Assembly (NCBI GenBank): GCA_000146465.1 | Contig: CP001947.1 | Length of the DNA: 64,000 nt | Reading direction: 5' to 3' (one strand) | Part shown: positions 1 to 64,000 of the stretch, piece by piece | How positions within the stretch are numbered: the first letter of the stretch is position 1 | Layout: every line of letters starts with the position of its first letter | Program-made: the position numbers and the translations under genes | Notes under the pieces: model-generated | Seen by the model: only the letters and a program-made list of their open reading frames with translations | Databases searched by the model: none | Told to the model about the DNA's origin: nothing

Positions 1-163
1 TCATTATAACTTAGAAGAAAATGTCCAAGACGTCTGACACATCATTCCAATAAGGAGCAATGCTCTTACCGTCTCTTCTGCTGTCGGGAAAACGACTCGC
101 ATAAGCCCAGCAAGGCCTTTACTTAAGATTTTCCGGGGCCATACATATGAGCAAATTTTGAGC

Positions 164-907
164 CTATTTTCTCTGCTCTCTTGAAAGCCTGAGAATTGCA
201 GAGTAATCGAAGCCTATGGTATCTCCCCTCTTCATAGATTGTTTGGGAGATGGGTAGTACTTCTCATCGCCATCAACCCTCTCCGTAGGATTTTCCATGG
301 AATTCTTTACATCCTTGTCCTTCACTTCTTCTTTGTCTTCAGCATCCTTGCCCGCCTCCTGGCTACTCTTAACAACAACTGCTACGGCACTAGATTTCTT
401 CTTGGCCACTGAACCTTCTCCTGTGGCAGAACTCTTAGCTTTTTTCTCTTTCTTCTCTTTGTTTCTATAAACAGGATCTTCCCCAGCCCTTCTCCCAAGA
501 TCCTCGCTTAACATCCCATTCTTGTATAAGTCTCTATAGAGCCTGTCCAAAATACTAAGCTTGGACAGCAGCTTGAACTCATAGTCCTTTAGAAGCATAA
601 CCAACTCCTTTCCAACCTCCAGATCTCTTCCATTTTTGATAACATGCGATCCTCCAAGCTCTCCCATCAGGACATCGAAGTAGAATCTCCCGTTCATGTA
701 ATAGATCTCTTTGATTTGAAGCCAATTGATTTCTTCCTGATTTTGCGGGGAGTTCTTCAGGAAATAGGAGTCAAGTATTTCGGGATATTTAGAATACAGC
801 ATTTCACTGGTCATTCCATCTAATTCATTTGTATCTGCTATTGCATCAAAATCCGACCCATAGAAGCTTAAAAGCTCGATAAATCTCTTTTTCATGCCCG
901 AGTCCAT
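164..907 (-). CDS. hypothetical protein with Lys/Glu-rich C-terminal tail
   Basis: 247-aa ORF with no recognisable catalytic motif; charged low-complexity tail. Confidence 0.45.
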   Translation of the reverse strand: MDSGMKKRFIELLSFYGSDFDAIADTNELDGMTSEMLYSKYPEILDSYFLKNSPQNQEEINWLQIKEIYYMNGRFYFDVLMGELGGSHVIKNGRDLEVGKELVMLLKDYEFKLLSKLSILDRLYRDLYKNGMLSEDLGRRAGEDPVYRNKEKKEKKAKSSATGEGSVAKKKSSAVAVVVKSSQEAGKDAEDKEEVKDKDVKNSMENPTERVDGDEKYYPSPKQSMKRGDTIGFDYSAILRLSREQRK

Positions 908-1064
908 ACCCCCAATCCCAAATAATTTTATTATCCCAAAGAGCAGCCTCCTATCTCTTTAGACTTCAAGCGTCAGGTTTTGTAATGGATTTATTTGAAA
1001 CATTTATCATTATAGGAAGAGGGTGTTCAAGTATCAGCATTTGTTTTCCCATCCTACAGGCACA

Positions 1065-1871
1065 ATGGTACACATTGCCCTTATGTCTTTTATTCCAGGG
1101 GCTTTGTCTTGGTACGAACCTGCAATTGATCCGAGTAAGATCCCAAGAGACGATGCAATCCTGAGGTTTGGGGAAAGCGAGAGTTCAAACACCGGGGAAT
1201 ATTCTCCAGGGCATACTGATGAGAGAGTAACAGAAAACCAGCAAGACAACGATCCAGACATAAGCTTGAGTGACATTGATGAAAGGATTAACGAATATCC
1301 TTCGAAGGAAATACTTCCTCCACAGGTCCGGTCGATCCCAATTGCAGATGATGTCGAAGCAAAAATTGAAAAGGTCCGAGAACTAACAAAAGCATTCAAT
1401 AAGAAGATAGGAACAGAAAATGTGTCTGGGATCCATGACCGGGAGGCATGGAACAAGTTCTATGAATATTTGAAACTAAACTTCAAGGACTTCCTAATAG
1501 ACGGCCATCTCTCCATCGAACTCCACATTAGATATGTTCTGTGTTGCTATGTCGTTGCATTTATCCCAGCTGAGTTTGCATTTCTTTTTCCTGCCTCCTA
1601 CAAAATATTCATCCCAAAAAGAGCAATGAAGGTTCCTATCCTTGGCGATGCCATAAAGGGGATAGACAGGTTCTTGACATTTGTCAGTGACCGCAGCTCG
1701 AAGACATTCATCATAACATTTTATGTGGGACGTCAAAATTCCCTTGTGGAGGACATAGAGTTCATAAAGAGAGTTCCGGATCTTATATTCACAAATCCCA
1801 TAGAAATACTTAGAGAGATCCTGAAGTTCGAGATAAGGTCTGAAGGATATGACAACAAGAAAGAGCTATAG
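1065..1871 (+). CDS. hypothetical protein
   Basis: ORF-track start 1023 is GTG; first ATG about 1065 has CCC upstream; no recognisable domain. Confidence 0.4.
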   Translation: MVHIALMSFIPGALSWYEPAIDPSKIPRDDAILRFGESESSNTGEYSPGHTDERVTENQQDNDPDISLSDIDERINEYPSKEILPPQVRSIPIADDVEAKIEKVRELTKAFNKKIGTENVSGIHDREAWNKFYEYLKLNFKDFLIDGHLSIELHIRYVLCCYVVAFIPAEFAFLFPASYKIFIPKRAMKVPILGDAIKGIDRFLTFVSDRSSKTFIITFYVGRQNSLVEDIEFIKRVPDLIFTNPIEILREILKFEIRSEGYDNKKEL

Positions 1872-2069
1872 GGACCCACTCAAAGGGCTCTCCATCTTCT
1901 TGAGGCTTGTATTAACTAACCACAGAGCCAAGCAGGTTGGCATCCTTGAGGCACAAGGACTCAATTATCTTCGCCAATAAGAAACTGTAGGATCCGAGAG
2001 CTTTCAATTGGAAAGCATTGAAACAGGTGTTTTGCATAAAATATTTAATGGAAAAAGTATCAGGTCACA

Positions 2070-2318
2070 ATGAAGTTTATAGTTGGAATAATCTCAATCT
2101 TTGCAGTGTCAGTTTTCTCAACATCATCGCTGGGTACTTCTTCATCCAGAACTTTCACCAGTAGCAGGTACTACTCGGGCTCTTCAAGTAGTGGAAGCGG
2201 AGTAACCCCCTATTCTTCATACTATCATGGATATGGGGTTGGGACAGGGACAACAGTAGATCCTTTTGCAGATATTAGATCTGGAGCACTGGGAAGATCA
2301 TCTTCCATTCACTACTAA
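2070..2318 (+). CDS. small secreted Ser/Gly/Tyr-rich low-complexity protein
   Basis: ATG start; N-terminal hydrophobic signal-peptide-like segment MKFIVGIISIFAVSVFS, then an S/G/Y-rich tail. Confidence 0.4.
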   Translation: MKFIVGIISIFAVSVFSTSSLGTSSSRTFTSSRYYSGSSSSGSGVTPYSSYYHGYGVGTGTTVDPFADIRSGALGRSSSIHY

Positions 2319-2513
2319 GGTAACTCAACCTGAGGTACGTTAAATAAAGCAATAATGCACAAACTATCTTCTTTCTTCTTTCCAATAGGAATCCTCCATT
2401 GCAATTTGTTTCATATGCGGTGTGCAATTTGTTAGAGAAGTTGTCTTGGAGCCAATCATTTTGCTCAACAAGAAACAGAAAAATATAAAATAAAAAATCC
2501 GAAGGTTTGAAAA

Positions 2514-3266
2514 ATGAATCTAGGTACTCTCATTCCTTTTCTTGCATTAGCCCTTTGCGCAACTCCTGAGGCTTCAGGGGATTCAGGCACATCAGCTGAT
2601 TCATCGGGGCAGTTGGCATTTGCAGTTCCTGTATATGCAACTTCGGGAGGAAATAGAATTGTCAATGCCGTTTATGCAATCGTCCTTCTGGTGGCCATAG
2701 CTGTGATCAACCTCCCACGTAAGTCTCTCGAGCAGACACAGTATGCTGCTACATCGGCCTTGGGTGCATACTTCTTGATCTCCCACATCTTGCAGTCCAC
2801 AGGAATAGCACTAGAAATGGACATGATTGCTGCAGGTATTGTTGCTGTCCTTGCTGCCGTTATTTCTTACAACAAGATGCTCAGGAGTCTTCTCTTTGCC
2901 TTAATATCTGCTTATGGAACAACATATTTTGCTGTCCTGATAGTAAGACTCGAGTCGATTCTCTTTGCAGGAATCCTGGGTGTGGTTCTCTTCTTTGTAT
3001 ATATATTCCTCGGAAAGATGAAAGAAGATGGCAGACTCTTGGTTGCAATGGCCAAAGCAGATGTTTCCAGTCTTGGGTTTGCATCCTTCATAAACGTCTG
3101 GGGCGCCTTTGACATGTTTGGAGGAATGCATGGCATAAATGCAAGCGAAGGCCTGTTCCAAGGATTCCTTTTCGGGGGTATCATCATTGCTTTGGTTTTC
3201 GCTGTTGTGTTTACGATGAATTACTTCAGCGAGTGGACTCAAGAAAAGATGAACAGTGCCAGCTAA
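2514..3266 (+). CDS. multipass membrane protein with N-terminal signal peptide
   Basis: 250 aa; signal-like N-terminus followed by several hydrophobic helices. Confidence 0.5.
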   Translation: MNLGTLIPFLALALCATPEASGDSGTSADSSGQLAFAVPVYATSGGNRIVNAVYAIVLLVAIAVINLPRKSLEQTQYAATSALGAYFLISHILQSTGIALEMDMIAAGIVAVLAAVISYNKMLRSLLFALISAYGTTYFAVLIVRLESILFAGILGVVLFFVYIFLGKMKEDGRLLVAMAKADVSSLGFASFINVWGAFDMFGGMHGINASEGLFQGFLFGGIIIALVFAVVFTMNYFSEWTQEKMNSAS

Positions 3267-3610
3267 ACCTTGATAGGTTCCTGTATGGATGAAAATAAAC
3301 ACTTTTCTGTCCAATTACATATTAGAATTGTATTCTTCCAAGCCCTAATGACCGAGCCGAGGGTTGAAGATGTGTATCGCCCGTCTTTCCGCAAATGCAT
3401 TCTGAGGACCATGGGAGCATGCTTTATATCCGGCTATCTTGTGGGCTCTTCTTTTCGATTGGCTGCCGGAAGTAGATGCGACTACGGCCAATACCTTGCA
3501 AACAAGCTTTGTGCTGCTGGGGTGTGTTTCCAACTTGGAAGAAGACTGACTGCCGAGGTGGTAGGAGGGGTAAAAAAGAATTTTATTTCGTGGCGGCTTT
3601 CTCCCTGGAA

Positions 3611-5368
3611 ATGAAGCTATTTGGGCAGGAGTTGTCGACATATATGTATGGAAGGATACTGGACCGAAAGTTTATAACTCCTTCGGGATCATATGAGATA
3701 GAGCCGTTGGAGATTGCTTCTGGGATGCATCCAGTGAGATACAACGGGAAGATAGAAATCTTTTATGTGTCCCCGATATTCAACAGCTATCTTGTGTCCC
3801 GCGAAGAGAATGTTAATGTACTGTTTTCAGCAGACGGAAAGGTTACAATCACCAACGAGGATATAGACAAAGATACTCTGTACACTTTTCGGATTGTCCG
3901 GGAGACGAGCGATCTTAGAGTTGCCGAGATCTACAAGTTTGATACATTTTATCCTGGATTCAAGACGACTGGAGAAGTCAAGTGGAAGATAGGGAAGGAT
4001 GGGCGGAGGATTTACACAGTACAGACCAAATATGGGGATGGAACTCTGATTATGCAGAACAACAAAGAAAAGAATATTGTAAGTGTTCTTCTGTATAAAA
4101 AGGACAAGGAACTTCATTTCGTACAGGTCGACGACCCAATAAGCGGTATTGTAAAGATGACTGTGACGGCAGAGATGGGCAACAAATATGGGGTGAGGGA
4201 TCGTAATGTACGAGGATTTCTTATCACAAACAACACTTATAAGACTGGGGATTCTGTGGCATGCACAATTAAGGAAGTCTGGCTGGGAAACTACTTGTTT
4301 ACAGAGTATTTTGAGCTAGGGATAGGATCTATTATTGAAGCTCGTGTTAAGAGCTATGGAAAGAACAAGATATATCTTGAATATAAAGGCCACGAAGGAT
4401 ACATTTTGATTTCTGAATCCGAAGGAAGAAGATACGGAAACAATGTGAGGGGAACTGTGTATGACATAAAAGATGGTTTGTTCCTGCTGAGCACCAAGAG
4501 GATACCTGAATTGGAAAGAAAAGAGAAGGGGATTGATCTATCTGTTCCCTTCGATATCTCTGATCAGACAGAGGAATCAAGTGACTCTTTAGAAGAGGAT
4601 GTGGATGGAGTGAGCAGGTCTTTAGGGGCCGAAAGAAAAAGAAGCAAGACAGTAACAGAGGACGATATCTTAATGGACATCCACGCACATCCTGGAGAAG
4701 CGATTCCTGTGATCAAATACATACAATACAAAATCGAAATTGGAGAGGAAGGAGGACCCGAAGAGATTTTCCATAAGTTCCTTCCTATGATTGAGGGGGA
4801 AGAAAAGGATAAGCTTTGTATTTCGTTTGTGAACTACCTAATGTTTGTCAAGGATCCAGATTGCCTGAAGGTGATAAAGAAGTTGTCGAAGATATGCTCG
4901 GAACGATTCCTGGATGCTGTTGCATCCAACACCGACGACATCCAGGTCCTTAGGCTCTATTTTGAAAGGACGGAGACAAGGAAGTCCTTTGGAATGTACT
5001 TGGATGGGCTATTCAAAGCAGACCGAGAGGAAGCCATGAGACTTGTTGAAAAGCATAGAGAGCTCCTTGGCGTATCGATTGGTATAATATACAAGCATTG
5101 CGAGAACCCAAGAGCATGGGTGGAGAAGCTATTGGTTGACAAGAAGGATGTTTGGATGTCTTACATCCGAAACGAAAAAGGAACGTATCTTCGGAGCCTT
5201 TACAGAAGAGTTGTTGACAAGAAGTGGAAGGTGAGTGACATGAAGGAGTTCTACAAGATGTGGATGGATTATGAGAAGGAGAACAACGGAAATATAGAAG
5301 AAGTAAAGCTAAGAGCCAGAGAATATGTTGGGAGCATCAAGAACAATTCCGTGCATAGACAAGCATAA
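3611..5368 (+). CDS. hypothetical protein; possible S1-like OB folds plus C-terminal HAT/TPR-like repeats (Rrp5-like?)
   Basis: ORF track starts at 3476 but the first plausible ATG is 3611 (MKLFGQ...); repeated beta-rich segments; C-terminal W/Y-rich helical repeats (YIRNE, YRRVV, MWMDYEKEN). Confidence 0.45.
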   Translation: MKLFGQELSTYMYGRILDRKFITPSGSYEIEPLEIASGMHPVRYNGKIEIFYVSPIFNSYLVSREENVNVLFSADGKVTITNEDIDKDTLYTFRIVRETSDLRVAEIYKFDTFYPGFKTTGEVKWKIGKDGRRIYTVQTKYGDGTLIMQNNKEKNIVSVLLYKKDKELHFVQVDDPISGIVKMTVTAEMGNKYGVRDRNVRGFLITNNTYKTGDSVACTIKEVWLGNYLFTEYFELGIGSIIEARVKSYGKNKIYLEYKGHEGYILISESEGRRYGNNVRGTVYDIKDGLFLLSTKRIPELERKEKGIDLSVPFDISDQTEESSDSLEEDVDGVSRSLGAERKRSKTVTEDDILMDIHAHPGEAIPVIKYIQYKIEIGEEGGPEEIFHKFLPMIEGEEKDKLCISFVNYLMFVKDPDCLKVIKKLSKICSERFLDAVASNTDDIQVLRLYFERTETRKSFGMYLDGLFKADREEAMRLVEKHRELLGVSIGIIYKHCENPRAWVEKLLVDKKDVWMSYIRNEKGTYLRSLYRRVVDKKWKVSDMKEFYKMWMDYEKENNGNIEEVKLRAREYVGSIKNNSVHRQA

Positions 5369-5388
5369 TAAAGATATCTACCGGTATT

Positions 5389-6111
5389 TTAATCCATTGT
5401 TTCCATTGCAGACGACAATCCTGCTATTTTTTCCTTGAGTATCTTCAATCCCTCCAGAACAATGGCAAGAGGCCCAGCTCCGCCTTCGACAACCTCCACG
5501 CACATATAAATTTTGTCGACCCTCTGCATTGGATTGGCCTCTGCTTGTTTGACTCCAGGCCATTCTTCTTCTATGGACTCCTCGAACCAATAGTTTGTCT
5601 CTCTTCTGGCATTATCTTTGTCATATTCAAAGCTTATGGCCGATACCGGAGACCATTTTGCATGGGTCCTCCCAATCCCCTTTCGCCCAATGCATCGGGC
5701 TTTCAAGCCTTGGTCTCTTGCTAGCTTTGTAATGATGGGTCCGCTCTTGACTACCACATCTTCCTCATCACAAATAATGTCTCTTGTGCTCACAACCCTC
5801 AAGGCGTCTTCAGTGTGGACCACATCTATCTCAAACACGACCGAGCATTCCGAGCAGAATCCTGAGCAGCTGCATTCGTCCTTGTACTTGAGCTCCCTTT
5901 TCGAGTACACGGGAATCAGTCCAAGCCTGTGTGCAAGAACCTCATCTGGAAGTACTGTGTTGTTTCTTTCTATCTCCACCATGTCGATTGCAATGGTCGG
6001 TACTTCCGAAATCAGTATTCTCCTCAGTGCATTTGCATATCCTACCGTTGTATTGGAGAGTGTGAATCTTATGCGTTCCGGTGTCAACTCCTCTATAGAT
6101 AAGGCGATCAT
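5389..6111 (-). CDS. RPB3: DNA-directed RNA polymerase II subunit Rpb3
   Basis: Rpb3/RpoA-like N-terminus (SNTTVGYANALRRILISEVPTIAID) and the zinc loop CSCSGFCSEC (CxCxxxCxxC) that is specific to Rpb3 rather than AC40. Confidence 0.8.
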   Translation of the reverse strand: MIALSIEELTPERIRFTLSNTTVGYANALRRILISEVPTIAIDMVEIERNNTVLPDEVLAHRLGLIPVYSKRELKYKDECSCSGFCSECSVVFEIDVVHTEDALRVVSTRDIICDEEDVVVKSGPIITKLARDQGLKARCIGRKGIGRTHAKWSPVSAISFEYDKDNARRETNYWFEESIEEEWPGVKQAEANPMQRVDKIYMCVEVVEGGAGPLAIVLEGLKILKEKIAGLSSAMETMD

Positions 6112-6170
6112 CCTCCAGGGCTTCCAGAATTTTTAAGAAGTGATATTGCAACTAAGTGGCCTGCCCCTAA

Positions 6171-6455
6171 ATGCACAGTTCCTTTCTGAATCACTATTCA
6201 AAGGTTGTAAGCATGCTGTCTTTTGCCTTTGTGACTGTGCTTACTTTGATCTCGATCTTCAGAACTCATGCCGAGATGCCGAAGGCATTCAAAGTTGCTG
6301 CAATTTTGCTGCTGCTTCTGTCACTATGCCTCATAAGGTACATAGCAACAGTGCTCCATTTCAAGGGCTATGCATGGATGGGATATATACTTGCCCTCCA
6401 CGGGTCGCTGCTCTTCGTGCTTGTCCTTGGAGCAAGAGAAGGTTCTTACAAGTAA
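6171..6455 (+). CDS. small hydrophobic membrane protein (94 aa)
   Basis: ATG preceded by CCCC; sits in the 385 bp gap between the divergent Rpb3 and methyltransferase genes; three predicted TM helices. Confidence 0.35.
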   Translation: MHSSFLNHYSKVVSMLSFAFVTVLTLISIFRTHAEMPKAFKVAAILLLLLSLCLIRYIATVLHFKGYAWMGYILALHGSLLFVLVLGAREGSYK

Positions 6456-6495
6456 GGGTTTTGGATTCTTGAGGATTTGCCTCGCCAAGCCCTCG

Positions 6496-6999
6496 ATGGA
6501 CTGGTACGAGCCGGGAGAGGACACATACACACTAATGGATGTTTTGGAAGAAGAGGACCTGGAAATGAAGGTTATTCTGGACCTGGGAACATCGACTGGA
6601 ATAATAGCAGAGCATCTGGAAAAGAAAAACACTGTCCTATCGTCAGACATCAACATCAAAGCACTTCAAAACCATAGGGGAGGAAATTTAGTGAGGGCAG
6701 ACTTACTTCATGCAATAAATCAGCAACATGTGGATATTGTTGTGTTCAATCCTCCATATGTACTTGACTCCGACGACCCTGTCATAGGAGGGGGCCATCT
6801 TGGAAGAGAAGTGATCGATAGATTCATCAGTCTTCTCGAGATCGGGATTGTATATCTTCTTGTTATACAGGCCAACAAGCCAAGTGAGGTAATGAAGCTG
6901 CTTGAAGAAAAGGGATATAAAACCAAAATTCTTAGGGTGAGAAAGATCCTGGGAGAAACAATCTATATCATCAAGGGGGAAAGACACATAAAGAAATAG
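6496..6999 (+). CDS. MTQ2: eRF1 glutamine N5-methyltransferase (Mtq2/HemK2-like)
   Basis: N-terminal WYEPGEDT, the VILDLGTSTG SAM-binding motif and the NPPY catalytic motif (FNPPYV); start re-picked to the ATG at about 6496. Confidence 0.65.
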   Translation: MDWYEPGEDTYTLMDVLEEEDLEMKVILDLGTSTGIIAEHLEKKNTVLSSDINIKALQNHRGGNLVRADLLHAINQQHVDIVVFNPPYVLDSDDPVIGGGHLGREVIDRFISLLEIGIVYLLVIQANKPSEVMKLLEEKGYKTKILRVRKILGETIYIIKGERHIKK

Positions 7000-7085
7000 C
7001 CATTGTTTATTCTTTCGATCTCTAGCTTTCCTGGAGAGCATCTACATAAATGGCCTAGATATAGAAGAAGCATAGGAAAGTTGTT

Positions 7086-8423
7086 TCATCTTTCTTGAGA
7101 GGCATCTGGGCTTCTTGCATCTTTAAGAAGCCTAAATAGATAACTTATCATCTCTTCTCTCTTGACAATCTCTTTCTTCTTTGTTGCTGTTTCAAACACT
7201 TGCACAGAGTTGGCCAGCATTTCGGATTCTCCTATCACAACAATAAACGGGATCTTCTTTCCCATAGCATACTTCTGCTGGCTTTCAAATGACGATCTTC
7301 TAGTGTAGAAAGTTTCGGAGGGGATTCCTGCATCCAGAAGAACCTTAAGAGTTGCAAGTCTTTCATCAAGAAACAAGCCCCCAGAAGCCCCGACATAAAC
7401 CATTGTAGACGATTCCTTGGTGTATTCTTCATTCAGTAAAGAGAATATTCTGGAAACTCCTACAGAAAATCCAACACATGGAATAGTTGCACATCTCTCT
7501 CCTAGATTTTCTGTGAGGTTGTCGTATCTTCCTCCCCCAATCACAGATCCCACTGCTTTCCCCAGATACTCTGCTTCGAGGATCATCCCGGTATAGTAGT
7601 CCAGTCCTCTTGCTAAGGAGACATCCATTACCAGGCTCCTGCTGCATCCAAGAATCCTACAGAGTCTAAACAGCTCCTCCATGTCATGAATGGCTGCTTT
7701 ACATCTTTCTATCTTGTACACTGCATCCTCCTTCAGAAGCCCCAATATATCTTCTTTCCCTACCAATTCTATGTATTTCTTGATAGTTTTTACTTGGTCT
7801 TCATTCAATCCTTTTTGAATAAACTCTCTTTCGATGTCTTCCCATTTCATCTTCTCAATCTTGTCAATGGTCGAGCAGATCGTCCCGTAGCTCTCGTAAC
7901 CAACTCCAGCCACCTCTAGAATAGAGGTGAGGATCCTCCTGTCGTTTATCTTTATTCGGAACTCCCCAATTCCAAATTCCCTTAATATCCTATCCACACA
8001 ACTAACCACCTCTGCATCAGCCATCATTTGGACACATTCCCCAGCAATGTCGAAGTCCGCCTGCACAAACTCCCGGAGCCTTCCTCGGACTATCGAGGGC
8101 TGATCTCTTCTGTACACCCTTCCTATCTGATACCTCTTCATCCTCCTTATCCTGTTGGACGCCAAGTATCTTGCAAAAGGAACAGTAAGATCATATCTTA
8201 ATGCACAGATCTCTCCCCCTTGATCCTTCAAGTCATATATAAGCTTGGTGTCCTCTCCATACTTGTTGGTCAGAATGCTCTTCATCTCAAACGTTGGCGT
8301 TGAGATCGGAACAGCCCCATAGAGCACAAAAACCGTCCTGATCTTCTCTATAATTTCCTCGTACAAAAAACATTGTCTTGGAGGTTCATCAGCTGTACCC
8401 TTCGGAGTCTTCAGACTTATCAT
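7086..8423 (-). CDS. histidyl-tRNA synthetase
   Basis: Class II aaRS motifs and the HisRS signature RGLDYYTG; 445 aa. Confidence 0.9.
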   Translation of the reverse strand: MISLKTPKGTADEPPRQCFLYEEIIEKIRTVFVLYGAVPISTPTFEMKSILTNKYGEDTKLIYDLKDQGGEICALRYDLTVPFARYLASNRIRRMKRYQIGRVYRRDQPSIVRGRLREFVQADFDIAGECVQMMADAEVVSCVDRILREFGIGEFRIKINDRRILTSILEVAGVGYESYGTICSTIDKIEKMKWEDIEREFIQKGLNEDQVKTIKKYIELVGKEDILGLLKEDAVYKIERCKAAIHDMEELFRLCRILGCSRSLVMDVSLARGLDYYTGMILEAEYLGKAVGSVIGGGRYDNLTENLGERCATIPCVGFSVGVSRIFSLLNEEYTKESSTMVYVGASGGLFLDERLATLKVLLDAGIPSETFYTRRSSFESQQKYAMGKKIPFIVVIGESEMLANSVQVFETATKKKEIVKREEMISYLFRLLKDARSPDASQER

Positions 8424-8510
8424 TCCAGGGGCTTTTGATTTGTTTTACAGGTCTTCCCTGTTTCCCTTGTTTCATGATCTGGTTAAATCTGCTGCGCAAA
8501 CAACATTCAA

Positions 8511-11072
8511 ATGCTTGATAGAGAGCACATTGTTCCTACTCCGATTGTAGAAAATCATCAACCTCTGGATGCTTTGATAGAGGAGTTGGCTCTGCTGAGG
8601 GGAGACAGGCTGTGTAAAAGCCTAGAAAGCATTCTGTGTGTAACTAGGCCTTTTACCCCAGAGCAGATGTGCAGGGTAGACAGGATTGTTTCAAGTCTCC
8701 ACAATGACCATAAAGAAGCCTGGTTTTACCAGAGGATATTTGAACTGGCTTTAAAGATGTATGGCTTTGGAAACGACTGGAGAAACCGGCTTCGAATTTG
8801 CAAACTCCATGAAAAACACAAGTTTAGAATTCACAGCAACGTCCACGAGTTTTCGTATACGGGGAGTATAACCGAGATACCTAGGATATGTAAAGGGTTC
8901 ATGGAAAACAGGAAGACCATCTACGACAGAGTAAATGTTCTTGGGTACTGTGTACTCGAGATCTCTGGGATGAATGATGGGGAGGAGTATGAGGGGGAGG
9001 ATGACATCTTCTATCTTATAGAGTATGTCTATAGAAGGGACTTGAAGACACTTCTGAGGTGGGCAAAGAATGTCCGAGTGATGAATGACTGGTCACTGCT
9101 GTACCTGGCAAACTATCCAGATTTCTTATACACAGAACTGAAGTATCTGAGCAACCCGATGATAATTAAGGAAATCATATTACAGCAGAAATCACACAGG
9201 CTTTTTGACTTTCTTTTCATTAAGATTTCGATGTTGTTTCCAAGGGAAGAGATGGCCAACCTGTTGGCCAATAGCTACGACAAGTCCGGAGTGGAATACA
9301 CAACCCGTATATTCTGGAAACTGTTTGAAGATAATGAAGAGAATGGGGAAAAGATTCTCAAGAAGTTCATCAGAAACAGAAAAGCAAAGGAGTTTGGAGG
9401 CATGTTTTATGAAATGTGTACAAGGATCGATGGAGATTATGCCGAGGCTATTGGTGTGTGCATTGAAAAGGTGCACCTGATCAAGGATAAGTGTCTTGAA
9501 GACCTTATGAATTCTCACTACTGGGCGCACGTCACCCACAGGTACGAGGACTTTTCTGTGCTCACAAGGCTTTTGATAGAGAGAGGCCTTCTGCCCAAGA
9601 AGGAATTCGACTTTCTTCAGGGCCACATGGATGCTACCCTTGAGAATCTTCGGAAAATCTTGTTTTTAGTCCAAGAGGCGCCTTCCAGACGAGAGGACGT
9701 GAGAAATGCCGTGATTGAGATTATTAAGAGAATGTTCAGGAAAAGGATGAAATGCGAGAAATGCAGGGAAAAGAAAATAGAAAAGACCTTAAAGCTGTGT
9801 CCTGTTGGGTCTCTTATTCAAAAGGGATCTGAAAGAGGGGAAGAGGACGGGTTACTGGTTATGTACGAGATACTGGAGGCTCTTCGAGATCTAGACATCC
9901 CAAAAAGGACACTCCAGATGCTTTCTCTAATGAATCCCGATCTTTTCTGCAAGATTGTTACCAACGATACTAAATACGACTGCTTTTTCATCAAGTGCCT
10001 GAATATCATCCTGAAAGATCTTGAAGGGAGGTTCCGATGGGTTGTAAGCGACATTGTAAAAATGAAAATATTTGATTCCGATGGTTACTGGGAGCAGAGT
10101 GTCAGAAAATCCTTGAAGCTTGGGAGCTTGTGGAAGGCAATGGCTTCGCATGGAGTGTTGTGGGAGAAAGACCAACCCGGGATTTTGGCCCTGAAGAAGA
10201 ACGGACTCTATTCTCTCAAGAACATTGTAATCCACTCGGACTCGAGCTTCTTTGCCGAAAATGAATGTTCTTCGGAGGTGATTGAAAAGAAGGGATGGTC
10301 CTTTTTGGAGGACAAGAGGAATCTTGGATATATGAAAATGCTTGACGATAAGACAAAGCTGAGATATCTTATTAAAGAACTAGAAGGGAGAAGAGATCCC
10401 GAAAGCTTAAAAGTGGTGAAGGAGTTACTTGTATCCTCCTCCCGAGTTACGGATGGAATGGTGTTCAAGAATTCGTCTATTGTGTTCAAGGTGGCTAAAG
10501 TCTTTACATTGTATCTCTCTTTTGGGCAATATGAAGAGATAGGTGAGCAGGCGTTTGTTGAACTGGAGGGAGAGAGAGACAACCTGAAGATTGGACGAAC
10601 AAATGGAAAGCTGTTTATGAAGAAACTGAGGGAGGGAAAGGAAGAACATGTTCTTTTGGGGGAAGATGACAAGCCAAAAATGAAGGAGACTTTCAGCTTC
10701 TGGTACAAATCCTCGAAGCTCTCGTTTTGCCTGAATGGGAAGATGTACACCTCCGAAATTAGGAATGTGGATGTAATAAGAATAGGAGGAGGGCTTCGAG
10801 GAATAATAGAAAAGATATTTCTGTGCGAGTCGCATCTTCCTAAAAAGTACACTCTTGGAAGTTCTCGCCAGTCGTCTTTGTATATTAGGGAGCTGTCCAA
10901 GATAGAGAAGTTTCTGGCATATAAGAACATAAGTGGAGTATACATGGACAGCACTACGCCGTACTTCATGAACAGGAGACTCGACGTCAAGGTAAACAAT
11001 GTGATAGACAACAAAAATGTTTATTGGATGTGCCATAGAAAAGTCTTGAGTCTATTGAAAGAAAGGCTGTAA
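8511..11072 (+). CDS. hypothetical protein (853 aa)
   Basis: Long ORF with an ATG start; no recognisable domains. Confidence 0.5.
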   Translation: MLDREHIVPTPIVENHQPLDALIEELALLRGDRLCKSLESILCVTRPFTPEQMCRVDRIVSSLHNDHKEAWFYQRIFELALKMYGFGNDWRNRLRICKLHEKHKFRIHSNVHEFSYTGSITEIPRICKGFMENRKTIYDRVNVLGYCVLEISGMNDGEEYEGEDDIFYLIEYVYRRDLKTLLRWAKNVRVMNDWSLLYLANYPDFLYTELKYLSNPMIIKEIILQQKSHRLFDFLFIKISMLFPREEMANLLANSYDKSGVEYTTRIFWKLFEDNEENGEKILKKFIRNRKAKEFGGMFYEMCTRIDGDYAEAIGVCIEKVHLIKDKCLEDLMNSHYWAHVTHRYEDFSVLTRLLIERGLLPKKEFDFLQGHMDATLENLRKILFLVQEAPSRREDVRNAVIEIIKRMFRKRMKCEKCREKKIEKTLKLCPVGSLIQKGSERGEEDGLLVMYEILEALRDLDIPKRTLQMLSLMNPDLFCKIVTNDTKYDCFFIKCLNIILKDLEGRFRWVVSDIVKMKIFDSDGYWEQSVRKSLKLGSLWKAMASHGVLWEKDQPGILALKKNGLYSLKNIVIHSDSSFFAENECSSEVIEKKGWSFLEDKRNLGYMKMLDDKTKLRYLIKELEGRRDPESLKVVKELLVSSSRVTDGMVFKNSSIVFKVAKVFTLYLSFGQYEEIGEQAFVELEGERDNLKIGRTNGKLFMKKLREGKEEHVLLGEDDKPKMKETFSFWYKSSKLSFCLNGKMYTSEIRNVDVIRIGGGLRGIIEKIFLCESHLPKKYTLGSSRQSSLYIRELSKIEKFLAYKNISGVYMDSTTPYFMNRRLDVKVNNVIDNKNVYWMCHRKVLSLLKERL

Positions 11073-11301
11073 ATGGATGGGGCCAGAGGATAGGCTTGAA
11101 TACCCCTTTTCTGAAGGGACCTGAGATTTGAAGAGAGCTGACCAGTGAGGTTTTAGAGGGATTCTAGGATAGGCAGAAAAAAAACAGCCAATTACTCCAA
11201 GAAAAGATTAAGGAGATCTGCAATATACTTGGGCATAGAAAAGAAGATGGAGTCAATAACGAGGTGTGTTTCTATTGGCATAGAAAATTATAAATAATCA
11301 G

Positions 11302-11601
11302 ATGAATTCAAGATCAATGAAGCTTTCTAGTGTGATGTTTCTAGCTCTGTCTTCTCTTGTCTCTGCTGGCTGGTGGGGATCGTCTTCTACAACCGAAGGA
11401 GGTGACAGCAATAGCTCACAGTTATTTGGAATGGGAAGTCAAGGGGAGGGGGGAAATCCCAGTACAGATGGAAAGAGTAACCTGGTTGAGGAGTCGGAAG
11501 GACATAACGACGAAGGTAACGAAGGAGGAGAAGGATCCAAGAACAACCCTGGAAAGAACGAAAACTCATCAGGCTTCTGGGAGAGCAAAACACAAGACTA
11601 A
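11302..11601 (+). CDS. small secreted Gly/Ser/Glu/Asn-rich low-complexity protein
   Basis: ATG; hydrophobic signal-like N-terminus MKLSSVMFLALSSLVSAGWW, then an acidic G/S/N-rich tail. Confidence 0.35.
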   Translation: MNSRSMKLSSVMFLALSSLVSAGWWGSSSTTEGGDSNSSQLFGMGSQGEGGNPSTDGKSNLVEESEGHNDEGNEGGEGSKNNPGKNENSSGFWESKTQD

Positions 11602-11721
11602 GTCCCTGTGGCAGACATTTCTTGCTCTTGAACATCCTCAAGTGAAGAAACAATAAAGCTGTTGTATTTTTGTCATATTATTTATCTGGGATATTTTTAG
11701 GTAAAACATATAAGGTACCCC

Positions 11722-12278
11722 ATGAAGTTTTCTCGGATAGTTATGATGGGGCCGCCAGGATGTGGAAAGGGAACCCAGTCTAAGCTTATATCTGAAAGAT
11801 ATGGAATTCCCCACGTGAGCTCTGGAGACATTATACGGGAAGAGATGATGAAGAGTAAGTTAGGGTAGTAATTTTAGACACCAAGGAAGCAGAAATAGTT
11901 AGAGAGATTGTTAACTCAGGAGGATTGGCTCCTAACGAAGTTGTGAATAAACTGGTGCTGAAGAAGATTCGAAGCATGGATAGGTATATTCTCGATGGAT
12001 ACCCCAGAAGAACCGACCAGGCAGAAATGCTGGGAGACAGTGTTGACCTAGTGATATTTATTGATGTGGACAAGGATACATGCATTCATAGGATCTGCAA
12101 GCGAAATCATGGAAGGGATGATGATGAGGAGGAGGTTGGAAGAAAGAGATATGACGTCTACACGAAGGAAACAATGCCTATACTTGAGCTGTATAAGAGC
12201 TATGGAAAGATAGTAAGGGTGGATGGGAATGGTTCTCCCGAGACCATATTTTCTAAGATCTGCGGAATTATTGAATGA
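11722..12278 (+). CDS. adenylate kinase, two exons join(11722..11854,11878..12278)
   Basis: Exon 1 encodes the P-loop [10 protein letters not shown]...[10 protein letters not shown]; splicing out a 23-nt intron gives ...[30 protein letters not shown]...[11 protein letters not shown]...GRDDD... in frame with ORF 11925..12278; canonical AK motifs throughout. Confidence 0.85.
11855..11877 (+). other. spliceosomal intron, 23 nt (gtaagttagggtagtaattttag)
   Basis: GTAAGT 5' splice site, TAATTTT branch-like element, AG 3' end; removing it restores a continuous adenylate kinase reading frame. Confidence 0.8.
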
Positions 12279-12400
12279 TATATGCGATTAAATGGCATTT
12301 GGTGTGTCTTTGAATAGTTGTTGTGTCTTGAAGGTTGAGTGAAGAACTCCTTAAAAAAAGGAGCAAATAAAAGCAAAAACAAGCCCTGAAGAGAGAGGGG

Positions 12401-14638
12401 ATGAAGAAGAGGGGATGTTCGGAAGTCTCTTCCTTTGAAAGACACATGGACACAGTTCTTTCTGTCCCGGATATCCTAGGAAGAAAGGAAGTCTTGAGGC
12501 CTGTAGTGTTCTCGCACAGGGACGACTCTGAAGATGGGTTGGAAGCAATGAATGACAGAGAAGTGTTTATGGCAGCTCTGAGACGAAGGATGAACCTTCT
12601 ACTTGGTCCCAGAGTGGTTGAAAAAGCAGATTTGGATATTTACAGAGATGATAATGTCTGGATGAATGAGATTAGAATGAGCTCGGAAGAAAGGAAGGAA
12701 GAACTCTGTGGGGAAAAGAGAGTAGCTTTTGTTTCTGTGGACCCGGACCTTTATGGGATTGTTGCAAACGAAATTCCTGGGTCAGGAACGAAGGACGATA
12801 GCTTTTTGTATGTTAGAAGAAGAATAGTGGGTCTTGAGAGCCGGGTGGAGTTTTTGTTTAGAAGAAGCTGGGGGATAATGGAGAGTAAAAAGGTATTATC
12901 GCTTGCTTCGCTCGATAGCTTAGTGAGGAAGGATGGATTTCAAGGTATTGTGATGGTGGATGGAAAGTCAGTGGTTTTGAGCAAGGCTGTAGAAGAGGTG
13001 AACATTGGACTTCGAAACAGGAATGCAGGGATTATGGAAAACAATATCCGGGGCACTTTTACTATCCGAGTAGACGGACTGGATGGGTCGGGAGAGAAGC
13101 TCCAGAGTGTGAAGCTGGTATGTGGATATAGAGAAAGTGACTTCCAAGTTCGATTTGGATACCATAAGATGTATAAGGTAATGCCTATGGAGAGACTGAT
13201 GAACTACTATCTGGACAACAAATGCATTCCTCTTGGAAAACTTCTCGAAGAGCTTGTCTGCATCTCGCAACCTGGGAGTCTAAGAGACAATTGTTTAAGA
13301 TTCATAGAGTTGAAGGCCAGCTTGTTTTTTGGAGAAGCCGAGATATCTCCTTATGATGTTGGGAGCTCACTCTTGTTTTTTCTTTGGATGTTTGGAGGAA
13401 GTCGATTGTCGTTGATAACAAACAAGATCATAGAGTACATCGAGTATGTACTTAGTGAGCTAGACATCTGCCGAAGCTCTACCAAGGACTTTTTGTTCCT
13501 TCATGAGACATGTATCTTCATAAATAAGATCATTCTACTGGAAAGACAGGCAGGAGAGATTGGAAGCCATAGAAAGCCAAGTATTGGGGATATGAAGAAA
13601 GATATGCAGGTTGGAGTTGGGCCATCGGATTGGTACGAATGGGACGATTTTTGCCCAAAAGAGTCATGCACTGCCCTTGCCTATTACAAGGCAGCAGATT
13701 TCTCAGAAAACCTTGTACTCAGGCTAAGAAGAATAGGCCACCAAGAGAAGATGCATGAAGAAGATGCCAAGCCCATTGTCAAAAGCACAATTGAGGATCT
13801 TCTTCTTGAAAGCCTTAGGATCTCAAAAGCCGAGTGTATTAGAAGCCGATCTCCGGGACTAAGAAAGCTTTTTGGGGTGTATCGAAGAATGAATAAGATT
13901 TCTCAGAAAGGCCTTGCTAGATTTGTGGATAGGGACAAGACAAGTAATCTCATTATCTCTATTCTTGAAGAGAATACTGTGTTTGACTGTGAGACTCTCC
14001 TCCTGTGTACCATTTTGAAGGATATTTCACAGATTGTTCCAGTAAGAGTGTCTGTTCTCGATAAGGCACTAGTTAAATGCATAAGTGAGGTTGTGGAAAT
14101 GTTTGGAAAAAGGTTGAGGCGGCTTCTTCGAAAGGGCGAAGAAGATGTTGAAAATGCATTTGAACCAATAAGACTGTTCTTTAAAAGACTTCGGTATCTG
14201 AACTCGACTATACACGAGGAGATATTCAAGAGCGACCTGCATCATGCCATAGAAGAGGAGTGCTTCTACCGACTCCGAAAGATATCTCGAGATGTCAGGG
14301 GAGGGCTTAGACAGCTGGAACTCTGCAGGAAATTGCATGAGGAGCATCTTCGGATGTTTAACTCAATGAATCGAGAGATCGAGCTTGGATACTGTCTGGA
14401 AGAAAAGAAAGCCTTCATGAGGCTTTATGATGTTAGAAAGATAAAAAGGATGCTGAGAAATCCAGAGATTCTAGAGAAAGAGATATTAAAGATGATTGGG
14501 GAAGGGACATTTGCAGACGATAATGTACGCAACAGATACAAGCTGTATCTGTACGAGTGCATTAAGGAGAACGCCCGGGTGCTTTCCAAGGATAGATATG
14601 ATGAGACAATGATGTCTGTAAATAAATGCTTCATATGA
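12401..14638 (+). CDS. hypothetical protein (745 aa)
   Basis: ATG start; no recognisable domains. Confidence 0.5.
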   Translation: MKKRGCSEVSSFERHMDTVLSVPDILGRKEVLRPVVFSHRDDSEDGLEAMNDREVFMAALRRRMNLLLGPRVVEKADLDIYRDDNVWMNEIRMSSEERKEELCGEKRVAFVSVDPDLYGIVANEIPGSGTKDDSFLYVRRRIVGLESRVEFLFRRSWGIMESKKVLSLASLDSLVRKDGFQGIVMVDGKSVVLSKAVEEVNIGLRNRNAGIMENNIRGTFTIRVDGLDGSGEKLQSVKLVCGYRESDFQVRFGYHKMYKVMPMERLMNYYLDNKCIPLGKLLEELVCISQPGSLRDNCLRFIELKASLFFGEAEISPYDVGSSLLFFLWMFGGSRLSLITNKIIEYIEYVLSELDICRSSTKDFLFLHETCIFINKIILLERQAGEIGSHRKPSIGDMKKDMQVGVGPSDWYEWDDFCPKESCTALAYYKAADFSENLVLRLRRIGHQEKMHEEDAKPIVKSTIEDLLLESLRISKAECIRSRSPGLRKLFGVYRRMNKISQKGLARFVDRDKTSNLIISILEENTVFDCETLLLCTILKDISQIVPVRVSVLDKALVKCISEVVEMFGKRLRRLLRKGEEDVENAFEPIRLFFKRLRYLNSTIHEEIFKSDLHHAIEEECFYRLRKISRDVRGGLRQLELCRKLHEEHLRMFNSMNREIELGYCLEEKKAFMRLYDVRKIKRMLRNPEILEKEILKMIGEGTFADDNVRNRYKLYLYECIKENARVLSKDRYDETMMSVNKCFI

Positions 14639-14763
14639 TTTGATTTCCATATTGTGTATATCTAGAATTGGTGCAAAGACTTGGTTGGCTCGGAAGAGGA
14701 AACCAATAAAGGGCTAAGGAAAAGAAAAAAGGGAAGATTTCGGGATTTTATTTGTTACATGGA

Positions 14764-15624
14764 ATGAAAAGGAGAAGCAGATGTTTATATAGAGATAGGA
14801 TAGGATGGAAACCGATGGAGGATAAGGATACAAAGAGAAAAAAGAAGAACATCATAATAATCAATGATAAGGGAGAAATGTTGAGTGTGGCAAAGAAAGA
14901 TGATGGAAACATAACAGATGTGGAGAGGCCTGAGGAGATGAATACGAAGGCAGAGAGTGTTCGAGAAGAAGAGAAATCCCAAGAAAAGGAACAAAAAGAA
15001 CTCTCGGAAGTAAAGGACACTAAAGACACTTCCGATATGTCCAAGGACCGTCTGGAGCACTCTGAAGAGAAGACACCGGAAGAAGAAAGTAAGAAGGAAA
15101 CGAAGGAGGAAGAATCCAAAGAGAAGGAAGAAAGCCAGAAGGAAGAGGTATCAACACCCTCGAATTCCAAGGAGCCCAAAGACAACGAGAAGGCGGAAGA
15201 TGCACCCACACCCTCTGAGAAGGGCGATACTTTTGTTCCTCCTATACTCAAGACACTTTCCGAGAACTCCAACAAGGAGATATTTGAGGAGAGAGACAAA
15301 GGTAGCATAGTGGCCGAGGGATGGATTTGGAAGAAGAGGAGGATCTTCAGCTGTTTCTGGCATCAGAAGTATTTTGTTCTCACAAAGGACGGGGTTCTGA
15401 AGTACTACAAGGCCGATGGAAGAAGGAAGGCAAAGGGGAACTGGAACATTAAGGAAGCAGACGATCTCAGAGAATACAATCTTCCCAGCGAAGAGAACAA
15501 GCATCCTTGCAGAGTAATGGTGGTCTTCCCCGACAGCTCCCTTCTTCTGGCATTCGACGAAAGAAACACTAAGGACTACTGGGTGGAAAGGCTTAATGAG
15601 ATCATTAAGAAGTCGAAGAAGTAA
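14764..15624 (+). CDS. acidic Glu/Lys-rich protein with C-terminal PH domain
   Basis: ORF-track start 14752 is TTG; first ATG 14764; C-terminal GWIWKKRRIFSCFWHQKYFVLTKDGVLKYYK...W matches a pleckstrin-homology fold. Confidence 0.55.
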   Translation: MKRRSRCLYRDRIGWKPMEDKDTKRKKKNIIIINDKGEMLSVAKKDDGNITDVERPEEMNTKAESVREEEKSQEKEQKELSEVKDTKDTSDMSKDRLEHSEEKTPEEESKKETKEEESKEKEESQKEEVSTPSNSKEPKDNEKAEDAPTPSEKGDTFVPPILKTLSENSNKEIFEERDKGSIVAEGWIWKKRRIFSCFWHQKYFVLTKDGVLKYYKADGRRKAKGNWNIKEADDLREYNLPSEENKHPCRVMVVFPDSSLLLAFDERNTKDYWVERLNEIIKKSKK

Positions 15625-15678
15625 AAAACCAATCTTCTGGGAATAAACATTGATTTTTATTAACAAAATCTATGAGGC

Positions 15679-16194
15679 TCAGTTCTTCTTTGTGATGACT
15701 GCCTCCATTACTTTGAAAAAAAAGGTCTTTACCTGGCACTCGTCGAATGTTATCTCTTCGCTGAGGAAGTCTGGAAGATCCACGTTTCTAGACTCAATAA
15801 GCTTGTAGACATAAGAATTCTCCTCGGGTGTCAACACAAATCTAATGAATTTTGTAACATTGTTCGACACAATCTCGTGGGTTACCTCATAGCTTCCATC
15901 ATTCTCGACTATGTCAAACCCAACAAACTTCTTGTACAACAGTGCATCCGTCTTCAAAGACCTTAGATACTCATTCTCCTTCTTATAGCTCTCTATCAAA
16001 TCCTCTTCCTTCATCTTCATTTCAATGAGGATCTGTTTGTATCTAGATGCAGAATCAAGATCTCTCCTCTCCTCTGCACATACTGCCTTCTGGGGCCTGT
16101 TCTCTTTGGAATCAGAGGCTTCGACATCCTTTGTGGGTGTCTTTGTCCCCTTTCTTGGCGTCTTAAACGTTATTCTCTTCCTAGGTGTCTTCAT
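15679..16194 (-). CDS. hypothetical protein with basic KTPRK-repeat N-terminus
   Basis: 171 aa, ATG start. Confidence 0.45.
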   Translation of the reverse strand: MKTPRKRITFKTPRKGTKTPTKDVEASDSKENRPQKAVCAEERRDLDSASRYKQILIEMKMKEEDLIESYKKENEYLRSLKTDALLYKKFVGFDIVENDGSYEVTHEIVSNNVTKFIRFVLTPEENSYVYKLIESRNVDLPDFLSEEITFDECQVKTFFFKVMEAVITKKN

Positions 16195-16274
16195 TTGTAT
16201 TTCCTATTCGGGGATCCCCTTGATAATTTTTTACAGATCCTGAAGACATCCCAATAGACATATTCTAAGGTATT

Positions 16275-17579
16275 TTATTTACTACTCTTCTTTCTCCTGC
16301 TTATTCTTCTCCCCTTCGAATGCTTTCCTCCGCAGTATTTCTCTTTCTTGTCTCTCCCTCCCTTCATCGATTCCACTCTCTCCTCCTTGCTTGCCTTCCG
16401 CCGGATAAACTCAAGATTCCTCCCGCAATACTTCCTGTGTCTCATCACATTGACAACAGACATGTATCCATAAGATATGCTCTTGCTCTTCGATCCCTTG
16501 AAACATTCTATATACTTTGAAATCCTTTCTTTCATCCTATCAACCACTCCGTCTTCTTTTTTTTCGTTCCGCTCTCCGTCCTCGCTGATGGAAAGGGACT
16601 GTGTCTCCGAGTCTTCTTTTCCGCCCCCTTCGTCTCTCAGTCTTGCTGCTTCTGGATCAAACTTGCAATATATCTCCCTCAGCATGTTCAATCCATACAC
16701 TACAAAGTCGTCGTCCTTGAACTCAGAGCACAGCGAGTTTCCTACAACATCGATCACTCGAAGAACATCTTGCACAGTCACCTCCTCCACAATGATCTCC
16801 ATCAAGTCCTTGATATCGCTTTTTTCGGGGTTTAGCATTCCCATTGCTACACGTGCAACTGAGGCTTTCAGCCCATATCTGCTCCGGAACAAAACATAGA
16901 TCTTCATTTTCATGATCTTCTCTTCTCTCTCCATCATATTTTCCTGAAGATTTGCAAATAGCATCTTTCCAAATCTTGACGCCTCCGCACTAAGTAACTC
17001 CATGGCCTTCTTTCCCTCCTCTTCAAAGTCTATCTGGTCCAGAAAGTACATTCTGCAGATCTTTCCCACTTTTCCATCTGCAAAGAGCCCTTCACACACT
17101 TCCTTCTCGAGAACACCACACCCCTTTCTAAACAGATATACAACCAGATAGTAGCAGAAGCTCCTTTGCTTGTCTGTTCCCTTTTTGTAGTACTCTAAAA
17201 TACATGGAACCTCCTCTTCCGAGACAAGACTCCTTATCCTCTTCAGAACCGACTTGGGGTCTGGATGGTGCTCCATGAGGTTCTTGAGGAGCTGCTCCCC
17301 GCTTACTAGTCCTCTTCTCCGAAGCCTAAAGAGACTCTCAACAACAGTTCGCTTTATTTTGTGGCACTTGATGGTCTCCACACTTGAAACAAGAGTCTCC
17401 GAAAGCCTTTTGTCGATTGTAGGGAAAGCAAGAAGAAATGAAAGAGTCTGCCGGATAGTCTTCCCCGGTTGCTTTGGGAGCCTCACAAGAGAGCTAAACA
17501 GCTCGAGCTGTCTTCCATACTCCTCCACATAGTTCTCTGGGCATTTTTCCAGCCCAACCATCACTTGGTAGATATCCAT
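16275..17579 (-). CDS. hypothetical protein, possibly ribosome-biogenesis (SDA1-like?) with basic C-terminus
   Basis: 434 aa; helical repeat region then a Lys/Arg-rich tail; weak resemblance only. Confidence 0.45.
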   Translation of the reverse strand: MDIYQVMVGLEKCPENYVEEYGRQLELFSSLVRLPKQPGKTIRQTLSFLLAFPTIDKRLSETLVSSVETIKCHKIKRTVVESLFRLRRRGLVSGEQLLKNLMEHHPDPKSVLKRIRSLVSEEEVPCILEYYKKGTDKQRSFCYYLVVYLFRKGCGVLEKEVCEGLFADGKVGKICRMYFLDQIDFEEEGKKAMELLSAEASRFGKMLFANLQENMMEREEKIMKMKIYVLFRSRYGLKASVARVAMGMLNPEKSDIKDLMEIIVEEVTVQDVLRVIDVVGNSLCSEFKDDDFVVYGLNMLREIYCKFDPEAARLRDEGGGKEDSETQSLSISEDGERNEKKEDGVVDRMKERISKYIECFKGSKSKSISYGYMSVVNVMRHRKYCGRNLEFIRRKASKEERVESMKGGRDKKEKYCGGKHSKGRRISRRKKSSK

Positions 17580-17720
17580 ATTATCGGGTCAAAAATTTTA
17601 GTCTTAAGTTGGCATACCTCGGACTTCGATCTTTGGCCTAACGTCGCCTCCTCGGCCTCTTACTTCCTTCCTTCCTGAAACATCAATAAAACCTTGTCTA
17701 AACATTGGAGGCAACAGCAG

Positions 17721-18995
17721 ATGCCTCTGGTCGATTTCATTGCAACCTTCTATAAAAAGAACAACATCCTTTACGATACCTTTGTAGGTGCATGGCTTGA
17801 GCTCAAGGAATGCAAAAACATAGAGAGAAACCTTGCACGTCTTCTCAAATGCCTCAGACATGAACAGACGAGCCAGGCAAGCTACAGATGTCTTGAATAT
17901 TTTGTGGAAAATGAAATGGCCGATTTCATATACAGATTGAGAGACATCGAAGAAAACCAGGCTGCCATGGATTTTCTTACTGACCTTATTTCCATTCTTC
18001 CTGCCAAATATTTCCCAAGATTCAACAACTTCCTTGATATGGTGTTCGCATCTGAACACACCGACGGTCTGGCACTGGCTCTAGCATATTCAGAAAGAAC
18101 CATTGTTCTTGGCTGCAGGATAAGAACATCTCTCGTAAACTACTCCTTGAGGTTCTTTTTTGATCCAGGTCTACATGGGGACTATTCCAGAGCATGCATT
18201 GTATATCTCATATGCTCTAAAAGAGCTCTTGACCATCTCAGGTCCATGGAATTCATCCAAGCCGTCATAAGAAGGACAAATAGAATATACCTCGACTTGG
18301 AAAAAACCATGCCACTTTATCTGTCTCTTCTGAACTTCATTTCATATTATGCAAGAAAGGAAATCGATCTGTATAAAGAAGAAATTGACGCCGCTCTCGG
18401 TAGCCAAGAAGGAACTTTAGATCCAAAGAAGATAAGGACTCATCCAACAACAAGTCCTCTACTCCCCCCAAGAAGCAACCAATCCTCCGCAGAGCTATGT
18501 TCTGCCCTTCATCTCCTCGAGTTCCCCCACATGCATCCCGTCTCCATATACATAGAAATCCTGGAGAGTACTGGGTCGTCCAATATAAGGGCATCGCTCA
18601 TCGAATCTATCCTAGCAGACATAGATTCTGTAGATGACCCAGGGAAATTCATAAGATTCTGTGCGGAGAACCACCCAGGTCTCTTGGCCCCTTATCTCAT
18701 TAGAAACGGCGGAGAAGACTGGTCTCCCATTGTTGTGCTCAGGAGAGTTATGGAAATGAAAAGAGAGAGGTCCTGCATCACAATCCCCTACGTATGCCAT
18801 GTCAATCGCCACAAATCCTCCATAATCGATTTCCTTGTTGAAAAAAACATTTGCGACGACCTGGTGTTCTTGTTCATCTGGGTTGTATCTAAGGAAACAT
18901 TCCTTTCTCATTTCGGAAGGATCCAAGAGATGTTCAAAGCCCACAAGACATTCTGGGCCAATCTATGGAACCTGATCCTCTCCCTCCCTGCCTAA
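17721..18995 (+). CDS. hypothetical protein
   Basis: ORF-track start 17694 is TTG; first ATG about 17721 (MPLVDF...). Confidence 0.5.
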   Translation: MPLVDFIATFYKKNNILYDTFVGAWLELKECKNIERNLARLLKCLRHEQTSQASYRCLEYFVENEMADFIYRLRDIEENQAAMDFLTDLISILPAKYFPRFNNFLDMVFASEHTDGLALALAYSERTIVLGCRIRTSLVNYSLRFFFDPGLHGDYSRACIVYLICSKRALDHLRSMEFIQAVIRRTNRIYLDLEKTMPLYLSLLNFISYYARKEIDLYKEEIDAALGSQEGTLDPKKIRTHPTTSPLLPPRSNQSSAELCSALHLLEFPHMHPVSIYIEILESTGSSNIRASLIESILADIDSVDDPGKFIRFCAENHPGLLAPYLIRNGGEDWSPIVVLRRVMEMKRERSCITIPYVCHVNRHKSSIIDFLVEKNICDDLVFLFIWVVSKETFLSHFGRIQEMFKAHKTFWANLWNLILSLPA

Positions 18996-19024
18996 CTTAT
19001 TCTTATGTAAGCCGATGACCCCAT

Positions 19025-19768
19025 ATGAAGGACAGCACTGATTTTACTGAGACGGAAGCATATTCAAAGATATACAACTTCATTCTGATGGTCGACGACT
19101 CAATCAAAAACTCGGAACAGAGACGAAGCGAGCATCATATGTCCATTCTTGCAAACATCTTCGAGATTGTAGACAGCACAGAGAAGGATCCGTCTCCACA
19201 GAGGTATGCAAACATGGCTGCCAAAACCGTATTCCAAAGAATATGCGGTGCATATGACGACGAACATCTCAAAAACTCATTTGGAAACCAGATAAGATTG
19301 GACTATGGCACCGGCCATGAGCTGAACTTCCTGTGCTACCTCTACACTCACCATTGTAGAGGAGACATCAGCCTCGACTGTGTATTTACCACCCTTGTAA
19401 GATACTTCGAGGTTGTCAGGCTCTTTGTATCAAAATTCAATCTGGAGCCGGCCGGAAGTCATGGAATATGGGGTCTGGACGACTATCAATTTCTGCCCTT
19501 CCTCTTTGGGTCTTCTGAGCTCTGCAACACAAGGCTCAGATTCGACGAGCTCAACGACTCCATGTGCTACTTTGTTGCAGTCAAGAAGAAGTTGGGAGGC
19601 ACCTCTCAAATCCTCAACAGCATCATGGATAAGGACTGGCCAAAAGTCAACAGGGGAATGATTAGGATGTACGATGACCATGTGCTCAGAAGAAGCGTTG
19701 TGACACAGCACTTCATCTATGGAGAATACCTCAAGAAGGACAGAAGTCTAGCCACTAAAGAACTCTGA
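19025..19768 (+). CDS. phosphotyrosyl phosphatase activator (PTPA / PP2A activator Rrd-like)
   Basis: PTPA signatures LDYGTGHELNFLCYL and GSHGIWGLDDYQFLPFLFGSSEL; ATG preceded by CCCC. Confidence 0.85.
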   Translation: MKDSTDFTETEAYSKIYNFILMVDDSIKNSEQRRSEHHMSILANIFEIVDSTEKDPSPQRYANMAAKTVFQRICGAYDDEHLKNSFGNQIRLDYGTGHELNFLCYLYTHHCRGDISLDCVFTTLVRYFEVVRLFVSKFNLEPAGSHGIWGLDDYQFLPFLFGSSELCNTRLRFDELNDSMCYFVAVKKKLGGTSQILNSIMDKDWPKVNRGMIRMYDDHVLRRSVVTQHFIYGEYLKKDRSLATKEL

Positions 19769-19805
19769 AACTCACATAGTAACCAAACCACTTTAATTAA
19801 AGTCA

Positions 19806-20786
19806 TCAGAAGTCGACATCTATCCTGAACGAATCATTTCCATTATCTATCCCCACAAATGCCTTCTGGTACTGTGACTCTCTCTTGTCGAAGAAGTTTG
19901 TCTTTCCAACCAAAGAGATGTTCTCCATAAAATCAAACGGGTTGGGAGTATGGTATATCTTCTCCTCCTCAAGATTCTCTAGGAGAGTATCGGCTACAAA
20001 CTCTATATATTTGCACATCAACTGGCAGTTCATCCCTATAAGATCCACTGGAAGACTTTCACTCAGAAACCTCTTTTCAACTTCGACTGCATCCATCACC
20101 ACCTCCTTTACTCGCTTGCACTTCTGTTTCAGGTAACGTCTATGCAAAAGGCATGCAAACTCACAGTGCAGACCCTCGTCCCTGCTTATCAGCTCGTTCG
20201 AAAACGTTAGTCCAGGCATCAGCCCTCTCTTCTTCAGCCAGAATATAGATGCAAATGACCCAGAAAAGAATATACCCTCCACACAGGCAAACGCCACAAG
20301 CCTTGTTGCAAAGTCAGAATTCTTATCCTCAATCCATTTTATTGCCCAATCGGCCTTGTCTTTCACAGAGGGGATAGTTTTGACTGCATTAAAAAGGAAC
20401 TTCTTCTGTTCTCCGTCCCTTACATACGTGTCAATCAGCAGGCTGTACATCTCACTGTGGATGTTCTCAATTGCAATCTGGAACCCATAGAATAGCTTTG
20501 CTTCAAGCATCTTGACCTCGCTGGAGAACCGCTCCACCAGATTCAGATTGACAATTCCATCAGACGCCGCAAAGAATGCAAGAACATTGGAGATAAAGTG
20601 CTTCTCCTTTGGATTTAACTTCTTCCAATCTTCAATGTCTTTGTCGAGGAGAACCTCTTCCACAGTCCAGAACGAGCTTTCAGCCTTCTTGTACATCCTC
20701 CATACATCTTCGTGTTGTATGGGAAAGAGTACAAACCTCTCTTCTTTAGGATCCAATAGTGGCTCAATTTTTTCTTCGCAACTCAT
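19806..20786 (-). CDS. RNR2: ribonucleotide reductase small subunit (R2)
   Basis: Full-length R2 with the di-iron/tyrosyl-radical region ([41 protein letters not shown]). Confidence 0.92.
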
Positions 20787-21064
20787 AAGCTATTTGACAG
20801 AATCTGCTTATATACTTTTTTTTGGAGGGAATATCTCCCTCAAAATAATAATCATCTAAATTCAATTTTACAATCCTTGCTCGATCTAATTTCGTCGATC
20901 CCCTCTTGGCATTTGGCTTCACCCACCTAAGCCATGGCGGGAGAGCGGCCCCAGAACCTAAGCTAGGAATGACTATTTATTGTAAATAATGTTCCCTATA
21001 AAAGGAACACTGGTATTATTTATATTTACTGCACCCTATATATTATAACTATTATTGAATGTTT

Positions 21065-21717
21065 TTACTCAAGATCAATAAATTCCTTTCTCATGAATGG
21101 TAATATACGTTTTCTCGCATTTGCAAACCAATTATCTATTTGAGACAATTTTAGTCCTGTTTCTTTAGAAAGTATTTTTTTTCTATTTTAGTTGGATAAG
21201 GATTAGAAAGATGCTCCTTTAGCCATCTTCTTAGCATTTTGGACACTTCTCTTGGAAAATTAGCTCTCCTAGAATGAGGACTACTTCCGAGCCAACCATT
21301 AGTTGATGAATTATTTCTTATATAACTCTCATACCTGTATAAATCCCTCTCGTTCATTACATTCATCATATCTATGATGTTGTCCATTTTTCTTTGGAGT
21401 TTGGTGCATTCTGAATCAAATATAGAAACAAGATTTTTTTCAAATAGTAATGCATACTTAAATTTCTCAGCAATTAGAAACAAAGCTAGCTTGTGTGATA
21501 AGTTATTCGGAAAAAAATGTGTATTGGAGCATGTTTCGTAATTTTTCCGAATTTTTAATAGGACTTCCTTCAAATGATGTTCATTTATCATTCCTTGAAA
21601 ATATTGTTCTTTTGCGATTAATATTTGGCCAATATGCTCCACCATATCTAGAAAACTATCGGCATTTAAAACAAAAATTGATAAACTCGTAATTAACGTT
21701 ATAAAAATAATATCCAT
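21065..21717 (-). pseudogene. TALE-class homeodomain gene interrupted by a 1-nt frameshift in an A8 run (pseudogene or homopolymer error)
   Basis: ORF 21151..21717 ends ...FPREVSKMLRRWLKEHLSNPYPTKIEKKYFLKKQD*, i.e. helix 1 plus the PYP TALE loop. The -1 frame continues ...ILSKETGLKLSQIDNWFANARKRILPFMRKEFIDLE*, i.e. helix 2 plus the helix 3 WFxNxR motif, to a stop at about 21065. The two frames meet at the T8 run on the + strand at 21175-21182. Confidence 0.65.
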
Positions 21718-21797
21718 ATCACTTCAGAAGACTATTATAACTTGTCAAACTCATCAAGACAAGATAAAGTATAAAATAAAAAGATATTTTACAAAAT

Positions 21798-23276
21798 ATG
21801 AATTTAGGATGGCTACTGAAGATTCCAATGCGAAAACATTCAAACAGGAAAATAATTGTATATGAAAATAGCATGGCTTCGTTTTACTCTAGGACGTTTG
21901 AAATAATTGAAGAGCATATTTCTACCATATCCAATAATGAACATCATAGAGATGGATTAGTAGAGTATATAGAAATGTTATCATATTTTCAAATCTCTAA
22001 TGAAGATCATGAGAAAAAAGAAGAAATTAATAGACAAAGGCAAAGCTTACTTAAGAAATTTAGATCCCTAACCTTAATTAGTATTTCAAAAGTAGAAAAA
22101 GACAATAGGAAAATATTGAAATCTTATCATGGAGTATTACATCTTTTAGATTTGATTGGTTTTGGTGTAAATCCTTATGAAATGGTTTTAAAAAAATGGT
22201 TAAACACCAATTGTATGATAATTAGTGATGTAGAAAGACATGCCATAAGAGGAAATTTCGAAAAAGTGATCGAAGCATATCCCTATTTAAACGAGGCTAT
22301 TAATAATTATTTAAACTTAAGGAAGACGTCAGGAAATGAATACAGGAAATTATTTGCGTCTTGGAAGATCAAATATTTTAAAATTATTCCCAATAATTTA
22401 AAGGAAATTCTTTTTCATAATATTAACGGGGATGGTATTGACTGGATTGATCATATTTGCTATAAATCGTTTTGTATGAACACACAAAGGAATGGGATCG
22501 ATCTTATAAATAGGGAAGATGAAATCGGAATGATATTAACACATAATTATGATGCACTAATAGAACGTTCTAAAGGATGGATTAGACTAGTATTATTGTT
22601 CGTTTGCCCTCATACAAAATTTGATTTATTTCCAAGAGCATTTGAATCTATCGGGAAATTCCTATATTTATCAGATTATCGCTTATCTTTGAGATTTTTT
22701 TCGTACACAGAGAAACTAATCTTATACTTTAATCACTTTTCCTGTAAGTTTTCTAAAAGTCTTTCGGATTTAGAATTCTTGGTTGAGTATTCCAAAAAAA
22801 ATAATATTAATGGAAATTCTTTGTTAAAAGAGTACTGCCAAAATCTTCTTTCTAATCAAGAGTATTATAATCTTTTTTATGTTATATCTAAATATGAGCT
22901 CTGCGATATAAACATAAATTCCGAGTTTATAGAATTCTGTATTAGAAATACAACAATACTAACTGAAAACTTCACTAAAACATCGTATGGAATTTTTATT
23001 GGAAACTTTAGGAGATTTCTTAGTGGAATAAAAGTTGGTGAAGGTGAAATTATAGCATTGATAAATTCAGATTATTTTTCAGCTCTAGATAGTAGAACAT
23101 TTGAAATAATACTAGAGAACAGATGCATTACTGTGAACATGCTTTATAAGCTTTTAGAAGGAATGTTAAATGTGGAAAGAAAAGGGAAGTCTAATCCCAT
23201 ATTGAAAAGCAAAAAAGCTTTAGTTCTCAATAAGTTAGCGGAATCTACAGGTCTCGGGAAGGACATATCAATTTAA
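21798..23276 (+). CDS. hypothetical AT-rich lineage-specific protein (492 aa)
   Basis: ATG start; Asn/Ile/Lys/Phe-rich composition; no homeodomain or other recognisable domain; transcribed divergently from the HD gene with an 80 bp intergenic gap. Confidence 0.45.
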   Translation: MNLGWLLKIPMRKHSNRKIIVYENSMASFYSRTFEIIEEHISTISNNEHHRDGLVEYIEMLSYFQISNEDHEKKEEINRQRQSLLKKFRSLTLISISKVEKDNRKILKSYHGVLHLLDLIGFGVNPYEMVLKKWLNTNCMIISDVERHAIRGNFEKVIEAYPYLNEAINNYLNLRKTSGNEYRKLFASWKIKYFKIIPNNLKEILFHNINGDGIDWIDHICYKSFCMNTQRNGIDLINREDEIGMILTHNYDALIERSKGWIRLVLLFVCPHTKFDLFPRAFESIGKFLYLSDYRLSLRFFSYTEKLILYFNHFSCKFSKSLSDLEFLVEYSKKNNINGNSLLKEYCQNLLSNQEYYNLFYVISKYELCDININSEFIEFCIRNTTILTENFTKTSYGIFIGNFRRFLSGIKVGEGEIIALINSDYFSALDSRTFEIILENRCITVNMLYKLLEGMLNVERKGKSNPILKSKKALVLNKLAESTGLGKDISI

Positions 23277-23614
23277 ACTATTAAACTGGTAGTATCAATT
23301 TAAATTACAAATACTTTGGAAATATCTCCTTCTGTTTATTAACTTTTCAAGGGATTGCCGTTTTTTAAAACAAACATATAAGAGTGATGATACATAACTT
23401 CTTTTTGTATTCTTAAGTAAATTCATGTAAAATTTTAGAATAAAATGTCCGAAGATATTTGAGTTCCTATAGCAATAGCAGAAACACACCCTATCTCAAT
23501 TCATTATACTTCCTGGGAATCCATACTTTAAAGATTTAAAGTAAAACTAAAAAGGAAGGGGGTGTTTATTTCAATAGATTAAAATCGAAATATTGTATTT
23601 TTAAACTAAGAGAT

Positions 23615-26461
23615 TTAATGAGCAAACACTCTGGAGACATATACCGGCCCGAGTATCTCATCAATAGAGAGGTCTTCTTTTGCTATCTCGTTGACAGCCT
23701 CAACAACTTTCTCTTCATAGCTCAGGTCGATTATACCCCTTAGATACTTGTTCCATATGTCGGTGCTGTAGATTTCAAAGTTTTTCTTCCTTTCCCTGAA
23801 GAACGAGATGACTCCGTTTCGGAACTCTTCAAACTGATCTTCGCTCATCTCTCTGAAGTATTCGTCCAGGTCTTTTACAAACTTCCTTATCCTCTTTTCA
23901 AGGAAGTCTACATCCTTCTCGCTTTGCACTATGAATTTGATGTACTGCTCGTCATCTAGATTCAGAACCCCAGACCCAACTACATACCCAAGCTCTTCCT
24001 TTGTCCGCAGATCATCGAAGAACATCGCTTTGCATGACTGTTGTACAAAGTGGGCTATGGCTGCATCCTTGTGGTTCCTGCATTTTCCGCAATAGTAGTT
24101 CAAGGAACATGCATTGTTCACCTTGTCGCTTGTTTTCACATCACATCTGTATTTTCCATCAAGAAGATCTTTCTTTACATAATCGTATACTTCCTCCTGT
24201 TTCGAAAGAATATTTTCAAATATCTTCTCGGCATCTTGATACTCGATGTTCCCAATCACAAACATTTCCAAGAAGAACTTTCGGCTCATCTTGAATTCCG
24301 TGTCTACAGAGCTCAGCTTCTCCATCAGCTCCTCTGCCATCAAATGTCCGGGAATCCTCATGCACTTCAGCCCTTCATTGCATCGCTTGTGAGGGCTTTC
24401 GTTTCTCTTTGTCTCAAACTCATTCCAAATCCGCTCCTTCACAAGGTTCCGCCGTGACTGGTTGGGCTCTTCAAACAGAATGTCGAAAAACTGCCGGGAG
24501 ATCTCAACACTCATGTGGTTAAAGCATTCTATCCGAATCTCCACCCCATAGTGCTCGACACGAACATCGATGTTCATTCCTGTTCCGTGAAGATATCCAT
24601 CGTGCCTTCTAAAGAATTGGCTCTTGGCATTTCTGAGCAGAAATATCAAGTTAATCATGTTCTCATTGATTTGGTCCATTCGAAGAAGACATCCTATAAA
24701 GACCTTTGGAACCTTGTAGGTATCGTTAAACAGGTAGTTGATTTTTCCTCCAGAAACCTCCTTTGAAATAATTTCTGAAGGGGCCTCGATTTTTATCATC
24801 TCTCCTTCCTTCCACTCAACTGCCTTCTCCAGTGAGTCTTCAGAGACCACTTTGTCTTTTTCATTGTACTTCGGAGAATACACCTCTTCTGTTTTAAACT
24901 CCCCCTTTAAATCCTTTTGCCCTTGAAGTTCGAGCCATTTGGAGAAATCCGTCATCTTCTGGACAATCTTCTTGACTTCTTCTTTCTTTCCTTTAGAGGA
25001 CTTCTGGGGAAGGACATTTGGGAACACCTTTTCTTCTTTCTTTGGTAAGTCCAACTCAAATATCTGGTCTCCCACATTGTATCTCACCCCATATATCTCC
25101 TCGCGCATGTCAAACATCCCTGTTCCCTTTGCAACATGGAACACAAGCCACTTTGGGAAGTTCATCATCTTTTCCACAATCCCCTTGATCTCGTTCTTGT
25201 CAAATTTCTCAAAACAGTGTTCGTTATCAAGAACATTCTCAACCGGGAAAAACTGCATGTTTCTAGAGATCTTCTGTGCCTGGTACATAGGCTCGTCACT
25301 CTCCTCGTACTTGAACACATATCTCGATCTCTTTTGGATCTCTTCATACTCATCAGAAGAGATGGGGATGTCTTTGAGATACCTTACAAGTTCTAAAAGA
25401 ACTCTTTCAGGTCTTTTGTTTCCCTCGGAAGACAGATGCATTGTTATTATTATCAGAGAATAGTCTGTGTAGTGGCACATCTCATACTCAACCTGCAGAA
25501 CGAGCCCTTTGTCCTTAACCCTACATGCAAACCCCTTTGTATCGTCCCGAAGAAACATATTCATTACATACTCGTAAGGATTGTTCTTGAAAATCTTGTA
25601 CCCCGACTCAACAGTCATTGTAACAACAATCGATCTTGTATCTGCAATAGGCTCCACCCTGATCCATCGGTTGGTGTATTCAGAGTCAAACACAGTCCAT
25701 TCCTTGTCTGCTTCAAGTTCTATGTTTCCACTGCTCTTCTTCTCCTCGGTCCCCTTTGGAACCCCCTCAAACATCTTCAACATCTCCTTTAGCTCCTCCA
25801 GACCTTTGTTTCCACAAATCACTGTACACATTTTATCGCAGGAATACTTCTGTTTCCAGAACTCTGCCATCTCTTCCCATATCCCTTCTTTTCGAAGTGT
25901 GTCGTAGTTTCCTGTGCTGAACATAGATATCGGCAGTTCCTTCTTGCAGCATCTTGAAATCATCCTCCAGATCCTCCAGTCATCAACATTCAGTCCGTTA
26001 CAGAACTCGGAGTTCACAGCCGACACCTCTCTCTCCACCGAGTTTTTCTTCAGCAGTGGTGTCTTGAAGAAGTCTGCAAGTCGGTCCACCCCTTCTTCAA
26101 AAGCCTCAGGAGCAATATCGAAGTAATACACAGTAACCTCTCCATAGGTGGAGGCATTGTATTCCCCGTTGTTCTTTGAAAGGAATTTGCCAAAATCCTC
26201 TTCATCAGGGTATTTCTCAGTCCCCATAAACAGCATATGCTCAAGGAAATGTGCAAGACCTTGAGTAGATACCGGGTTATCAAACGATCCAACCTTGACA
26301 GAGACTGCACAGCTGCACTTGTCCAGTGAAGGATCCGACATAATCAGCCCTCGCATCCCGTTGGGCATCTCGACATACTCATATTCCATCGAGTCGGTGA
26401 GACTCTTGTGAATCTTTTTGGCAACTTTAAGACAATTCATTAAAGCGGAAAGCCTAACCAT
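23615..26461 (-). CDS. M16A zinc metallopeptidase (insulin-degrading enzyme / insulysin-like)
   Basis: Inverted zinc-binding motif HFLEHMLFMGT (HxxEH) and the downstream E; about 950 aa of M16 architecture; start set at MVRLSALMNCLK (CCC upstream) because the ORF-track start at 26599 would overlap the divergent neighbour. Confidence 0.85.
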   Translation of the reverse strand: MVRLSALMNCLKVAKKIHKSLTDSMEYEYVEMPNGMRGLIMSDPSLDKCSCAVSVKVGSFDNPVSTQGLAHFLEHMLFMGTEKYPDEEDFGKFLSKNNGEYNASTYGEVTVYYFDIAPEAFEEGVDRLADFFKTPLLKKNSVEREVSAVNSEFCNGLNVDDWRIWRMISRCCKKELPISMFSTGNYDTLRKEGIWEEMAEFWKQKYSCDKMCTVICGNKGLEELKEMLKMFEGVPKGTEEKKSSGNIELEADKEWTVFDSEYTNRWIRVEPIADTRSIVVTMTVESGYKIFKNNPYEYVMNMFLRDDTKGFACRVKDKGLVLQVEYEMCHYTDYSLIIITMHLSSEGNKRPERVLLELVRYLKDIPISSDEYEEIQKRSRYVFKYEESDEPMYQAQKISRNMQFFPVENVLDNEHCFEKFDKNEIKGIVEKMMNFPKWLVFHVAKGTGMFDMREEIYGVRYNVGDQIFELDLPKKEEKVFPNVLPQKSSKGKKEEVKKIVQKMTDFSKWLELQGQKDLKGEFKTEEVYSPKYNEKDKVVSEDSLEKAVEWKEGEMIKIEAPSEIISKEVSGGKINYLFNDTYKVPKVFIGCLLRMDQINENMINLIFLLRNAKSQFFRRHDGYLHGTGMNIDVRVEHYGVEIRIECFNHMSVEISRQFFDILFEEPNQSRRNLVKERIWNEFETKRNESPHKRCNEGLKCMRIPGHLMAEELMEKLSSVDTEFKMSRKFFLEMFVIGNIEYQDAEKIFENILSKQEEVYDYVKKDLLDGKYRCDVKTSDKVNNACSLNYYCGKCRNHKDAAIAHFVQQSCKAMFFDDLRTKEELGYVVGSGVLNLDDEQYIKFIVQSEKDVDFLEKRIRKFVKDLDEYFREMSEDQFEEFRNGVISFFRERKKNFEIYSTDIWNKYLRGIIDLSYEEKVVEAVNEIAKEDLSIDEILGPVYVSRVFAH

Positions 26462-26550
26462 AAGGGCTTCCAAGGTTCTGTTTATAGGAAAATTTTGTCT
26501 GGCACTACTGGAAAATACGAGAAACCGCCCCGGAATGACCCTGAAATAAC

Positions 26551-27873
26551 ATGGAGACTGCAAGGAAGATAAGGAGACACAAAATACTTGCATATGCACT
26601 GACTGCGGTGGAGGCCATGGGGCTGTCTGTGGTGGTTAAACAGGCCGTCAGGAATCCGCTTAGAGTTCTTTTGAATCCACCGAAGGGCCTTGTGCGAGGT
26701 CTGTGTTCCATCCCTACTATTATGCTATGGATTGCCATATACATATACCTTTCGGGGAAAGTTGCACAAGAAGCAGGAAGGCCTCGGACGGTCATCTTCT
26801 TCTATCATCTTACCTCACAGATAATGTTTTTGGGGTACCTTTCCAAGCCGGGTTCAGATGTTGGAATGAATAGTAGATGGGTCACGCTTATACCAACAAA
26901 CGGATGTTCTGTATACAGCGTGGCTCTTTCCATATCCTCGGCAACACTCCAAACATATATTGAGGAGATTCTATGGATGAAGCCAAGATACACACGAGTT
27001 AGAGGATTGTTCAACTACATGGGAAGAAGTATAGGAGTGATGGTGCGAGACATGTTTTATCTTTGTATTGGCAGCGAGTTCATGGCAATAGGTGCTCTTA
27101 CGATGTGCTTGGTAGTCTCGAAGACTCTGTTTCCATGGTCACGCCTTGGACCTTTCTGGTTATTCCAGGGAACAGCTTGGAGGATGTCTGGGGGGTTTTT
27201 GGCTGCCAACATCTCTACTGCTGCTTATTTTCTTCTGATGAGTGCCATTGATAGGCTTCTAACTTACAACATGTCACTGATGAATCTTGGCTTGGGCGAC
27301 TACTGCTGTAACGAGGAGGAGAGCATCAACACCTCAAGACTGAGGTTTTTCCAGATATCCGAGCTTTCAATGAAATATCCCGAGGTTTTCAAAAAGGTGG
27401 CAAGATCAAACAAAGCTGTTTCGTCCCTTGGGCTGTATGTCCGTAGAGAAGAAAGAGAGATTTTAAAGATCATGGAAACGATGAGGAGAGAGAGGGAAAC
27501 ACTTGAGTCCCGAATGTGGTTTTCTGTTCCCCAGATCACCCAACCTCTAGACAAACCAAAGGCGTTGGTTGTTCAAAGAAAAGTTCAGTTTGTAAAGAGA
27601 ATAAGATCGTATAATTTCATTGAGATTCTTGCATCCAGGATCGTATACTTCTTTAAGATACGTATTTTGATTAATAGATACAAGGGCACCAGAAGACCGT
27701 TCCTTCTGGTAAAGAGCTTTATGAAGTTTCTAGAGAAATATAGAAGGGACTACCTACTTCTCAAGGATCTTGACGAGACGTTTGAGGCCTCGATGAAGAA
27801 TCTGCACAACGAAATCTCCAACACCGAGGAGGTGATTGGGATTGGTCTGGAGTCGGAGCTGTTCTGTAAGTAA
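26551..27873 (+). CDS. hypothetical membrane protein
   Basis: ATG with CCC 13 nt upstream; several hydrophobic segments; basic C-terminal half. Confidence 0.45.
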   Translation: METARKIRRHKILAYALTAVEAMGLSVVVKQAVRNPLRVLLNPPKGLVRGLCSIPTIMLWIAIYIYLSGKVAQEAGRPRTVIFFYHLTSQIMFLGYLSKPGSDVGMNSRWVTLIPTNGCSVYSVALSISSATLQTYIEEILWMKPRYTRVRGLFNYMGRSIGVMVRDMFYLCIGSEFMAIGALTMCLVVSKTLFPWSRLGPFWLFQGTAWRMSGGFLAANISTAAYFLLMSAIDRLLTYNMSLMNLGLGDYCCNEEESINTSRLRFFQISELSMKYPEVFKKVARSNKAVSSLGLYVRREEREILKIMETMRRERETLESRMWFSVPQITQPLDKPKALVVQRKVQFVKRIRSYNFIEILASRIVYFFKIRILINRYKGTRRPFLLVKSFMKFLEKYRRDYLLLKDLDETFEASMKNLHNEISNTEEVIGIGLESELFCK

Positions 27874-27962
27874 CCTCGGGGCTGTTAATAAAGTTTTGGA
27901 TCTTCTAGACTACTGTAAAGGTTTCATAGGAATGATAATTGAGACACAAGGATAAACAAACA

Positions 27963-30299
27963 ATGGGGATCAAGGATACGTTTGGAATGGAAGGGATAAG
28001 AAGACTCTTTGAAAGAGGTTCGTTTGTGGAAAATCCCCTGGGCAAGTCATTGATTGTGAAGCATCTTTCGTCTCTGAATTCCAAGAGGCAGATCAAAGGG
28101 GCAAGGAGTCTGGTGAGCAGGATGCAGCGTGGAGAAGATCTCTTTGAGCTCTGTAATGATGTCATCAAGGCGATGGACACAAGAGATCCCGAGCTCAAGA
28201 GAATGCTCAACCTGTATCTGGTGAAGTATGTGCAAGGATGGCCTGCAAAGCAACTGATATGTATCAACACCGTACTGAAGGATCTTGGAGACGTAAATAG
28301 CGAAATGCGACATTGTGCAATTCAAGATAGTGGGCTGCTAGGAGACGGAGCAGTGATCAAAAACTATGTTAATCCTCTCAAGGAGCATGGGGTTAGTGCG
28401 CTGCCTGAGACAAGAAGGAAGGTAGCAGACTCATTGAGGAACTATTTCAGGAAAGATCCCCGTTTGTTCCATGACGAAGACCTTTGCGATCTACTGAGAG
28501 ACTTGGTGTTTGACGAGGATGCAGGTGTGTGTGCATCTGCACTAAATAGCGTTCAAGCCATAGAGAAGGAGACAAGAGTCCTTTCTACCAAAGACATCTA
28601 TATCCTCTTTGGAAAGGCCATTAAGACAGGAAACAGGGAAATCCTTGGAAGTCTTCTGGAAGTGATGAATAACAGAGCAGAGGACTTCCTTGATGCTGCT
28701 CCATTGGTTCCATTGTTGAGATCGTGTAGCCTTCGGATATTCCGTCAGGCATCTGATCTGGCCATTTCTATCGATCCCTCTTACAGGCAAATTGTGTTTG
28801 ATCACCTCAAAGGGTTTCTTAATTCAAAGGACGAGGAGTTGTATCTTGTACTTGACTATGCCGAGTCTCTTCTTGATCATGTGAAGTACGACAATTCATG
28901 CTTTGCCATCTACCACAGCGACAGGAAATACAATAAGATAAAGAAGCTTAAGATTCTATTCAAAAGGCTGGATAGCATCTCTGTGTCGGAAATAAAGAAC
29001 CAATGCAGAGATGAAGAACTTCTTGGAGTGATTTTGAAGGAGTCTCTTATTGCAGACTATCTTATAGAGGAGCCGTTCAAATACATACGCAAGGCAGATG
29101 AAATAATAAGAGTTCTGTACAGTGAAGATGCTATTTCAGAAAAATGGTCGGGACTGATTGAAAAATTCTTGATGAGTGCGAGGGAAGTGCAGGAAAGGCA
29201 GAAGTATATCTATCTCTGTGGGAGATATGTCCACGAGATTCCTTCAGAAGTTATAAGAATCCAAAGTCTGTACATTCCTTCTCTAGTCAACGAGACGGCC
29301 AGGTTTTATCTTAGCCTCCATAGAAGAGGAGTGGTAAATCTGGAAGAGACCCTAGGGCACCTCCGTCTGGTACAGAAGAGCCCAAAGGACAGAATCCGAG
29401 CAGTGATCAATGAACTGAAGACCCGGGGAATAGGAGTGTTTTCAGCATTTTGTGACATCAAAAAGCGGGATCTGAACAGCACTAAAGCCTGTAGATCTGT
29501 TGGGATAAAGTATGAGGAAAAGACCACTTCGATACTCGATGGCAAGCCATACTATGGACTAAGTGAAGATGGATTTCTAAGGGAAAATTCTGGAGAAGCA
29601 TTGGAGAAGTTCCGCGAAGAGGAGAAATCTCTACGTGAAGAATGCTCTTCTCTTGAAAGAGGAGAGACACAAACAACCGAGCTCTCTTCTGCAGGAGAGA
29701 GTAGTCCATTTCCAGGAAATGGCTCACAATGTCCAGCTCTGTTCTTGGGCAAGGAAGACGAGGAAAATGTTTGGCTGAGGTTTGCTGAATCTCATCGTCC
29801 TGTTGAAGGTAAGAGGGCCAAAGAGAAGGAATCCACCAGGCTGATAGACACCCTTGGGCTAAAAGGGATTCTTGCCATTGCTGGTGAAGAGGTTATACTT
29901 CAAGTGGATGTGCTAGAAAGTCCATTGGTTATTTATTACAGGTGTAAGGGGCGACTCAACAGTATCAAAATAGACGGCGAAGGGACTTTTTCTCTTTTCA
30001 CAATAGGTCTTCCAGTAATCAACTCGGAGTTCAGCCTAACAATAGGAAAGTCCAACTACGAAATCTACCTGGGAATCAGAAGCTTGATGAATCCATTTGA
30101 GTGCTCGAAGGATGAGTTTGAAAGGAAATTCCATGAGCTCAGAGACCACATACTCCTAGGGGAAATCGACACTGGGAAGGCATATGCCGTCGACAACCAT
30201 CGGTTCTCATTTTCTGTCCTTGGCTCAAAATTCTACGGAAAGCATCTCAATGGACAGGCAATCCTCAAAGGCCCGAGGAAGCTGTTGGGACTCTTTTAA
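27963..30299 (+). CDS. adaptor-protein complex large subunit (adaptin N-terminal domain, beta-adaptin-like)
   Basis: KRMLNLYLVKYVQGWPAKQLICINTVLKDLGDVNSEMRHCAIQ and LCDLLRDLVFDEDAGVCASALNSVQAI align to the beta-adaptin HEAT region; ORF-track start 27939 is TTG, first ATG about 27963. Confidence 0.65.
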   Translation: MGIKDTFGMEGIRRLFERGSFVENPLGKSLIVKHLSSLNSKRQIKGARSLVSRMQRGEDLFELCNDVIKAMDTRDPELKRMLNLYLVKYVQGWPAKQLICINTVLKDLGDVNSEMRHCAIQDSGLLGDGAVIKNYVNPLKEHGVSALPETRRKVADSLRNYFRKDPRLFHDEDLCDLLRDLVFDEDAGVCASALNSVQAIEKETRVLSTKDIYILFGKAIKTGNREILGSLLEVMNNRAEDFLDAAPLVPLLRSCSLRIFRQASDLAISIDPSYRQIVFDHLKGFLNSKDEELYLVLDYAESLLDHVKYDNSCFAIYHSDRKYNKIKKLKILFKRLDSISVSEIKNQCRDEELLGVILKESLIADYLIEEPFKYIRKADEIIRVLYSEDAISEKWSGLIEKFLMSAREVQERQKYIYLCGRYVHEIPSEVIRIQSLYIPSLVNETARFYLSLHRRGVVNLEETLGHLRLVQKSPKDRIRAVINELKTRGIGVFSAFCDIKKRDLNSTKACRSVGIKYEEKTTSILDGKPYYGLSEDGFLRENSGEALEKFREEEKSLREECSSLERGETQTTELSSAGESSPFPGNGSQCPALFLGKEDEENVWLRFAESHRPVEGKRAKEKESTRLIDTLGLKGILAIAGEEVILQVDVLESPLVIYYRCKGRLNSIKIDGEGTFSLFTIGLPVINSEFSLTIGKSNYEIYLGIRSLMNPFECSKDEFERKFHELRDHILLGEIDTGKAYAVDNHRFSFSVLGSKFYGKHLNGQAILKGPRKLLGLF

Positions 30300-30518
30300 A
30301 TATATCGAATAAACAGGTAAGAGATAAAGAATTTATTCCCAGTAAATCCAGGTTCTGTCTTAGTGGCATTGGAAATGCCCTTCCACCCGATACCACGTGG
30401 AGGTGCAGAGATACATCAGGCACGAAGTCAGATTTTGCTACATCGTCAGTTTTCAGTCTGGGGCGGCAAATATCATCACTCTCCGGGGGTAACAAATACA
30501 AATGTTTTATATAGACAA

Positions 30519-32339
30519 CTATTTATTACCAAGCTTACCCATCACTGATCTTAACGTTTTGCCATGGCGTTTATTTGTTCCTCCCTTTCTCAAGTACTCG
30601 TGGCAGAGGTCTCGAAGCTCCTTGCTTCTTCCCAGAACCTTGGCCATCGAGTCGGAATCAAGATATGCAATCATCTCGGTTGCCGGTGCCCCAATCATCT
30701 CAAAGCACTTTATCACACCCTCCACCATCTCCTCCTGCTTCCATATGTTTCTTCTAACTACCCTGGATAGAAACGAAACAACAAAGTTCTTCAGATTGGG
30801 AAATTTCACCAAGGTTTGGAGTAGAGTCCTCACTATCAGCACAGGCAGCTCCTTCTCCAGGGTTGTTAGTGTAAACAGAAAGTCGCTCTCTCCAAACTTC
30901 GAGGATTTGAAGCAGAGATCGAGAATCCGGATGGCTTTTGAGACTTCTGGAATTCTGTGTACAAAGATCAGAAGTTCCGAACACTCCATAATTCTCAGAA
31001 ATACATTTAGAGACTCACTGTCAACAACATAGTCGGGAATATACTTGTACACGTCAGACTTCTCCAAATACGGTAGGAGGGCATACATAAAACGGCTGTC
31101 CTCGAGGTAATTATCTAACAGATATATTCGGAGCTGGCCCTTGACCGCTCTCCTTCGAAGGATCGTTTGTATCAGACTTTCCTTCTTCGGCCCATCCTCC
31201 AAAGACTTGACAAGATCAACCACTACCGTATCTTCCTTCTCTTTCAGAAGGTCAACAAAGCTATTCATCCCCTCCTGGGACTCGACCGACTCCAGAGTAA
31301 GAGCCAAGGCCTGGTCGTTGGACTTGGAGATCTCAATCAGCTCCTGATCGCTTAGCCGGAAGTAGGAGGCATAGTCCTTAAGAGCCCCATAATTCTCCTT
31401 GAAAACCTCCAAGAGGCCTTCTCTTCCTATCGCTACCTTTTCCTCGGAAATCATTTCCACAATCTCCTTAACATGTGTCTCCCTTTCTCTAATCACATAG
31501 CTCAGCACATCCACTGACTCGTCCGTTATCTTCGGTATAATCCTCTTCACATCGAGCTCGACAAGGCATTTTATAACATCCAGCTTAAAGTACTGCTTGT
31601 TCTCGAGAATTATATCAACCATCGACTTGTAGACCTCTTTGTTCAGGAGATATGCATACAGGAAAAACGAAAGGCTGTATCTCTCGTTTTTTCTTATAAA
31701 CATCAAGGTCTCTAGTGAGTCTTCAACACTCAGCGTCCTTACAATTCTTGAAATCCCCTTGTCTACCGCTCCCGGGTCTCTTATCTTCCCAATAAGGCTA
31801 AAGGCCTCAGAAACAGGGCTTGGGAACTCCTCTTCCTTCTTCTCGTGGAAATATGTCTGGACCGTATTCTCAATCTCAATGTTGCTGCTCTTCACAAGCG
31901 TCTCAAAAACCAAATCAATAAGAAATCTAAAGGGATCAAACTCCTTCCTTGCCTCCTCTCCTCCCCTTCTTTCCCGTGTCTCTGTAAAGTCAAACAGCTT
32001 CATCTCAGGGACAAACCGGTTGAGTGTGCTTGGAATTCTCTTCAATATTCTTTTGTTCAACATGTGCACATGATAGTTCAATGACCTCTGTGCATACCGA
32101 GGACACTTTATCCCTCTACTTTGTGCATGGCGCAGATATGCAAGAAGAGCCACAGCACTTCTCCTGTCTAATATTTTCGAGACTGTACAGAAGAAGTATA
32201 TCACCTCCATCGGGCTCATGTTCTTAAGATAGAAGATAAGAAAGGTCAGGCCTTCTTCAGAAGGCCTCTCGACAAGATGATGTCTTATCTTTTCCATCAA
32301 CAAGGCCTTTGAGAATCCAATCTTAAAACCAGTTTCCAA
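30519..32339 (-). CDS. hypothetical HEAT/ARM-like helical repeat protein
   Basis: 606 aa, all-helical composition. Confidence 0.5.
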   Translation of the reverse strand: METGFKIGFSKALLMEKIRHHLVERPSEEGLTFLIFYLKNMSPMEVIYFFCTVSKILDRRSAVALLAYLRHAQSRGIKCPRYAQRSLNYHVHMLNKRILKRIPSTLNRFVPEMKLFDFTETRERRGGEEARKEFDPFRFLIDLVFETLVKSSNIEIENTVQTYFHEKKEEEFPSPVSEAFSLIGKIRDPGAVDKGISRIVRTLSVEDSLETLMFIRKNERYSLSFFLYAYLLNKEVYKSMVDIILENKQYFKLDVIKCLVELDVKRIIPKITDESVDVLSYVIRERETHVKEIVEMISEEKVAIGREGLLEVFKENYGALKDYASYFRLSDQELIEISKSNDQALALTLESVESQEGMNSFVDLLKEKEDTVVVDLVKSLEDGPKKESLIQTILRRRAVKGQLRIYLLDNYLEDSRFMYALLPYLEKSDVYKYIPDYVVDSESLNVFLRIMECSELLIFVHRIPEVSKAIRILDLCFKSSKFGESDFLFTLTTLEKELPVLIVRTLLQTLVKFPNLKNFVVSFLSRVVRRNIWKQEEMVEGVIKCFEMIGAPATEMIAYLDSDSMAKVLGRSKELRDLCHEYLRKGGTNKRHGKTLRSVMGKLGNK

Positions 32340-32370
32340 GAAAACTAAAAGAACAAGCCAAAACCATTTA

Positions 32371-33792
32371 CTAAGGGTAGAGTCTGCTTGGGTCCCTGGG
32401 GAACAGCGAGAAGCATCTTATGTCCCCCATTCCAAAATATGCCTTCATCACCCTCTCAAGTCCAATCCCACATCCCCCGTGGGGTGGAACCCCATATTTG
32501 AACGACTCCAAATATCCTCCAAGAGAAGATGGAGATATCCCATGCTCCGAAACATACCTGACCAAGTCCTCATAGACATTTACTCTCTGTGCTCCAGATA
32601 AAATCTCCTCTCCCCGTAAAATAAAGTCGTACGACCTTGTTATTCCTTTCTCCTCATTTCTGTATGTGTAGAACGGTCTTGCAGATATCGGATAATCCTT
32701 TATCACAAAGATGTCGACATCATGTATCCTCTTCACTATCGATCCCAGTCTCTTCTCGTTTTCACTGTTGAAGTCATCTCCATATCCCATCTCAACACCC
32801 TCGCCCAAAAGAAGATCTACACATTCCCTGTGCGTCAGAACAACAGGCTCCCGATTATACTTGACATCTTCAAATCGATGGAAAGACCTTATTGTATCCA
32901 GCTCTTCGCTGTACTCCTTTTTCAAATTGTCGAAGATGCTTACAAACATAGAGTGGATGAACTTGATCACATCGTTATAGTCTGTGGATATCTCCATCTC
33001 CATGTCAAGCCCAACAAACTCACTTAGATATCTGTTGATGTTGGACTCCTCTGCACGATACACATGCCCTATCTCATACACCCTTTTGAGTCCTCCTGCA
33101 ACAGCCATCTGCTTGTACAGCTGAGGACTCTGAGCCATGAACGCCTTTTTCTTGAAGTAGTCCACACTGAAGAGATTTGCCCCTCCTTCGCTCGAGCTTC
33201 CAATCAGCTTCGGTGTCTTTATCTCTACAAATCCGTTTCTACGGAGATAGTCCCTGAAGAAGAACATCACCCCATCAATCACCCGAAAGGTGGCTCTTGT
33301 CTGCGGTGCTCGAAGATCCAGGGATCTGTTGTCCAGTCGGATGTGGTATGCAACGCTTTGGAGTGTTGGGTTTTTTTCCCGTTCCTCAATCGTTGCAGAA
33401 ACATCCTTCATGGTGAATGGAAGGTTTTTGTCTGCCATGCTGAGAACAGAAAATCCGAGGATGCGGATCTCCACATCCTTCTTGCTACATCCAGATATTT
33501 CTGTCTCCTGCTTGACAACCCTTCCCTTTACTTCAATATAGGACTCGTGCGCCACCTTCTTGAGAGAGTTGAACTCCTCTATAGACAGATCCCCTTTCCC
33601 ATCCTTGGGTCTCTCGCACATGCACTGGACTGTACATCCATTGTCTCGCAGGACTATGAAGATATACTTGCCTGTGCAAGAGGACTTGAGAACAAACCCT
33701 CGGACAATCACGTGTCTTCCGTCAAGGTCTCCGCTCAGGTCCTTGATTTCACTTACTCCGCTTATGGAAATCTTGGAAAGTTGGTCTTCCAT
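32371..33792 (-). CDS. aspartyl-tRNA synthetase (class IIb)
   Basis: Class II motifs including the C-terminal GGCGIGLERVMKAYFGMGDIRCFSLFPRDPSRLYP. Confidence 0.9.
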   Translation of the reverse strand: MEDQLSKISISGVSEIKDLSGDLDGRHVIVRGFVLKSSCTGKYIFIVLRDNGCTVQCMCERPKDGKGDLSIEEFNSLKKVAHESYIEVKGRVVKQETEISGCSKKDVEIRILGFSVLSMADKNLPFTMKDVSATIEEREKNPTLQSVAYHIRLDNRSLDLRAPQTRATFRVIDGVMFFFRDYLRRNGFVEIKTPKLIGSSSEGGANLFSVDYFKKKAFMAQSPQLYKQMAVAGGLKRVYEIGHVYRAEESNINRYLSEFVGLDMEMEISTDYNDVIKFIHSMFVSIFDNLKKEYSEELDTIRSFHRFEDVKYNREPVVLTHRECVDLLLGEGVEMGYGDDFNSENEKRLGSIVKRIHDVDIFVIKDYPISARPFYTYRNEEKGITRSYDFILRGEEILSGAQRVNVYEDLVRYVSEHGISPSSLGGYLESFKYGVPPHGGCGIGLERVMKAYFGMGDIRCFSLFPRDPSRLYP

Positions 33793-33967
33793 GGAAGGGT
33801 TGAAAATTCAACCTCTTTCTTCCCCAAAGCTCCAACTTAGTTCTTGGCCAGAACAGAAATTGGCCCGGCAACTCAGGACTGGTGATATCGGCTGGTTTAG
33901 GAGTCTTTTGTCCATTAAGGGGAAGAAAGGAGAAAAAAGTATAAGTATGGAAAAATGAAAGCTACCA

Positions 33968-34732
33968 ATGCAAGAGAACAAGACATCAGAAGAACTCAAG
34001 AAGAGACATATTCCTCTGGATTTCATCCTAAGTATAATCAACTTTTTCGTTGCTGCTGTACAGCTGGGGTATGGAAAGTTTAAAGGGGACCAAAGTAAGG
34101 ATAGCGGGTTTAGCAAGTATTCTAAATTTATAACTGCTATAGTTCTTCTGATTCCCATATTCAAGATCTTTTACCAGCTGAGTAGATTCAGAAGAGAGTG
34201 TGGAGTCAAGAAGATGAATCGAATTAAGATTCTTTGTATGGTTGCGTATTTGCTGGTCCTTTCTGCAGCAATTGTATTGCTTTTTAAAGATTCACCCAGT
34301 TTCTCCCTGGAAACCCAAGGTATGATGGTAGCTCAAGCATCACTTTTGGGAATGGTCATTTCGTCCTTGCTGATAAATTACAAGAATCTCCAAAAAGGAA
34401 ACTACATAGACTACTTCATCATATTGGCTTCTCTTGCCTTTGCAGCCAGGCTCGTAGCTCTCTTTCCTCCTTTCAAAGTCTATGGTATAGTGGTGGCAAT
34501 ATCCGAATGGGCCTCCATAGCTATTGCACTTGTTCTCCCTGTCCTCCAAAGCCTCCTCTATCCCGAAATCATCTCCTTACCGATCTCTTCAGAGGACTTT
34601 GCTATGCTAAATGCCTTGAATGCAGCTATTCTTATTCTTGGAGCAGGGATAGTAGCATCTCCTTACATCCAGAATTGGTACTCCAAATTTAGAAAGGATG
34701 GAAATGGCACTCAAAAAATACCAGCAAAGTAG
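33968..34732 (+). CDS. hypothetical multipass membrane protein
   Basis: 254 aa with 5-6 hydrophobic helices. Confidence 0.5.
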   Translation: MQENKTSEELKKRHIPLDFILSIINFFVAAVQLGYGKFKGDQSKDSGFSKYSKFITAIVLLIPIFKIFYQLSRFRRECGVKKMNRIKILCMVAYLLVLSAAIVLLFKDSPSFSLETQGMMVAQASLLGMVISSLLINYKNLQKGNYIDYFIILASLAFAARLVALFPPFKVYGIVVAISEWASIAIALVLPVLQSLLYPEIISLPISSEDFAMLNALNAAILILGAGIVASPYIQNWYSKFRKDGNGTQKIPAK

Positions 34733-34903
34733 CAAGCAGCGTTCGAACACCAAGTTAAAGTCCCCAATAAAAGGCCATCATTGCAATGAATATAACGATA
34801 ATTAGACAAACTTTCGATCCAAAACATTTTAATTGGAACAAAGAACACAGTGATATCAATCGTAGAATCTGGTATAGAAACAATTTAATAAAGGACGTAC
34901 CAA

Positions 34904-35272
34904 CTATTCAATTTCTGCAAACATCTCATCAATGTCATCAATTTCTTCGTCGCATCTAATGCCACCTGCTAGATAATGAATCCTCGAGGAAAGCCCCAGG
35001 ACAATCAGTGTGTATCCAATCAGGTGTCCCTCTGGAATGTTTGATGTCCCCAGGACATAAAGTTCCTCAGCTACCCGACGTATCTTGTCTCTTTTACTTC
35101 TGGATTTGTCGAGTAGGAACAGATTCCCAAGCCTCTTTAGATGAACAAGCTCCCTAAACAGCCTTGATCCTCGATGTCCATTCTTGGACTTGTATACAAC
35201 CATCTCTAAAATTTTCAACTCTTCTGCCAGCTCCTGACTATTATCTCTTGCCTTCTGTGTCTTTAAGGCCAT
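34904..35272 (-). CDS. small hypothetical protein (122 aa)
   Basis: ATG with CCCC upstream; no confident family assignment. Confidence 0.4.
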   Translation of the reverse strand: MALKTQKARDNSQELAEELKILEMVVYKSKNGHRGSRLFRELVHLKRLGNLFLLDKSRSKRDKIRRVAEELYVLGTSNIPEGHLIGYTLIVLGLSSRIHYLAGGIRCDEEIDDIDEMFAEIE

Positions 35273-35323
35273 TCCAACCAGGGGTCCCCAACCCTGGCCT
35301 TCAACCCACGTTCTTCAGGATAA

Positions 35324-37000
35324 TCAGTTGCATTTCTTAATGTTGAACTGCCACAGATTCCCAAGCTGGGAGGTCGCTCCTACGTTCTTCAGCTGATTGC
35401 TTCCAATCCCTAAGGATTCAAGGACATTCAGCTTCGACAGAAGCTTGGGCCACACATACTCGTCGATCGTTCCTCTTGCAACCAAGTATATGATATCCAC
35501 ACTGTTCTTCTGCCCTATCCTATGTATTCTATCTTCGGCTTGTAGAAGAACTCCGGGATTCCAATACAGCTCTGCAAACACCACTGCTCTTCCTGCAGTA
35601 AGAGTAAGCCCCGTACTGCATGCCGTGATACTCAAAAGTGCAGTTTTTATCTCTTCGTTCTCCTGAAAGCTTTTGACCAGCATGTGCCTGTTACTGCTAG
35701 GTGTCGATCCGTCAATCCGAATAATCGAAACTCCTTTTTCTCTGAGAAACTCTTCAAGTCCATCCATCATCTCGACATGGTGGCAAAAGATGATGAACTT
35801 CATGTCTTTTTCTACGATCGTTGATATATACTGTTTTACCTGGTCTATCTTCAGTTTAACCGCTTCTCTGTACTGTGCAACCACATTCGTGTCTACATTC
35901 TCCCCCACAAGCTCTTTTGCCGGATCCCTTTGCTTTCCTTTGCATTGCAAAACAACCTGCCTTCGGAACTTGGGAGGTAGTTGGCTTAGCACCTCGTCCT
36001 TTGTTCTTCTGATCATCAGACATTTCTTCAAGATGTAATGAAGTTCCTCTGCATTGCTGCAACCCTTGTAGTCATACCACTGCCCAACCTTTCTACCGTT
36101 ACAGTACCTGGCTCCATACTCGGCAAACCGTGGAAAGATCGTTCTGTCGATAGACGATATTATGGGGTAAAGCTCCAATGGCCTACTCACTGCAGGTGTT
36201 CCCGAGAGTAGGAGCGCCCTAGATGCCCTCTGCAACAACGGAACTATTGCCTTTGTTCTCTTGGTATTCATACTCTTGAGATAATGGCACTCATCAGCAA
36301 TTACAACACCTGCTTTGCTCCCAAGTAGTACAGATCCATTGCTAGAGGCCATCTCGTAACTTACAATCCCAACCACTTGCCCAAAATCCTCCTTTCTCCT
36401 CATCACAACTGCATCTTCTCCTAAGAATCTTCTACAGGCATCTGCCCAGTCTTCAAGTAAAGATGCAGGAGCAATGATTAGAAGAGGCCATTCAGACCGG
36501 TAGTAGTATGAAACTGCAAGTGCCTGGATGGTCTTTCCTAGCCCCATGTCGTCTGCAACAATTATTCTTCCCCCTTGTCGAAGAGCGTACTGCACTCCTT
36601 CCCTTTGGAATGGAAGGAGCATGCCGTATATATCTCCCAGAAGTTCAAACTCCTGGCTGTCCGTCTCTTTCTTGGCAATCCTCAATGTCCCCTTTGGAAT
36701 ATCATCAAATACAAGTCCGTTTCTCCTCAATCCTCCCTTCACGGCCATATAGTCCTTCACACTTATCCTCCACTCGTTACTGCTAACATCATACACGCTT
36801 TCATCCAACCTGCTCAGTTCTGTAGACAATCTCTTGTTCGACGGCTTCAGCACAACCTTTCCATCTCCATTCACATAAACCTTTATCTTCGTTATCTTCA
36901 TACTTTCCTTCCCCTCGCTCTTCTTCTCCTCTTTGCTCCTCTCAGACATCCGAAGTTTGGCCTCAATTGCTCTTTCCCATCTCTCCTCTCCCATCCTCAA
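35324..37000 (-). CDS. SNF2-family DNA-dependent ATPase (small, SMARCAL1/HARP-like)
   Basis: Helicase motif I ADDMGLGKT, DECH box, and C-terminal helicase motifs (LLSITACSTGLTLTAGRAVVFAE, EDRIHRIGQ). Confidence 0.75.
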   Translation of the reverse strand: MRMGEERWERAIEAKLRMSERSKEEKKSEGKESMKITKIKVYVNGDGKVVLKPSNKRLSTELSRLDESVYDVSSNEWRISVKDYMAVKGGLRRNGLVFDDIPKGTLRIAKKETDSQEFELLGDIYGMLLPFQREGVQYALRQGGRIIVADDMGLGKTIQALAVSYYYRSEWPLLIIAPASLLEDWADACRRFLGEDAVVMRRKEDFGQVVGIVSYEMASSNGSVLLGSKAGVVIADECHYLKSMNTKRTKAIVPLLQRASRALLLSGTPAVSRPLELYPIISSIDRTIFPRFAEYGARYCNGRKVGQWYDYKGCSNAEELHYILKKCLMIRRTKDEVLSQLPPKFRRQVVLQCKGKQRDPAKELVGENVDTNVVAQYREAVKLKIDQVKQYISTIVEKDMKFIIFCHHVEMMDGLEEFLREKGVSIIRIDGSTPSSNRHMLVKSFQENEEIKTALLSITACSTGLTLTAGRAVVFAELYWNPGVLLQAEDRIHRIGQKNSVDIIYLVARGTIDEYVWPKLLSKLNVLESLGIGSNQLKNVGATSQLGNLWQFNIKKCN

Positions 37001-37051
37001 ACCCTATGCCCAAAAGAATAAATAGCTAAGACTCCTCTTTATTAACAAAAA

Positions 37052-39466
37052 TCACTCCTCATCAAAGTTCACAACCCTTCTCTCAACCAGGTAGTTCTCG
37101 TCCATAAGTCTTTTGTAGAAGTCCTTGTCGCTCTGGATACTTTGTCCCACCTTCTTAGACACAAAGATAATATATCCAACAACCACTCCAAGCACAATAA
37201 ACTCCGTATTGCTCAGCCCAAGCAGCAGGGTCACTGCATTGTACATGTACCAAATCCCAAACAGAACAGAGATAAAGGCATTGACCTTGCAGAGTTCTCT
37301 GACAAGTGCTCGGAAGGTATAGTTCTCGGGAGATGAACTTAGAATGGTTTCCACAATCGAAGTGGAACTAAAGAAAAACAGAAACAGCCTCAGAGGCCGC
37401 ACTCCCGTGATGTTCGTCCCGTCATTCGACAGCACAATCACCATTAGGCTCCCGAAAAGAGGATACACTGTGTTTATGTATACATTCACAACCCCGTGCT
37501 TGCACAACTCTCCAATCGTCTGCAGGAAGCCCTTCTCTTCCTTCACAATGCTCGTTGTAACATGGATTACAATCCAAGAAATCCGAAAGAGAAAAGCTAG
37601 TGCCAAGTAGAATAAGATGTCCCCGGAGTCTCGGATATATGCATCTATATTGATTCCCCGGACAATGTGCTTGGCTATAAAGACATATCCGGTGTAAATA
37701 CAATAGAAGGACAGAATAACAGATAGACTTATCAACCCGCACCTTAAGGCAAACTGCCTCGGAACATAGAAAATGGCAAAATCCGAGGACAAGCGGGAAT
37801 TGAAGTATCTGCAGATCTCTCTTTCGGTTGGCCTCCTTTGCTCTCTTGCTCTGATATGCTGTCTCCTGAAGATCTTGTTCCTGTTCACACACCACATCAG
37901 CATTCGTTTATCACATCCCACTGCCCGGGCATTGTAAAGAAAGTTTTCCATCCCAAGCATCCGGGCTTCCAGCCTTACAACCCTGTTGAGCCCTTTAACC
38001 ACATAATCACAAAGGATTCTGTTGGAATACAAGAGCATTGTAAAGGTTTTATATGTAAGAGACAGTTTCAGAAAGCTTCTTATCGAGAACCTTATCTCAA
38101 TTTCCCCACAAGCCCATCGCATCATTGTAAGCCCTATCCCGTAGAACAGGGAAAAGGCCACCAGGTAAGTAATGACCCGGAGGAATATTCTTGAGATTCC
38201 TATCTTTGATGCCTCGTACAGTTCGTCCATGCGAGAGTCGTCATCGTCGGGAACAAAGTGCAGGACACCAGGCCGGAAACATCTTTTGAATCTAAGGAAG
38301 ACATTTCTTATTACAATGCTAAATGTATATCCAATCGACATGTGGAATACCAGCGAAACTCCTCCCTTCAAGACAACACTGTGCTCACTGCTCAGATGTA
38401 GTACATACACTCCCTTGTTCAGTATGTTTCCAAACATGTAGTGGAGAACCAGACCAAACGTTAGGTTCATGAAGAATATGTTCAGCATTATTATAAAGTA
38501 TATCTTCATGAAAATACATACATACTTTATCTTACTAATGCAGAACCTTTTCCGAACATCTTCTGCAAGGCTCATGATTGCCCAGAAAACCATGCCGAAT
38601 CCTACTAGTCTAGTGTACAAGCCTTCGAGATTCATTGCAGAGAGGAACTCATTAAAGGGCCCGTAGATCTTGGGAACGGAAATGTATCTCCCCATTGCAT
38701 ACATTAAAGGTATAAATGAAACAGGTAGAGTCATCCCAATGGCCCCTGATATTATTGGCTTGAAGAGAAAATTGTTCATAGGATCACTCAGCCTTCTGAA
38801 ATTAGTTCTCTCAACACCTGTGGTCTCGGAAATCTCTCTAGAAACAGATACGTTGGAATCCGAGGATAGATTCTCATCTATTCTACCCCCTTCATCCTCT
38901 CTAGACCCCTCCTCCCGCGGCTCTCTCTCTAGAGACTCTAGTATTGCGCGTGGATTCATCGTCATCCTCCTCCTTCTTATGTCTTCTCCAAACCTTTCTC
39001 TAATTTGGTTAAATAAACATCGGTTGACTTGCGCCAGCCATGCAAACGGAATCCCAACTGCTATCCACACCAGAATGTCTCCGAGCTCGGCCCTGGCGTT
39101 GGAATCATACAATCCTGTTGACACCATGAAAAAGTATCCATTGAAATAGAACACTACTATCCACTTCACCATCTGTAGGATACACCATGCAAGCACAGTC
39201 CCAACCCTCTGTCCTATACCTGCCACCCCCTTTATAAGTACCGATAGAGGCAGCACCTGGGGAGTGTCTGGCTTGTAGATGTCTCGGAACTTGTATTCAT
39301 AGTGGCATATATCGCACCTCTTGATCTTCGAACACTCCATCCACGACATCAAGCATTCCTTATGAATATACTTGATTGTTCCTGAGCACCGGCATGGACT
39401 GCACAGCTCGTCTCCCCTTACATCTCCCGTATGGCAGATCTTGCAGTTCCTTTTTTCTTCGCTCAT
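37052..39466 (-). CDS. ERAD E3 ubiquitin ligase Doa10/MARCH6-like (RING-CH plus polytopic membrane domain)
   Basis: N-terminal RING-CH CKICH...CSPCRCSGTIKYIHKECLMSWM...CDICHYEY followed by many TM helices. Confidence 0.7.
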   Translation of the reverse strand: MSEEKRNCKICHTGDVRGDELCSPCRCSGTIKYIHKECLMSWMECSKIKRCDICHYEYKFRDIYKPDTPQVLPLSVLIKGVAGIGQRVGTVLAWCILQMVKWIVVFYFNGYFFMVSTGLYDSNARAELGDILVWIAVGIPFAWLAQVNRCLFNQIRERFGEDIRRRRMTMNPRAILESLEREPREEGSREDEGGRIDENLSSDSNVSVSREISETTGVERTNFRRLSDPMNNFLFKPIISGAIGMTLPVSFIPLMYAMGRYISVPKIYGPFNEFLSAMNLEGLYTRLVGFGMVFWAIMSLAEDVRKRFCISKIKYVCIFMKIYFIIMLNIFFMNLTFGLVLHYMFGNILNKGVYVLHLSSEHSVVLKGGVSLVFHMSIGYTFSIVIRNVFLRFKRCFRPGVLHFVPDDDDSRMDELYEASKIGISRIFLRVITYLVAFSLFYGIGLTMMRWACGEIEIRFSIRSFLKLSLTYKTFTMLLYSNRILCDYVVKGLNRVVRLEARMLGMENFLYNARAVGCDKRMLMWCVNRNKIFRRQHIRAREQRRPTEREICRYFNSRLSSDFAIFYVPRQFALRCGLISLSVILSFYCIYTGYVFIAKHIVRGINIDAYIRDSGDILFYLALAFLFRISWIVIHVTTSIVKEEKGFLQTIGELCKHGVVNVYINTVYPLFGSLMVIVLSNDGTNITGVRPLRLFLFFFSSTSIVETILSSSPENYTFRALVRELCKVNAFISVLFGIWYMYNAVTLLLGLSNTEFIVLGVVVGYIIFVSKKVGQSIQSDKDFYKRLMDENYLVERRVVNFDEE

Positions 39467-39560
39467 AGGGGTACTTCATTTTGCCGAGAATCAAGCAATA
39501 AATAACATAAGTAGATACAAAAAACACCAATCGAGTGGTAAGAACTTTATTGACCCCGGT

Positions 39561-40151
39561 CTATAGATTCACAACAGTAAACAGAAGCATCACCCCTTTT
39601 CTCTCGAAGTGTTTCTTCAGCGCCAAATCCACGGCATAGCTCAATCCCTCCTCTTCCAGAGAAAGCACATCCTCTACAAACTCAAGTATCTCCTGCGCCC
39701 CTGTGATGGCATCCGACGGTGTGTCCTTAATATCGAAGTTCACCATGAAAAAGTGTTTTGTGCACGAAGGCGTATCTACATAGTACTCAAATATGCTGGT
39801 AAACACCCTCTCCTCACATGTTATCACTAGATCAAAGTCTTCACACCTCTGGAAGAAGTTCTCGGGCTTCTCCTTTACTCCCATGTTTCGTTCCAGTAGA
39901 TACAAAATCCCAGACTCTCTGTAGTAGTCTTCGTTTTTCATACACAAATCGTTATAAATCTTTTGGTAGGTCCAGTCAAAGCTATACACATTCGGCTTAT
40001 CTATTGCTTCCCCCGGGAGTTTTATAACGGGGCTGGTGCCAAAGGACTTGATTGGAATTCCCTTCTTCATAAACAGGTCATGTGTCTGCATGCTTCTATT
40101 CTGATTCATTGCACAGCTGACTGCAAGCTTCATTAGGGGCATCCCATTCAT
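39561..40151 (-). CDS. SSU72: RNA polymerase II CTD phosphatase Ssu72
   Basis: Active-site CxxNxNRSM motif (VSCAMNQNRSMQTHD); LPGEAIDKPNVYSF; FDLVITCEERVF; 196 aa. Confidence 0.85.
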   Translation of the reverse strand: MNGMPLMKLAVSCAMNQNRSMQTHDLFMKKGIPIKSFGTSPVIKLPGEAIDKPNVYSFDWTYQKIYNDLCMKNEDYYRESGILYLLERNMGVKEKPENFFQRCEDFDLVITCEERVFTSIFEYYVDTPSCTKHFFMVNFDIKDTPSDAITGAQEILEFVEDVLSLEEEGLSYAVDLALKKHFERKGVMLLFTVVNL

Positions 40152-40195
40152 TCAAGGTAAAGCAAAGAACTTTCGCTATCTTGTGCCTACAAGCT

Positions 40196-40663
40196 CTAGT
40201 CTTCTTGGCTGCTTTCCGAGCTGGAGTCGTTCAGGAAATTCACCATGGGCAATGAAGGAAACGGAGGAAGATACAAGCTGGTGCTTTCATACCCAGGCGG
40301 GTACAATCTGTTCTGCCCCACAATTCCAGAGTGCGACACTAGCCCTCCAAGGTCCACATCAAACTCCTCTCCATTTTCCAACTTCTCCATTGTTTTGATC
40401 CGCTCCTCAATCCATAAGATTCCATCGTACATCCTCCTTTTCATTCCAAGGGCCTCAGACGACTTTTCCTCAATCACATCGTTCCATTTGTGGGCGTTGA
40501 ATGCAAGGGTCTCCCTTAAAGAAAGCCTCTCAAGTTCGGAATACGATATTTCGTCGTTCAGATACCTCTTAAGGCCTGCCAGAAACTCCTCGCTAACCTC
40601 CCTGTATAACCTGTCCATTAAGGGATAAAAATCCAATAGAACCATTAAAACTTTATTCCTCAT
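40196..40663 (-). CDS. hypothetical protein (155 aa)
   Basis: ATG start; acidic C-terminus; its 5' end overlaps the stop of the upstream FHA gene by about 11 nt. Confidence 0.4.
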   Translation of the reverse strand: MRNKVLMVLLDFYPLMDRLYREVSEEFLAGLKRYLNDEISYSELERLSLRETLAFNAHKWNDVIEEKSSEALGMKRRMYDGILWIEERIKTMEKLENGEEFDVDLGGLVSHSGIVGQNRLYPPGYESTSLYLPPFPSLPMVNFLNDSSSESSQED

Positions 40664-41939
40664 TCACATTCTTCTTGGTCTTGTCGGGCTCAGGACCCTC
40701 ATCCTCTGTCTTTTCCTTGGCCTTCTTGGTGCCTTTCCTTTTCTTACTCACTCTTGGCGAGGACTCAGAAACCCGCTTTCTTCCTCTAATCGAAGCTTTT
40801 CTGGGTTGTACAGTATCATTCTCTTCGCTCCCCCTTTCCAGGAGTCTCATCGCACTCGATCTCTTTTTCCTTCCTACTCCCTTCCCTTCTGTATCTTCTT
40901 TTCTTTCCTCGTCTTCCTTCTTTTCTTCTCCTACGATACCCCGTTCCTCTTCCTTATTCACTTCCCTTTCTAGTTCAATCCGGCTTATAACATCACTAGC
41001 TATTGCATTTTTTATGTCACTCGATGATAACACTTCCTTAACCTCTTCCCTAATGTCTTCTTTGACATCTCCCATAAACTCTCTCTTCAGATCTTCTCGC
41101 AATTCCTCCTTGATATTATCCTTGACATTCTGTTTCAACTCGTCAAGACCCTCTTCTATAACCCCATTCTCATTCCTCATCTTCTCATCAACCACCTTTT
41201 CTGCTGTGTCCAGAATCTCCTTCTCTATCATCACCTCTCCAAGGTCTCTTGAGTTCTTCCGGCCCATCGATGGAAGAACAGGCGTGTCAACAACAGATAT
41301 CTCAATCGATTCCTTGATCTCCTTATTAAGAACCTCCTTCTGCTCCTCAATAGCCTGCTTCACACATGATACCCCTTCTCCATCTTCTCCCTTGCATAGT
41401 GAGATGTTCACTCCCGCTACCTTATTCAGTGCAATCGAAATAACCGCTTCTCCAATCCCCTCGTTCTTTTCAGACTCTCCTCCTAGGGTCTTCTCCTTCT
41501 TTTCAAATTCTAAACAGGGTCTTTCTCTCCCCTCTCCATTCAGGTAGCTCAGTTCCATCGTAGGCCTTCTAATGATCTTGTCCTCGTCTACAAAGTCCCC
41601 AGGCTCCGTCAAAGAAAACATAAACCTGTATCTGTTTATCCTTAGAACATCTCCAAATCCGAAGCCATATACAGATTCCTTCTCAAGAGCCTCCTCGTTC
41701 AAAAACACATTGTTCCCAAGCACCCGGATCTTCATTTGCTCAAAGTACACCATCACATGGTTTTCCTCCACCGATGGCTGTTGCAGCCGTACATCTGCAT
41801 CTAGCCCGCTCCCTATTGTTATCTCTGTCTCATTGGTAAATGCAATGCTCCGCACCTTATCGTCGCTCCCTAATGATGATAGTTTGTATTTCTCTCCCAT
41901 CAGTTCAAGGGCTTCCAAAGAGGATTCACATATCTTCAA
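40653..41939 (-). CDS. FHA-domain protein with Glu/Lys-rich region and basic C-terminus
   Basis: N-terminal FHA-like segment (TIGSGLDADVRLQQP...NHVMVYF...GDVLRINRYRFMF). Confidence 0.5.
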   Translation of the reverse strand: MKICESSLEALELMGEKYKLSSLGSDDKVRSIAFTNETEITIGSGLDADVRLQQPSVEENHVMVYFEQMKIRVLGNNVFLNEEALEKESVYGFGFGDVLRINRYRFMFSLTEPGDFVDEDKIIRRPTMELSYLNGEGRERPCLEFEKKEKTLGGESEKNEGIGEAVISIALNKVAGVNISLCKGEDGEGVSCVKQAIEEQKEVLNKEIKESIEISVVDTPVLPSMGRKNSRDLGEVMIEKEILDTAEKVVDEKMRNENGVIEEGLDELKQNVKDNIKEELREDLKREFMGDVKEDIREEVKEVLSSSDIKNAIASDVISRIELEREVNKEEERGIVGEEKKEDEERKEDTEGKGVGRKKRSSAMRLLERGSEENDTVQPRKASIRGRKRVSESSPRVSKKRKGTKKAKEKTEDEGPEPDKTKKNVNEE

Positions 41940-41968
41940 ACAAACACCGCAGATAGTAAAAGAGGGAT

Positions 41969-43633
41969 TTATTCAACTTTGATCACAATACTCTTTTCTG
42001 CATTTCTATTCAGATACTCTCCACACCCCACAAATACCTTACATTCACATGCCTTCTTTAGCTCTCCAGAGTCAATGCTGAATCTAACCTTAGCCTTTTT
42101 CGAAAAGTCGTCTATAATCTGTATCTTCCCATAGATAACATTGTCTATGGTCAACATCACAATCCACTTGACAAAAAAGGATTCCTTCATGAAAGGTGCA
42201 TGCACTATAACTTCTCCTTTCTTTTCATCAAGATAGCACTCTCGCTCAAGGGTCACGTTGATTGTTGCAATGCTACCCCCGGGAATCACATACACCGCTT
42301 GCTCAGACCTCCCGTTCCGTACCCCTTCCTCCCCTTCATTCCGGGTAACAAGATTTTCTGTCTCAGACTCAGAGACATCACTAATGTCCTTGACAACCCC
42401 TGTCTCAATCACAGATGCACTGAACTCACTTATCTTAATTACAGGAATGCTTCTGTATACATTCATTCCAGACTCTAGATTGCTTCCTGAGAAGAAAGCC
42501 CTTAGACACTCCTCCTCAGACATCTTCTCCTTCCTATTCTCCTGGATAAATAAGTCTTCAAACCTCACAAAGGGAATCTCCAGCATCCAATACTTCGGAT
42601 CAAATACCGCCTGGATAATCATCGACTCAAGAACCACAAGGCTCTTCACAACATTTCCGTATCTCTTTGCAATTCCAATCGCCTTCATCCCCTCTATCAG
42701 CCGAAGAGATGCTTTTTGCACATACTCCACATCGCTCTTTGCCGCCTGTCCAGTCCTAAACAAATGATCCATCAACACAAGATATCCCTTCCCCTCCTTT
42801 CCACAGTCTCGTAGTGGATATCCAAATCCGCTTTCAATCCGTCCCCGAAGACCCTCTACATTGCTCTTCCATCCATACTCCATAAACTCAACCGACCTCG
42901 TCATAAGGGCCATCAGCTTTTCCACCACGTCATGGTTGTACTTTCCCTGGTTCATCCTGTCATCGATCTTCTCATAAAACATCTCCATCGTTCGGAAGTT
43001 CACTCCCACCCTGTTAAGGTCACGAATTTCCTTCCACTTCCTGTATGCCCACCGGGGAAGCAGTACCCCCAAAAGTAGAGAGTACAACACAAATGCGTAA
43101 ATCCCCTGGCTAACAATCATCTTAGGAATCGCTACAATCTCCCCAGTCTTCGACTCCCTGTTCAGCCACGTCTCGTATTTTTTCTTGTTGCTCACAAGCC
43201 CATACGCCCTGTTGATCATCTTCTGCTTTTCTTCATACTCTTTCCGAAGCTCCTCCGGTGCCTTTCCAAGGTTGTATTTCATCAAGAGCATTCTCAACCT
43301 CTTCTTAATCTCCTTCTCTCCCGCATCCTCGTCTATCCCAAGCACCTCCAAAGGGTTAAATCCCTTCTTGTACTCAATCTTCAAAGTTCGGATATTCCCA
43401 ACCAAATACGATATAACAATCCATATAATAATTGTAAATACCTTCCTCTTAGTCTTCCTCTTCACATTCTTGTTTTTACATCCAGGGCAAAAGCACCGTA
43501 CCCTTCGGATCGGCGTACTATCAACCAAGTCGTATGTCATATACAAAGCCACAGGAACCAGCATCGATAGCAACAAATAGCTCGAGGCAAGCCCCGACTC
43601 ATCATACTCGTAGTCATATGCCATCAAGGGCAT
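41969..43633 (-). CDS. Sec63-like ER translocon subunit (3 TM plus lumenal J-like domain plus Brl domain)
   Basis: TM1-TM2, then the J-domain-like NPLEVLGIDEDAGEKEIKKRLRMLLMKYNLGK with the HPD tripeptide degenerated to NLG, then TM3 and a cytosolic Sec63/Brl-like region. Confidence 0.6.
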   Translation of the reverse strand: MPLMAYDYEYDESGLASSYLLLSMLVPVALYMTYDLVDSTPIRRVRCFCPGCKNKNVKRKTKRKVFTIIIWIVISYLVGNIRTLKIEYKKGFNPLEVLGIDEDAGEKEIKKRLRMLLMKYNLGKAPEELRKEYEEKQKMINRAYGLVSNKKKYETWLNRESKTGEIVAIPKMIVSQGIYAFVLYSLLLGVLLPRWAYRKWKEIRDLNRVGVNFRTMEMFYEKIDDRMNQGKYNHDVVEKLMALMTRSVEFMEYGWKSNVEGLRGRIESGFGYPLRDCGKEGKGYLVLMDHLFRTGQAAKSDVEYVQKASLRLIEGMKAIGIAKRYGNVVKSLVVLESMIIQAVFDPKYWMLEIPFVRFEDLFIQENRKEKMSEEECLRAFFSGSNLESGMNVYRSIPVIKISEFSASVIETGVVKDISDVSESETENLVTRNEGEEGVRNGRSEQAVYVIPGGSIATINVTLERECYLDEKKGEVIVHAPFMKESFFVKWIVMLTIDNVIYGKIQIIDDFSKKAKVRFSIDSGELKKACECKVFVGCGEYLNRNAEKSIVIKVE

Positions 43634-43691
43634 TTGTTGATTTCCAAAAAAACAAAAATTTAATCTCTATTCATCCAGGGTCTCCATCCCC

Positions 43692-45815
43692 TCAGGGAAG
43701 GTACTCCAGATAGCCTTCATCAGCTCTACAATACTCCTTCTCAATCAGCTTCCCAATGGCCTTCATCACAGTCTTCTCGTCGTTCCCAGACTCCTCCTCG
43801 ATAATTTTGACCATCCCAGGAACTTCAATTCTCTTTCTTCTCTTCAATATTCTCATGATCCTAGCCTCCAAAACCGCATCAAAAGCCCCCACCGTTTCCA
43901 TCTCTCTCTTGGTTGTGGCTTCCCCAAACTCAATTTCAAACAGATCCACAATCTCACAGCCTTCTTCTCCCTCCATGTCTTCTCCATTTCTATCCAAGGT
44001 CAGATTCCACTCAGAGTCCATAAGACACACCCGGTCCTTGTATTTCTTTCTAATATAGCTGTACTCCTTGAGGGAAAACATCCTGTTCAGTGACAAAACC
44101 CCGTCCTTGCACCCAACAAATCCGTTCGATAGAAGATACTCAAGGTTTCCCTCAAATCCAGAACCTCCGACACATCTTCCAGCATCACTCATCTCTCTAT
44201 CAACATCCAACCACAGCATTATCAGAACCTTGTCCATGCTCATCCGGAAGTAGAACCCGTTGATCGAAAATATCATCCATGATAGATTATGGCAGCACTC
44301 CAATTCTCCCCGCGGATATTTCATCATCTTTGGCCGCGACACAATTCCCCAAATGTCCTTCAGGGGCTGGGGGAGATTCTCTCCACTTGCCCTCAGGTCG
44401 TAGAACCCCTTTGTCAGAAACCTTGTCTCTGTAATCAGTTCTATGTCTTGCCCTGCGATGCAGAAATCGTTTCGGTCGTAGTTCACCTGATTTTCATACA
44501 TTATGCTCATACTTCTGTTAATACTAGTCCCTATATATCTCTCCATCAATGAAACCAACATCCCTTCTCTTTTTTGTGACCCTCTCCATCCCAACATTCT
44601 CCTTCTTGCATCTTCTGTTATCTTTCCAACAATCCCTTCCTTGTTTGACATAAGGCTTGCAAACACAACAAGAACCTCTATCTCTCCTTCCGTCTCCTCT
44701 CCATTCCTTACTGCCCTGTCAATGTGCTTGTGAATCTCATCCTCAAACCCAAGTCTGCCCGAAATGTGAAGGTACTTCCTTATCTCCTCGTTGAGATGCA
44801 GAATCAGTTCCTCCTCATTCATAAGATTCTCCTTCATCTGCTTGCGGATCCGAAGATACTCCGTCTTCAGATCCCCCAGACTCTCAGTCCCAAGTATCTT
44901 CCTTCTCATAACTTCCTTGTACTTTTCCGCAACCCTTGCCATATACTCAGGTTCCATGAAGTGGATGATCTTTACATACAGCTTAAACTTCTCAAACTTC
45001 TCCATCCTCTGCACAACCACCTTCAAAACATCGTCAAACCTGTCCTGCACCCTACATGCAATCCCCTTGTACAGCTTGTTGTTATCTGGATCAAAAACCT
45101 TTGAAGCAATGTATATCTCCAGATACACCCTTTTTAGAACCTTGTTGATCTCTCCGTCGAAGTCCATCGATGCATGGAATCCCTCGAGGTATTTCCGCAT
45201 CATGTCCTCATACTCCAAGGATTCGTCACAGAAAAACAACATTCTCTTGAGAAGCCGGACTGTCTCCGCTAGCCGCAGGAAGTTGTAATCCTTGCATCCC
45301 CGTGAAACCCCAATCTCAAAGAACACTATGTCCTTGGCTTGTCCCACCACTCTTTCCATGTATCTTCTGTAGAAGACCGTATTCCCAAGTGTCCGGATGT
45401 CCTGGATGTGTCCATCCCTTCTCTCCAGGCTGATCCGGATAAAGTATCTTTCCAAGTACGAGTAAGCCTTGGCCACCAGATCCAAGGCATTGGAGAACTC
45501 CAGCAGCTGGCTGTGCAGGGTCTTCAGAGATGTAAAACACCTCAGCCCATCCACATACGCCAGAAGCGTCTTCTTCAAGCACTCATAAACTTTTGCTCCT
45601 CTTGTCTCAAATATCGGAGTCGCCTCTGTGCAGTGACTGTATATGGTGTCGTATACTTCCATAAAGTCCTTCGAGGAAGATGCCTTATGGTTACAAAGAA
45701 GAGACATGGTTAAATCCTCCAGCCTCTCCAACTCCTGTATACCCATTCGTGGGTATGTCCAATAAACATAAATGCTTCCTCGGACATCGAATCGAGCCGC
45801 AGGAACAAACGGCAT
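43692..45815 (-). CDS. cullin
   Basis: N-terminal FMEVYDTIYSHC region, cullin homology domain, and C-terminal winged-helix/neddylation region (...EARIMRILKRRKRIEVPGMVKII...). Confidence 0.8.
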   Translation of the reverse strand: MPFVPAARFDVRGSIYVYWTYPRMGIQELERLEDLTMSLLCNHKASSSKDFMEVYDTIYSHCTEATPIFETRGAKVYECLKKTLLAYVDGLRCFTSLKTLHSQLLEFSNALDLVAKAYSYLERYFIRISLERRDGHIQDIRTLGNTVFYRRYMERVVGQAKDIVFFEIGVSRGCKDYNFLRLAETVRLLKRMLFFCDESLEYEDMMRKYLEGFHASMDFDGEINKVLKRVYLEIYIASKVFDPDNNKLYKGIACRVQDRFDDVLKVVVQRMEKFEKFKLYVKIIHFMEPEYMARVAEKYKEVMRRKILGTESLGDLKTEYLRIRKQMKENLMNEEELILHLNEEIRKYLHISGRLGFEDEIHKHIDRAVRNGEETEGEIEVLVVFASLMSNKEGIVGKITEDARRRMLGWRGSQKREGMLVSLMERYIGTSINRSMSIMYENQVNYDRNDFCIAGQDIELITETRFLTKGFYDLRASGENLPQPLKDIWGIVSRPKMMKYPRGELECCHNLSWMIFSINGFYFRMSMDKVLIMLWLDVDREMSDAGRCVGGSGFEGNLEYLLSNGFVGCKDGVLSLNRMFSLKEYSYIRKKYKDRVCLMDSEWNLTLDRNGEDMEGEEGCEIVDLFEIEFGEATTKREMETVGAFDAVLEARIMRILKRRKRIEVPGMVKIIEEESGNDEKTVMKAIGKLIEKEYCRADEGYLEYLP

Positions 45816-45843
45816 TCGGGAGACTCTTGGCCCAAAACAATCA

Positions 45844-46428
45844 TTATATCGAGTTTATTCTTTCTCTTATCATGTCCTCAAGATCACAAGGCTGGAGTAC
45901 ATTGAACATCTTCATCTTGGACAAGGCAAATATTGTATGGAGGTCGTTGTATTCGTTTAAAAAGTATGATAGCACCCCCTCTCGGCTTTCGCCTCTTCTG
46001 TTCTGCTTGATCACCAAAGAGCTTTCCAAATGGAGATAATGGAACTTCACATTGAACAAGACCAGCCGAAGAAATGCTGTGGCCTCTTCATCCTCGCCCA
46101 AAGACCCGATGGCCCTACAGATGTACTTCCCCAGGCTCTTCCATTTATAAATCATGTCGACTACCTTGCACTTTCCACTTTCCTCTGTGTATCCCTTTAT
46201 ATACATCATGATTGCCTCCATAAGCATCTTTATTCCCTCTTTCCTAGACTCCCCCATCATTGCATCTGCCTTGGCTCTCAAATCCTTTGCCTTTTGAAGA
46301 AGCAGACTTGTATCTGGGGCCTGGGGTTTCTGGAATGTTCCATATCCAAGCTTGTCGATTTCTGGGTTGCGGAAGATTTTTGACTCGACCAGCTTCTTTA
46401 TCCTGGAGGATATAGAGCTGTCCATCAA
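45844..46428 (-). CDS. hypothetical protein (194 aa)
   Basis: ATG start; no recognisable domain. Confidence 0.4.
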   Translation of the reverse strand: MMDSSISSRIKKLVESKIFRNPEIDKLGYGTFQKPQAPDTSLLLQKAKDLRAKADAMMGESRKEGIKMLMEAIMMYIKGYTEESGKCKVVDMIYKWKSLGKYICRAIGSLGEDEEATAFLRLVLFNVKFHYLHLESSLVIKQNRRGESREGVLSYFLNEYNDLHTIFALSKMKMFNVLQPCDLEDMIRERINSI

Positions 46429-46524
46429 GGGATGAAAATGGTGCTGAATAGTGGCTACCCCAGGGCGAGGAGGAAAGGCCCTGGAGGCCGAAGGATATCT
46501 TGAAAAATTTGCAGCCCCAGGAAA

Positions 46525-47413
46525 ATGGTAAGTGGCACATGGTAATTTTAAGAGTAATGCAAAGGGGACCAGGAACTACCACAAGAACTTCCAGGTGAAG
46601 AGAAGAAGAAGACGAGAGGGCAAGACCGACTACAAGCACAGAACCAATATGATTCGACAGGATTCCAACTCATACGGGTCTGTGAAGCACAGGCTGGTTG
46701 TCCGGATTACAAAGAGCCGGGTGATTTGCCAGATCACAGGAGCCTACATGGATGGAGACCGAGTGATGGTGTATGCAGACTCGTCTGAGCTGAAGAAGTA
46801 TGGAATCAACTTTGGGCTTACAAACTACTCTGCAGCATATGCAACTGGATTCCTGATTGGAAGAAGGGCACTGACAGCATTGTCTCTGGATGGAGTATAT
46901 GGGCCCAAGGAGATTGACGGGACATACAGTATTACGGAGGATGTTGATGGAGAGAGAAAGGCGCCCAAGGTGTTCCTCGACATTGGACTTGCAAGGTCCA
47001 CAAAGGGAGCAAAGGTGTTTGGAGCAATGAAGGGAGCATCTGATGCAGGACTGAACATCCCACACAGCGAGGTGAAGTTCTATGGGTACCAAGAGGATGG
47101 GAGCTTTGATGCAAAGGAGCTGCACGACAGGATTTTTGGATACAACGTCTCTGAGTACATGCAGAAGTTGCGGGACAGTGATGAAGAGAAGTACAAGACC
47201 CAGTTTTCAGACTATATCAAGAAAGGCATCTCGGCCGAGGACATTCCACAGATCTACAAGAGTGCTCTGGACAAGATTGCATCAGACCCATCGAAGGAAG
47301 CAAGGGAAGTGAAGGACTACTCTTCGCTTAAGAAGTACCGGCCGGTTCGACTTACATATGAGGAGCGCAAGGAGAGGATACAGGCCAAGCTTTCCACGAT
47401 TGAGAGCGAATAA
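46525..47413 (+). CDS. RPL5: 60S ribosomal protein L5 (uL18), two exons join(46525..46527,46553..47413)
   Basis: The ORF track begins at a GTG with an in-frame TAA immediately upstream. The ATG at 46525 is followed directly by gtaagtggcacatggtaattttaag; after splicing, [28 protein letters not shown]... matches the eukaryotic L5 N-terminus. Confidence 0.85.
46528..46552 (+). other. spliceosomal intron, 25 nt, immediately after the start codon
   Basis: GTAAGT...GGTAATTTTAAG; shares the ...GTA(GT)AATTTT(A)AG 3' element with the adenylate kinase intron; needed to give RPL5 an ATG and its conserved N-terminus. Confidence 0.75.
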
Positions 47414-47511
47414 ATTCTTTTTATCTGAACTTTTGGCTTTACTAACTGGATGAGGTTAGTATCTGTAGAAGGGTGTTTGGTGAAAAGAGGGTGAGGAGAG
47501 GGGCATTGCTA

Positions 47512-47583
47512 GACGGTGTGGCGCAATGGTAGCGCGTCGGATTCCAGTCCCGAAGGTTCTAGGTTCAAATCCTAGCTCCGTCA
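47512..47583 (+). tRNA. tRNA-Trp (anticodon CCA)
   Basis: GACGGTG-TGGCGCAATGGTAGCGC-GTCGGATTCCAGTCCCGAAG-GTTCT-AGGTTCAAATCCTAG-CTCCGTC-A; A box TGGCGCAATGG, B box GGTTCAAATCC; anticodon loop TTCCAGT; very close to the metazoan/fungal tRNA-Trp consensus; T-rich tract downstream. Confidence 0.85.
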
Positions 47584-47673
47584 TTTCTTTTCTCTCGGGA
47601 AGTCTCGGAATGTCTTTTGTCCCAAAGGAAAATGGCCATTGAACCATAGTAAATCAAAACAAAACAATCCCCT

Positions 47674-49821
47674 ATGAAAGCCGAGGAATCTCGGGGCCAA
47701 AGCCCTGTCTCAGACCAAGGGTTATGGGAATATGCAGTTTCTTCCATCTTCACCGGAGCTCAAAGGAAGTTTAGAGAAGCATTGGTCATCCCAGGCCTTC
47801 GGCCTCCGGGACCTAGGATTCATTTTGTACCCAAGGATGTCTGGAAGGCCATAAAGGAGGATCTTTCCACGGAATGCAACCCTTGCTACGAGTATCGGGA
47901 AGAGCCTTGGAGAGCAGTTTTTGTTACGTTTGTGATAGATGAGCTTGTCCCTAACACCAATGCCCCAGAGACCGGAAGAAGCATGGTTGTCAAGGTTGGA
48001 TGGATACTTTCCATACTCCAGTCTCTTGTTAGCCTCAACGACTTTAGGTCTTACGAACGGCCTTGCCGTACAGGAGGAATGGGGAAGTCTAGAAAGATAG
48101 TAAATGTCCTCTCCAGTTCGACAGATAGAGTGTTTGATGTGGTGCTGGAAATAATGGGCTTCGAGGTTGGGCTGGACGAGTTTATGAGCCTGTACAGAAT
48201 TATGGCGCTGGACGGGAGGGTGATCCATCCCTTAGTGAAACTTGAAGGCTTTGGAGATGGAAGTGTACTCCGGATCTCAAGGATTGTAAGGATGCCTGAC
48301 GGAAGGGCTCTGTCTGCCGACAGCCACATGAAGAACATAGCCCGGGGACTTAAGAATCAAGGGAATACGTGTTTTATGAATAGCGGGCTTCAATGCCTGA
48401 CAAATTGCTGGAAGCTCACGGAGTATTTCATGAGCAAGGAGTATGAAAAACATTTGGACGAGACAAAGCCTATTCATGTATCTCTGGCCAATGCATACTA
48501 TGATCTTATCTCGGAGATGTACAATGGAGATCAACAGTCCATTGTGCCATCTGGGATCCGTGCAAGCCTGGGATCGGTTTATGAGGAATACAAGGGAAAT
48601 GAAGAGCAGGATGCAGCGGAATTTATCGGAAAGACACTAGACATGCTTCATGAGGGTCTTTCAAAGGGATATGGGGACAGCGAGAAGAAAGAAAGCTGGA
48701 AGCGGTCGATTGTCACCGACCTGTTTTTCTTCTCTCAGAAATCGACGTTGACATGCAAGGAGTGCGGAAGAAGCAAGACATCTGTCGAGCCCTCGATGTG
48801 TCTTTCTTTGCCTATTCCATACCAAAGGGAATACAAAGAGAACATTGTGTTGTTCTATGAGTCTGGCAGGAGACAGCCTTTAAGAACGTATGCAGACGTG
48901 TCTTCCAGCATTGGAGATCTTAAGAGGATACTGAGAGCAGACTATGATGTGGCTGGAAAGGTTACGTGCATATGGTATGGCGCAGGACGGAGGATGTTTG
49001 AACTTGGAGATGACGTTATTCTGAAGGATGTTCCGCAGACCTTGTTCTGCTACGAGTACTTTGAGGATAAGAAATACTGCTGGGTCCATCTGAAGACTAA
49101 GAAACTGTTTATAGACAGGTCATTTAAGTTCAACATATTGATCCGAGCCTTTGGAAGTAATGAATCGCTAATATTCTTGGAGATGAAGAAGACGATAGCC
49201 CATCTTGTTGAAAGGGAAGCACAGTGCATTCTGGAACGGGAGGACATTTCCCCATACTTCAAGCTAGAAATAGCGGCGTGGGATTATGGGGAGAAAACAA
49301 TCGACTCTCCTGTTGTGGTGGCGATAAGTAGATCCCACGGGGGGAAAAGGCTGTTTGGGGCTTCCTGGAACCCTCTGGACACGATTCGGGCGATAGATGC
49401 ACCATCCATTACCCTTCAACACTGCTTAGACAAGTTTCTGGAGAAGGAAGATCTTCATCCCTCGGAGCTCTTACATTGCGAGGGGTGTGGCAGAAAGAGA
49501 AGGTTCAGTAAGAAGATGGACTTGGAGTGTCTCCCTGTGTATCTGATAGTCCAGCTGAAGAGGTTCCAGTATGTCAACTCCTTTCCCGTAAAGATCTCAA
49601 CTCTGGTTGGATATTCCCTGGATAGATTTTCCATTTGTGGAACGGAATACAAAGTCATAGGAGTGTGCAACCATGACTCGGATACAGTCACATCTAGTGG
49701 ACATTATGTAAGCTATCTTCGAAAGGACGGATGGTACCTTTGCAACGACCAGAAGATTGAGAAGGTCTCGAAAATAGACCAGGAATACACATATGTTCTC
49801 TTTCTTGAAAGATGTGTCTAG
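47674..49821 (+). CDS. ubiquitin carboxyl-terminal hydrolase (USP/UBP family)
   Basis: Cys box GLKNQGNTCFMNSGLQCL, His box SSGHYVSYLRKDGWYLCNDQKI; ATG preceded by CCCC. Confidence 0.85.
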   Translation: MKAEESRGQSPVSDQGLWEYAVSSIFTGAQRKFREALVIPGLRPPGPRIHFVPKDVWKAIKEDLSTECNPCYEYREEPWRAVFVTFVIDELVPNTNAPETGRSMVVKVGWILSILQSLVSLNDFRSYERPCRTGGMGKSRKIVNVLSSSTDRVFDVVLEIMGFEVGLDEFMSLYRIMALDGRVIHPLVKLEGFGDGSVLRISRIVRMPDGRALSADSHMKNIARGLKNQGNTCFMNSGLQCLTNCWKLTEYFMSKEYEKHLDETKPIHVSLANAYYDLISEMYNGDQQSIVPSGIRASLGSVYEEYKGNEEQDAAEFIGKTLDMLHEGLSKGYGDSEKKESWKRSIVTDLFFFSQKSTLTCKECGRSKTSVEPSMCLSLPIPYQREYKENIVLFYESGRRQPLRTYADVSSSIGDLKRILRADYDVAGKVTCIWYGAGRRMFELGDDVILKDVPQTLFCYEYFEDKKYCWVHLKTKKLFIDRSFKFNILIRAFGSNESLIFLEMKKTIAHLVEREAQCILEREDISPYFKLEIAAWDYGEKTIDSPVVVAISRSHGGKRLFGASWNPLDTIRAIDAPSITLQHCLDKFLEKEDLHPSELLHCEGCGRKRRFSKKMDLECLPVYLIVQLKRFQYVNSFPVKISTLVGYSLDRFSICGTEYKVIGVCNHDSDTVTSSGHYVSYLRKDGWYLCNDQKIEKVSKIDQEYTYVLFLERCV

Positions 49822-49876
49822 AATAATAAATGGTTGTATTTAGCTGTTGAAGCCTAGGATTGGTTTTGGTAAAAAG

Positions 49877-52800
49877 ATGGGGAAGGCAGTCCCCATGGGA
49901 TTTGAGTCCACGGGGGACCTTGGATATACTGACTATTTTGAGCGGTTAGGAACGGTTGTTGGGAGAAGTGACGAGTTAGTGGTAAGGAGGGTGATGGAGG
50001 TGCTGTGTGGAGATGTAAGCTGTAAGCAGGAGATTGTTGAGGAGGTTATTGGAAAAAGCTTAGCGAGGGAAGACTTTGAAGAGATGGTGAAGCTAACAGA
50101 AAGATTCCTCAACAGAGATACAAAGAAGATTGACTTTGAAGATGTTGAGCTATTTGATGTTTTATTTACTCTTCGAGAGAAGAAGAGGCTCCTTGAGATT
50201 ATAAGGAAAAGCACGGATCTTGAAAAGGATCTCCTTAGGGCTCTTGGGGGCCGGAAGATGTATTTTATGAGATACATACTCGACAACAAAAAGATGTTTG
50301 AACATTTTCTTGGCTATCAACTGTTTCCAGATACAAGAAGGGAGATACAGAAACTGATGAGGAGCGAAGGAGGTCCTCCAGCCTTTATCAAGTACATAGA
50401 CAGCGATGTACTGAGTCTTATGAAGGGGAGCAAGGTGATTGATTTGGAAAAGACATCAGATGCCAGCGGTACACATATGATAAGAGGGGAGTATCCTACA
50501 GGATCAAGTGTAAGGTACGAAGATGGAGCCAAGATTGTTTTTGTTCCAGGGCAAAAGGTGGATGTTGAGTTTGACGGAGAGCCTCCGGAAAATGTAAAGA
50601 GGCTCTTTGGAAGGAACTTTGTGTTCAACTATGTCCAAAGTGTAGTCCAGAGCTCTGTGCTGAAAGGAGATGGGAATGTTCTTGTGTGTGCACCTACGGG
50701 GAGTGGAAAGACAGTTATAGGAATGATGTGTATTCTCAAGGAGATTGAAGCAAGAAAGAAGGTGCGGGTTGGATACATTGCTCCCATGAAAGCACTGGCA
50801 AGGGAGATATGCAAGACCATTGGAAAAGTGTTTTCAAAACATGAGGTTTCTGTTGTAGAACACACTTCGGATATCTACTCTGGATATAGGCGTCTTGAGC
50901 AGGCAGGGGTGATAGTATCCACACCGGAGAAGTTTGATATTTTGACAAGAAACACGGACCTCCGCTTCGACCTGGTGATTATTGACGAGATCCACATTAT
51001 TGGGGATTCAAGGGGTGCGACAATAGAAGCCATTGTGGCAAGAATGGCCATGCAAAAGAAATGCAGGATTGTTGGGCTCAGTGCAACTCTTCCTAATTAC
51101 ATGGATGTCGGGACATTTATTGGATGCAGGGATTCGGACATATTCCACTTTGGGCCAGAATTTCGAAAAAACGCAATAGACTACGAATTGATAAACGTTG
51201 GAATGAAGGAAAGGGAAATGGGAGTGGTAATAGAAAAGACGTTGGAGAATCTGGAGTTAGATAAGCCGGTGATTGTGTTTGTACACTCCAGGAGCGAAAC
51301 TCTTGAGGTTGCAAGTGAAATAAGAAGGTATATGGAAAAGACTAGTGATTTGGAAGTGGATGTGAGTGCAGGAGTCCGAGAGCTTCTGAAGTACAGAGTC
51401 GGAATTCATCATGCTGGACTGGACAAGAAGACAAGACAAACAGTTGAAAATCTGTATCGAGATGGAAAAATAGATGTGATGGTGTGCACAGCTACGCTTG
51501 CATGGGGAGTGAATCTCCCTGGAAAGACTGTGATAGTTAAGGGGACCGAAGTGTATGATACTTCTTGCGGATGGAAGGCTATAAAGCAGATCGAGATGCT
51601 CCAGATGTTTGGAAGAGCCGGAAGGTTTGGCGATGGCCGGTGCAAAGGAATACTGGTATCGAGCAAAGACAACGAATTTCTTATTCAACGGAGTATAGAT
51701 TCTAGACTACTTCCTGGATTGTGTGATTGCCTCAATGCAGAGATAGTAAGAGGAATGAGGAGATTTGAGGAGATGGTGGACTGGTTCAAGCATACCTTTT
51801 ACTATACAAGACTGGTGAAAATGAATAGGGAGCCTGGGAAGATGGTTAAAAGCCTTGTGTATAGTGCTCTGAAGCTTTTGGAAGGAGCAGGACTCATTGT
51901 GCTGGAACCCGATATACACCCCACAGCTGTTGGAGAAGTAGCATCTAGATATTACATCTACTATAAGGATGCAAAGAGGCTGTTTGATGGCCTTTCTCAA
52001 AACATGTTGGAATCGTCTTTACTGCAAATCCTAGAGGGAACAAGGGAATTCTCTGATCTAAATGGTAACGAGAAGGAGATGGAGTCCCTCAAGGATCTTG
52101 TGCCTATCCCCACTGAATCCATATTTGGGCTACAGGTACAGTGTTATATAGCCAACCGAATGAACTCAGCACCTCTCTCTCAGAATCTCTGCAGGGTGTT
52201 CAGGGCGCTGTTTGAGATTGGAATGAGAAAGAAGCTTGGGATCGCAAAGACAATACTGGGGTGGTGTAAAGCAGCAGAGCATAGGATATTTCCGTACCAG
52301 ACACCTTTGAGGCATTTTACAGACGATGTGGAAGTCCTGAGGAGTCTGGAGATGAAGGAAATTCCTTTTAAGGTGTTGGAGGTACTGGGCAAGGATGGGC
52401 TAGATGAGATAGGAATTGGAGGGAGCATCATAGTTGAAGCCCTAAAATATGTTCCCAAATTCAATATCTCTCCGAGTATTCGAGTTGCAGCACCTGGAAA
52501 CTATGTCATAAGCATTGGAATCGAAAAAACGTTCTGCGACAGCAAGATCGAAAGTAATATGTACCATCTTTTCATAACCGATTCAAAAGAGTCGAGTCTG
52601 GTTGTGTGTGACACAGTAATATTCCAAAAGGAGTGTGAGTATGTATGCCAGAATTATGGGGTATGCACAGACTCTCCATTTCTGAACATCTACCTTCTCT
52701 CTAGTCATTATCTGTGTCCCATACATCCTGTAACATTAGATCTGAGGAGTAGTATGGAATCTTCTCCTTCGGTATTTAGTAGAGTGTGGAGGTCTTTTAT

Positions 52801-54319
52801 GGAAAAGAAAGCATCTGGGATGAACAATTGCGTCAAACTGGATCTATTCCACAATGAAATTTCCACAGAAGTGGTGGTTGTGCCCAGCTATGCTGAGAAA
52901 AGAAGGTTAATGCTTCTGGGCTACAGGGCATACACTTATGAGGAGTTTGTTTCTTGGAGGGTTATTTCTGGCCCTGTTACTATTGTGGAGGTGGACGGGA
53001 TTATTTCGAACCACCTTATAGAAGCTTGCATGGCACATTGTATCATAAGAAATATTCGGATGGTTCTGGTAGGACTTCCATTTACAACGGGTGGAGGAAT
53101 TGAATCGATCGGAAAGATTGAAAAGAACCTGAAGGAAATAGGTGTAGAAGTTTGTGAGTCTTACTCTCCTACATACCATGGCCAGCTCTTTGACTTCAAG
53201 ATTAGGATAATCGAAAATATCCGTGGGGTGGATGTGGAGGAGAGCTCATGTCTTATCATTTGCTCTACAATGAAGATGATTGGATATTTCAAAAAGTTCT
53301 TTGAAGATGCAAGGATTGCTTCAGAGTATACAGGAATCCATAAGGGTGTGTACTTCGCTACAAAGAGAGTGGTTGATCTATGGGTAGATAGGAGATGGAG
53401 TCCCGAAGTATCCCAAGTCCACATTGTCGGGACAGACTACTACGACCACGAGACCTCATCTTATGTCGATTACTCTCTTGCGGATGTTAAGAGGTATTCC
53501 CTCCTTGGTAAAAAGGCAGTTCTTTACGTGAGGGAAAGTAAGAAGGCGCTATACTTTGGAAATGGAACTGTTCCTTTGCACTATTGCTCGTCTGAAAGGA
53601 AAGAGCTCTATTTGTATCCATACTGGTTGGGATGTAAACCAGAGAAGAGCCAAGGAAGTTCTCTATTTGTTAAGGACCAAGAACTAACGCGATATGGGAT
53701 GATACTGTGTAAGTATTGTGTTGGAATCGACACTGTTGAAATGTTCATTGAAAAGGCCAAGGATAAGATGGGGTTGAAGAGCATTCGGGCTCTTGTGTGT
53801 GGGGCAGGGGAGCTTGTGCTTGATGTTGATCCAGATGAGTTGGAAGCATTATCTAAGACAGGGGTGGATCTTTCGTTTGGAAAGGCATATGGGATGACTT
53901 CATACGTACTGGATATGAGTGAAGGAGACGAAAGGATTCTTCAGCAGTATGCTGGGAGTATACTTCCGGTGGTGAATAGGTTATACTTGTGTCTCGTGGA
54001 AGTTTCATTAGAAAAAATGTATCTGAAAACAGCATTCAACACCATGTTTGGACTCCAGAATATTATGAGTGTCTTTATCGAGGACAAGGACAAGTTCTAC
54101 AATGCAAAGCTTTGCGGGGGAGCTGTGCTCATTGAAGTTTTGTCCGTCCCTCGAAGCCCGATGGGATGGGTTGTGTTCTTTCTATTTGACGGATCGAAAG
54201 AGTCCGAGATTATTTATATCGAATGCCCAGGAACATACTCCACATCTTGGAACCACAAGATCTGCTATGTGATGAGCGACAGCTACCCTGGCTTTGAGAA
54301 GATCGAGGACAAGGCATAA
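49877..54319 (+). CDS. Brr2/Slh1-family Ski2-like RNA helicase with Sec63 domain and a degenerate second cassette
   Basis: First cassette carries VLVCAPTGSGKT, IIDEIH, VGLSATLPN, GIHHAGL, VCTATLAWGVNLP and MFGRAGR. The C-terminal half is helicase-like but lacks Walker A/B, as in the inactive Brr2 cassette. The start is ambiguous between ATG 49877 and ATG 49895; the latter has CCCC upstream. Confidence 0.7.
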   Translation: MGKAVPMGFESTGDLGYTDYFERLGTVVGRSDELVVRRVMEVLCGDVSCKQEIVEEVIGKSLAREDFEEMVKLTERFLNRDTKKIDFEDVELFDVLFTLREKKRLLEIIRKSTDLEKDLLRALGGRKMYFMRYILDNKKMFEHFLGYQLFPDTRREIQKLMRSEGGPPAFIKYIDSDVLSLMKGSKVIDLEKTSDASGTHMIRGEYPTGSSVRYEDGAKIVFVPGQKVDVEFDGEPPENVKRLFGRNFVFNYVQSVVQSSVLKGDGNVLVCAPTGSGKTVIGMMCILKEIEARKKVRVGYIAPMKALAREICKTIGKVFSKHEVSVVEHTSDIYSGYRRLEQAGVIVSTPEKFDILTRNTDLRFDLVIIDEIHIIGDSRGATIEAIVARMAMQKKCRIVGLSATLPNYMDVGTFIGCRDSDIFHFGPEFRKNAIDYELINVGMKEREMGVVIEKTLENLELDKPVIVFVHSRSETLEVASEIRRYMEKTSDLEVDVSAGVRELLKYRVGIHHAGLDKKTRQTVENLYRDGKIDVMVCTATLAWGVNLPGKTVIVKGTEVYDTSCGWKAIKQIEMLQMFGRAGRFGDGRCKGILVSSKDNEFLIQRSIDSRLLPGLCDCLNAEIVRGMRRFEEMVDWFKHTFYYTRLVKMNREPGKMVKSLVYSALKLLEGAGLIVLEPDIHPTAVGEVASRYYIYYKDAKRLFDGLSQNMLESSLLQILEGTREFSDLNGNEKEMESLKDLVPIPTESIFGLQVQCYIANRMNSAPLSQNLCRVFRALFEIGMRKKLGIAKTILGWCKAAEHRIFPYQTPLRHFTDDVEVLRSLEMKEIPFKVLEVLGKDGLDEIGIGGSIIVEALKYVPKFNISPSIRVAAPGNYVISIGIEKTFCDSKIESNMYHLFITDSKESSLVVCDTVIFQKECEYVCQNYGVCTDSPFLNIYLLSSHYLCPIHPVTLDLRSSMESSPSVFSRVWRSFMEKKASGMNNCVKLDLFHNEISTEVVVVPSYAEKRRLMLLGYRAYTYEEFVSWRVISGPVTIVEVDGIISNHLIEACMAHCIIRNIRMVLVGLPFTTGGGIESIGKIEKNLKEIGVEVCESYSPTYHGQLFDFKIRIIENIRGVDVEESSCLIICSTMKMIGYFKKFFEDARIASEYTGIHKGVYFATKRVVDLWVDRRWSPEVSQVHIVGTDYYDHETSSYVDYSLADVKRYSLLGKKAVLYVRESKKALYFGNGTVPLHYCSSERKELYLYPYWLGCKPEKSQGSSLFVKDQELTRYGMILCKYCVGIDTVEMFIEKAKDKMGLKSIRALVCGAGELVLDVDPDELEALSKTGVDLSFGKAYGMTSYVLDMSEGDERILQQYAGSILPVVNRLYLCLVEVSLEKMYLKTAFNTMFGLQNIMSVFIEDKDKFYNAKLCGGAVLIEVLSVPRSPMGWVVFFLFDGSKESEIIYIECPGTYSTSWNHKICYVMSDSYPGFEKIEDKA

Positions 54320-54385
54320 AACCTTGAGACTGTGGAACAATTTGACACCACGTCTATTAAATCTGAAGGGAGAACCCATATCATA

Positions 54386-57358
54386 ATGAACAGGAAGGAG
54401 AATAAAATAGTCACATCCAAGTATACAGCCATGACTTTTTTTCCTTTGAACATATACCATCAGTTGTCAAGGCCATCAAATCTATTTTTCCTTCTGACTC
54501 TTATTCTTCTATCAATTCCGGCGATATCTCCTTTCAGCCCATTTACCTATCTCCTGGCGTTTGTTGTTGTTGTTGGGGCATCGATGATGAAGGATGGAGT
54601 TGAGGACTACAGAAGACACAAGCAAGACAGAATCATAAACGAGAAGCCGGCCAATGTAGTTCGGAGACAAGGGGAAGATGCAAGGGTGGAGGAAATACAT
54701 GTGGAAGATCTCAGTGCTGGAGATCTTATATTTATAATGAAGGATCAGGAAGTACCTGGAGATGTGGTTTTGCTAAACAGCAGAGTAAAGACCTCTGATG
54801 GAATCAAATGCAAAAACTACTGCTTCATAGAGACAAGCAACCTAGATGGAGAAACAAATCTGAAGAAGAAGACGGCACAGCATCATATTCCGTGTGAGGA
54901 AGGAAGGACTGTGCTTGAGTGTGGAGAAGGAAAACTGGACATATGCAGTTGTGACAAATATTACATGGACAGTATATCCGAGTTCTATGTCGAGGATACG
55001 GGGGATTTACTTAACAAGTTTGAGTGCCAAGTGACCATTGGCGGGGAAAACACTCTATGCAACGAAAAGAATGTTCTTTTGAGAGGATCAAGAGTTAGGA
55101 ACACAGAACGTGTTCTTGGTATTGTAGTGTCTGTAGGGAAGCAGACGAAGCTGGGGAAAAGCCACTTCAAGGTAAAGATGAAAATATCTCTTTTTGAAAA
55201 AAGAATAGGAGACTTTATATTTGGAATATTCATGATATACCTGGGGATTCTGGCAGTGACCTCTATTCTTGGCGCTAGATTTCTTAGGAAGGATGACATC
55301 GAATATTTGTACTTGCATGAGTATCTTACCAACGACTCCCTGAAGCAAACAGGAACCAACTATATTCTGTTCAGCTACTTGATTCCTCTGTCTCTGTTTG
55401 TAACTCTTGAGGTATCCCGAATGTTCCATTCGATGTTTATATCTTATGATGACGAAATGGTTGGGAATGGAATGAAGTCCATGTGCAGAAACTCCAACAT
55501 TACAGAGGACATAGGGATGATTGAATATATCTTAACGGATAAGACCGGAACTCTCACAAAGAACTCCATGGTCTTCAAGTATTGCCACGTGTACAACTCT
55601 GAGGATCTTATTTCTCGAGAAGATTTAAAGGAGGAAAGCCTCCATGTGGAACTTGTAAACGACCTGAGTTTGGAAGCTAAGAAGAGCCGGTCGAGAATGA
55701 TGTTCATACTTGCGCTCTTGTGCTGCAATTCGATAGAGCCTCTCAACAACAATTTCGAAGGGATCTCGCAGGACGAGCTGTGTATTATTCAGGAATTAAA
55801 GAACCAGGGCTATGTGCTAGTGAAGAGAGACGAAGACTATGTTCTAGTGGAGATAAACGGAAAAAGAACCAGGTTCAACATAGTGATTTCCCTGGACTTT
55901 ACTTCTGCAAGGCAAAGGATGTCTGTGGTGATGGAGGTGTTGGGAAGGTACATTCTGTTCTGCAAGGGCTCTGACCAGAAACTTCTCGGAGACAAGAGAA
56001 TGGTTTTTGAGCAAGGAGACATGGGAACGATCAAGGCACTTATAAACAACAACTCGGAATACAGGTCCCTTGTTGTCGGATACAAAGAACTGGACAAAAA
56101 AGTAACGGATGAGCTGAAAAGGAAGTATGCTGGGGTTTCCTTGAGAGACAAGTTCCTGGAGCAGGAAAGAATCTTCGACTCGGTGGAGGAGGAGATGGTT
56201 TACTTAGGAACAACGTTTATCGAAGATGAGCTTCAGGAAGACGTAAGAAGTACTATAACTTCCCTCCGGGATGCAGGGATCAAGATATGGATGATCACAG
56301 GCGACAAGAAAGAGACTGCAATCAGCTGCTCAGAAGACTGTGGAATTGTTCAGAAGAACCATGAGGTGCAATCTCTTGCCATAGATGGTAAGGAGTTTCT
56401 GAAGAGGCTCTCAGACCCAGGGATCTTCGATTACAAGTCAATTGTGATATATCGGGCAACACCCTATCATAAGGGAAAGATAGCCGAAAAGATAGTCGAG
56501 CTTGGGAAGAACACACTTTCGATTGGTGACGGAAACAATGATGTCCCCATGCTTACAAGCTCTCATGTTGGTGTAGGGATCATGGGCAAGGAGGGCACAC
56601 AGGCAAGCTTGTCGGCAGACTTTGCCATCCCAGAGTTTAGGTTTCTAAAGAGGCTCATACTTGTCTACGGGCGCTACAACCTCATAAGATTCTCCAAGAT
56701 AACTCTGAATGCATTCTTCAAGAACATATTCTTCATCTCGATACAGTTTCTGTACAATTTCTTCAACGGATACTCGGGAAAACCCATATACAACAACTTC
56801 TTTCTGAACTATTACAATGTACTCTTTACATCCTTTGTCCCGCTGTCCATAGGACTCTTCGACAAGGACAAGCCAGAAAACTACCTAATGTCACATCCCG
56901 AGGATTACAAAAATGCAAGAAGGCTCTTTGGAAGACCTTCATTTGTGTTTGGATTTATCTACACGATCCTTCTTGGGATTGTAGTGTTTTTGCTTTCGGT
57001 CGGCACTGTCTATGTGAAGGACATGGTAAACAAGGAAGGGCTTGTCGGGGGATATATCCTCCTCACGAACTATTTTTCCATTGTTGTCTTTCTGGTTGTA
57101 CTGTCCACACAGATCCGGGAGATCTCCTTCTTTGTTGTATATTCATGGATAGCAATTGCTCTTAGTGTCATTCTTAACTTTGTAACTCTTTTTTTCATTC
57201 AGGAGTTGGATGCCACTGCAAACAATGCAGCCTTTAACCTGTTTTCTCTCCCTGTCTTCTACTTGACTATCCTCTTTGTACTCTCAGGAGTACTGCTTGT
57301 CGACTTTGTTATTATGAAGATGCTTTCTGCAGTAAAGAAGAATCGGGGATGGCCTTGA
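54386..57358 (+). CDS. P4-type ATPase (phospholipid flippase)
   Basis: DKTGTLT phosphorylation site, GDGNNDVPML hinge, and the P4 N-terminal pattern (IVTSKYTAMTFFPLNIYHQLSRPSNLFFL); ORF-track start 54332 is GTG, first ATG 54386. Confidence 0.85.
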   Translation: MNRKENKIVTSKYTAMTFFPLNIYHQLSRPSNLFFLLTLILLSIPAISPFSPFTYLLAFVVVVGASMMKDGVEDYRRHKQDRIINEKPANVVRRQGEDARVEEIHVEDLSAGDLIFIMKDQEVPGDVVLLNSRVKTSDGIKCKNYCFIETSNLDGETNLKKKTAQHHIPCEEGRTVLECGEGKLDICSCDKYYMDSISEFYVEDTGDLLNKFECQVTIGGENTLCNEKNVLLRGSRVRNTERVLGIVVSVGKQTKLGKSHFKVKMKISLFEKRIGDFIFGIFMIYLGILAVTSILGARFLRKDDIEYLYLHEYLTNDSLKQTGTNYILFSYLIPLSLFVTLEVSRMFHSMFISYDDEMVGNGMKSMCRNSNITEDIGMIEYILTDKTGTLTKNSMVFKYCHVYNSEDLISREDLKEESLHVELVNDLSLEAKKSRSRMMFILALLCCNSIEPLNNNFEGISQDELCIIQELKNQGYVLVKRDEDYVLVEINGKRTRFNIVISLDFTSARQRMSVVMEVLGRYILFCKGSDQKLLGDKRMVFEQGDMGTIKALINNNSEYRSLVVGYKELDKKVTDELKRKYAGVSLRDKFLEQERIFDSVEEEMVYLGTTFIEDELQEDVRSTITSLRDAGIKIWMITGDKKETAISCSEDCGIVQKNHEVQSLAIDGKEFLKRLSDPGIFDYKSIVIYRATPYHKGKIAEKIVELGKNTLSIGDGNNDVPMLTSSHVGVGIMGKEGTQASLSADFAIPEFRFLKRLILVYGRYNLIRFSKITLNAFFKNIFFISIQFLYNFFNGYSGKPIYNNFFLNYYNVLFTSFVPLSIGLFDKDKPENYLMSHPEDYKNARRLFGRPSFVFGFIYTILLGIVVFLLSVGTVYVKDMVNKEGLVGGYILLTNYFSIVVFLVVLSTQIREISFFVVYSWIAIALSVILNFVTLFFIQELDATANNAAFNLFSLPVFYLTILFVLSGVLLVDFVIMKMLSAVKKNRGWP

Positions 57359-57681
57359 GAGGTCCTATCTACTGGTGTGTATCCTGGAGTTTGGTAGTTA
57401 AGGAAATTTTTGTATCCCCCTGGATGAAAGAAAGCGATAGACAAATATTTTTTGATGTCAATGCTATCCACAGCTCCACGGAAACAACAGAAGAGGACGA
57501 GATATCCGATATGTTTGATGAAAGGATGTTTAATGACTCCCTTGGAGGAGGAGATTTCATTAAGCTTGAAGAGGAATTAAAAAAGGTAAGGAGCATCAAG
57601 AAACAATAGGCATATTTGCATTCATACTATTCCTAAATTGTGAATAAAGGCTTAAATGCTCTCGATATTCCTTCTTCATGT

Positions 57682-58827
57682 CTAGCAACATTTTCTGAAC
57701 AATGCAGCCACCCCATGGCCTCCACCCACACAAAGAGCTGCAACTCCATATTTGCCTGGTTGTTCTTTCTCCATGGTGTTTAGTAACGTGCAAACAATCC
57801 TTGCTCCAGAGGCTCCTATTGGATGCCCAAGGGCTATGGCTCCTCCGCACTTGTTAACCCTTTCTCTTGCAATCCCTAGTTCCTTCAGACAGCAAAGAAC
57901 TTGAGATGCAAATGCCTCATTTATTTCAAAGCACGAAATCTGCTCTTTCTCGAGACCGTTCTTTTTCAGTAGTTTCTCGATCGCGAAAACAGGTCCCAAG
58001 CCCATATCTCTGGGCTTAAGCCCGACTGTTGCAAAATCGACAAACTCTGCAATGGCTGGAAGACCCAGGTCACTGGCTTTTGCTCTTGTCATCAAAAGAA
58101 CTGCAGAAGCTCCATCAGATAGCTGTGAAGAATTTGCCGGCGTGCAAATCCCGTCTTGGCGGAACACAGGTTTTAGATTTCCGATGACTTCCAAAAGCGT
58201 TTCCCTTATGCCTTCATCATGCTCGACAGTTTCCCCTTCAATCTCCATAGGAATGATTTCCCTGAGGAATATGCCCTTCTTTGTGGCCTCGGCAGCCCTA
58301 TTCTGGCTTTCTACTGCATATTTGTCTGCCTCCTCGCGTGTTATTCCATATGTTTTACCTAGCATCTCAGACACTTCTCCCAATCCCAACAGACAATCCT
58401 CGGCATCTGTATTTTCTTCCTTTCTACTAAGATTGTATTCTTTAGGAAGTCCATAAGACGTCATGGATTCAAATCCCCCTGCTAGTCCAACCTCTATCTT
58501 CCCCAGCTTGATCTTCTCTGCAATAAGCCCAATAGACTCGAGTCCCGAACCGCATATTCTGTTTATGGTCATAACCGGTGTTGAGGCCGGTATTCCTGCT
58601 CTTAAGACTCCCATTCTTGCAGCAATACTCCCTTCCATCGAGGAAAGACAATGCCCAAGAACGACCTCTTCAATGGCCTGAGGATCAATCCCTGTCTTTT
58701 TGATGACTCCATGGACGGCTGCACCTATCAACTCATCATTCTTGAGATTCTTGAACTTGCCCCTTCCTGCCTTTGCAATGGGTGTTCGAAGTGCACAAAC
58801 AACAACAACATCTTCCATAAGTATCAT
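57682..58827 (-). CDS. acetyl-CoA C-acetyltransferase (thiolase II, Erg10-like)
   Basis: Thiolase active-site regions NRICGSGLESI, ...GHPIGASGARIV... and ALCVGGGHGVAALF; 381 aa. Confidence 0.9.
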   Translation of the reverse strand: MILMEDVVVVCALRTPIAKAGRGKFKNLKNDELIGAAVHGVIKKTGIDPQAIEEVVLGHCLSSMEGSIAARMGVLRAGIPASTPVMTINRICGSGLESIGLIAEKIKLGKIEVGLAGGFESMTSYGLPKEYNLSRKEENTDAEDCLLGLGEVSEMLGKTYGITREEADKYAVESQNRAAEATKKGIFLREIIPMEIEGETVEHDEGIRETLLEVIGNLKPVFRQDGICTPANSSQLSDGASAVLLMTRAKASDLGLPAIAEFVDFATVGLKPRDMGLGPVFAIEKLLKKNGLEKEQISCFEINEAFASQVLCCLKELGIARERVNKCGGAIALGHPIGASGARIVCTLLNTMEKEQPGKYGVAALCVGGGHGVAALFRKCC

Positions 58828-58933
58828 TCCTCAGGGCTTTTCAACATGTCCTTTATCAAAAAGCCTCTTGTCTAGGTTGTAAGGAGAGAGGAATTGTTTA
58901 CCAGGTATAAATACACAGATCAAAACAAACAAC

Positions 58934-60745
58934 ATGGCCAAGCCATTGCAAACCAAGATCAAGAGCTCTCGCTCAAACCAACTAGCCCAGGGTGTACTTA
59001 TAGTGATTCTGTCGATTCTTCTGTTCAATAAGAAAGCATCTATAACAAGAGATGAGACCGAGTTTATAAGAAGTCTTAAATCTTATGAACAAGGGAGATT
59101 CTGTCTCTACAAGCATCTTCCATTGCCAGGCATACTCTGCCATGGCCTGAAGAAGACCTTCTCGTATATGAATGTTCCTTTGCTATCCTTGGTATTGGAA
59201 AGCCCTAGACTGGTCAGCCTTGGACTCTTTGTTGTGACCATGCTGCAGATCTCCTGGCTATCCCAAGAAACATACAATCTGGAAGCTTCATGGATGGTTT
59301 TGGTGGTCTATATGGTCAGGTTGTTGGTCAACACTCAAACCATATTCTCCACAAACGAGATGTTTTCTATATGTTTTCTTGCAGGAGGGATTGTTCAGAT
59401 AAAAAAGAAACGCTCCTTTACCTCTGGGATTCTGATTGGGCTTTCGGTGGCGTCTAGCTGGGCATCTCTGTGTATTTTGCCTCCTCTTGCAATATTTTAC
59501 GGCATTGAACTGTTCTCATTTGCAGCGAACCCTGTAAATCGGTTAAGCAAGGCTTTTCAGAAACTTTTCAAAGGAATTATTGCATTTGCAGTCATCCCAG
59601 CTTCTATATATTTCCTGTCGTTTCTTGTGCACTATTCTATCCAGAACCAACATGCAAGAGATGCCGAAAAGTTTTCTGTCGAATTCCAAGCAACACTGAA
59701 AGGAAGCATGCACGAGCCCACAGACAAGTATCTCATGGACAGAAGCATAGTTACTATCCTAAACCAAAAACACAACGTGTATTTAAATATGAAGGAAGGC
59801 ATTCCCTCATGCTCTGGACAGAAGGCGGAAGACTCCATGTGGATGATCATTAAGGTTCATTCCAACCACTCGGGGGGAGAAGTTGAGGAGGAGGGTAGAT
59901 ACATTAATCATGGAGATCTTGTGAAGATGGTGGAGTTTGGAAGTAATATGTGTCTGAGGGTTGTGAATGAAGACACAGAAGACAAGTTTAGAAAAGTTCT
60001 TGGATTTGTCCAGGAGGACAACGAAGCAAATGAAGAAGATATATGGCAGATAATCGGAGATGGACCAGTTGTCAGCAGGAACTCGTTGGTAAGATTCAGG
60101 CACTACAAAACAGCAATGGATCTGTGTATCAGGAGCCTCCGGAGATCCGAGGAAAGCGAAGATGGAGAAAACACTATTGAAAAAGGTGTGAGTGGGTCGT
60201 TGTACAGCGATAACAAGTCTAGACTGTTCTACATCAGTGATAACAGAAACCATGACTTCTTCAAGAAGAACTTTGAGGATGGAAGGCCTAAAGAAGAAGT
60301 CCTTAACTTTCCCCAAAAGGGCTTTATGTCAAAGATGTTTGAGCATCATAGGAAACTCATAAAAACGTCCTCTGGGTGGAAATGGGGTTCACCAGGTTAC
60401 TCCATGCTACATCTTCAAAGTGGGGAGAGGTATTTGATGAAACACGACATAGTTTTCAATATCTTTACAGTTGTATCTTCATTTTTATTTCCTGTAGTAC
60501 TTCTGGCCAACCACATTTCTTGGAAGAAGTACGATAAAGGTTTTAGAGCGAGAAAAGACGATTCTTTTGTATGTGTGATGTACTTCTGTGCAGTTCTTAT
60601 GGGAAGCATCCTCGGTTTTGGCCTAGCACCCTTGGAAATGTTAAGCACCTGGATGATGCTGAACCTTGTGTTCCTTCTTGGGATGAAGCCAGCCTTGATT
60701 TTCTTTTCTGTCCTCCTCTCTACTTCGATGAGAATCTTGAGATAA
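58934..60745 (+). CDS. dolichyl-phosphate-mannose protein O-mannosyltransferase (PMT family)
   Basis: N-terminal TM region with a DE-containing loop; central MIR-like repeats (WQIIGDGPVVSRNSLVRFRHYKTAMDL); C-terminal TM region. Confidence 0.65.
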   Translation: MAKPLQTKIKSSRSNQLAQGVLIVILSILLFNKKASITRDETEFIRSLKSYEQGRFCLYKHLPLPGILCHGLKKTFSYMNVPLLSLVLESPRLVSLGLFVVTMLQISWLSQETYNLEASWMVLVVYMVRLLVNTQTIFSTNEMFSICFLAGGIVQIKKKRSFTSGILIGLSVASSWASLCILPPLAIFYGIELFSFAANPVNRLSKAFQKLFKGIIAFAVIPASIYFLSFLVHYSIQNQHARDAEKFSVEFQATLKGSMHEPTDKYLMDRSIVTILNQKHNVYLNMKEGIPSCSGQKAEDSMWMIIKVHSNHSGGEVEEEGRYINHGDLVKMVEFGSNMCLRVVNEDTEDKFRKVLGFVQEDNEANEEDIWQIIGDGPVVSRNSLVRFRHYKTAMDLCIRSLRRSEESEDGENTIEKGVSGSLYSDNKSRLFYISDNRNHDFFKKNFEDGRPKEEVLNFPQKGFMSKMFEHHRKLIKTSSGWKWGSPGYSMLHLQSGERYLMKHDIVFNIFTVVSSFLFPVVLLANHISWKKYDKGFRARKDDSFVCVMYFCAVLMGSILGFGLAPLEMLSTWMMLNLVFLLGMKPALIFFSVLLSTSMRILR

Positions 60746-60788
60746 AAACTGAGATTAAAAGTATGATTGACTATATACTTTACAGGTT

Positions 60789-61580
60789 TTATTTATGAAT
60801 ACAAAATAGATGTTTCTTGGCGTTCCAGGAGTAGTCGGGTATCAAACAATTCTCTAAGATGCAGATATTTCTATTGGAATGGTTTAGCATCTCAAAGGTC
60901 TTCTCCACGACATCTCCGTAGATTTCAAGAAATTCGTTGTGCCGCACCATAATGTGTCCCTTGCTCACAGCTATCCGAATCCCTATGGGAAGGAGATCTG
61001 TCTTCCTGTCCCCAGACTCTTCATAATAAAGATTTTTTAAATTAGAAGAAATGCACTTGATCTCTCTATAAAACTCTATAGAGAAATCAAGTGCATTTGG
61101 AATATCTGTAAACACAAACAAGAAGGAGTCTCCTTCATTTCGCACCTCTAGGCCTCCATGCTCCTTACATAATCTCCTTGCAATTTCGTCGTGAAAGACA
61201 ATTGTTCTATTCATTGCATCAGGGAAACAGTTCCAAAGGTTCGAACTGTCAACAATGTCCGTTATAACCAGGATAAGGTTTCCTTGAAGAAACCTCCTGG
61301 GGATTCTTCGAGAAATGTATTTTCTGTAACAAAGCTTCCCTCCCTTCTTTCCCTGGGGAACCTCCATCTTTTTAATCTTTAAAGGCTCTTTCCCTTGGCT
61401 CCGAGAAATAAGCATGCATTTCACTCCGTCGATTATCCCGACCTTGAAGCCACAGAACACCGACCCGAGTATCCATACCGGATTAATTGCCACCCATATC
61501 GCACATGCAATCATCTGTGTATGCATCCTAAAACTATATGCCACTAGCTGAAGAATAAGCGTCATGTTGTTCTTCAACAT
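60789..61580 (-). CDS. membrane-anchored class III nucleotidyl (adenylyl/guanylyl) cyclase-domain protein
   Basis: N-terminal TM helices, then a cyclase homology domain: ILVITDIVDSSNLW (metal-binding Asp), RNEGDSFLFVF (second Asp), IGIRIAVSKGHIMV...EIYGDVVEKTFEM. Confidence 0.55.
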   Translation of the reverse strand: MLKNNMTLILQLVAYSFRMHTQMIACAIWVAINPVWILGSVFCGFKVGIIDGVKCMLISRSQGKEPLKIKKMEVPQGKKGGKLCYRKYISRRIPRRFLQGNLILVITDIVDSSNLWNCFPDAMNRTIVFHDEIARRLCKEHGGLEVRNEGDSFLFVFTDIPNALDFSIEFYREIKCISSNLKNLYYEESGDRKTDLLPIGIRIAVSKGHIMVRHNEFLEIYGDVVEKTFEMLNHSNRNICILENCLIPDYSWNAKKHLFCIHK

Positions 61581-61834
61581 GGGGGCTTTTTAAATCCGTT
61601 TACTTTTATGTCCTACCGTTTTGACAGATAATTTTGGCACAATTGCAATTTTGAGAAATTAAAATTTAATCCTCTTTCAATTATACTTCACATTTTTCCA
61701 TAGGATACACTCCCTGGATAGATTGAATTCTATTCTTCGGCCAATTTCCATAATTGGAAATATAAATAACAATATTTACAAATAAGGAATAAAAAGTAGG
61801 TAGCGGTAATAACGAAAGATGTGATGGAAAATCT

Positions 61835-62731
61835 TCACTCTACCATTTTCCAACCAAACTCAACCTCCATGCCCTTTTCCCAGTTATATTCCTTTACAAC
61901 TCCCACAGTAAAGCCGATGGTTAACCTTGTCCCTTCTCCCATTACACTGCATATCTCTTCCCTAAGGCAATTGCTGTAGACAGCCTTGAGATCCTTCCCC
62001 AGAAATATAACGTTGTTCTTACTGTCGCCAACAATAATCAAGTCGTTCCATATAGTAGAGGCCTTGATATTGTACGGGAGCTCGGTGAACGAGGCTTCTC
62101 TGGTCTTGGGATCAAACACAAGAACCTTTCTGTCAAACAACGATATCACCAATGTTTCTCTAAGAGCACCCATCGATACTATAGGCTCCTTTAGAAATAC
62201 CAAGCATGGATACTCATCCATCCAAACTTCTCTCTTCCTCCTAAATATAATGTCTTCTATCTCTACCTTCTCTATACAAAATACCTTTCCATTTTCAAAC
62301 GAGAGAAATAGTCTGTCCTCACTAACCATTCCATATGTGCATATCCCATTGGTTGATTCCATCTTCGTCTTCTTAACCTCAACATCCTCATCTTCAATGC
62401 TAATTACCATAATCTCTTTACTGCCCACAATCAGGAGCCAATTCTTGTATACAACAGAGACATCTAATGGTCCTTTTGGCGTAATGTCCTTGATCTCGTA
62501 CCCAGAAAGGAACTCGACTCTGATCTTGGACAACAGTACCCATCCATCACTGAAATACTTGATATCAACTATCTCCTTGTTCAGAGCCACTTCCTTAAGA
62601 ATCTTTCTTCTTGGCCTGTTCCATACAACCAACTTGCTTGATGTTGCAACAAGAAGAATGTCCCCTTCAGAGCCAAGAGCGAGAATCTTATCTCCGTGTC
62701 TGTATGTAAACGAACCACATCTCTTGTCCAT
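61835..62731 (-). CDS. hypothetical beta-rich (propeller-like?) protein
   Basis: 298 aa, ATG start. Confidence 0.45.
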   Translation of the reverse strand: MDKRCGSFTYRHGDKILALGSEGDILLVATSSKLVVWNRPRRKILKEVALNKEIVDIKYFSDGWVLLSKIRVEFLSGYEIKDITPKGPLDVSVVYKNWLLIVGSKEIMVISIEDEDVEVKKTKMESTNGICTYGMVSEDRLFLSFENGKVFCIEKVEIEDIIFRRKREVWMDEYPCLVFLKEPIVSMGALRETLVISLFDRKVLVFDPKTREASFTELPYNIKASTIWNDLIIVGDSKNNVIFLGKDLKAVYSNCLREEICSVMGEGTRLTIGFTVGVVKEYNWEKGMEVEFGWKMVE

Positions 62732-62782
62732 CCAGTGGGAGACTTGGGAGAGAAATATATCAATGCAGTTTATTTGAGCTCC

Positions 62783-63994
62783 TCAGAAGTTTTTGAGGAA
62801 GTATCTAAATCCTGTCTTCAGCAGCAGAACATAAAGCAGTTCTTCGGGATCGCAGTCTTCATTAACCTTGACCATCAGGACAGAGTGTCTGGAAGAATAG
62901 AAGAAGTATCCCTTACTCCGAAGACTTGGTGTCAAGAGCTCCTCAATAAGTGGAGTTCCAAAGAGAAACGGGGGATCCGTCTTGTCCTCAACCTCCTCAA
63001 AGCCTGTTCTGGAGTAAAGGCTAAGGATAAAGTCGTAGTCTCGGAAGGTGGGCTGCAGTAACTTATGTGTTTGGAGCCTCATGTTTTCATCGAATAGGGG
63101 AATCTTCAGCCCTAGCACAGTTTTCTTGAGCCCGTTCAGCCTTTGCACAATCTTCAGAGGTGGGGTTTTTATAACTACTATGTCATGCTGGTACACCACC
63201 TCAAACCTCTTGTTCTTGTTCTCCGTAACTTTCAGCGTCTCAAGGTTGAACGAATACCCCTCAAGTCTGATTCGATGTCCCAAAAACTCTTGGAAAAATC
63301 TTCCAAACGATCTTATTTCTCTCCCAATCATCAGACATATCAGCTCCACAAGTCTGTCGTCAAAGTACACAGGAAAATATCCATGGCTGTCTAGAAAAAT
63401 CTTGGTAATCATCGTATTTTTCTTAACCACATCAGACTGCTCGCTCATAATTTCAGATATCCGCTCGTTAATTCTAAATTCCGCCTTTCGGTCTCCTTTT
63501 ATCATAATCTTAAATTTGAAGTACGATCCTCGGTACTTCAAGAGAACATGGCTATACCCAATCGCACATCGGTACTTGCTCTTCTTATAGATCAAGCAAT
63601 AGAGAGCTGTCTTTGCACAGTTAAGTGCATCCTGATCCTGCGGCCAGTTTGCATACGATCCGCAATGTAAATAGCACTCGTGGATGTTTGTAACCGAGGT
63701 GCTCATATGCATTGTACCACTGTCGATAATTTCCACGGGAAGTCTTATCTTCTTGATGTGCTCAAGAATCTCAACATATTTTGAATACTCGTCTCCCATC
63801 AGCTTGATCCCAAACACTATCTCATTCCACACAAAGTCATCCGCCTTGAATCCCTTCAGTCCATTCACTAGCAGGAAGTAAGGAATAGTGCTCTCGGGCC
63901 CGTTATAATTCGGTACAGGACTGTATCCTCTGTTGCTGAGCTTGATCCCAATAAAATGCTTGCCTTCAGAGGTATTAACATAGACATATCTCAT
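62783..63994 (-). CDS. hypothetical protein (403 aa or more; may extend past the window end)
   Basis: ATG at about 63994, but the frame stays open to the window edge. Confidence 0.45.
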   Translation of the reverse strand: MRYVYVNTSEGKHFIGIKLSNRGYSPVPNYNGPESTIPYFLLVNGLKGFKADDFVWNEIVFGIKLMGDEYSKYVEILEHIKKIRLPVEIIDSGTMHMSTSVTNIHECYLHCGSYANWPQDQDALNCAKTALYCLIYKKSKYRCAIGYSHVLLKYRGSYFKFKIMIKGDRKAEFRINERISEIMSEQSDVVKKNTMITKIFLDSHGYFPVYFDDRLVELICLMIGREIRSFGRFFQEFLGHRIRLEGYSFNLETLKVTENKNKRFEVVYQHDIVVIKTPPLKIVQRLNGLKKTVLGLKIPLFDENMRLQTHKLLQPTFRDYDFILSLYSRTGFEEVEDKTDPPFLFGTPLIEELLTPSLRSKGYFFYSSRHSVLMVKVNEDCDPEELLYVLLLKTGFRYFLKNF

Positions 63995-64000
63995 CCGATC

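Follow-up and report, generated by a model that had tools for sequence, protein, structure and literature searches.

Two short plus-strand segments of the 64,000-nt stretch analysed here (the window), one interrupting the adenylate kinase (AK) gene at 11855–11877 and one directly after the start codon of the ribosomal protein L5 gene (RPL5, uL18) at 46528–46552, are almost certainly canonical U2-type (major spliceosome) GT-AG mini-introns of the Encephalitozoon class. Both segments carry splice signals, their removal restores the reading frames of the two genes, the spliced products match deposited proteins exactly, and the arrangement is conserved across species. Judged by exact identity to ADM11665.2 and ADM11690.1, the sequence is that of Encephalitozoon intestinalis ATCC 50506. 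Spliced AK and RPL5 proteins are both present in three further assemblies, and the window's G+C content of 43% fits a compact genome. An earlier note, made from the sequence alone, had recognised an Encephalitozoon-type microsporidian genome, and the protein identity to E. intestinalis ATCC 50506 shows that recognition to have been correct. Both introns already stand in the public E. intestinalis annotation exactly as described here, so that nothing about them is new; against the GenBank entries ADM11665.2 and ADM11690.1, the spliced translations showed full-length identity and no difference.

The AK gene cannot be read as one open reading frame. From its ATG at 11722, the unspliced frame runs out of the P-loop exon into a stop codon at 11866–11868, which leaves an ORF of 48 aa, much as the earlier note had described. 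The bacterial-style ORF list divides the gene into this 48-aa frame (11722..11868) and a TTG-started frame of 117 aa (11925..12278). Removal of positions 11855–11877 gives an unbroken 177-aa protein instead. Its exon 1 (11722–11854, plus strand) is 133 nt long, that is, 44 codons plus 1 nt of the 177-aa spliced frame, and encodes the P-loop; it is followed by a 23-nt, phase 1, GT-AG intron (11855–11877, plus strand; gtaagttagggtagtaattttag) and by an exon 2 of 401 nt with the stop codon counted in (11878–12278, plus strand). The spliced protein matched the Pfam ADK profile from position 1 to 150 of 151 without a break (E=1.8e-38), and an exact-sequence look-up found it identical to ADM11665.2, annotated as 'putative adenylate kinase' of E. 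intestinalis ATCC 50506. The proposal that taking out 23 nt repairs the gene therefore holds, with the junction as originally written. A full-text literature search returned no relevant paper on an adenylate kinase intron in Encephalitozoon. In all Encephalitozoon species, CCCC stands directly 5′ of the AK ATG.

RPL5 shows the same kind of interruption at a different place in the gene. Exon 1 (46525–46527, plus strand) consists of the start codon alone, the intron (46528–46552, plus strand; gtaagtggcacatggtaattttaag) is 25 nt long, in phase 0 and bounded by GT and AG, and exon 2 (46553–47413, plus strand) comprises 286 codons and the stop. Without positions 46528–46552 the gene encodes an unbroken 287-aa protein that is 100% identical over its 287 aa to ADM11690.1, the 60S ribosomal protein L5 of E. 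intestinalis ATCC 50506, so the ATG at 46525 is indeed cut off from the body of the gene by 25 nt, as had been claimed. This protein matched Pfam Ribosomal_L5e over 1–163 of 163 profile positions (E=4.1e-70) and also matched the L18 C-terminal domain. The ORF list assigns RPL5 a GTG pseudo-start instead (46532..47413); together with the shortened AK, this confirms the earlier remark that the ORF track miscalls both genes. A tRNA-Trp(CCA) gene lies at 47512–47583 on the plus strand, approximately 100 nt 3′ of the RPL5 stop codon.

We then considered the splice signals themselves. Both segments begin with GT and end with AG. In AK, the 5′ splice site GTAAGT (11855–11860, plus strand) is unchanged in every orthologue and is the complement of the U1 snRNA 5′ sequence ACUUAC. 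The putative branch-point motif and 3′ splice site together form TAATTTTAG (11869–11877, plus strand), which shows no change in four species; within it, TAATTT occupies 11869–11874, in agreement with the E. cuniculi motif TAAYTT (PMC2483917), and the AG of the 3′ splice site 11876–11877. The RPL5 intron, on the same strand, has a 5′ GTAAGT, TAATTT at 46543–46548 and AAG at its 3′ end. TAATTT thus ends 1 nt (AK) and 2 nt (RPL5) before the AG dinucleotide, an offset also given as 2 and 3 nt to the first A of TAG and AAG, respectively. TAAYTT is the putative branch-point motif in 13 of 13 accepted E. cuniculi introns, nine of which have it as CTAAYTT (Irimia and Roy 2008, PMC2483917). The base before the motif is thus C in 9/13 E. 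cuniculi introns, whereas it is G in both AK and RPL5. The earlier note had the two introns share GTAAGT...GGTA(GT)AATTTT(A)AG; GTAAGT and TAATTT followed by 1–3 nt and AG are kept in the orthologues, but the GG is not conserved.

To judge these signals against chance, observed and expected numbers were compared. GTAAGT by itself is not enriched in the window (14 occurrences versus 19.5 expected), nor is TAATTTTAG at up to one mismatch (14 versus 22.5 expected), and the longer element GGTARTAATTTTAG, with two matches at up to two mismatches versus 0.78 expected, is not significant alone. The combination GTAAGT-N(5-30)-TAATTTT behaved differently: on both strands of the 64-kb window it had two matches, exactly the AK and RPL5 introns, where dinucleotide-preserving shuffles give an expectation of 0.06, and none of 100 shuffles contained two. 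Since neither half is enriched, it is the combination, and where it is placed, that carries the signal. The commonness of GTAAGT and of TAATTTTAG-like strings in the window might invite the view that the two matches are unrelated chance occurrences, but the combination occurs at these two sites only, was not seen twice in any shuffle, and in both cases lies on the coding strand exactly where the frame needs repair, which leaves that view with next to no probability.

Comparison of the AK loci of E. intestinalis, E. cuniculi, E. hellem and E. romaleae showed the same layout in all four Encephalitozoon species. Exon 1 measures 133 nt and exon 2 401 nt, together they encode 177 aa, and the intron between them has 23 nt and is identical in position, phase and length. 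Intron positions 1–6 (GTAAGT) and 15–23 (TAATTTTAG) are unchanged, and all differences fall in the middle 8 nt, at positions 7–14. In the spliced frame, third codon positions hold most of the substitutions between E. intestinalis and E. cuniculi in both exons, with 2/5/20 at first, second and third positions in exon 1 and 33/19/68 in exon 2, indicating purifying selection on the two exons as one reading frame. These results bear on the reading of AK as a frameshifted pseudogene, or as a sequencing error in the assembly, with splice-like motifs that are coincidental. Such a reading would account for an unspliced frame that ends after 48 codons. It would have to explain, however, why four species that were sequenced independently share a 23-nt insert with unchanged GTAAGT and TAATTTTAG at one and the same place, why substitutions on either side of it fall mostly at third positions of the spliced frame, and how a motif combination expected just 0.06 times per window came to be there. 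Purifying selection on both exons speaks against pseudogene and assembly error alike, and we regard this reading as extremely improbable. Beyond Encephalitozoon, exon 1 of Ordospora pajunii AK is also 133 nt long, and the orthologous position holds a 24-nt segment, GTAAGTGGCAGCAAATAATTTTAG, with perfect intron signals.

The mini-intron reading extends to the relatives of RPL5. In E. hellem a 25-nt intron directly follows the start codon (ATG|GTAAGTGGCTACGATTAATTTCAAG|), and in Ordospora colligata the intron at the same place has 28 nt (ATG|GTAAGTGAATTGCTGAGATAATTTGAAG|). ATG-GTAAGTG and TAATTT-N-AAG are conserved, and the length difference is an indel confined to the middle. This conservation helps to weigh the alternative that both genes are bridged in translation, AK by programmed frameshifting or ribosomal bypassing and RPL5 by non-AUG or downstream-AUG initiation, with no RNA splicing. 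In favour of this alternative, unspliced mRNA would be abundant, in that E. cuniculi transcripts with short introns are mostly unspliced, with mean splicing below 20% (PMC6349667), and the RPL5 ORF is open from 46532. AK, however, has no slippery site and no bypass signal, and perfect spliceosomal signals are conserved in their place. In RPL5, ATG-GTAAGT is kept out to Ordospora, and the earliest in-frame ATG of exon 2 lies 39 codons into the ORF and encodes M34 of the spliced protein. The Pfam L5e match begins at residue 12, upstream of M34, so that initiation there would remove the first 33 residues, a conserved N-terminal stretch in which the L5e domain begins. Translational bridging is also at odds with RNA-seq data from E. 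cuniculi, in which all annotated introns, as a set, are spliced (Grisdale et al. 2013, PMC3629993). Taken with these points, it is a very improbable explanation. The low splicing level in E. cuniculi also means that many unspliced E. intestinalis reads would not argue against splicing.

AAATTT-like transcription signals are a feature of microsporidian genes. In E. hellem and Ordospora colligata, the region 5′ of the RPL5 ATG (46494–46527 in the window, GATATCTTGAAAAATTTGCAGCCCCAGGAAAATG) shows strong conservation, and the pattern TTGAAAAATTT..AGCCC..AAAATG is kept out to Ordospora. By its letters, this upstream stretch resembles the AAATTT-like and CCC-like transcription signals of microsporidia; a CCC/GGG transcription signal is mentioned for microsporidian genes (PMC5499648).

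Under the mini-intron reading, U1 snRNA would pair with the perfect GUAAGU 5′ splice site, and the UAAUUU branch sequence, 6–7 nt upstream of the 3′ AG, would be bound by U2. The branch adenosine is predicted to be the second A of TAAT, at 11871 in AK and 46545 in RPL5. Excision would join 11854 to 11878 in AK and 46527 to 46553 in RPL5, yielding the full-length proteins. The 5′ end of Encephalitozoon U1 snRNA carries ACUUACC (Belkorchia et al. 2017, PMC5499648); for the snRNA pairings and actual splicing in E. intestinalis, we infer from the literature on E. cuniculi.

That literature places the two introns in a well-described set. The 2001 description of E. cuniculi listed 16 introns of approximately 25 nt, usually right after the ATG of ribosomal-protein genes, and the 20 introns added in 2010 show no 5′ bias and are found mainly outside ribosomal-protein genes (Whelan et al. 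2019, PMC6349667). The E. cuniculi short introns (Katinka et al. 2001; Lee et al. 2010; Grisdale et al. 2013) have the same GT-AG ends, GTAAGT and TAAYTT near the AG, at 22–30 nt. Both placements recur here, the RPL5 intron following a ribosomal-protein ATG and the AK intron being internal to a non-ribosomal gene, and orthologous positions are common. We found no substantial difference from the E. cuniculi short introns, of which the AK and RPL5 introns are the E. intestinalis orthologues. That mini-introns right after the ATG of ribosomal-protein genes are an Encephalitozoon hallmark, as the earlier note had stated, agrees with the published description (PMC6349667) and with the orthologues. 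Encephalitozoon introns range from 22 to 76 nt, with a short class of approximately 25 nt (PMC6349667, PMC3629993), and the AK (23 nt) and RPL5 (25 nt) introns fall inside this range. Microsporidia also have long conserved introns of approximately 76 nt, found in the genes for poly(A)-binding protein and RPS23 (Whelan et al. 2019), which share the same spliceosome and the same genomes; they are three times longer, contain an internal conserved stem-loop and are approximately 80% spliced (PMC6349667). By analogy, the AK and RPL5 introns would count among the short ones, which are poorly spliced. Yeast-type introns (Irimia and Roy 2008) likewise combine a strong 5′ splice and branch consensus with a branch site near the 3′ AG, but they are several-fold longer and use TACTAAC (UACUAAC) as the branch sequence, compared with TAAYTT in the AK and RPL5 introns. 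Strong splice-signal consensus is a convergent trait of intron-poor eukaryotes (PMC2483917).

Looser models (GT[AG][AT]G[TAC]...TAAYT[TC]...AG and [TA]AAT variants) returned only noise in the 64-kb window, that is, sites that fell within long uninterrupted ORFs or on the non-coding strand. One intron-like segment of 28 nt at 27866–27893 on the plus strand (GTAAGTAACCTCGGGGCTGTTAATAAAG) was rejected as a chance match: it overlaps the TAA with which the gene at 26551–27873 naturally ends, it has no TAAYTT, and excising it would not bring the next ORF into frame; the gene that follows starts with an ATG of its own at 27964. Four ATGs in the window have GTA[AT]G immediately after them, and of these the RPL5 site alone has the 3′ motif. 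A search of the window against Rfam at gathering thresholds gave one tRNA as the sole match and no snRNA gene. Two introns in 64 kb fit the fewer than 50 introns reported per Encephalitozoon genome (PMC5499648).

Deposited gene models of AK differ among the sister genomes. E. intestinalis and E. hellem have the full 177-aa protein, and so does E. cuniculi GB-M1 (CAD25425.2). The models of E. cuniculi EcunIII-L (KMV65961.1; L001:1378-1934) and E. romaleae SJ-2008 (AFN83153.1; L003:1378-1934) have 136 aa. They begin at an ATG just 5′ of the 23-nt intron and lack the P-loop, which is encoded by 41 codons upstream in the same frame. In both strains an in-frame ATG lies 123 nt farther 5′, after CCCC, and gives a 177-aa protein. 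KMV65961.1 and AFN83153.1 thus look like truncated annotations. In the O. pajunii AK gene (L007:801-1364), the 24-nt GTAAGTGGCAGCAAATAATTTTAG lies at L007:934-957, has a length that is a multiple of 3 and contains no in-frame stop. The annotated protein (XP_060276723.1, 187 aa) translates through it, giving the insert GKWQQIIL. Going by the sequence, this segment may be an intron missed by the annotation, or one that can be retained without loss of the frame.

The value of these results lies mainly in quality control, as they show how a bacterial-style ORF track miscalls eukaryotic genes with mini-introns. They leave the published picture of Encephalitozoon introns unchanged, and their marginal value is in the annotation inconsistencies of the sister genomes. 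An idea that we consider unlikely is that the AK intron has been retained in evolution since its inefficient splicing regulates the gene, and that the O. pajunii version is part-way to becoming coding sequence. Intron retention in AK would have different outcomes in the two genera: in Encephalitozoon, translation would end after a 48-residue P-loop peptide, and in O. pajunii it would yield a full-length kinase with an 8-residue insert.

Follow-up and report, generated by a model that had tools for sequence, protein, structure and literature searches.

Encephalitozoon genomes are the textbook case of a minimal eukaryotic genome. Their chromosome cores have been called compositionally uniform, and their centromeres have yet to be located. 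In Schizosaccharomyces pombe, A+T-rich islands act as replication origins; there are hundreds of them, located between genes. With sizes of 0.5–1 kb or more and ~72% A+T in a more GC-rich background, those origin islands resemble the locus described here, whereas the latter is largely coding and unique within at least 64 kb. GC-poor troughs also mark centromeres in several yeasts, where the explanation given is that recombination is suppressed and GC-biased gene conversion is missing (Lynch et al. 2010, PMC2997560). The yeast troughs share with our locus a conserved drop in synonymous GC and a fixed chromosomal position, but they span 100–300 kb, occur once per chromosome and lie at mapped centromeres or retrotransposon clusters. 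The Encephalitozoon island, unlike them, measures 1.2–2.7 kb, has step-like edges and consists mainly of conserved coding sequence. Published telomere-to-telomere analyses reported "little to no deviation" in the GC content of core chromosome regions, which suggests that such islands are rare or were overlooked with 2.5-kb windows. The island is probably an ancient, position-specific AT-rich domain of Encephalitozoon chromosome VI, anchored on the homeobox gene HD-12.

The island lies in a 64-kb stretch of E. intestinalis chromosome VI (hereafter the window). Maximum-likelihood segmentation placed it at positions 20968–23619 (2,652 bp), with a GC content of 0.283 (28.3%) compared with 0.436 (43.6%) in the remaining window (z = −11.1 against equal-sized windows). 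This confirmed the sharply bounded trough described in the first-pass annotation; the GC content of the flanks, given there as 45–47%, was measured as ~43–45%. Outside the island no 500-bp window in the 64 kb drops below 0.34 GC, and this is the sole such trough there. At 100-bp resolution, its edges coincide with the 5′ end of RNR2 (20786) and the 3′ end of an insulinase gene (23615). RNR2 (19806–20786, minus strand) encodes the small subunit of ribonucleotide reductase (Pfam Ribonuc_red_sm, E = 4e-108) and has a GC of 0.435 and a GC3 of 0.535. The insulinase-type M16 peptidase gene (23615–26461, minus strand; 948 aa as annotated; Pfam Peptidase_M16 and related domains) has a GC of 0.43 and a GC3 of 0.54.

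Inside the island are two divergently oriented genes, a TALE homeobox gene and a 492-aa open reading frame (ORF). Both are extreme outliers among the 40 ORFs of the window, in GC (0.29–0.30 versus 0.41–0.49) as well as in GC3 (0.26–0.28 versus 0.41–0.58). The divergent arrangement stood up to analysis, but the 80-bp spacing first assigned to the pair is an ORF-to-ORF value; measured from the conserved ATG at 21645, the two genes are 152 bp apart. The two coding sequences occupy ~78% of the island (2,060 of 2,652 bp) and are under purifying selection. The remaining DNA is AT-rich as well: island spacers range from 0.22 to 0.36 GC, compared with 0.28–0.44 for other spacers in E. intestinalis and 0.42–0.61 in a relative with 56% GC. 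The compositional effect is thus regional and acts on any DNA inside the domain, coding or non-coding.

Several processes that generate local AT-richness were considered and rejected. The ratio of observed to expected CpG is higher in the island (0.70–0.77) than in the flanks (~0.55); CpG is not depleted, and therefore there is no signature of methylation-driven decay. The indices for RIP-like mutation, TpA/ApT (0.85) and (CpA+TpG)/(ApC+GpT) (1.31), both fall on the non-RIP side. Insertion of a mobile element was dismissed on the lack of terminal inverted repeats and target-site duplications at the island, where only short AT-rich repeats expected by chance were seen. No shared repeat or motif was evident in the island, and neither a tRNA scan nor an Rfam scan at gathering thresholds returned a match there.

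The homeobox gene, Eint_060650 (21065–21645, minus strand), is the ortholog of HD-12 and encodes 193 aa when intact. After repair of a homopolymer to nine adenines (see below), the protein matched Pfam Homeobox_KN with 69.6 bits (cut-off 24; E = 2e-19), and it carries the three-residue loop extension that the TALE class has between helices 1 and 2. Its nearest solved homeodomains are those of TGIF, PKNOX and MEIS. The orthologs in E. cuniculi, E. hellem and a Logan contig, which represents the 56%-GC relative, are 56%, 52% and 47% identical, respectively. In a four-species alignment the conserved start codon is the ATG at 21645, and comparison of the sequences indicates that the upstream ORF-level start at 21717 is probably not used. 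The closest counterpart, HD-12 of E. cuniculi, occupies the same chromosomal position and has the same Homeobox_KN domain with loop extension and WFANARKR recognition helix. A metagenome scan for further HD-12 orthologs returned two weak TALE matches only.

The first-pass annotation described the TALE homeobox gene as frameshifted. This is true of the window sequence, where a tract of eight adenines (21175–21182, minus strand; T8 on the plus strand) lies within the 'IEKK' codons between homeodomain helices 1 and 2. Three-frame translation showed that the tract is one A short of the in-frame A9, leaving helix 3 (WFANARKR) out of frame, whereas the E. cuniculi gene has A9 at the same site, in the same codons. 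The isolate assembly GCA_051312795.1 has A9 and an intact, in-frame WFxNxR recognition helix. Across 20,981 aligned bases no indel other than the extra A was seen, and the two isolates differ over these ~21 kb by a further 2 SNPs. Truncated HD-12 of 164 aa is found in four accessions, and the intact product in one accession and one Logan contig. Among the accessions with the frameshifted allele are those of the reference strain and of two new E. intestinalis isolates; three such isolates were assembled, from 300x Illumina data. The HD-12 "frameshift" is therefore an A8/A9 length polymorphism among isolates, and it is this polymorphic homopolymer that accounts for the truncated HD-12 of the reference annotation.

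One alternative is that the AT-richness belongs to HD-12 itself and only secondarily to its neighbor. HD-12 would then be a developmental regulator of a rare life-cycle stage, kept AT-rich by silenced chromatin or by rare AT-rich codons that lower expression. In its favor, the island edges lie exactly at the ends of the neighboring coding sequences, and according to the telomere-to-telomere publication genes for Clr4, Swi6 and further heterochromatin components are present in Encephalitozoon. It would also agree with the frameshifted allele in the four protein accessions: HD-12 is frameshifted in these isolates and is therefore dispensable for growth in culture. However, selection on HD-12 codons leaves unexplained both the AT-rich spacers and an unrelated gene that seems to have relocated into the island (see below), and the undepleted CpG gives no signature of methylation-driven decay. 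We consider a gene-specific cause unlikely.

HD-12 might instead be an idiomorph of a recombination-suppressed, sex-determining region, as in fungal MAT loci. The TALE homeodomain, with yeast MAT alpha2 among its detectable structural relatives, would suit such a role, as would the AT-richness, which fits long-term absence of recombination, and the presence/absence variation of one gene at the locus. Against this, orthologous HD-12 occupies the locus in all four species, and no idiomorphs were seen among isolates: the 492-aa proteins are identical in five E. intestinalis contigs, and the two isolates are nearly identical over the 21 kb, a small sample of a nearly clonal species. Nor does the island contain a second homeobox partner gene; the divergent partner of HD-12 is a nucleoporin-like gene. 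Homeobox clusters proposed earlier as candidate mating-type loci are on chromosomes 3, 4 and 10, not 6; HD-12 lies outside these three clusters, which likewise showed no idiomorphs. A mating-type-like locus is thus highly improbable.

Comparison with other species showed that the domain is old. HD-12 comes after the insulinase gene in E. cuniculi, E. hellem and the 56%-GC relative, with RNR2 coming next in the first two of these; in the Logan species, synteny breaks directly after HD-12. At the same position, species with a background of 45–56% GC have an island of the same ~28–30% GC, and its edges are step-like within ~100 bp in all four species. None of the papers searched describes this persistent ~28–30% GC of HD-12 across species. 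The GC3 of HD-12 is 0.27–0.32 in all four species, compared with 0.47–0.81 in neighboring genes. Synonymous sites of HD-12 are saturated between species (dS > 1.5, equal to that of neighboring genes), and its dN/dS is 0.1–0.2. Conserved synteny, uniformly low GC3, saturated synonymous sites and this low dN/dS together show that the AT-richness is old and actively maintained. The domain was already present before E. intestinalis, E. cuniculi, E. hellem and the 56%-GC relative diverged. Its composition has been maintained continuously: synonymous sites have turned over to saturation, yet these sites remain at ~28% GC in each species, whatever the background.

These data bear on the proposal that the island is AT-rich DNA recently acquired by horizontal transfer, or a fast-evolving host-interaction locus. 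Such an origin was suggested by the sharp compositional contrast and by a 492-aa protein without a Pfam domain. An acquired island would be expected to be absent from related sites, but HD-12 is there in three other species, with position and composition conserved and synonymous sites saturated. A foreign phylogenetic affinity or mobile-element boundaries would also be expected; instead, the 492-aa protein groups with relatives from its own clade and belongs by vertical descent to a microsporidian family (see below), and neither such boundaries nor other mobile-element signatures are present. Both products are predicted to be nuclear, which together with the low dN/dS of HD-12 speaks against a host-interaction locus. 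Recent acquisition is already contradicted by synteny and phylogeny, and taken together these origins are exceedingly improbable. The companion statement that the island contains only lineage-specific genes also fails, as HD-12 is syntenic in at least four species and the family of the 492-aa protein occurs across Microsporidia. Presence/absence variation between species was borne out for the second gene and not for HD-12. The same gene in conserved synteny and at the same composition in relatives, which the first-pass annotation had regarded as the mark of an old, ordinary AT-rich stretch, was found for HD-12 but not for its partner.

The second gene, Eint_060660 (21798–23276, plus strand; 492 aa), has a GC of 0.287 and a GC3 of 0.26. 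Its product was initially noted as having no detectable domain. This held for Pfam: the protein itself had no hit, and among 38 family members no Pfam family was matched by more than one (best E = 0.014). A profile of the 38 sequences found nothing at E ≤ 10 among PDB sequences. A word-index search of proteins returned the query alone, first for the 492-aa protein and later for a 15-sequence profile, low-complexity words having saturated the candidates. An exhaustive HMMER search, by contrast, identified the protein as a member of a family found across Microsporidia. Single-sequence AlphaFold2 reached a pLDDT of only 40, and a structure model was built from the family alignment. The predicted fold is all-helical and matches best yeast and human Nup85, followed by the ACE1 proteins Nup96/Nup145C and Nup84; superposition of the model on solved Nup85 indicates an ACE1 helical fold. 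Residues 1–17 were modeled with low confidence; in Nup85 an N-terminal strand completes the Seh1 beta-propeller.

The modeling thus identifies the predicted product of Eint_060660 as a very divergent scaffold nucleoporin similar to Nup85 (Nup75), the outer-ring Y-complex protein with an all-helical ACE1 fold. It differs from Nup85 in lacking any Pfam or PDB sequence match, and its identity to Nup85 of known structure is ~10%. With 492 aa it also falls short of both yeast Nup85 (744 aa) and the human chain of 655 residues found in the structural comparison. The UniRef name of the protein is already Nup85. A 2005 survey lists a Nup75/Nup85 homolog in Microsporidia, which may or may not be the Eint_060660 family. 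The former "orphan" can now be described, on the model, as a divergent Nup85-like scaffold protein. Neither island gene is mentioned in the main text of the E. intestinalis single-cell RNA-seq paper.

The Nup85-like gene, and with it the divergently transcribed partner of HD-12, is missing from the island site in E. cuniculi, E. hellem and the Logan contig. The domain is 2.65 kb in E. intestinalis and ~1.2 kb elsewhere because the second gene is still inside it; coding sequence under purifying selection makes up about half of the ~1.2-kb island of E. cuniculi. A remnant of the gene was detected in E. cuniculi (175 nt aligned, 64% identity, E = 3e-11), where the alignment spans the promoter and codons 1–38, including the FY motif of the family. 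In Vairimorpha necatrix and three uncultured relatives, the gene is linked to those for glutaminyl-tRNA synthetase (GlnRS), a proteasome subunit, PAP2 and GCN5, and in three of these four genomes Yju2 and a zinc-finger gene lie on its other side. A neighbor-joining tree clusters the 492-aa protein with its closest relatives. Its composition, however, sets it apart: the FYMINK fraction is 0.42, compared with 0.22–0.27 in those relatives. In four other species the GC3 of the gene is close to that of its neighbors (0.72/0.74, 0.64/0.73, 0.20/0.23 and 0.33/0.30), whereas in E. intestinalis it is not (0.26 versus 0.54).

We propose that the domain is anchored on HD-12, downstream of the insulinase gene and with RNR2 on the opposite side in E. 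intestinalis, E. cuniculi and E. hellem. In an Encephalitozoon ancestor the Nup85-like gene, whose ancestral home is beside the Glx-tRNA synthetase (GlnRS) gene, came into the island by a move or as a copy, and it took on the island composition and an Asn/Ile/Lys-rich protein sequence. E. cuniculi later deleted it, leaving a remnant of ~115 nt. The history may be one of relocation, or of duplication followed by differential loss; both fit. The domain itself could be a small stretch of chromatin that escapes the force raising GC across the chromosome core, and would therefore rest at an AT-rich mutational equilibrium; GC-biased gene conversion and transcription-linked bias may each supply that force. 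A gene-sized domain at ~28% GC amid surroundings of 42–56% shows that a strong and very local force operates in Encephalitozoon genomes. The nucleoporin gene that gained the domain composition and an altered amino-acid make-up after relocation is a natural experiment on this force. Two observations sit uneasily with this explanation: the step-like edges at the ends of coding sequences are sharper than expected from gene-conversion tracts, and a functional nucleoporin gene is awkward inside a supposedly inert domain.

Another possibility is that the island is the centromere of chromosome VI or another cis-acting chromosomal element, e.g., a replication origin. The trough would then mark the binding of kinetochore or origin proteins, with suppressed recombination or selection for AT keeping GC low. 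The island lies at 0.42–0.48 of chromosome length in three species, is the sole trough within 64 kb, and concentrates structural change in genomes that are collinear elsewhere, with a gene insertion, a deletion and the synteny break after HD-12 in the Logan species. Published chromosome-wide scans of GC and repeats found no microsporidian centromeres, and GC-poor troughs are centromeric in several yeasts, although those are 100–300 kb wide rather than 1–3 kb (PMC2997560). Centromere cores are usually gene-poor, whereas this island is mostly coding sequence under purifying selection, and it offers no evident shared repeat or motif. The telomere-to-telomere authors, who saw no GC deviations in the cores, favored subtelomeric centromeres. 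A cis-acting element of this kind is quite unlikely, and it is very unlikely that the HD-12 island is the chromosome VI centromere or another essential cis-element missed by scans with 2.5-kb windows. If it were, with mid-chromosome troughs of 1–3 kb occurring once per chromosome, microsporidian centromeres could be located from sequence alone; similar troughs found once on each chromosome would be centromere candidates.

Non-coding elements of the island and its margins were also compared among species. The region of divergent promoters that separates HD-12 from the Nup85-like gene (21646–21797) has ~22% GC; in it, upstream of HD-12, the four-species alignment revealed the conserved motif TTTAAAT(A/G)CCGAT. 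The distinct promoter style claimed in the first-pass annotation, in which the island genes lack a CCC motif seen at most core genes, did not hold: only 20 of the 40 ORF starts have CCC in the preceding 25 nt, and RNR2 is also without it.

Just downstream of the insulinase stop codon lies a conserved element of ~120 nt (23443–23560, minus strand), a candidate H/ACA box snoRNA that is missing from the gene-table annotation of these loci. It is strongly conserved in the four species, whereas the surrounding DNA is not. The consensus of the four sequences folds into two hairpins, in which 94% of cells pair and 4 pairs are compensatory, a result matched by 28–42 of 500 shuffles; the two-hairpin fold was predicted independently in three of the four species. 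The candidate has the H/ACA order of hairpin, hinge, second hairpin and tail, with an invariant ACA near the 3′ end (GACATTTT) followed by a T-run, and in three of the four species an ANANNA-like hinge. It differs from known H/ACA box snoRNAs in its match to Rfam, which is weak (SNORA75, 23.8 bits, E = 1.3) and far under the gathering score of 80.

At the opposite margin, just outside the AT-rich core, the promoter element of RNR2 (20807–20841, minus strand) is near-identical in E. intestinalis, E. cuniculi and E. hellem. It consists, in order, of the inverted repeat GAGGGAGAT/ATTCCCTCC, an A8 tract and GTATATAAG.

Between the RNR2 (19806-20786, minus strand) and M16 insulinase (23615-26461, minus strand) genes, the GC profile drops from ~0.44 to ~0.28, with the low stretch lying between ~20950 and ~23600. 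Likelihood segmentation placed the island at 20968-23619 (2,652 bp; GC 0.283 inside, 0.436 outside). Its GC content corresponds to z = -11.1 against 1,121 windows of equal size, and no 500-bp window below 0.34 GC occurs outside it in the 64 kb. The whole window holds 40 ORFs with 150 codons or more; of these, the two island genes have GC of 0.29-0.30 and GC3 of 0.26-0.28, while the remaining 38 range over 0.41-0.49 and 0.41-0.58, respectively. Segmentation, z-score and GC3 outliers thus confirmed the sharply bounded AT-rich island described in the first-pass annotation. Two of its finer details changed. The ortholog-conserved start of the TALE homeobox gene HD-12 is the ATG at 21645, so that the divergent spacer is probably 152 bp and not 80 bp. 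The CCC motif, whose absence from the island genes had been taken as special, lies upstream of just 20 of the 40 ORF starts, which makes its absence here unremarkable. This motif is found immediately upstream of the annotated insulinase start; the insulinase ORF itself (23615-26599) runs to 994 aa from a GTG, whereas the annotated product has 948 aa.

The window lies on chromosome VI of the microsporidian Encephalitozoon intestinalis, as judged from its matches to Eint_060660 and to a second assembly of this species. The locus is not confined to E. intestinalis. The insulinase gene, a spacer of ~400-550 bp and HD-12 occur in the same order in E. cuniculi, E. hellem and a 56%-GC relative represented by a Logan contig (SRR21633403). 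HD-12 is followed by RNR2 in E. cuniculi and E. hellem and by unrelated genes in the Logan species. This synteny break directly past HD-12 indicates that the island is a rearrangement breakpoint. In the Logan contig, aldolase, dynein light chain and ribosomal protein L2 genes stand in place of RNR2 and PTPA from position 8577 onward. GC content between the neighbouring genes is ~27-32% in the three other species, against backgrounds of 48%, 45% and 56%, respectively, and the transitions fall within ~100 bp of the coding ends of the neighbours. GC3 of HD-12 is 0.27, 0.32, 0.27 and 0.28 in the four species versus 0.47-0.81 in neighbour genes. HD-12 is under purifying selection (dN/dS 0.09-0.20), and its synonymous divergence, like that of the neighbour genes, is saturated (dS >1.5). 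Since synonymous sites have been replaced many times and are still ~28% GC, active maintenance rather than a recent transfer accounts for the AT-richness. Island spacers are likewise poorer in GC (0.22-0.36) than ordinary spacers of the same genomes (E. intestinalis, 0.28-0.44; GC-rich species, 0.42-0.61). The locus is therefore an AT-rich domain of ancient origin surrounding HD-12, and its composition is actively maintained.

The HD-12 ortholog in E. cuniculi is annotated "Homeobox protein HD-12" (56% identity); those of E. hellem and the 56%-GC relative share 52% and 47% identity, and the closest homeodomains are those of TGIF, PKNOX and MEIS. In the window, the minus-strand ORF (21151-21717) stops within the homeodomain, and the recognition helix (SQIDNWFANARKR) carries on in another frame. 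Adding one A to an A8 run (plus-strand T8, 21175-21182) restored a protein matching Pfam Homeobox_KN with 69.6 bits. Assembly GCA_051312795.1 of E. intestinalis (208,851-bp contig) carries a 20,981-bp stretch corresponding to window 9806-30785 at 99.986% identity, in which an A9 at this site is the sole indel over 21 kb; the gene is intact there. Four accessions in the protein collection record the truncated 164-aa form; the intact form is found under one accession plus one Logan contig. The A8/A9 difference among isolates toggles the homeodomain between truncated and intact, and is probably a real homopolymer polymorphism rather than a sequencing error because >300x Illumina data underlie the assemblies of the three newest isolates. 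The same codons contain A9 in E. cuniculi, A8 followed by G in E. hellem and an interrupted run in a more distant relative; the E. cuniculi A9 indicates a conserved slippage-prone site. A metagenome scan additionally returned two weak TALE homeodomain matches (50% identity over the homeodomain only, and 29%) on JGI contigs, which are probably unrelated genes.

TALE homeodomain proteins commonly act in mating-type determination, and a mating-type-like locus had been suggested here. We consider this very improbable: every species compared carries one and the same HD-12 ortholog at the site, the E. intestinalis assemblies compared show no idiomorphs, the island holds no partner homeobox gene, and HD-12 lies outside the candidate clusters previously proposed in the literature.

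The second island gene (21798-23276, plus strand) encodes a 492-aa protein identical to Eint_060660 of E. intestinalis ATCC 50506; an open frame of this length has a chance probability of ~7e-20 at island composition. It had been described as lacking a detectable domain, which holds for Pfam, where it has no match. A word-index protein search recovered the query alone. Exhaustive HMMER searching of 1.84 billion representatives (E <= 1e-3), however, retrieved 38 proteins, namely the query and 37 homologs, the best with 37% full-length identity (E = 7e-78); named source species are Vairimorpha necatrix, Gurleya vavrai, Conglomerata obtusa and Astathelohania contejeani. AlphaFold2 with the family alignment gave a confident all-helical model (pLDDT 89, pTM 0.83), whose sole Foldseek match (E <= 0.001) is a 655-residue human nuclear pore complex chain (TM 0.58), and the UniRef name is already Nup85. 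Collectively, these data point to a very divergent Nup85-like scaffold nucleoporin and not a lineage-specific orphan, although the predicted assignment to Nup85 over another ACE1 protein is not firm. With HD-12 orthologs in three other species and 37 homologs of its neighbour, the island does not consist of lineage-specific genes only.

The Nup85-like gene adjoins Glx-tRNA synthetase (GlnRS), a proteasome subunit and PAP2 in four other genomes, those of V. necatrix and of three uncultured relatives (two of which are near Encephalitozoon and have ~53% GC); Yju2 and a zinc-finger gene stand on the opposite side in three of the four. Judged from this gene order, the GlnRS-adjacent site is the ancestral position. 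In one relative (Logan SRR21023573, 8001-8939) the gene at this site encodes a protein of just 312 aa whose acidic tail is aberrant, suggesting decay. GC3 of the gene versus its neighbours at the GlnRS site is 0.72/0.74, 0.64/0.73, 0.20/0.23 and 0.33/0.30; in E. intestinalis it is 0.26 versus 0.54. The FYMINK fraction is 0.42 in the E. intestinalis protein and 0.22-0.27 in its two closest relatives, a sign that AT pressure reached the protein sequence as well. E. cuniculi has no Nup85-like gene beside HD-12, but the 175 nt upstream of its HD-12 correspond to the E. intestinalis promoter and codons 1-38 (64% identity, E = 3e-11). This remnant (7717-7888 of the E. cuniculi locus, on chromosome VI) reads MNLVWLLKVPIKENINNR, then ENHVWNFYVSIY past a frame change, and matches the conserved FY motif of the family. 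It indicates that the gene was present in the island of the common ancestor of the two species and that E. cuniculi later lost it by a deletion that, as the decayed remnant shows, removed ~1.3 kb. No remnant was detected at the E. hellem or Logan species locus. The E. intestinalis island has thus been enlarged by a relocated (moved or copied) Nup85-like gene. A neighbour-joining tree placed its protein as sister to the two closest relatives, supporting descent within the clade and arguing against import from an AT-rich donor. Recent horizontal transfer or a host-interaction locus, both proposed initially, is therefore scarcely credible: synteny, divergence and phylogeny contradict either, and position and composition are conserved across species.

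The AT bias is position-specific, persistent, alike in coding and non-coding DNA, and also present in the incoming gene. CpG is not depleted in the island, which makes methylation-driven decay unlikely; RIP indices are negative, and no mobile-element boundaries were found. Silent chromatin or low-expression codon usage would fit the sharp edges and the tolerated HD-12 frameshift; we regard it as unlikely, since it does not fit a composition common to spacers and the relocated gene. Our best inference is that the island domain may escape whatever raises GC in the rest of the chromosome core, a force that could be gene conversion biased towards GC or a bias tied to transcription; this mechanism is the weak part, as the step-like edges are sharper than expected of gene conversion. 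Microsporidian centromeres are unlocated in the literature, where scans in 2.5-kb windows found little deviation in core GC. A centromere or replication origin could have escaped such scans, and would fit the rearrangement hotspot and a position 0.42-0.48 of the way along the chromosome in three species. It is nevertheless quite unlikely, as the island is chiefly conserved coding sequence and yeast centromeric GC troughs are 100-300 kb wide (PMC2997560). The island would become highly interesting only should a genome-wide survey reveal a single trough of this kind on every chromosome.

A candidate H/ACA snoRNA of ~120 nt (23443-23560, minus strand), absent from the gene tables of these loci, is located between the insulinase stop codon and the Nup85-like gene's 3' end. 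It is strongly conserved in four species (E. cuniculi locus 7512-7638, E. hellem locus 7506-7628, Logan contig 7667-7790), with two hairpins, an ANANNA-like hinge between them, then an invariant ACA with a T-run after it. In Rfam it matches SNORA75 just weakly (E = 1.3), and four-sequence covariation is suggestive, not significant. The sole Rfam gathering-level match, and sole tRNA, in the window is tRNA-Trp (CCA) at 47512-47583. Upstream of RNR2 (20807-20841), a near-identical inverted repeat GAGGGAGAT/ATTCCCTCC, an A8 and GTATATAAG occur in three species, including E. cuniculi and E. hellem; GTATATAAG is retained in the Logan species despite no RNR2 downstream. A patch of ~60% GC (20880-20960) between the HD-12 3' end and the RNR2 promoter is conserved in part in E. 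cuniculi and E. hellem and may represent a regulatory element or a further small RNA. Additionally, 1.5 kb of the E. cuniculi locus (11903-13430; 50% GC) has no called gene; the equivalent stretch in E. intestinalis and E. hellem carries a 434-439-aa SDA1-HEAT-like gene, and the gene-free stretch is probably an annotation gap.

Follow-up and report, generated by a model that had tools for sequence, protein, structure and literature searches.

Frameshifted genes have been reported in other Encephalitozoon species, and in bacterial endosymbionts frameshifts within poly-A runs are tolerated by means of transcriptional slippage. TALE proteins that lack a homeodomain also exist, among them the Homothorax isoforms of Drosophila and the plant protein KNATM, and these are made by regulated splicing or encoded by separate genes. 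The locus described here lies on chromosome VI of Encephalitozoon intestinalis and was analyzed within a window of 64 kb (43% G+C), by which we mean the whole stretch of DNA under study. As in young pseudogenes created by homopolymer frameshifts, a 1-nt change in a run of A is its sole lesion and the downstream frame is intact; it differs from those pseudogenes in that the allele is polymorphic among near-identical isolates, and any rescue by slippage is here hypothetical. Like the homeodomain-less forms of Homothorax and KNATM, the truncated product keeps an N-terminal region and has lost the DNA-binding homeodomain, but it arises by a frameshift, which those forms do not. We consider it probable, at roughly three chances in four, that this is a genuine and very young loss-of-function allele of the homeobox gene HD-12, produced by contraction of a homopolymer and still polymorphic among isolates.

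A sequence-only reading of the window had described a 188-aa open reading frame that carries homeodomain helix 1 and the PYP loop and stops after a run of eight A, with the signature of helices 2 and 3 continuing in the -1 frame, and its coordinates and frames proved accurate. The mechanical 188-aa frame occupies 21151..21717 on the minus strand and ends in ...PYPTKIEKKYFLKKQD and a stop (over other spans, KIEKKYFLKKQD followed by TAA, or ...NPYPTKIEKKYFLKKQD and a stop). The -1 frame, which takes over at the run's last A, encodes ILSKETGLKLSQIDNWFANARKRILPFMRKEFIDLE and terminates at 21065. The three-residue TALE insertion P-Y-P between helix 1 and helix 2 is present as NPYPT, and WFANAR is encoded past the A8 run, in the -1 frame; the WFxNxR signature (Asn51, Arg55) thus does not share a frame with helix 1 in the window. 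It does share one in the A9 allele of the assembly GCA_051312795.1 and of the sequencing run ERR13302946. The earlier proposal that one more A in the run (T8 on the plus strand, 21175-21182) would yield a continuous 217-aa TALE protein held good: from the mechanical start, a single added A gives a 217-aa product with a full homeodomain, to which the protein of an intact, naturally occurring A9 allele is 100% identical.

In a Pfam check of this repaired translation, which is equally that of the A9 allele, Homeobox_KN (PF05920) matched over model positions 1-40 of 40 with 69.6 bits (cut-off 24; E 2e-19) and the Homeodomain model with 28.4 bits; the unrepaired frame matched Homeobox_KN at model positions 1-22 alone, with 26.1 bits. 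Scores of this size put the homeobox match of the repaired product well outside the reach of chance. Among proteins of solved structure, the homeodomains of TGIF, PKNOX and MEIS matched best (E 3e-16 to 1e-13), and the animal proteins of this group (PDB 2dmn, 6fqp, 1x2n, 4xrm) have the homeodomain in common with the repaired product. The alignment to TGIF2LX has no gap and that to TGIF1 has one, which falls beyond the homeodomain; both extend through helix 1, the PYP loop, helix 2 and WFxNARrRilP, and within the homeodomain the alignments to TGIF and MEIS, which have the same loop, are ungapped. Modeled with AlphaFold from the four orthologues, the homeodomain (pLDDT about 80-87) has its helix 1 in residues 132-144, its helix 2 in 153-163 and its helix 3 in 167-188; confidence in the N-terminal helical region of the model is low. 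The homeodomain was the sole domain that Pfam found in the repaired product, with no MEINOX-type N-terminal domain. Unlike animal MEIS-type proteins, then, the protein has no recognizable N-terminal domain, and it is called TGIF/MEIS-like on grounds of similarity. By virtue of its family, the intact protein would be expected to recognize specific DNA sequences in the manner of TGIF/MEIS factors.

A protein search with the repaired product matched four proteins: E. intestinalis P7C65_06s1g09050 (193 aa, 100% identity), the E. cuniculi “Homeobox protein HD-12” (P0002; GenBank name “MEI2-related protein”; 193 aa, 56%), an E. hellem homeodomain protein (192 aa, 52%) and a protein from the Logan assembly of SRR21633403 (191 aa, 47%), so that the intact orthologues in other species stand at 47-56% identity. 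The 56% identity to E. cuniculi HD-12 spans 89% of the query, that is, all 193 residues from the conserved start. Sequence similarity and gene neighborhood identify this E. intestinalis gene as orthologous to that of E. cuniculi HD-12, a TALE homeodomain protein that resembles TGIF and MEIS: HD-12 is the best full-length match, and E. intestinalis shares with E. cuniculi and E. hellem an M16 peptidase gene on the upstream side and, on the downstream side, the genes for the ribonucleotide reductase (RNR) small subunit and PTPA. At 52-56% identity, the E. cuniculi and E. hellem orthologues resemble the window copy in start, near-equal length, synteny, low G+C and the A-rich Glu-Lys-Lys codons with which helix 2 opens; the window copy differs from E. 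cuniculi HD-12 in having A8 rather than A9 and in being truncated. The HD-12 gene has a G+C content of 28-31% in all four species (including E. cuniculi, whose genome has about 47%), and the window profile shows a low-G+C island (31-36%) between positions 20 and 24 kb.

The spacer between the homeobox and RNR genes holds further features. Rfam gave no match to a non-coding RNA in 20700-21900, and a short G+C-rich patch at 20900-20965 (minus strand) within this spacer, likewise unmatched in Rfam, shows little conservation in E. cuniculi and E. hellem. Upstream of the RNR small-subunit gene, an element at 20807-20841 (minus strand), reading GAGGGAGAT ATTCCCTCC AAAAAAAA GTATATAAG, is near-invariant in E. 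intestinalis, E. cuniculi and E. hellem, whereas the remaining spacer is not; an inverted repeat, an A8 run and a TATA-like box follow one another in it, and it probably serves as the promoter of RNR2. On the other side of the locus, directly downstream of the M16 peptidase gene, lies a non-coding element of about 120 nt (23443-23560, minus strand) that is conserved in four species, with counterparts at ~3510-3655, ~3500-3640 and ~3660-3800 of the corresponding loci from the other species (L005, L006 and L007, respectively). Its fold consists of two hairpins, after which come ACA and three bases, with four compensatory pairs, and it aligns over the full length of the H/ACA snoRNA model SNORA75 at a sub-threshold 23.8 bits (E 0.16), which makes it a candidate for an unannotated H/ACA snoRNA.

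The hydrophobic N-terminus of the 188-aa frame, MDIIFITLITSLSIFVLNADSFLD (21646..21717, minus strand), had been suspected of lying upstream of the true start, and rightly so: it is a spurious extension and really 5' flank. The true start is M25 of the mechanical frame (ATG at 21643-21645), where both the orthologues and the deposited annotations begin, and none of the orthologues examined has an in-frame ATG upstream of the M25 equivalent. Since all of them start at this position, the real gene comprises 193 codons when intact and 164 in the window. Within the supposed extension, 10-17 nt upstream of the start, E. intestinalis, E. cuniculi and E. hellem share a TTTAAATnCCGAT motif; in the window it takes the form TTTAAATGCCGAT (21658..21670, minus strand), 12 nt before the start codon and conserved in E. 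cuniculi and E. hellem, and this upstream motif is probably a core promoter or start-site element.

The whole locus (Eint_060650; 21065..21645, minus strand), counted from the conserved Met codon through the stop codon in the -1 frame, has 581 nt in the window as against 582 nt (193 codons and a stop) in the intact allele. Its present reading frame (21151..21645, minus strand) encodes a 164-aa truncated product, MVEHIGQ...KKYFLKKQD, which has been deposited exactly so and consists of 157 native residues, then seven aberrant ones (YFLKKQD), then TAA. The native part takes in the N-terminal helical region, homeodomain helix 1, the PYP loop and the first turn of helix 2. What remains of helix 2, the recognition helix 3 (WFANARKR) and the C-terminal tail are encoded by an orphaned 3' part in the -1 frame (21065..21175, minus strand; 36 codons and a stop), which is open and identical to that of the intact allele, and in which 24 of the 36 residues are invariant across four species. 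That an intron is not the cause of the split, as the earlier reading had concluded for the GTAAGT type seen elsewhere in the window, follows from the ungapped alignment of the homeodomain to the orthologues and to TGIF across the site: there is nothing to splice out, and splicing could not make good a deficit of 1 nt.

The split falls in the A8 run of the coding strand (T8 on the plus strand, 21175..21182, the gene being on the minus strand), the only long run in the region; the intact allele and E. cuniculi have A9 here. The longest homopolymers anywhere in the 64-kb window are of 8 nt, so that an A9 run, being longer than every homopolymer in it, would be the most slippage-prone site available; other A8/T8 tracts of the window lie at 15716, 16557, 20816 and 22794. 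Comparison with related strains and species, which had been proposed as a way of deciding the matter, brought to light the A9 allele within E. intestinalis itself. The sequence CM119899.1 of GCA_051312795.1 (99.99% identity to the window) matches at 10,581 of 10,582 positions, and the one difference is a ninth A in the run; over 21.5 kb this assembly shows two further SNPs, G>T at 28698 and T>C at 30353. The Logan assembly of an unrelated run, ERR13302946, has A9 together with both of these SNPs and a private SNP at 29314, so A9 occurs on haplotypes distinct from that of the window. A DNA search by way of the neighboring 492-aa gene returned these two A9 contigs alone, and a scan of JGI metagenome contigs for more natural alleles, with a pattern spanning the run, gave no match; nor did we find a paper on this A8/A9 polymorphism. 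As for the SNPs themselves, G>T at 28698 is Ala246Ser in an adaptin gene, T>C at 30353 is intergenic and the private change at 29314 (G>T) is Ser451Ile; the E. intestinalis samples fall into three haplotypes that differ by about one SNP per 10 kb over 21.5 kb.

The exact truncated 164-aa product stands under four accessions, ADM11673.2, UTX45410.1, KAL7345567.1 and KAL7349475.1. The first source is the 2010 assembly of ATCC 50506, from 40x Illumina coverage with Sanger finishing (PMC4355639); the second is the telomere-to-telomere assembly of the same strain, from nanopore data corrected iteratively with Illumina reads and Pilon (PMC10158259); and the third and fourth are isolates from the trio ATCC 50507, 50603 and 50651, for each of which SPAdes built a de novo assembly out of >300x Illumina coverage (PMC12697097). 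Two of these last three isolates have the truncated product and one the intact protein, so that the reference strain ATCC 50506 and two further ATCC isolates carry A8, and one ATCC isolate and ERR13302946 carry A9. Allele states were read from consensus assemblies, and A8 in the four deposited records is known from their protein sequences.

These records bear directly on the first of the three explanations that the earlier reading had offered, namely that the organism truly has A9 and an intact gene and that the A8 of the window is a miscall. Homopolymers are classic sites of indel errors and the run is the sole difference from GCA_051312795.1 across 10.5 kb, which is what such an error would look like. 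The same truncated product, however, recurs in four records from independent Illumina-based or Illumina-polished data, 12 of the 13 long homopolymers in the 21.5-kb overlap agree between the assemblies and this run alone differs, and in both of the independent data sets that have A9 it comes together with the two linked SNPs, as would be expected of a difference between strains. Given four concordant Illumina-based consensus sequences and the linkage of A9 to SNPs, we regard a miscall as very unlikely.

The same data speak to the possibility that A8 and A9 copies are mixed within each culture or diploid nucleus, which would leave no isolate a true null. The nuclei of Encephalitozoon are considered at least diploid, and the cultures of these isolates are uncloned; moreover, a run of 8-9 nt mutates fast, and minor alleles are hidden by consensus assemblies. 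Against such mixing, four consensus sequences concur on A8 and two on A9, the split between them tracks SNP haplotype rather than falling at random, and we found no report of heterozygosity for the HD-12 locus. The consensus assemblies point to A8 being homogeneous at the level of the reads in each isolate, and within-isolate heterogeneity is in our view unlikely.

The direction of the change can be read from the relatives. E. cuniculi has GAA AAA AAA ATG at the run (A9, in frame), E. hellem has GAA AAA AAA GTA (A8 and then G, in frame) and the species of SRR21633403 has GAA AAG AAG ATG. With a single frame in all of these, a single reading frame is ancestral and the A8 of the window is derived. 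The two E. intestinalis alleles differ nowhere else in the gene, a search for further disabling mutations having turned up none besides the run, and with one lesion and 36 orphaned codons that are open and conserved, the allele is very young and not a decayed pseudogene. An old pseudogene was considered and rejected, there being one lesion and a downstream part that is open and identical to that of the intact allele.

The allele most likely came about as follows. The ancestral GAA AAA AAA ATA (A9) lost one A, presumably by replication slippage; the frame is now broken at codon 158, where helix 2 begins, and seven codons further on translation stops. The resulting 164-aa product lacks most of helix 2 and all of helix 3 and should therefore be incapable of homeodomain-type DNA binding. 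With the helix-3 contacts lost, a null or strongly hypomorphic allele is the simplest reading, and the truncated protein is presumably non-functional. Very recent pseudogenization is thus the best supported of the three options that the sequence-only reading had left standing, with the run as the sole lesion, A9 as the ancestral state and an intact allele extant.

The presence of A8 in three of the four cultured isolates suggests that HD-12 is dispensable under culture conditions. Still, a loss of function in three of four isolates is somewhat surprising in a genome with about 12 homeobox genes and possibly leaves room for residual function, which might come from the homeodomain-less product or from slippage. 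By analogy with the homeodomain-less TALE forms, an HD-12 fragment of this kind could in principle retain a partner-binding role.

Slippage would rescue the gene if the A8 allele still gave useful full-length protein, either by RNA polymerase adding an A or by a -1 ribosomal shift, both of which lead to the native ...IEKKILSK.... The zero frame of the A8 allele reads GA A_AAA_AAA T, formally a -1 slippery heptamer (X_XXY_YYZ), and a -1 shift on A_AAA_AAA restores the native protein residue for residue; the A8 allele is common among isolates and its 3' part is undamaged, although an undamaged 3' part is equally expected after a very recent mutation. The two-frame arrangement is absent in E. cuniculi, E. 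hellem, the species of SRR21633403 and the A9 allele, all of which are single-frame, and since it is not conserved there is no evolved programmed frameshift signal. In a pseudoknot-free fold, the RNA downstream of the run is no more stable than expected (MFE -15 kcal/mol over 111 nt, z-score -1.7) and has as its sole hairpin a weak one that starts about 17 nt away; a convincing stimulatory structure, which would be expected 5-9 nt downstream, did not appear in this fold. In the literature that we searched, programmed slippage was not reported for microsporidia. Low-level, unprogrammed leakage of the frameshift is plausible, and a rescue that yields useful amounts of protein is improbable.

A further conceivable role for the run is that of a reversible switch, on/off or low/high, for a developmental transcription factor. 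If this were so, replication slippage would toggle the gene between clonal lineages in the manner of a bacterial contingency locus or, in another form, A8 lineages would keep a low level of useful full-length protein through polymerase slippage or -1 ribosomal slippage. Three Encephalitozoon species retain A8 or A9 at the run, and more isolates have the null-looking allele than the intact one, both of which are compatible with a switch; we nevertheless hold a switch to be very doubtful.

The setting of the gene had also raised the question of mating type. HD-12 and its 492-aa neighbor are transcribed divergently across 152 bp, and basidiomycete MAT loci are defined by pairs of TALE and non-TALE homeodomain genes, so that the locus could be imagined as part of a homeodomain-based mating-type-like locus, a divergent pair with one allele switched off. 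An HD-type MAT-like locus has been proposed for E. cuniculi (Burglin 2003, as cited in PMC2866331), and Lee et al. list as candidate MAT homeobox clusters ECU03_0600/0610, ECU04_0970/1030 and ECU10_1470/1480, without idiomorphs (PMC2866331). HD-12, in contrast, is on chromosome VI, outside these proposed clusters on chromosomes 3, 4 and 10. The 492-aa neighbor (21798..23276, plus strand) has no homeodomain and no Pfam match, it is missing from the interval between the M16 peptidase gene and HD-12 in the three other species, and a search of all six frames of the 64-kb window found no second WFxNxR motif. Nor are the alleles, which differ by one base, the strongly divergent idiomorphs of a MAT locus. 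The locus thus has neither the gene arrangement nor the pattern of alleles by which a homeodomain MAT locus is defined, and the mating-type framing of the earlier reading can be given hardly any credence.

The 492-aa gene (Eint_060660, 21798-23276, plus strand) is itself peculiar. It is an extra gene between the M16 peptidase gene and the HD-12 orthologue in E. intestinalis as compared with E. cuniculi and E. hellem, and in these two and the species of SRR21633403 the gap measures about 380-550 bp without it. Its G+C content is 28.7%, against 43-46% in the flanking genes. A word-based search with its product returned itself alone and an exhaustive search 38 distant relatives of about 500 aa, of which the seven that were scanned contained no Pfam domain; a single-sequence AlphaFold model reached a pLDDT of 40, too low to base a fold search on, and the UniRef label is a putative “Nup85.” Eint_060660 looks like a lineage-specific insertion or relocation.

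A very young loss-of-function allele of HD-12, which we continue to favor, is an event of an ordinary kind, a homopolymer frameshift that is a real within-species polymorphism and not mechanistically new. Its immediate consequence concerns the reference: in the E. intestinalis reference proteome (GenBank, UniProt), Eint_060650 appears as an ordinary 164-aa “KN homeodomain” protein, when it is actually the frameshifted allele, and homeobox counts and orthology tables built on that reference should allow for this. Near-isogenic isolates with and without an intact HD-12 amount to a natural knock-out, in a group of organisms, the microsporidia, that have almost no genetic tools. Finally, the locus presents gene loss at its first step, in a genome that is usually described as reduced to the limit.

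Follow-up and report, generated by a model that had tools for sequence, protein, structure and literature searches.

Does Encephalitozoon intestinalis possess a cyclase that could make its own cAMP? In E. cuniculi the catalytic subunit of PKA and two regulatory-subunit homologues have been retained (PMC2078597), and N. bombycis and N. ceranae possess PKA as well (PMC4280135). PKA is missing from E. bieneusi. The regulatory-subunit homologues were identified with PF02197, a docking-domain model, and not with the cyclic-nucleotide-binding model (PMC2078597), so that a dependence of microsporidian PKA on cAMP is not established. Most of the signalling machinery of eukaryotes has been lost in microsporidia: they have no MAPK, TOR or AMPK (PMC2078597), and neither Ras-family GTPases nor G-alpha occur in Eumicrosporea (PMC13393502). 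Encephalitozoon, including E. cuniculi, has no Cyr1-type cyclase with leucine-rich repeats (PMC2939053), in agreement with the initial annotation of the gene studied here, which had set a minimal protein against the huge multidomain Cyr1 type. Besides this small gene, no candidate was found for a cyclase that makes the parasite's own cAMP.

The Gene and its Conservation

The gene is located in a stretch of E. intestinalis DNA of 64,000 nucleotides (contig CP001947.1, assembly GCA_000146465.1), hereafter called the window. In the ORF listing of the window it runs from ATG to TAA and encodes 263 amino acids, and its coordinates (Table 1) are exactly those initially annotated. The product is 100% identical to an annotated protein of E. 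intestinalis ATCC 50506, and the comparison of gene order showed that the locus is syntenic with E. cuniculi. The amino-acid identity to the E. cuniculi orthologue is 54.6% (52–83% for the neighbouring genes) and pN/pS between the two is 0.36. Because of the annotated match, the synteny and the pN/pS value, the ORF is a real gene, and it is under purifying selection. The start of the gene reads AAAAAGCCCCC followed by ATG. A CCC/GGG motif is found at most 12 nt from the start in 15 of the 24 genes of the window, and the CCC-type motif near the start codon may act as a microsporidian transcription or start signal. The E. cuniculi orthologue bears the same kind of name and its annotation cites similarity to M. 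tuberculosis Y891. Such a gene had been considered unexpected in a reduced parasite genome, but since it is already annotated, its orthologue is likewise named and the family occurs throughout the phylum, its presence is not surprising. Literature searches found no published study of this E. intestinalis gene.

Table 1. Features of the cyclase-like gene, with positions in the window.
Feature	Position	Strand	Identification or evidence
Complete ORF, 263 aa plus TAA stop (60789–60791)	60789..61580	minus	E. intestinalis 'class 3 adenyl cyclase-like protein'
Start-codon context AAAAAGCCCCC, directly 5' of ATG	61581..61594	minus	CCC-type motif typical of window genes
N-terminal hydrophobic helical region, residues 1–60, with invariant Pro34; probable membrane anchor	61401..61580	minus	Hydropathy, AF2
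Basic, poorly conserved, predicted-disordered linker, residues 61–95	61296..61400	minus	pLDDT, orthologue identity, charge count
Class III cyclase homology domain, ~165 residues (96–263), C-terminal end shortened	60792..61295	minus	
TDIVDSS, residues 107–113: first metal-binding Asp D108, triphosphate-loop S112/S113	61242..61262	minus	Alignment
R147 and NEGDSF (residues 148–153; 61122–61139), second metal-binding Asp D151	61122..61142	minus	Alignment
R202, Arg of 'RIGIHxG' strand	60975..60977	minus	Conserved in family and canonical domains
Degenerate second half-site, E219 to E230	60891..60926	minus	Alignment to Ma1120, column counts
Family-specific H234-x5-C240...C260-x-H262, one residue then end; candidate structural Zn site	60795..60881	minus	Conservation, pLDDT

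A Family of Small Microsporidian Cyclase Homologs

The assignment to the class III cyclases holds for the family, and is borderline for the single sequence. The Pfam model PF00211, with which the annotated domain was to be verified, matched the E. intestinalis protein with 20.3 bits (E=4.4e-4), under the gathering score of 21.9, and matched 24 of 25 family members with a best E-value of 1.2e-11. A search with the family profile yielded 701 proteins at E<=1e-10, and those that were sampled are PF00211 proteins. As initially annotated, the protein is compact and contains a cyclase homology domain (CHD) of class III. Among solved structures the family profile gave its best score with Ma1120 (E=1e-18) and also matched GRESAG4 (E=3e-15); the best solved match of the single E. 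intestinalis sequence is the trypanosomal GRESAG4. Fold comparison identified the predicted fold of the domain as a cyclase-type palm, with matches that include the cUMP and cCMP synthases 7r65, 8jsz and 8jsf. The domain lacks the usual C-terminal elements of class III cyclases. The sole Pfam match besides PF00211 was to PRANC (E=0.011, below threshold) and was judged spurious, and a match to NCBIfam LipJ (20 bits, cutoff 800) merely reflects the common cyclase domain.

About 35 relatives were found across microsporidia, including Encephalitozoon, Ordospora, Nosema, Vairimorpha, Pancytospora and Glugoides; N. bombycis and N. ceranae both possess members. The family HMM scores them with 154–198 bits and outsiders with at most 103 bits. 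The best-scoring outsiders are CHDs of Hamiltosporidium, Dictyocoela and Astathelohania, and a protein of Nematocida displodere (NEDG_00199, 1288 aa) that combines leucine-rich repeats with a CHD also scores. We treat these proteins as a family mainly because of the gap in HMM scores and the exclusive C-terminal signature described below. The protein is very probably the E. intestinalis representative of a family of small cyclase-homology proteins that occurs throughout microsporidia and in which the metal half of the catalytic site is kept and the C2-type half has decayed.

Residues of the Catalytic Site

The initial annotation pointed to two metal-binding Asp residues, in TDIVDSS and NEGDSF, and both were retained. 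D108 and D151 align with the canonical metal-binding pair and are invariant in 25 out of 25 aligned relatives, as are E149 and G150, and conservation reaches at least 90% at T107, I109, S112 and T113. In Ma1120 and GRESAG4 the counterpart of TDIVDSS in the alignment is the motif FTDIxxST. D108, E149 and D151 are invariant across about 35 very divergent sequences. Of the 25 relatives, 20 have R at position 202 and the other 5 have K, and nearly all canonical domains of the same alignment have R; in canonical class III cyclases the Arg of this 'RIGIHxG' strand binds phosphate. The alignment thus indicates that the C1-type half, consisting of the two metal Asp, the Ser/Thr of the triphosphate loop and the phosphate-binding Arg, is conserved, and that the C2-type half is decayed. 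From an acidic metal pair that is conserved in a fast-evolving phylum we infer that metal-nucleotide chemistry has been retained.

The decay concerns four positions. Where canonical domains of the same alignment have the adenine-specifying Lys, the protein has R147, and the family has R, A, G, S or M but never K. The sequence G222-D-V-V-E226-K-T-F-E230 stands in place of the canonical G-x-x-V-N-x-A-A/S-R. The specificity Asp is E219 here and K, E, G, S or C across the family, the transition-state Asn is E226 (N in 4/25 relatives) and the transition-state Arg is E230 (R in 2/25). The E. cuniculi orthologue has Arg at position 230. All four positions vary freely among family members, including those of the single genus Encephalitozoon. 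Judging from the aligned columns, this free variation shows that the positions are not under selection, which is the pattern expected of a pseudo-enzyme or of a changed reaction. To our knowledge, no active class III cyclase is without the Arg, the Lys and the Asp together. The same alignment recovers the canonical D/K/D/R/D/N/R in ordinary cyclase domains, of which 66 carry both the Asn and the Arg, and the column mapping agrees with the roles published for K101, D157, A164 and R168 of Ma1120 (PMC4215837). Of the GxxxxGD-like region noted initially, a remnant (G208...G222-D223) of the canonical G..G...GDxVNxAsR block was found, from which the Asn and Arg are missing. The objection foreseen initially, that key catalytic residues might prove to be replaced after proper alignment, thus applies to half of the site, where R147, E219, E226 and E230 replace Lys, Asp, Asn and Arg. 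It had also been suggested that the substrate could be read from a Lys/Asp pair for ATP or a Glu/Cys-type pair for GTP; the protein has neither pair, and R147 and E219 instead. The catalytic domains of M. avium Ma1120 and T. brucei GRESAG4.1/4.3 (PF00211), in contrast, keep the Lys, Asp and Arg that are lost here.

Ma1120, which has Ala in place of the Asn but keeps the Arg, is active as a cyclase (PMC4215837), and several other cyclases can do without the Asn (PMC4886424). Since, in addition, R147 and E219 are conservative replacements of Lys and Asp in Encephalitozoon, some residual activity of the protein is conceivable.

The C-Terminal Histidine and Cysteine Residues

Compared with Ma1120 and GRESAG4 the protein is shorter at the C-terminus and has an invariant C-x-H end. 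All 25 relatives have C240, C260 and H262, and all but one have H234; among 291 cyclase domains this signature is exclusive to the family, and in 34/35 members C-x-H lies 0–5 residues from the C-terminus. Together with N148 these four are the conserved residues that are unique to the family. The His and Cys residues are situated in confidently modelled elements (end of helix 223–234, strands 239–242 and 259–262; pLDDT 85–93). H234 lies one full helical turn past the Arg position, and the counterpart of C240 in Ma1120 is a strand residue in a hydrophobic I-L-V run, a placement that seems to favour a structural over a catalytic role. We read the His/Cys/Cys/His set as a candidate structural zinc clip, with putative metal binding.

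Probable Membrane Association

The initial annotation mentioned N-terminal transmembrane helices. Residues 22–45 indeed exceed the Kyte-Doolittle threshold, with a 19-residue peak of 1.95 at residues 24–42, whereas a second segment (residues 40–58) is borderline with 1.53. The AF2 model has a helix at residues 2–42, with pLDDT 85–95 over residues 1–30. The Kyte-Doolittle peak is at least 1.6 in most Encephalitozoon and Ordospora orthologues and below 1.2 in several distant family members. The linker that follows has a pLDDT of 26–48 and a mean identity to orthologues of 25%, and residues 61–100 contain 13 K/R against 2 D/E. Because of the hydropathy and the basic linker, the hydrophobic helix is probably a membrane anchor, and by the positive-inside rule the basic linker fits a cytosolic cyclase domain. 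Contrary to the initial annotation, the protein is not receptor-like, since only about 22 residues precede the hydrophobic segment and there is no extracellular domain; the hydrophobic helix replaces the ectodomain of receptor-type GRESAG4.

Origin of the Family

Cyclases of the Cyr1 type combine leucine-rich repeats and PP2C with a cyclase domain at the C-terminus, and may in addition carry Ras-association and G-alpha-binding domains (PMC2939053). The combination of leucine-rich repeats and cyclase in one gene was reported as unique to fungi, and the GRESAG4 group as sister to fungal Cyr1 domains (PMC2939053). The E. intestinalis protein has no leucine-rich repeats, PP2C or Ras-association domain and measures 263 aa compared with at least 1288 aa. 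It shares with the Nematocida protein the subgroup signatures TDIxxST.LW..P..M....H and (K/R)xEGD(A/S)F, and GRESAG4 is the best solved relative of both. The Nematocida protein keeps the Lys, Asp and Arg and lacks the Asn only, whereas all four are lost from the E. intestinalis protein. No PP2C was detected in the Nematocida protein at E<=10, and a search with its cyclase domain aimed at named fungal Cyr1 proteins gave just 5 matches and no named Cyr1. The neighbour-joining tree, which like the other comparisons included no true fungal Cyr1 sequence, nests the outsiders in the order Hamiltosporidium, Dictyocoela and Astathelohania CHDs, then the Nematocida protein. Bootstrap values were 73/100 for the family together with the short microsporidian CHDs, 45/100 for including the Nematocida protein and, with core columns alone, 29/100 for monophyly of the family.

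Since the nearest outsiders are microsporidian CHDs, including that of the Nematocida protein with leucine-rich repeats, the family most likely arose by reduction of an adenylyl cyclase domain of the fungal Cyr1/trypanosomatid type; the link to Cyr1 is drawn from the architecture, the shared motifs and the weakly supported tree. A very improbable alternative, which would leave the function unaffected, is horizontal transfer of a small stand-alone cyclase of the mycobacterial type. The Y891 similarity cited for E. cuniculi and the best score of the family profile with mycobacterial Ma1120 would agree with it, as would the absence from the family of a long insert that separates helix 3 from strand 4 in GRESAG4, Nematocida and Hamiltosporidium. 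However, the outsiders that come closest in HMM score all belong to microsporidia and do contain the insert, the tree nests the family inside the microsporidian CHDs, and the single sequence finds its best solved match in GRESAG4, of the group that is sister to fungal Cyr1 (PMC2939053).

Possible Functions

We propose that the protein is a residual, non-canonical adenylyl cyclase with which the parasite makes its own cAMP for the retained PKA, and we assign this reading a probability of about 0.4. The protein would consist of a membrane-anchoring helix, a basic disordered linker and a class III cyclase domain facing the cytosol. The regulatory parts of Cyr1 (leucine-rich repeats, phosphatase domain and Ras-binding domain) would have been lost, in parallel with the reported loss of Ras and G-alpha. 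The usual head-to-tail homodimer would be formed and Mg2+-NTP would still be bound at the metal and triphosphate site, while base selection and transition-state stabilisation would be missing and the C-terminal end would be capped by the His/Cys zinc clip. As neither of these two functions would be left, the enzyme would be a slow and poorly selective cyclase at best. If it is active despite its half-empty site, it shows how little of a class III cyclase suffices, and it would offer a drug target specific to the parasite. An inactive protein would be equally informative, since the PKA of microsporidia must then either work without cAMP or be driven by cAMP from the host. That the host could supply cAMP speaks against a function as cAMP source.

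Nearly as likely as a weak cyclase is a pseudo-cyclase that binds Mg-ATP or another NTP without cyclisation and acts at the membrane as a regulatory or scaffolding subunit that senses nucleotides or metal. The freely varying second half-site is what such a protein would be expected to have. Non-catalytic relatives of metal-dependent enzymes, however, commonly lose their acidic metal ligands, and D108, E149 and D151 are invariant here in about 35 divergent sequences, which disfavours this explanation. Furthermore, no result points to a binding partner or ligand.

A bolder reading, which we consider unlikely, is that the fold was re-engineered: the two-metal/triphosphate centre was kept, the partner half-site discarded and a C-terminal His/Cys metal site gained. 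The protein might then perform a different or base-independent nucleotide reaction, or be a switch that senses ATP, metal or redox state, and it would be the only upstream input to PKA. If true, this sole input would operate in a eukaryote without Ras, G-alpha, MAPK, TOR and AMPK. Likewise unlikely is a re-purposed palm enzyme whose two-metal centre serves base-independent NTP cyclisation, release or hydrolysis of pyrophosphate, or nucleotidyl transfer, with the His/Cys site aiding substrate binding or regulation. The conservation of the metal and triphosphate half and not of the base-recognition half is in line with such an enzyme, and so are the five residues unique to the family (H234, C240, C260, H262 and N148) and the fold matches with other specificities, namely the cUMP/cCMP synthases. 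Nothing positive was found for another substrate, though, and the positions of H234 and C240 appear to favour a structural role. The second option of the initial annotation, a cyclase-fold protein with another function, is thus plausible. Its main reading, a fully competent canonical membrane adenylyl or guanylyl cyclase of a minimal receptor type, is highly improbable, since fold, both metal Asp and hydrophobic N-terminus are present but the Lys/Asp (or Glu/Cys) and Asn/Arg pairs are absent and unconserved, and the extracellular domain and the usual C-terminal elements are missing.

Comparison with Other Palm-Type Proteins

The C1 domain of mammalian membrane adenylyl cyclase is a half-site donor in a C1–C2 heterodimer, in which one site is complete and the other degenerate, whereas both sites in a homodimer of the E. 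intestinalis protein would be incomplete. These genomes are not known to encode a C2-like partner, and in N. bombycis there are just two copies, which are nearly identical. The class III cyclase-like ATP-binding protein of P. aeruginosa (PDB 6yii) is bacterial and part of a 473-aa transcriptional regulator, and the family profile does not match its sequence at E<=1e-3. The E. intestinalis protein has no match to the GGDEF-domain profile, and GGDEF diguanylate cyclases are not its closest fold. They and the Cas10 palm domains share the palm-type core and two-metal chemistry, and the EGDSF hairpin superficially resembles GGDEF.

Identity and Genomic Context of the Cyclase-Like Gene

The 263-aa reading frame proposed in the initial annotation of the Encephalitozoon intestinalis stretch is present on the DNA with both its TDIVDSS and NEGDSF motifs. 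A protein search found the product to be 100% identical to 'class 3 adenyl cyclase-like protein [Encephalitozoon intestinalis ATCC 50506]'. Orthologues occur in E. romaleae (60% identity), E. hellem (56%) and E. cuniculi (53%), the last with the entry name 'similarity to the class 3 of adenyl cyclases Y891_MYCTU'. The order helicase, P4-ATPase, thiolase, 603-aa ORF, cyclase-like gene and 298-aa ORF is common to E. cuniculi. At 54.6% amino acid identity to E. cuniculi the cyclase-like gene is among the faster-evolving genes of its locus, where neighbours share 52-83%, and its pN/pS of 0.36 in this comparison indicates purifying selection. Directly upstream of the start codon lies AAAAAGCCCCC, and a CCC/GGG motif occurs at most 12 nt from the start in 15 of 24 genes of the window. 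Synteny, pN/pS and start context therefore mark this as a real gene. Neither the 603-aa nor the 298-aa neighbour had a Pfam match at E<=1e-3.

Positions of features in the window
Feature	Position	Strand	Remarks
Low-GC stretch	20001-24000		GC 0.31-0.36 vs 0.42-0.48 in rest of window
188-aa ORF	21151-21717	minus	locus 20990-21717; within low-GC stretch
492-aa ORF	21798-23276		within low-GC stretch
603-aa ORF	58934-60745	plus	immediate neighbour; syntenic in E. cuniculi, 64% identity
Cyclase-like ORF, 263 aa	60789-61580	minus	ATG-to-stop ORF listing
TAA stop codon	60789-60791	minus	DNA reading
NEGDSF, residues 148-153	61122-61139	minus	DNA reading
TDIVDSS, residues 107-113	61242-61262	minus	DNA reading
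298-aa ORF	61835-62731	minus	immediate neighbour; syntenic in E. cuniculi, 52% identity

The assignment of a cyclase homology domain is correct, although the 263-aa sequence alone falls slightly below the PF00211 gathering score (20.3 bits, E=4.4e-4, against 21.9). This conclusion follows from family-level evidence: PF00211 is matched by 24 of 25 relatives (best E=1.2e-11), a wider-family profile matched Ma1120 of M. avium at E=1e-18 and GRESAG4 of T. brucei at E=3e-15, and the AF2 model, made with a 19-sequence alignment, has a pLDDT of 85-96 across the cyclase domain. The top sequence matches of the protein among solved structures were GRESAG4.3, GRESAG4.1 and Ma1120. A nine-orthologue profile searched against 1.84 billion representatives retrieved 6865 proteins at E<=1e-3 and 701 at E<=1e-10, and those hits that were sampled were PF00211 proteins.

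Conservation of the Catalytic Site

Catalysis by class III cyclases depends on two metal-binding Asp together with two residue pairs, one for specificity (Lys/Asp for ATP) and one, Asn/Arg, for the transition state (PMC4886424, PMC4215837). Using the family HMM, we brought 291 cyclase domains into one alignment and compared columns 108, 147, 151, 202, 219, 226 and 230, where ordinary domains have D, K, D, (R), D, N and R, respectively; Asn and Arg were both present in 66 domains. The column mapping recovers the published roles of K101, D157, A164 and R168 in Ma1120 (PMC4215837).

D108, E149, G150 and D151 do not vary among the microsporidian proteins of the family, so that both metal-binding Asp are indeed retained as had been claimed. 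Conservation is at least 90% for T107, I109, S112, T113, N148, S152 and F153, and position 202 is Arg or Lys. Position 147 is never Lys and is Arg in the 263-aa protein, which has Glu at positions 219, 226 and 230. At position 219 other members have Lys, Glu, Gly, Ser or Cys, at position 226 Asn is found in 4 of 25 relatives, and at position 230 Arg is found in two of 25, E. cuniculi being one of them. The metal and triphosphate half is thus kept, but the Lys, Asp, Asn and Arg positions are replaced and the substrate-specifying Lys/Asp pair is absent. The C1 and C2 domains of mammalian cyclases contribute different half-sites. Because D108, D151 and position 202 are conserved and positions 147, 219, 226 and 230 are replaced, the protein, as judged from the alignment, retains the C1-type half-site and has lost the C2-type half. 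Its identity and half-site anatomy are well supported, and we found no account of a systematic loss of the second half-site in the searchable literature.

The initial annotation had held that replaced catalytic residues would refute a cyclase, and by that measure the cyclase reading is, on the aligned residues, weakened but not eliminated. We know of no active class III cyclase that lacks Arg, Lys and Asp all at once. The reading survives since Ma1120 is active despite Ala at the Asn position (PMC4215837) and Asn is dispensable in other cyclases as well (PMC4886424).

N-Terminal Segment and C-Terminal His/Cys Tail

Of the proposed N-terminal transmembrane helices, residues 22-45 lie above the Kyte-Doolittle threshold (1.95), whereas residues 40-58 are borderline (1.53). 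Pro34 is invariant within the Encephalitozoon/Ordospora group. A hydrophobic N-terminal segment is found in most full-length relatives; in several the score is below 1.2, and charged residues occur in many of the segments. The model shows the linker as disordered, and it is basic (13 K/R vs 2 D/E in residues 61-100), as the positive-inside rule would predict for a domain on the cytosolic side. Membrane anchoring is plausible. The description 'receptor-like' is unsupported because the protein has no ectodomain.

At the other end C240, C260 and H262 never vary and 24 of 25 relatives have H234, a combination absent from all other cyclase domains in the 291-domain alignment. In 34 of 35 members 0-5 residues separate a C-x-H motif from the C-terminus, and in 20 its His is the terminal residue. 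The AF2 model places these residues where helix 223-234 ends and within strands 239-242 and 259-262 (pLDDT 85-93), and C240 aligns with a residue of a hydrophobic I-L-V run in a strand of Ma1120. The tail reads as a candidate structural zinc clip that would stand in for lost C-terminal elements. We found no description of this invariant signature in the searchable literature.

Distribution and Origin of the Family

The domain HMM separates about 30 family proteins (154-198 bits) from all others (<=103 bits). Members are found in Encephalitozoon species, Ordospora pajunii, Pancytospora philotis, Glugoides intestinalis, Vairimorpha bombi, Vairimorpha ceranae and Nosema bombycis (two copies), and the V. 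ceranae protein is likewise annotated 'class 3 adenyl cyclase-like protein'. The family is phylum-wide and already auto-annotated, and the gene is therefore no oddity of one genome; the cyclase-like nature of the gene is known from public annotation, and its presence in a microsporidian is unsurprising, contrary to the initial annotation. The near-identical N. bombycis copies (P0070 and P0170) belong to one 90%-identity cluster, are on different contigs and are longer (352-373 aa) through an extended N-terminal region.

The best-scoring outsiders are also microsporidian: Hamiltosporidium (345 aa, 'putative adenylate cyclase'), Dictyocoela muelleri (502 aa), Astathelohania contejeani (307 aa) and Nematocida displodere NEDG_00199 (P0145; 1288 aa), which has leucine-rich repeats (LRR) followed by a C-terminal cyclase domain. 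The latter domain matches GRESAG4.1 best (E=1e-22), and PP2C was not detectable in the protein even at E<=10. NEDG_00199 keeps Lys, Asp and Arg and is without Asn only; it may be the Cyr1 relative that underwent least reduction in this phylum, and may be the stronger candidate for cyclase activity. According to a published survey, LRR and cyclase in one gene are unique to fungi, E. cuniculi has no such gene, and cyclase domains of fungal Cyr1 cluster with trypanosomatid ones (PMC2939053).

A neighbour-joining tree of 127 cyclase domains (125 core columns, family-specific tail excluded, no true fungal Cyr1 sequences) nests Dictyocoela, Hamiltosporidium, Astathelohania and the Nematocida protein successively outward from the family. 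Bootstrap values were 73/100 for the family with the short microsporidian domains, 45/100 once the Nematocida protein was included and 29/100 for family monophyly on core columns alone. There is moderate support for the mini protein having arisen by reduction of a Cyr1-type cyclase domain, and our searches of the literature found no description of what appears to be a series of reductions from an LRR-cyclase. Ras-family GTPases and G-alpha are the classical regulators of Cyr1. Descent from a Cyr1-type domain would fit their loss, as all Ras-family GTPases and G-alpha are reported lost in Eumicrosporea (PMC13393502). Bacterial horizontal transfer, which concerns the origin and not the function, is improbable.

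Giant metagenomic proteins (P0012-P0036; 1000-4800 aa) with 3-5 tandem cyclase domains also rank high against the family profile. They combine canonical and degenerate cyclase domains within one protein, and some carry a C-terminal fibronectin type III domain.

Predicted Function

We propose, with a probability of roughly 0.4, that the protein is a residual, non-canonical adenylyl cyclase, probably slow and poorly selective, that would supply the retained PKA. The acidic metal pair and triphosphate loop are strictly conserved across a very fast-evolving phylum, which argues for retained metal-nucleotide chemistry. In E. cuniculi the catalytic subunit of PKA and two homologues of its regulatory subunit are retained, while MAPK, TOR and AMPK are missing; cyclic-nucleotide binding by these regulatory subunits is not established there, because they were detected with the docking-domain model PF02197 (PMC2078597). 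N. bombycis and N. ceranae likewise possess PKA, which E. bieneusi lacks (PMC4280135).

A non-catalytic, NTP-binding pseudo-cyclase is a nearly as likely alternative, for which the unconstrained second half-site and the precedent of 6yii speak, and against which the conserved metal pair weighs. A re-purposed palm enzyme is unlikely, and a fully canonical cyclase, given the replaced residues, very improbable.

Other Observations in the Window

No tandem repeats were found in the low-GC stretch, and its 492-aa ORF has no Pfam match. The 188-aa ORF closes with the first two-thirds of a TALE-class homeodomain (…FPREVSKMLRRWLKEHLSNPYPTKIEKK), whose remainder (KILSKETGLKLSQIDNWFANARKR…) is in a different frame. 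One added A in an A8 run would give an intact homeodomain. The apparent -1 frameshift within this homopolymer may reflect misassembly, a genuine pseudogene or slippage. Linked E. cuniculi homeobox genes were reportedly once proposed as a mating-type-like locus.
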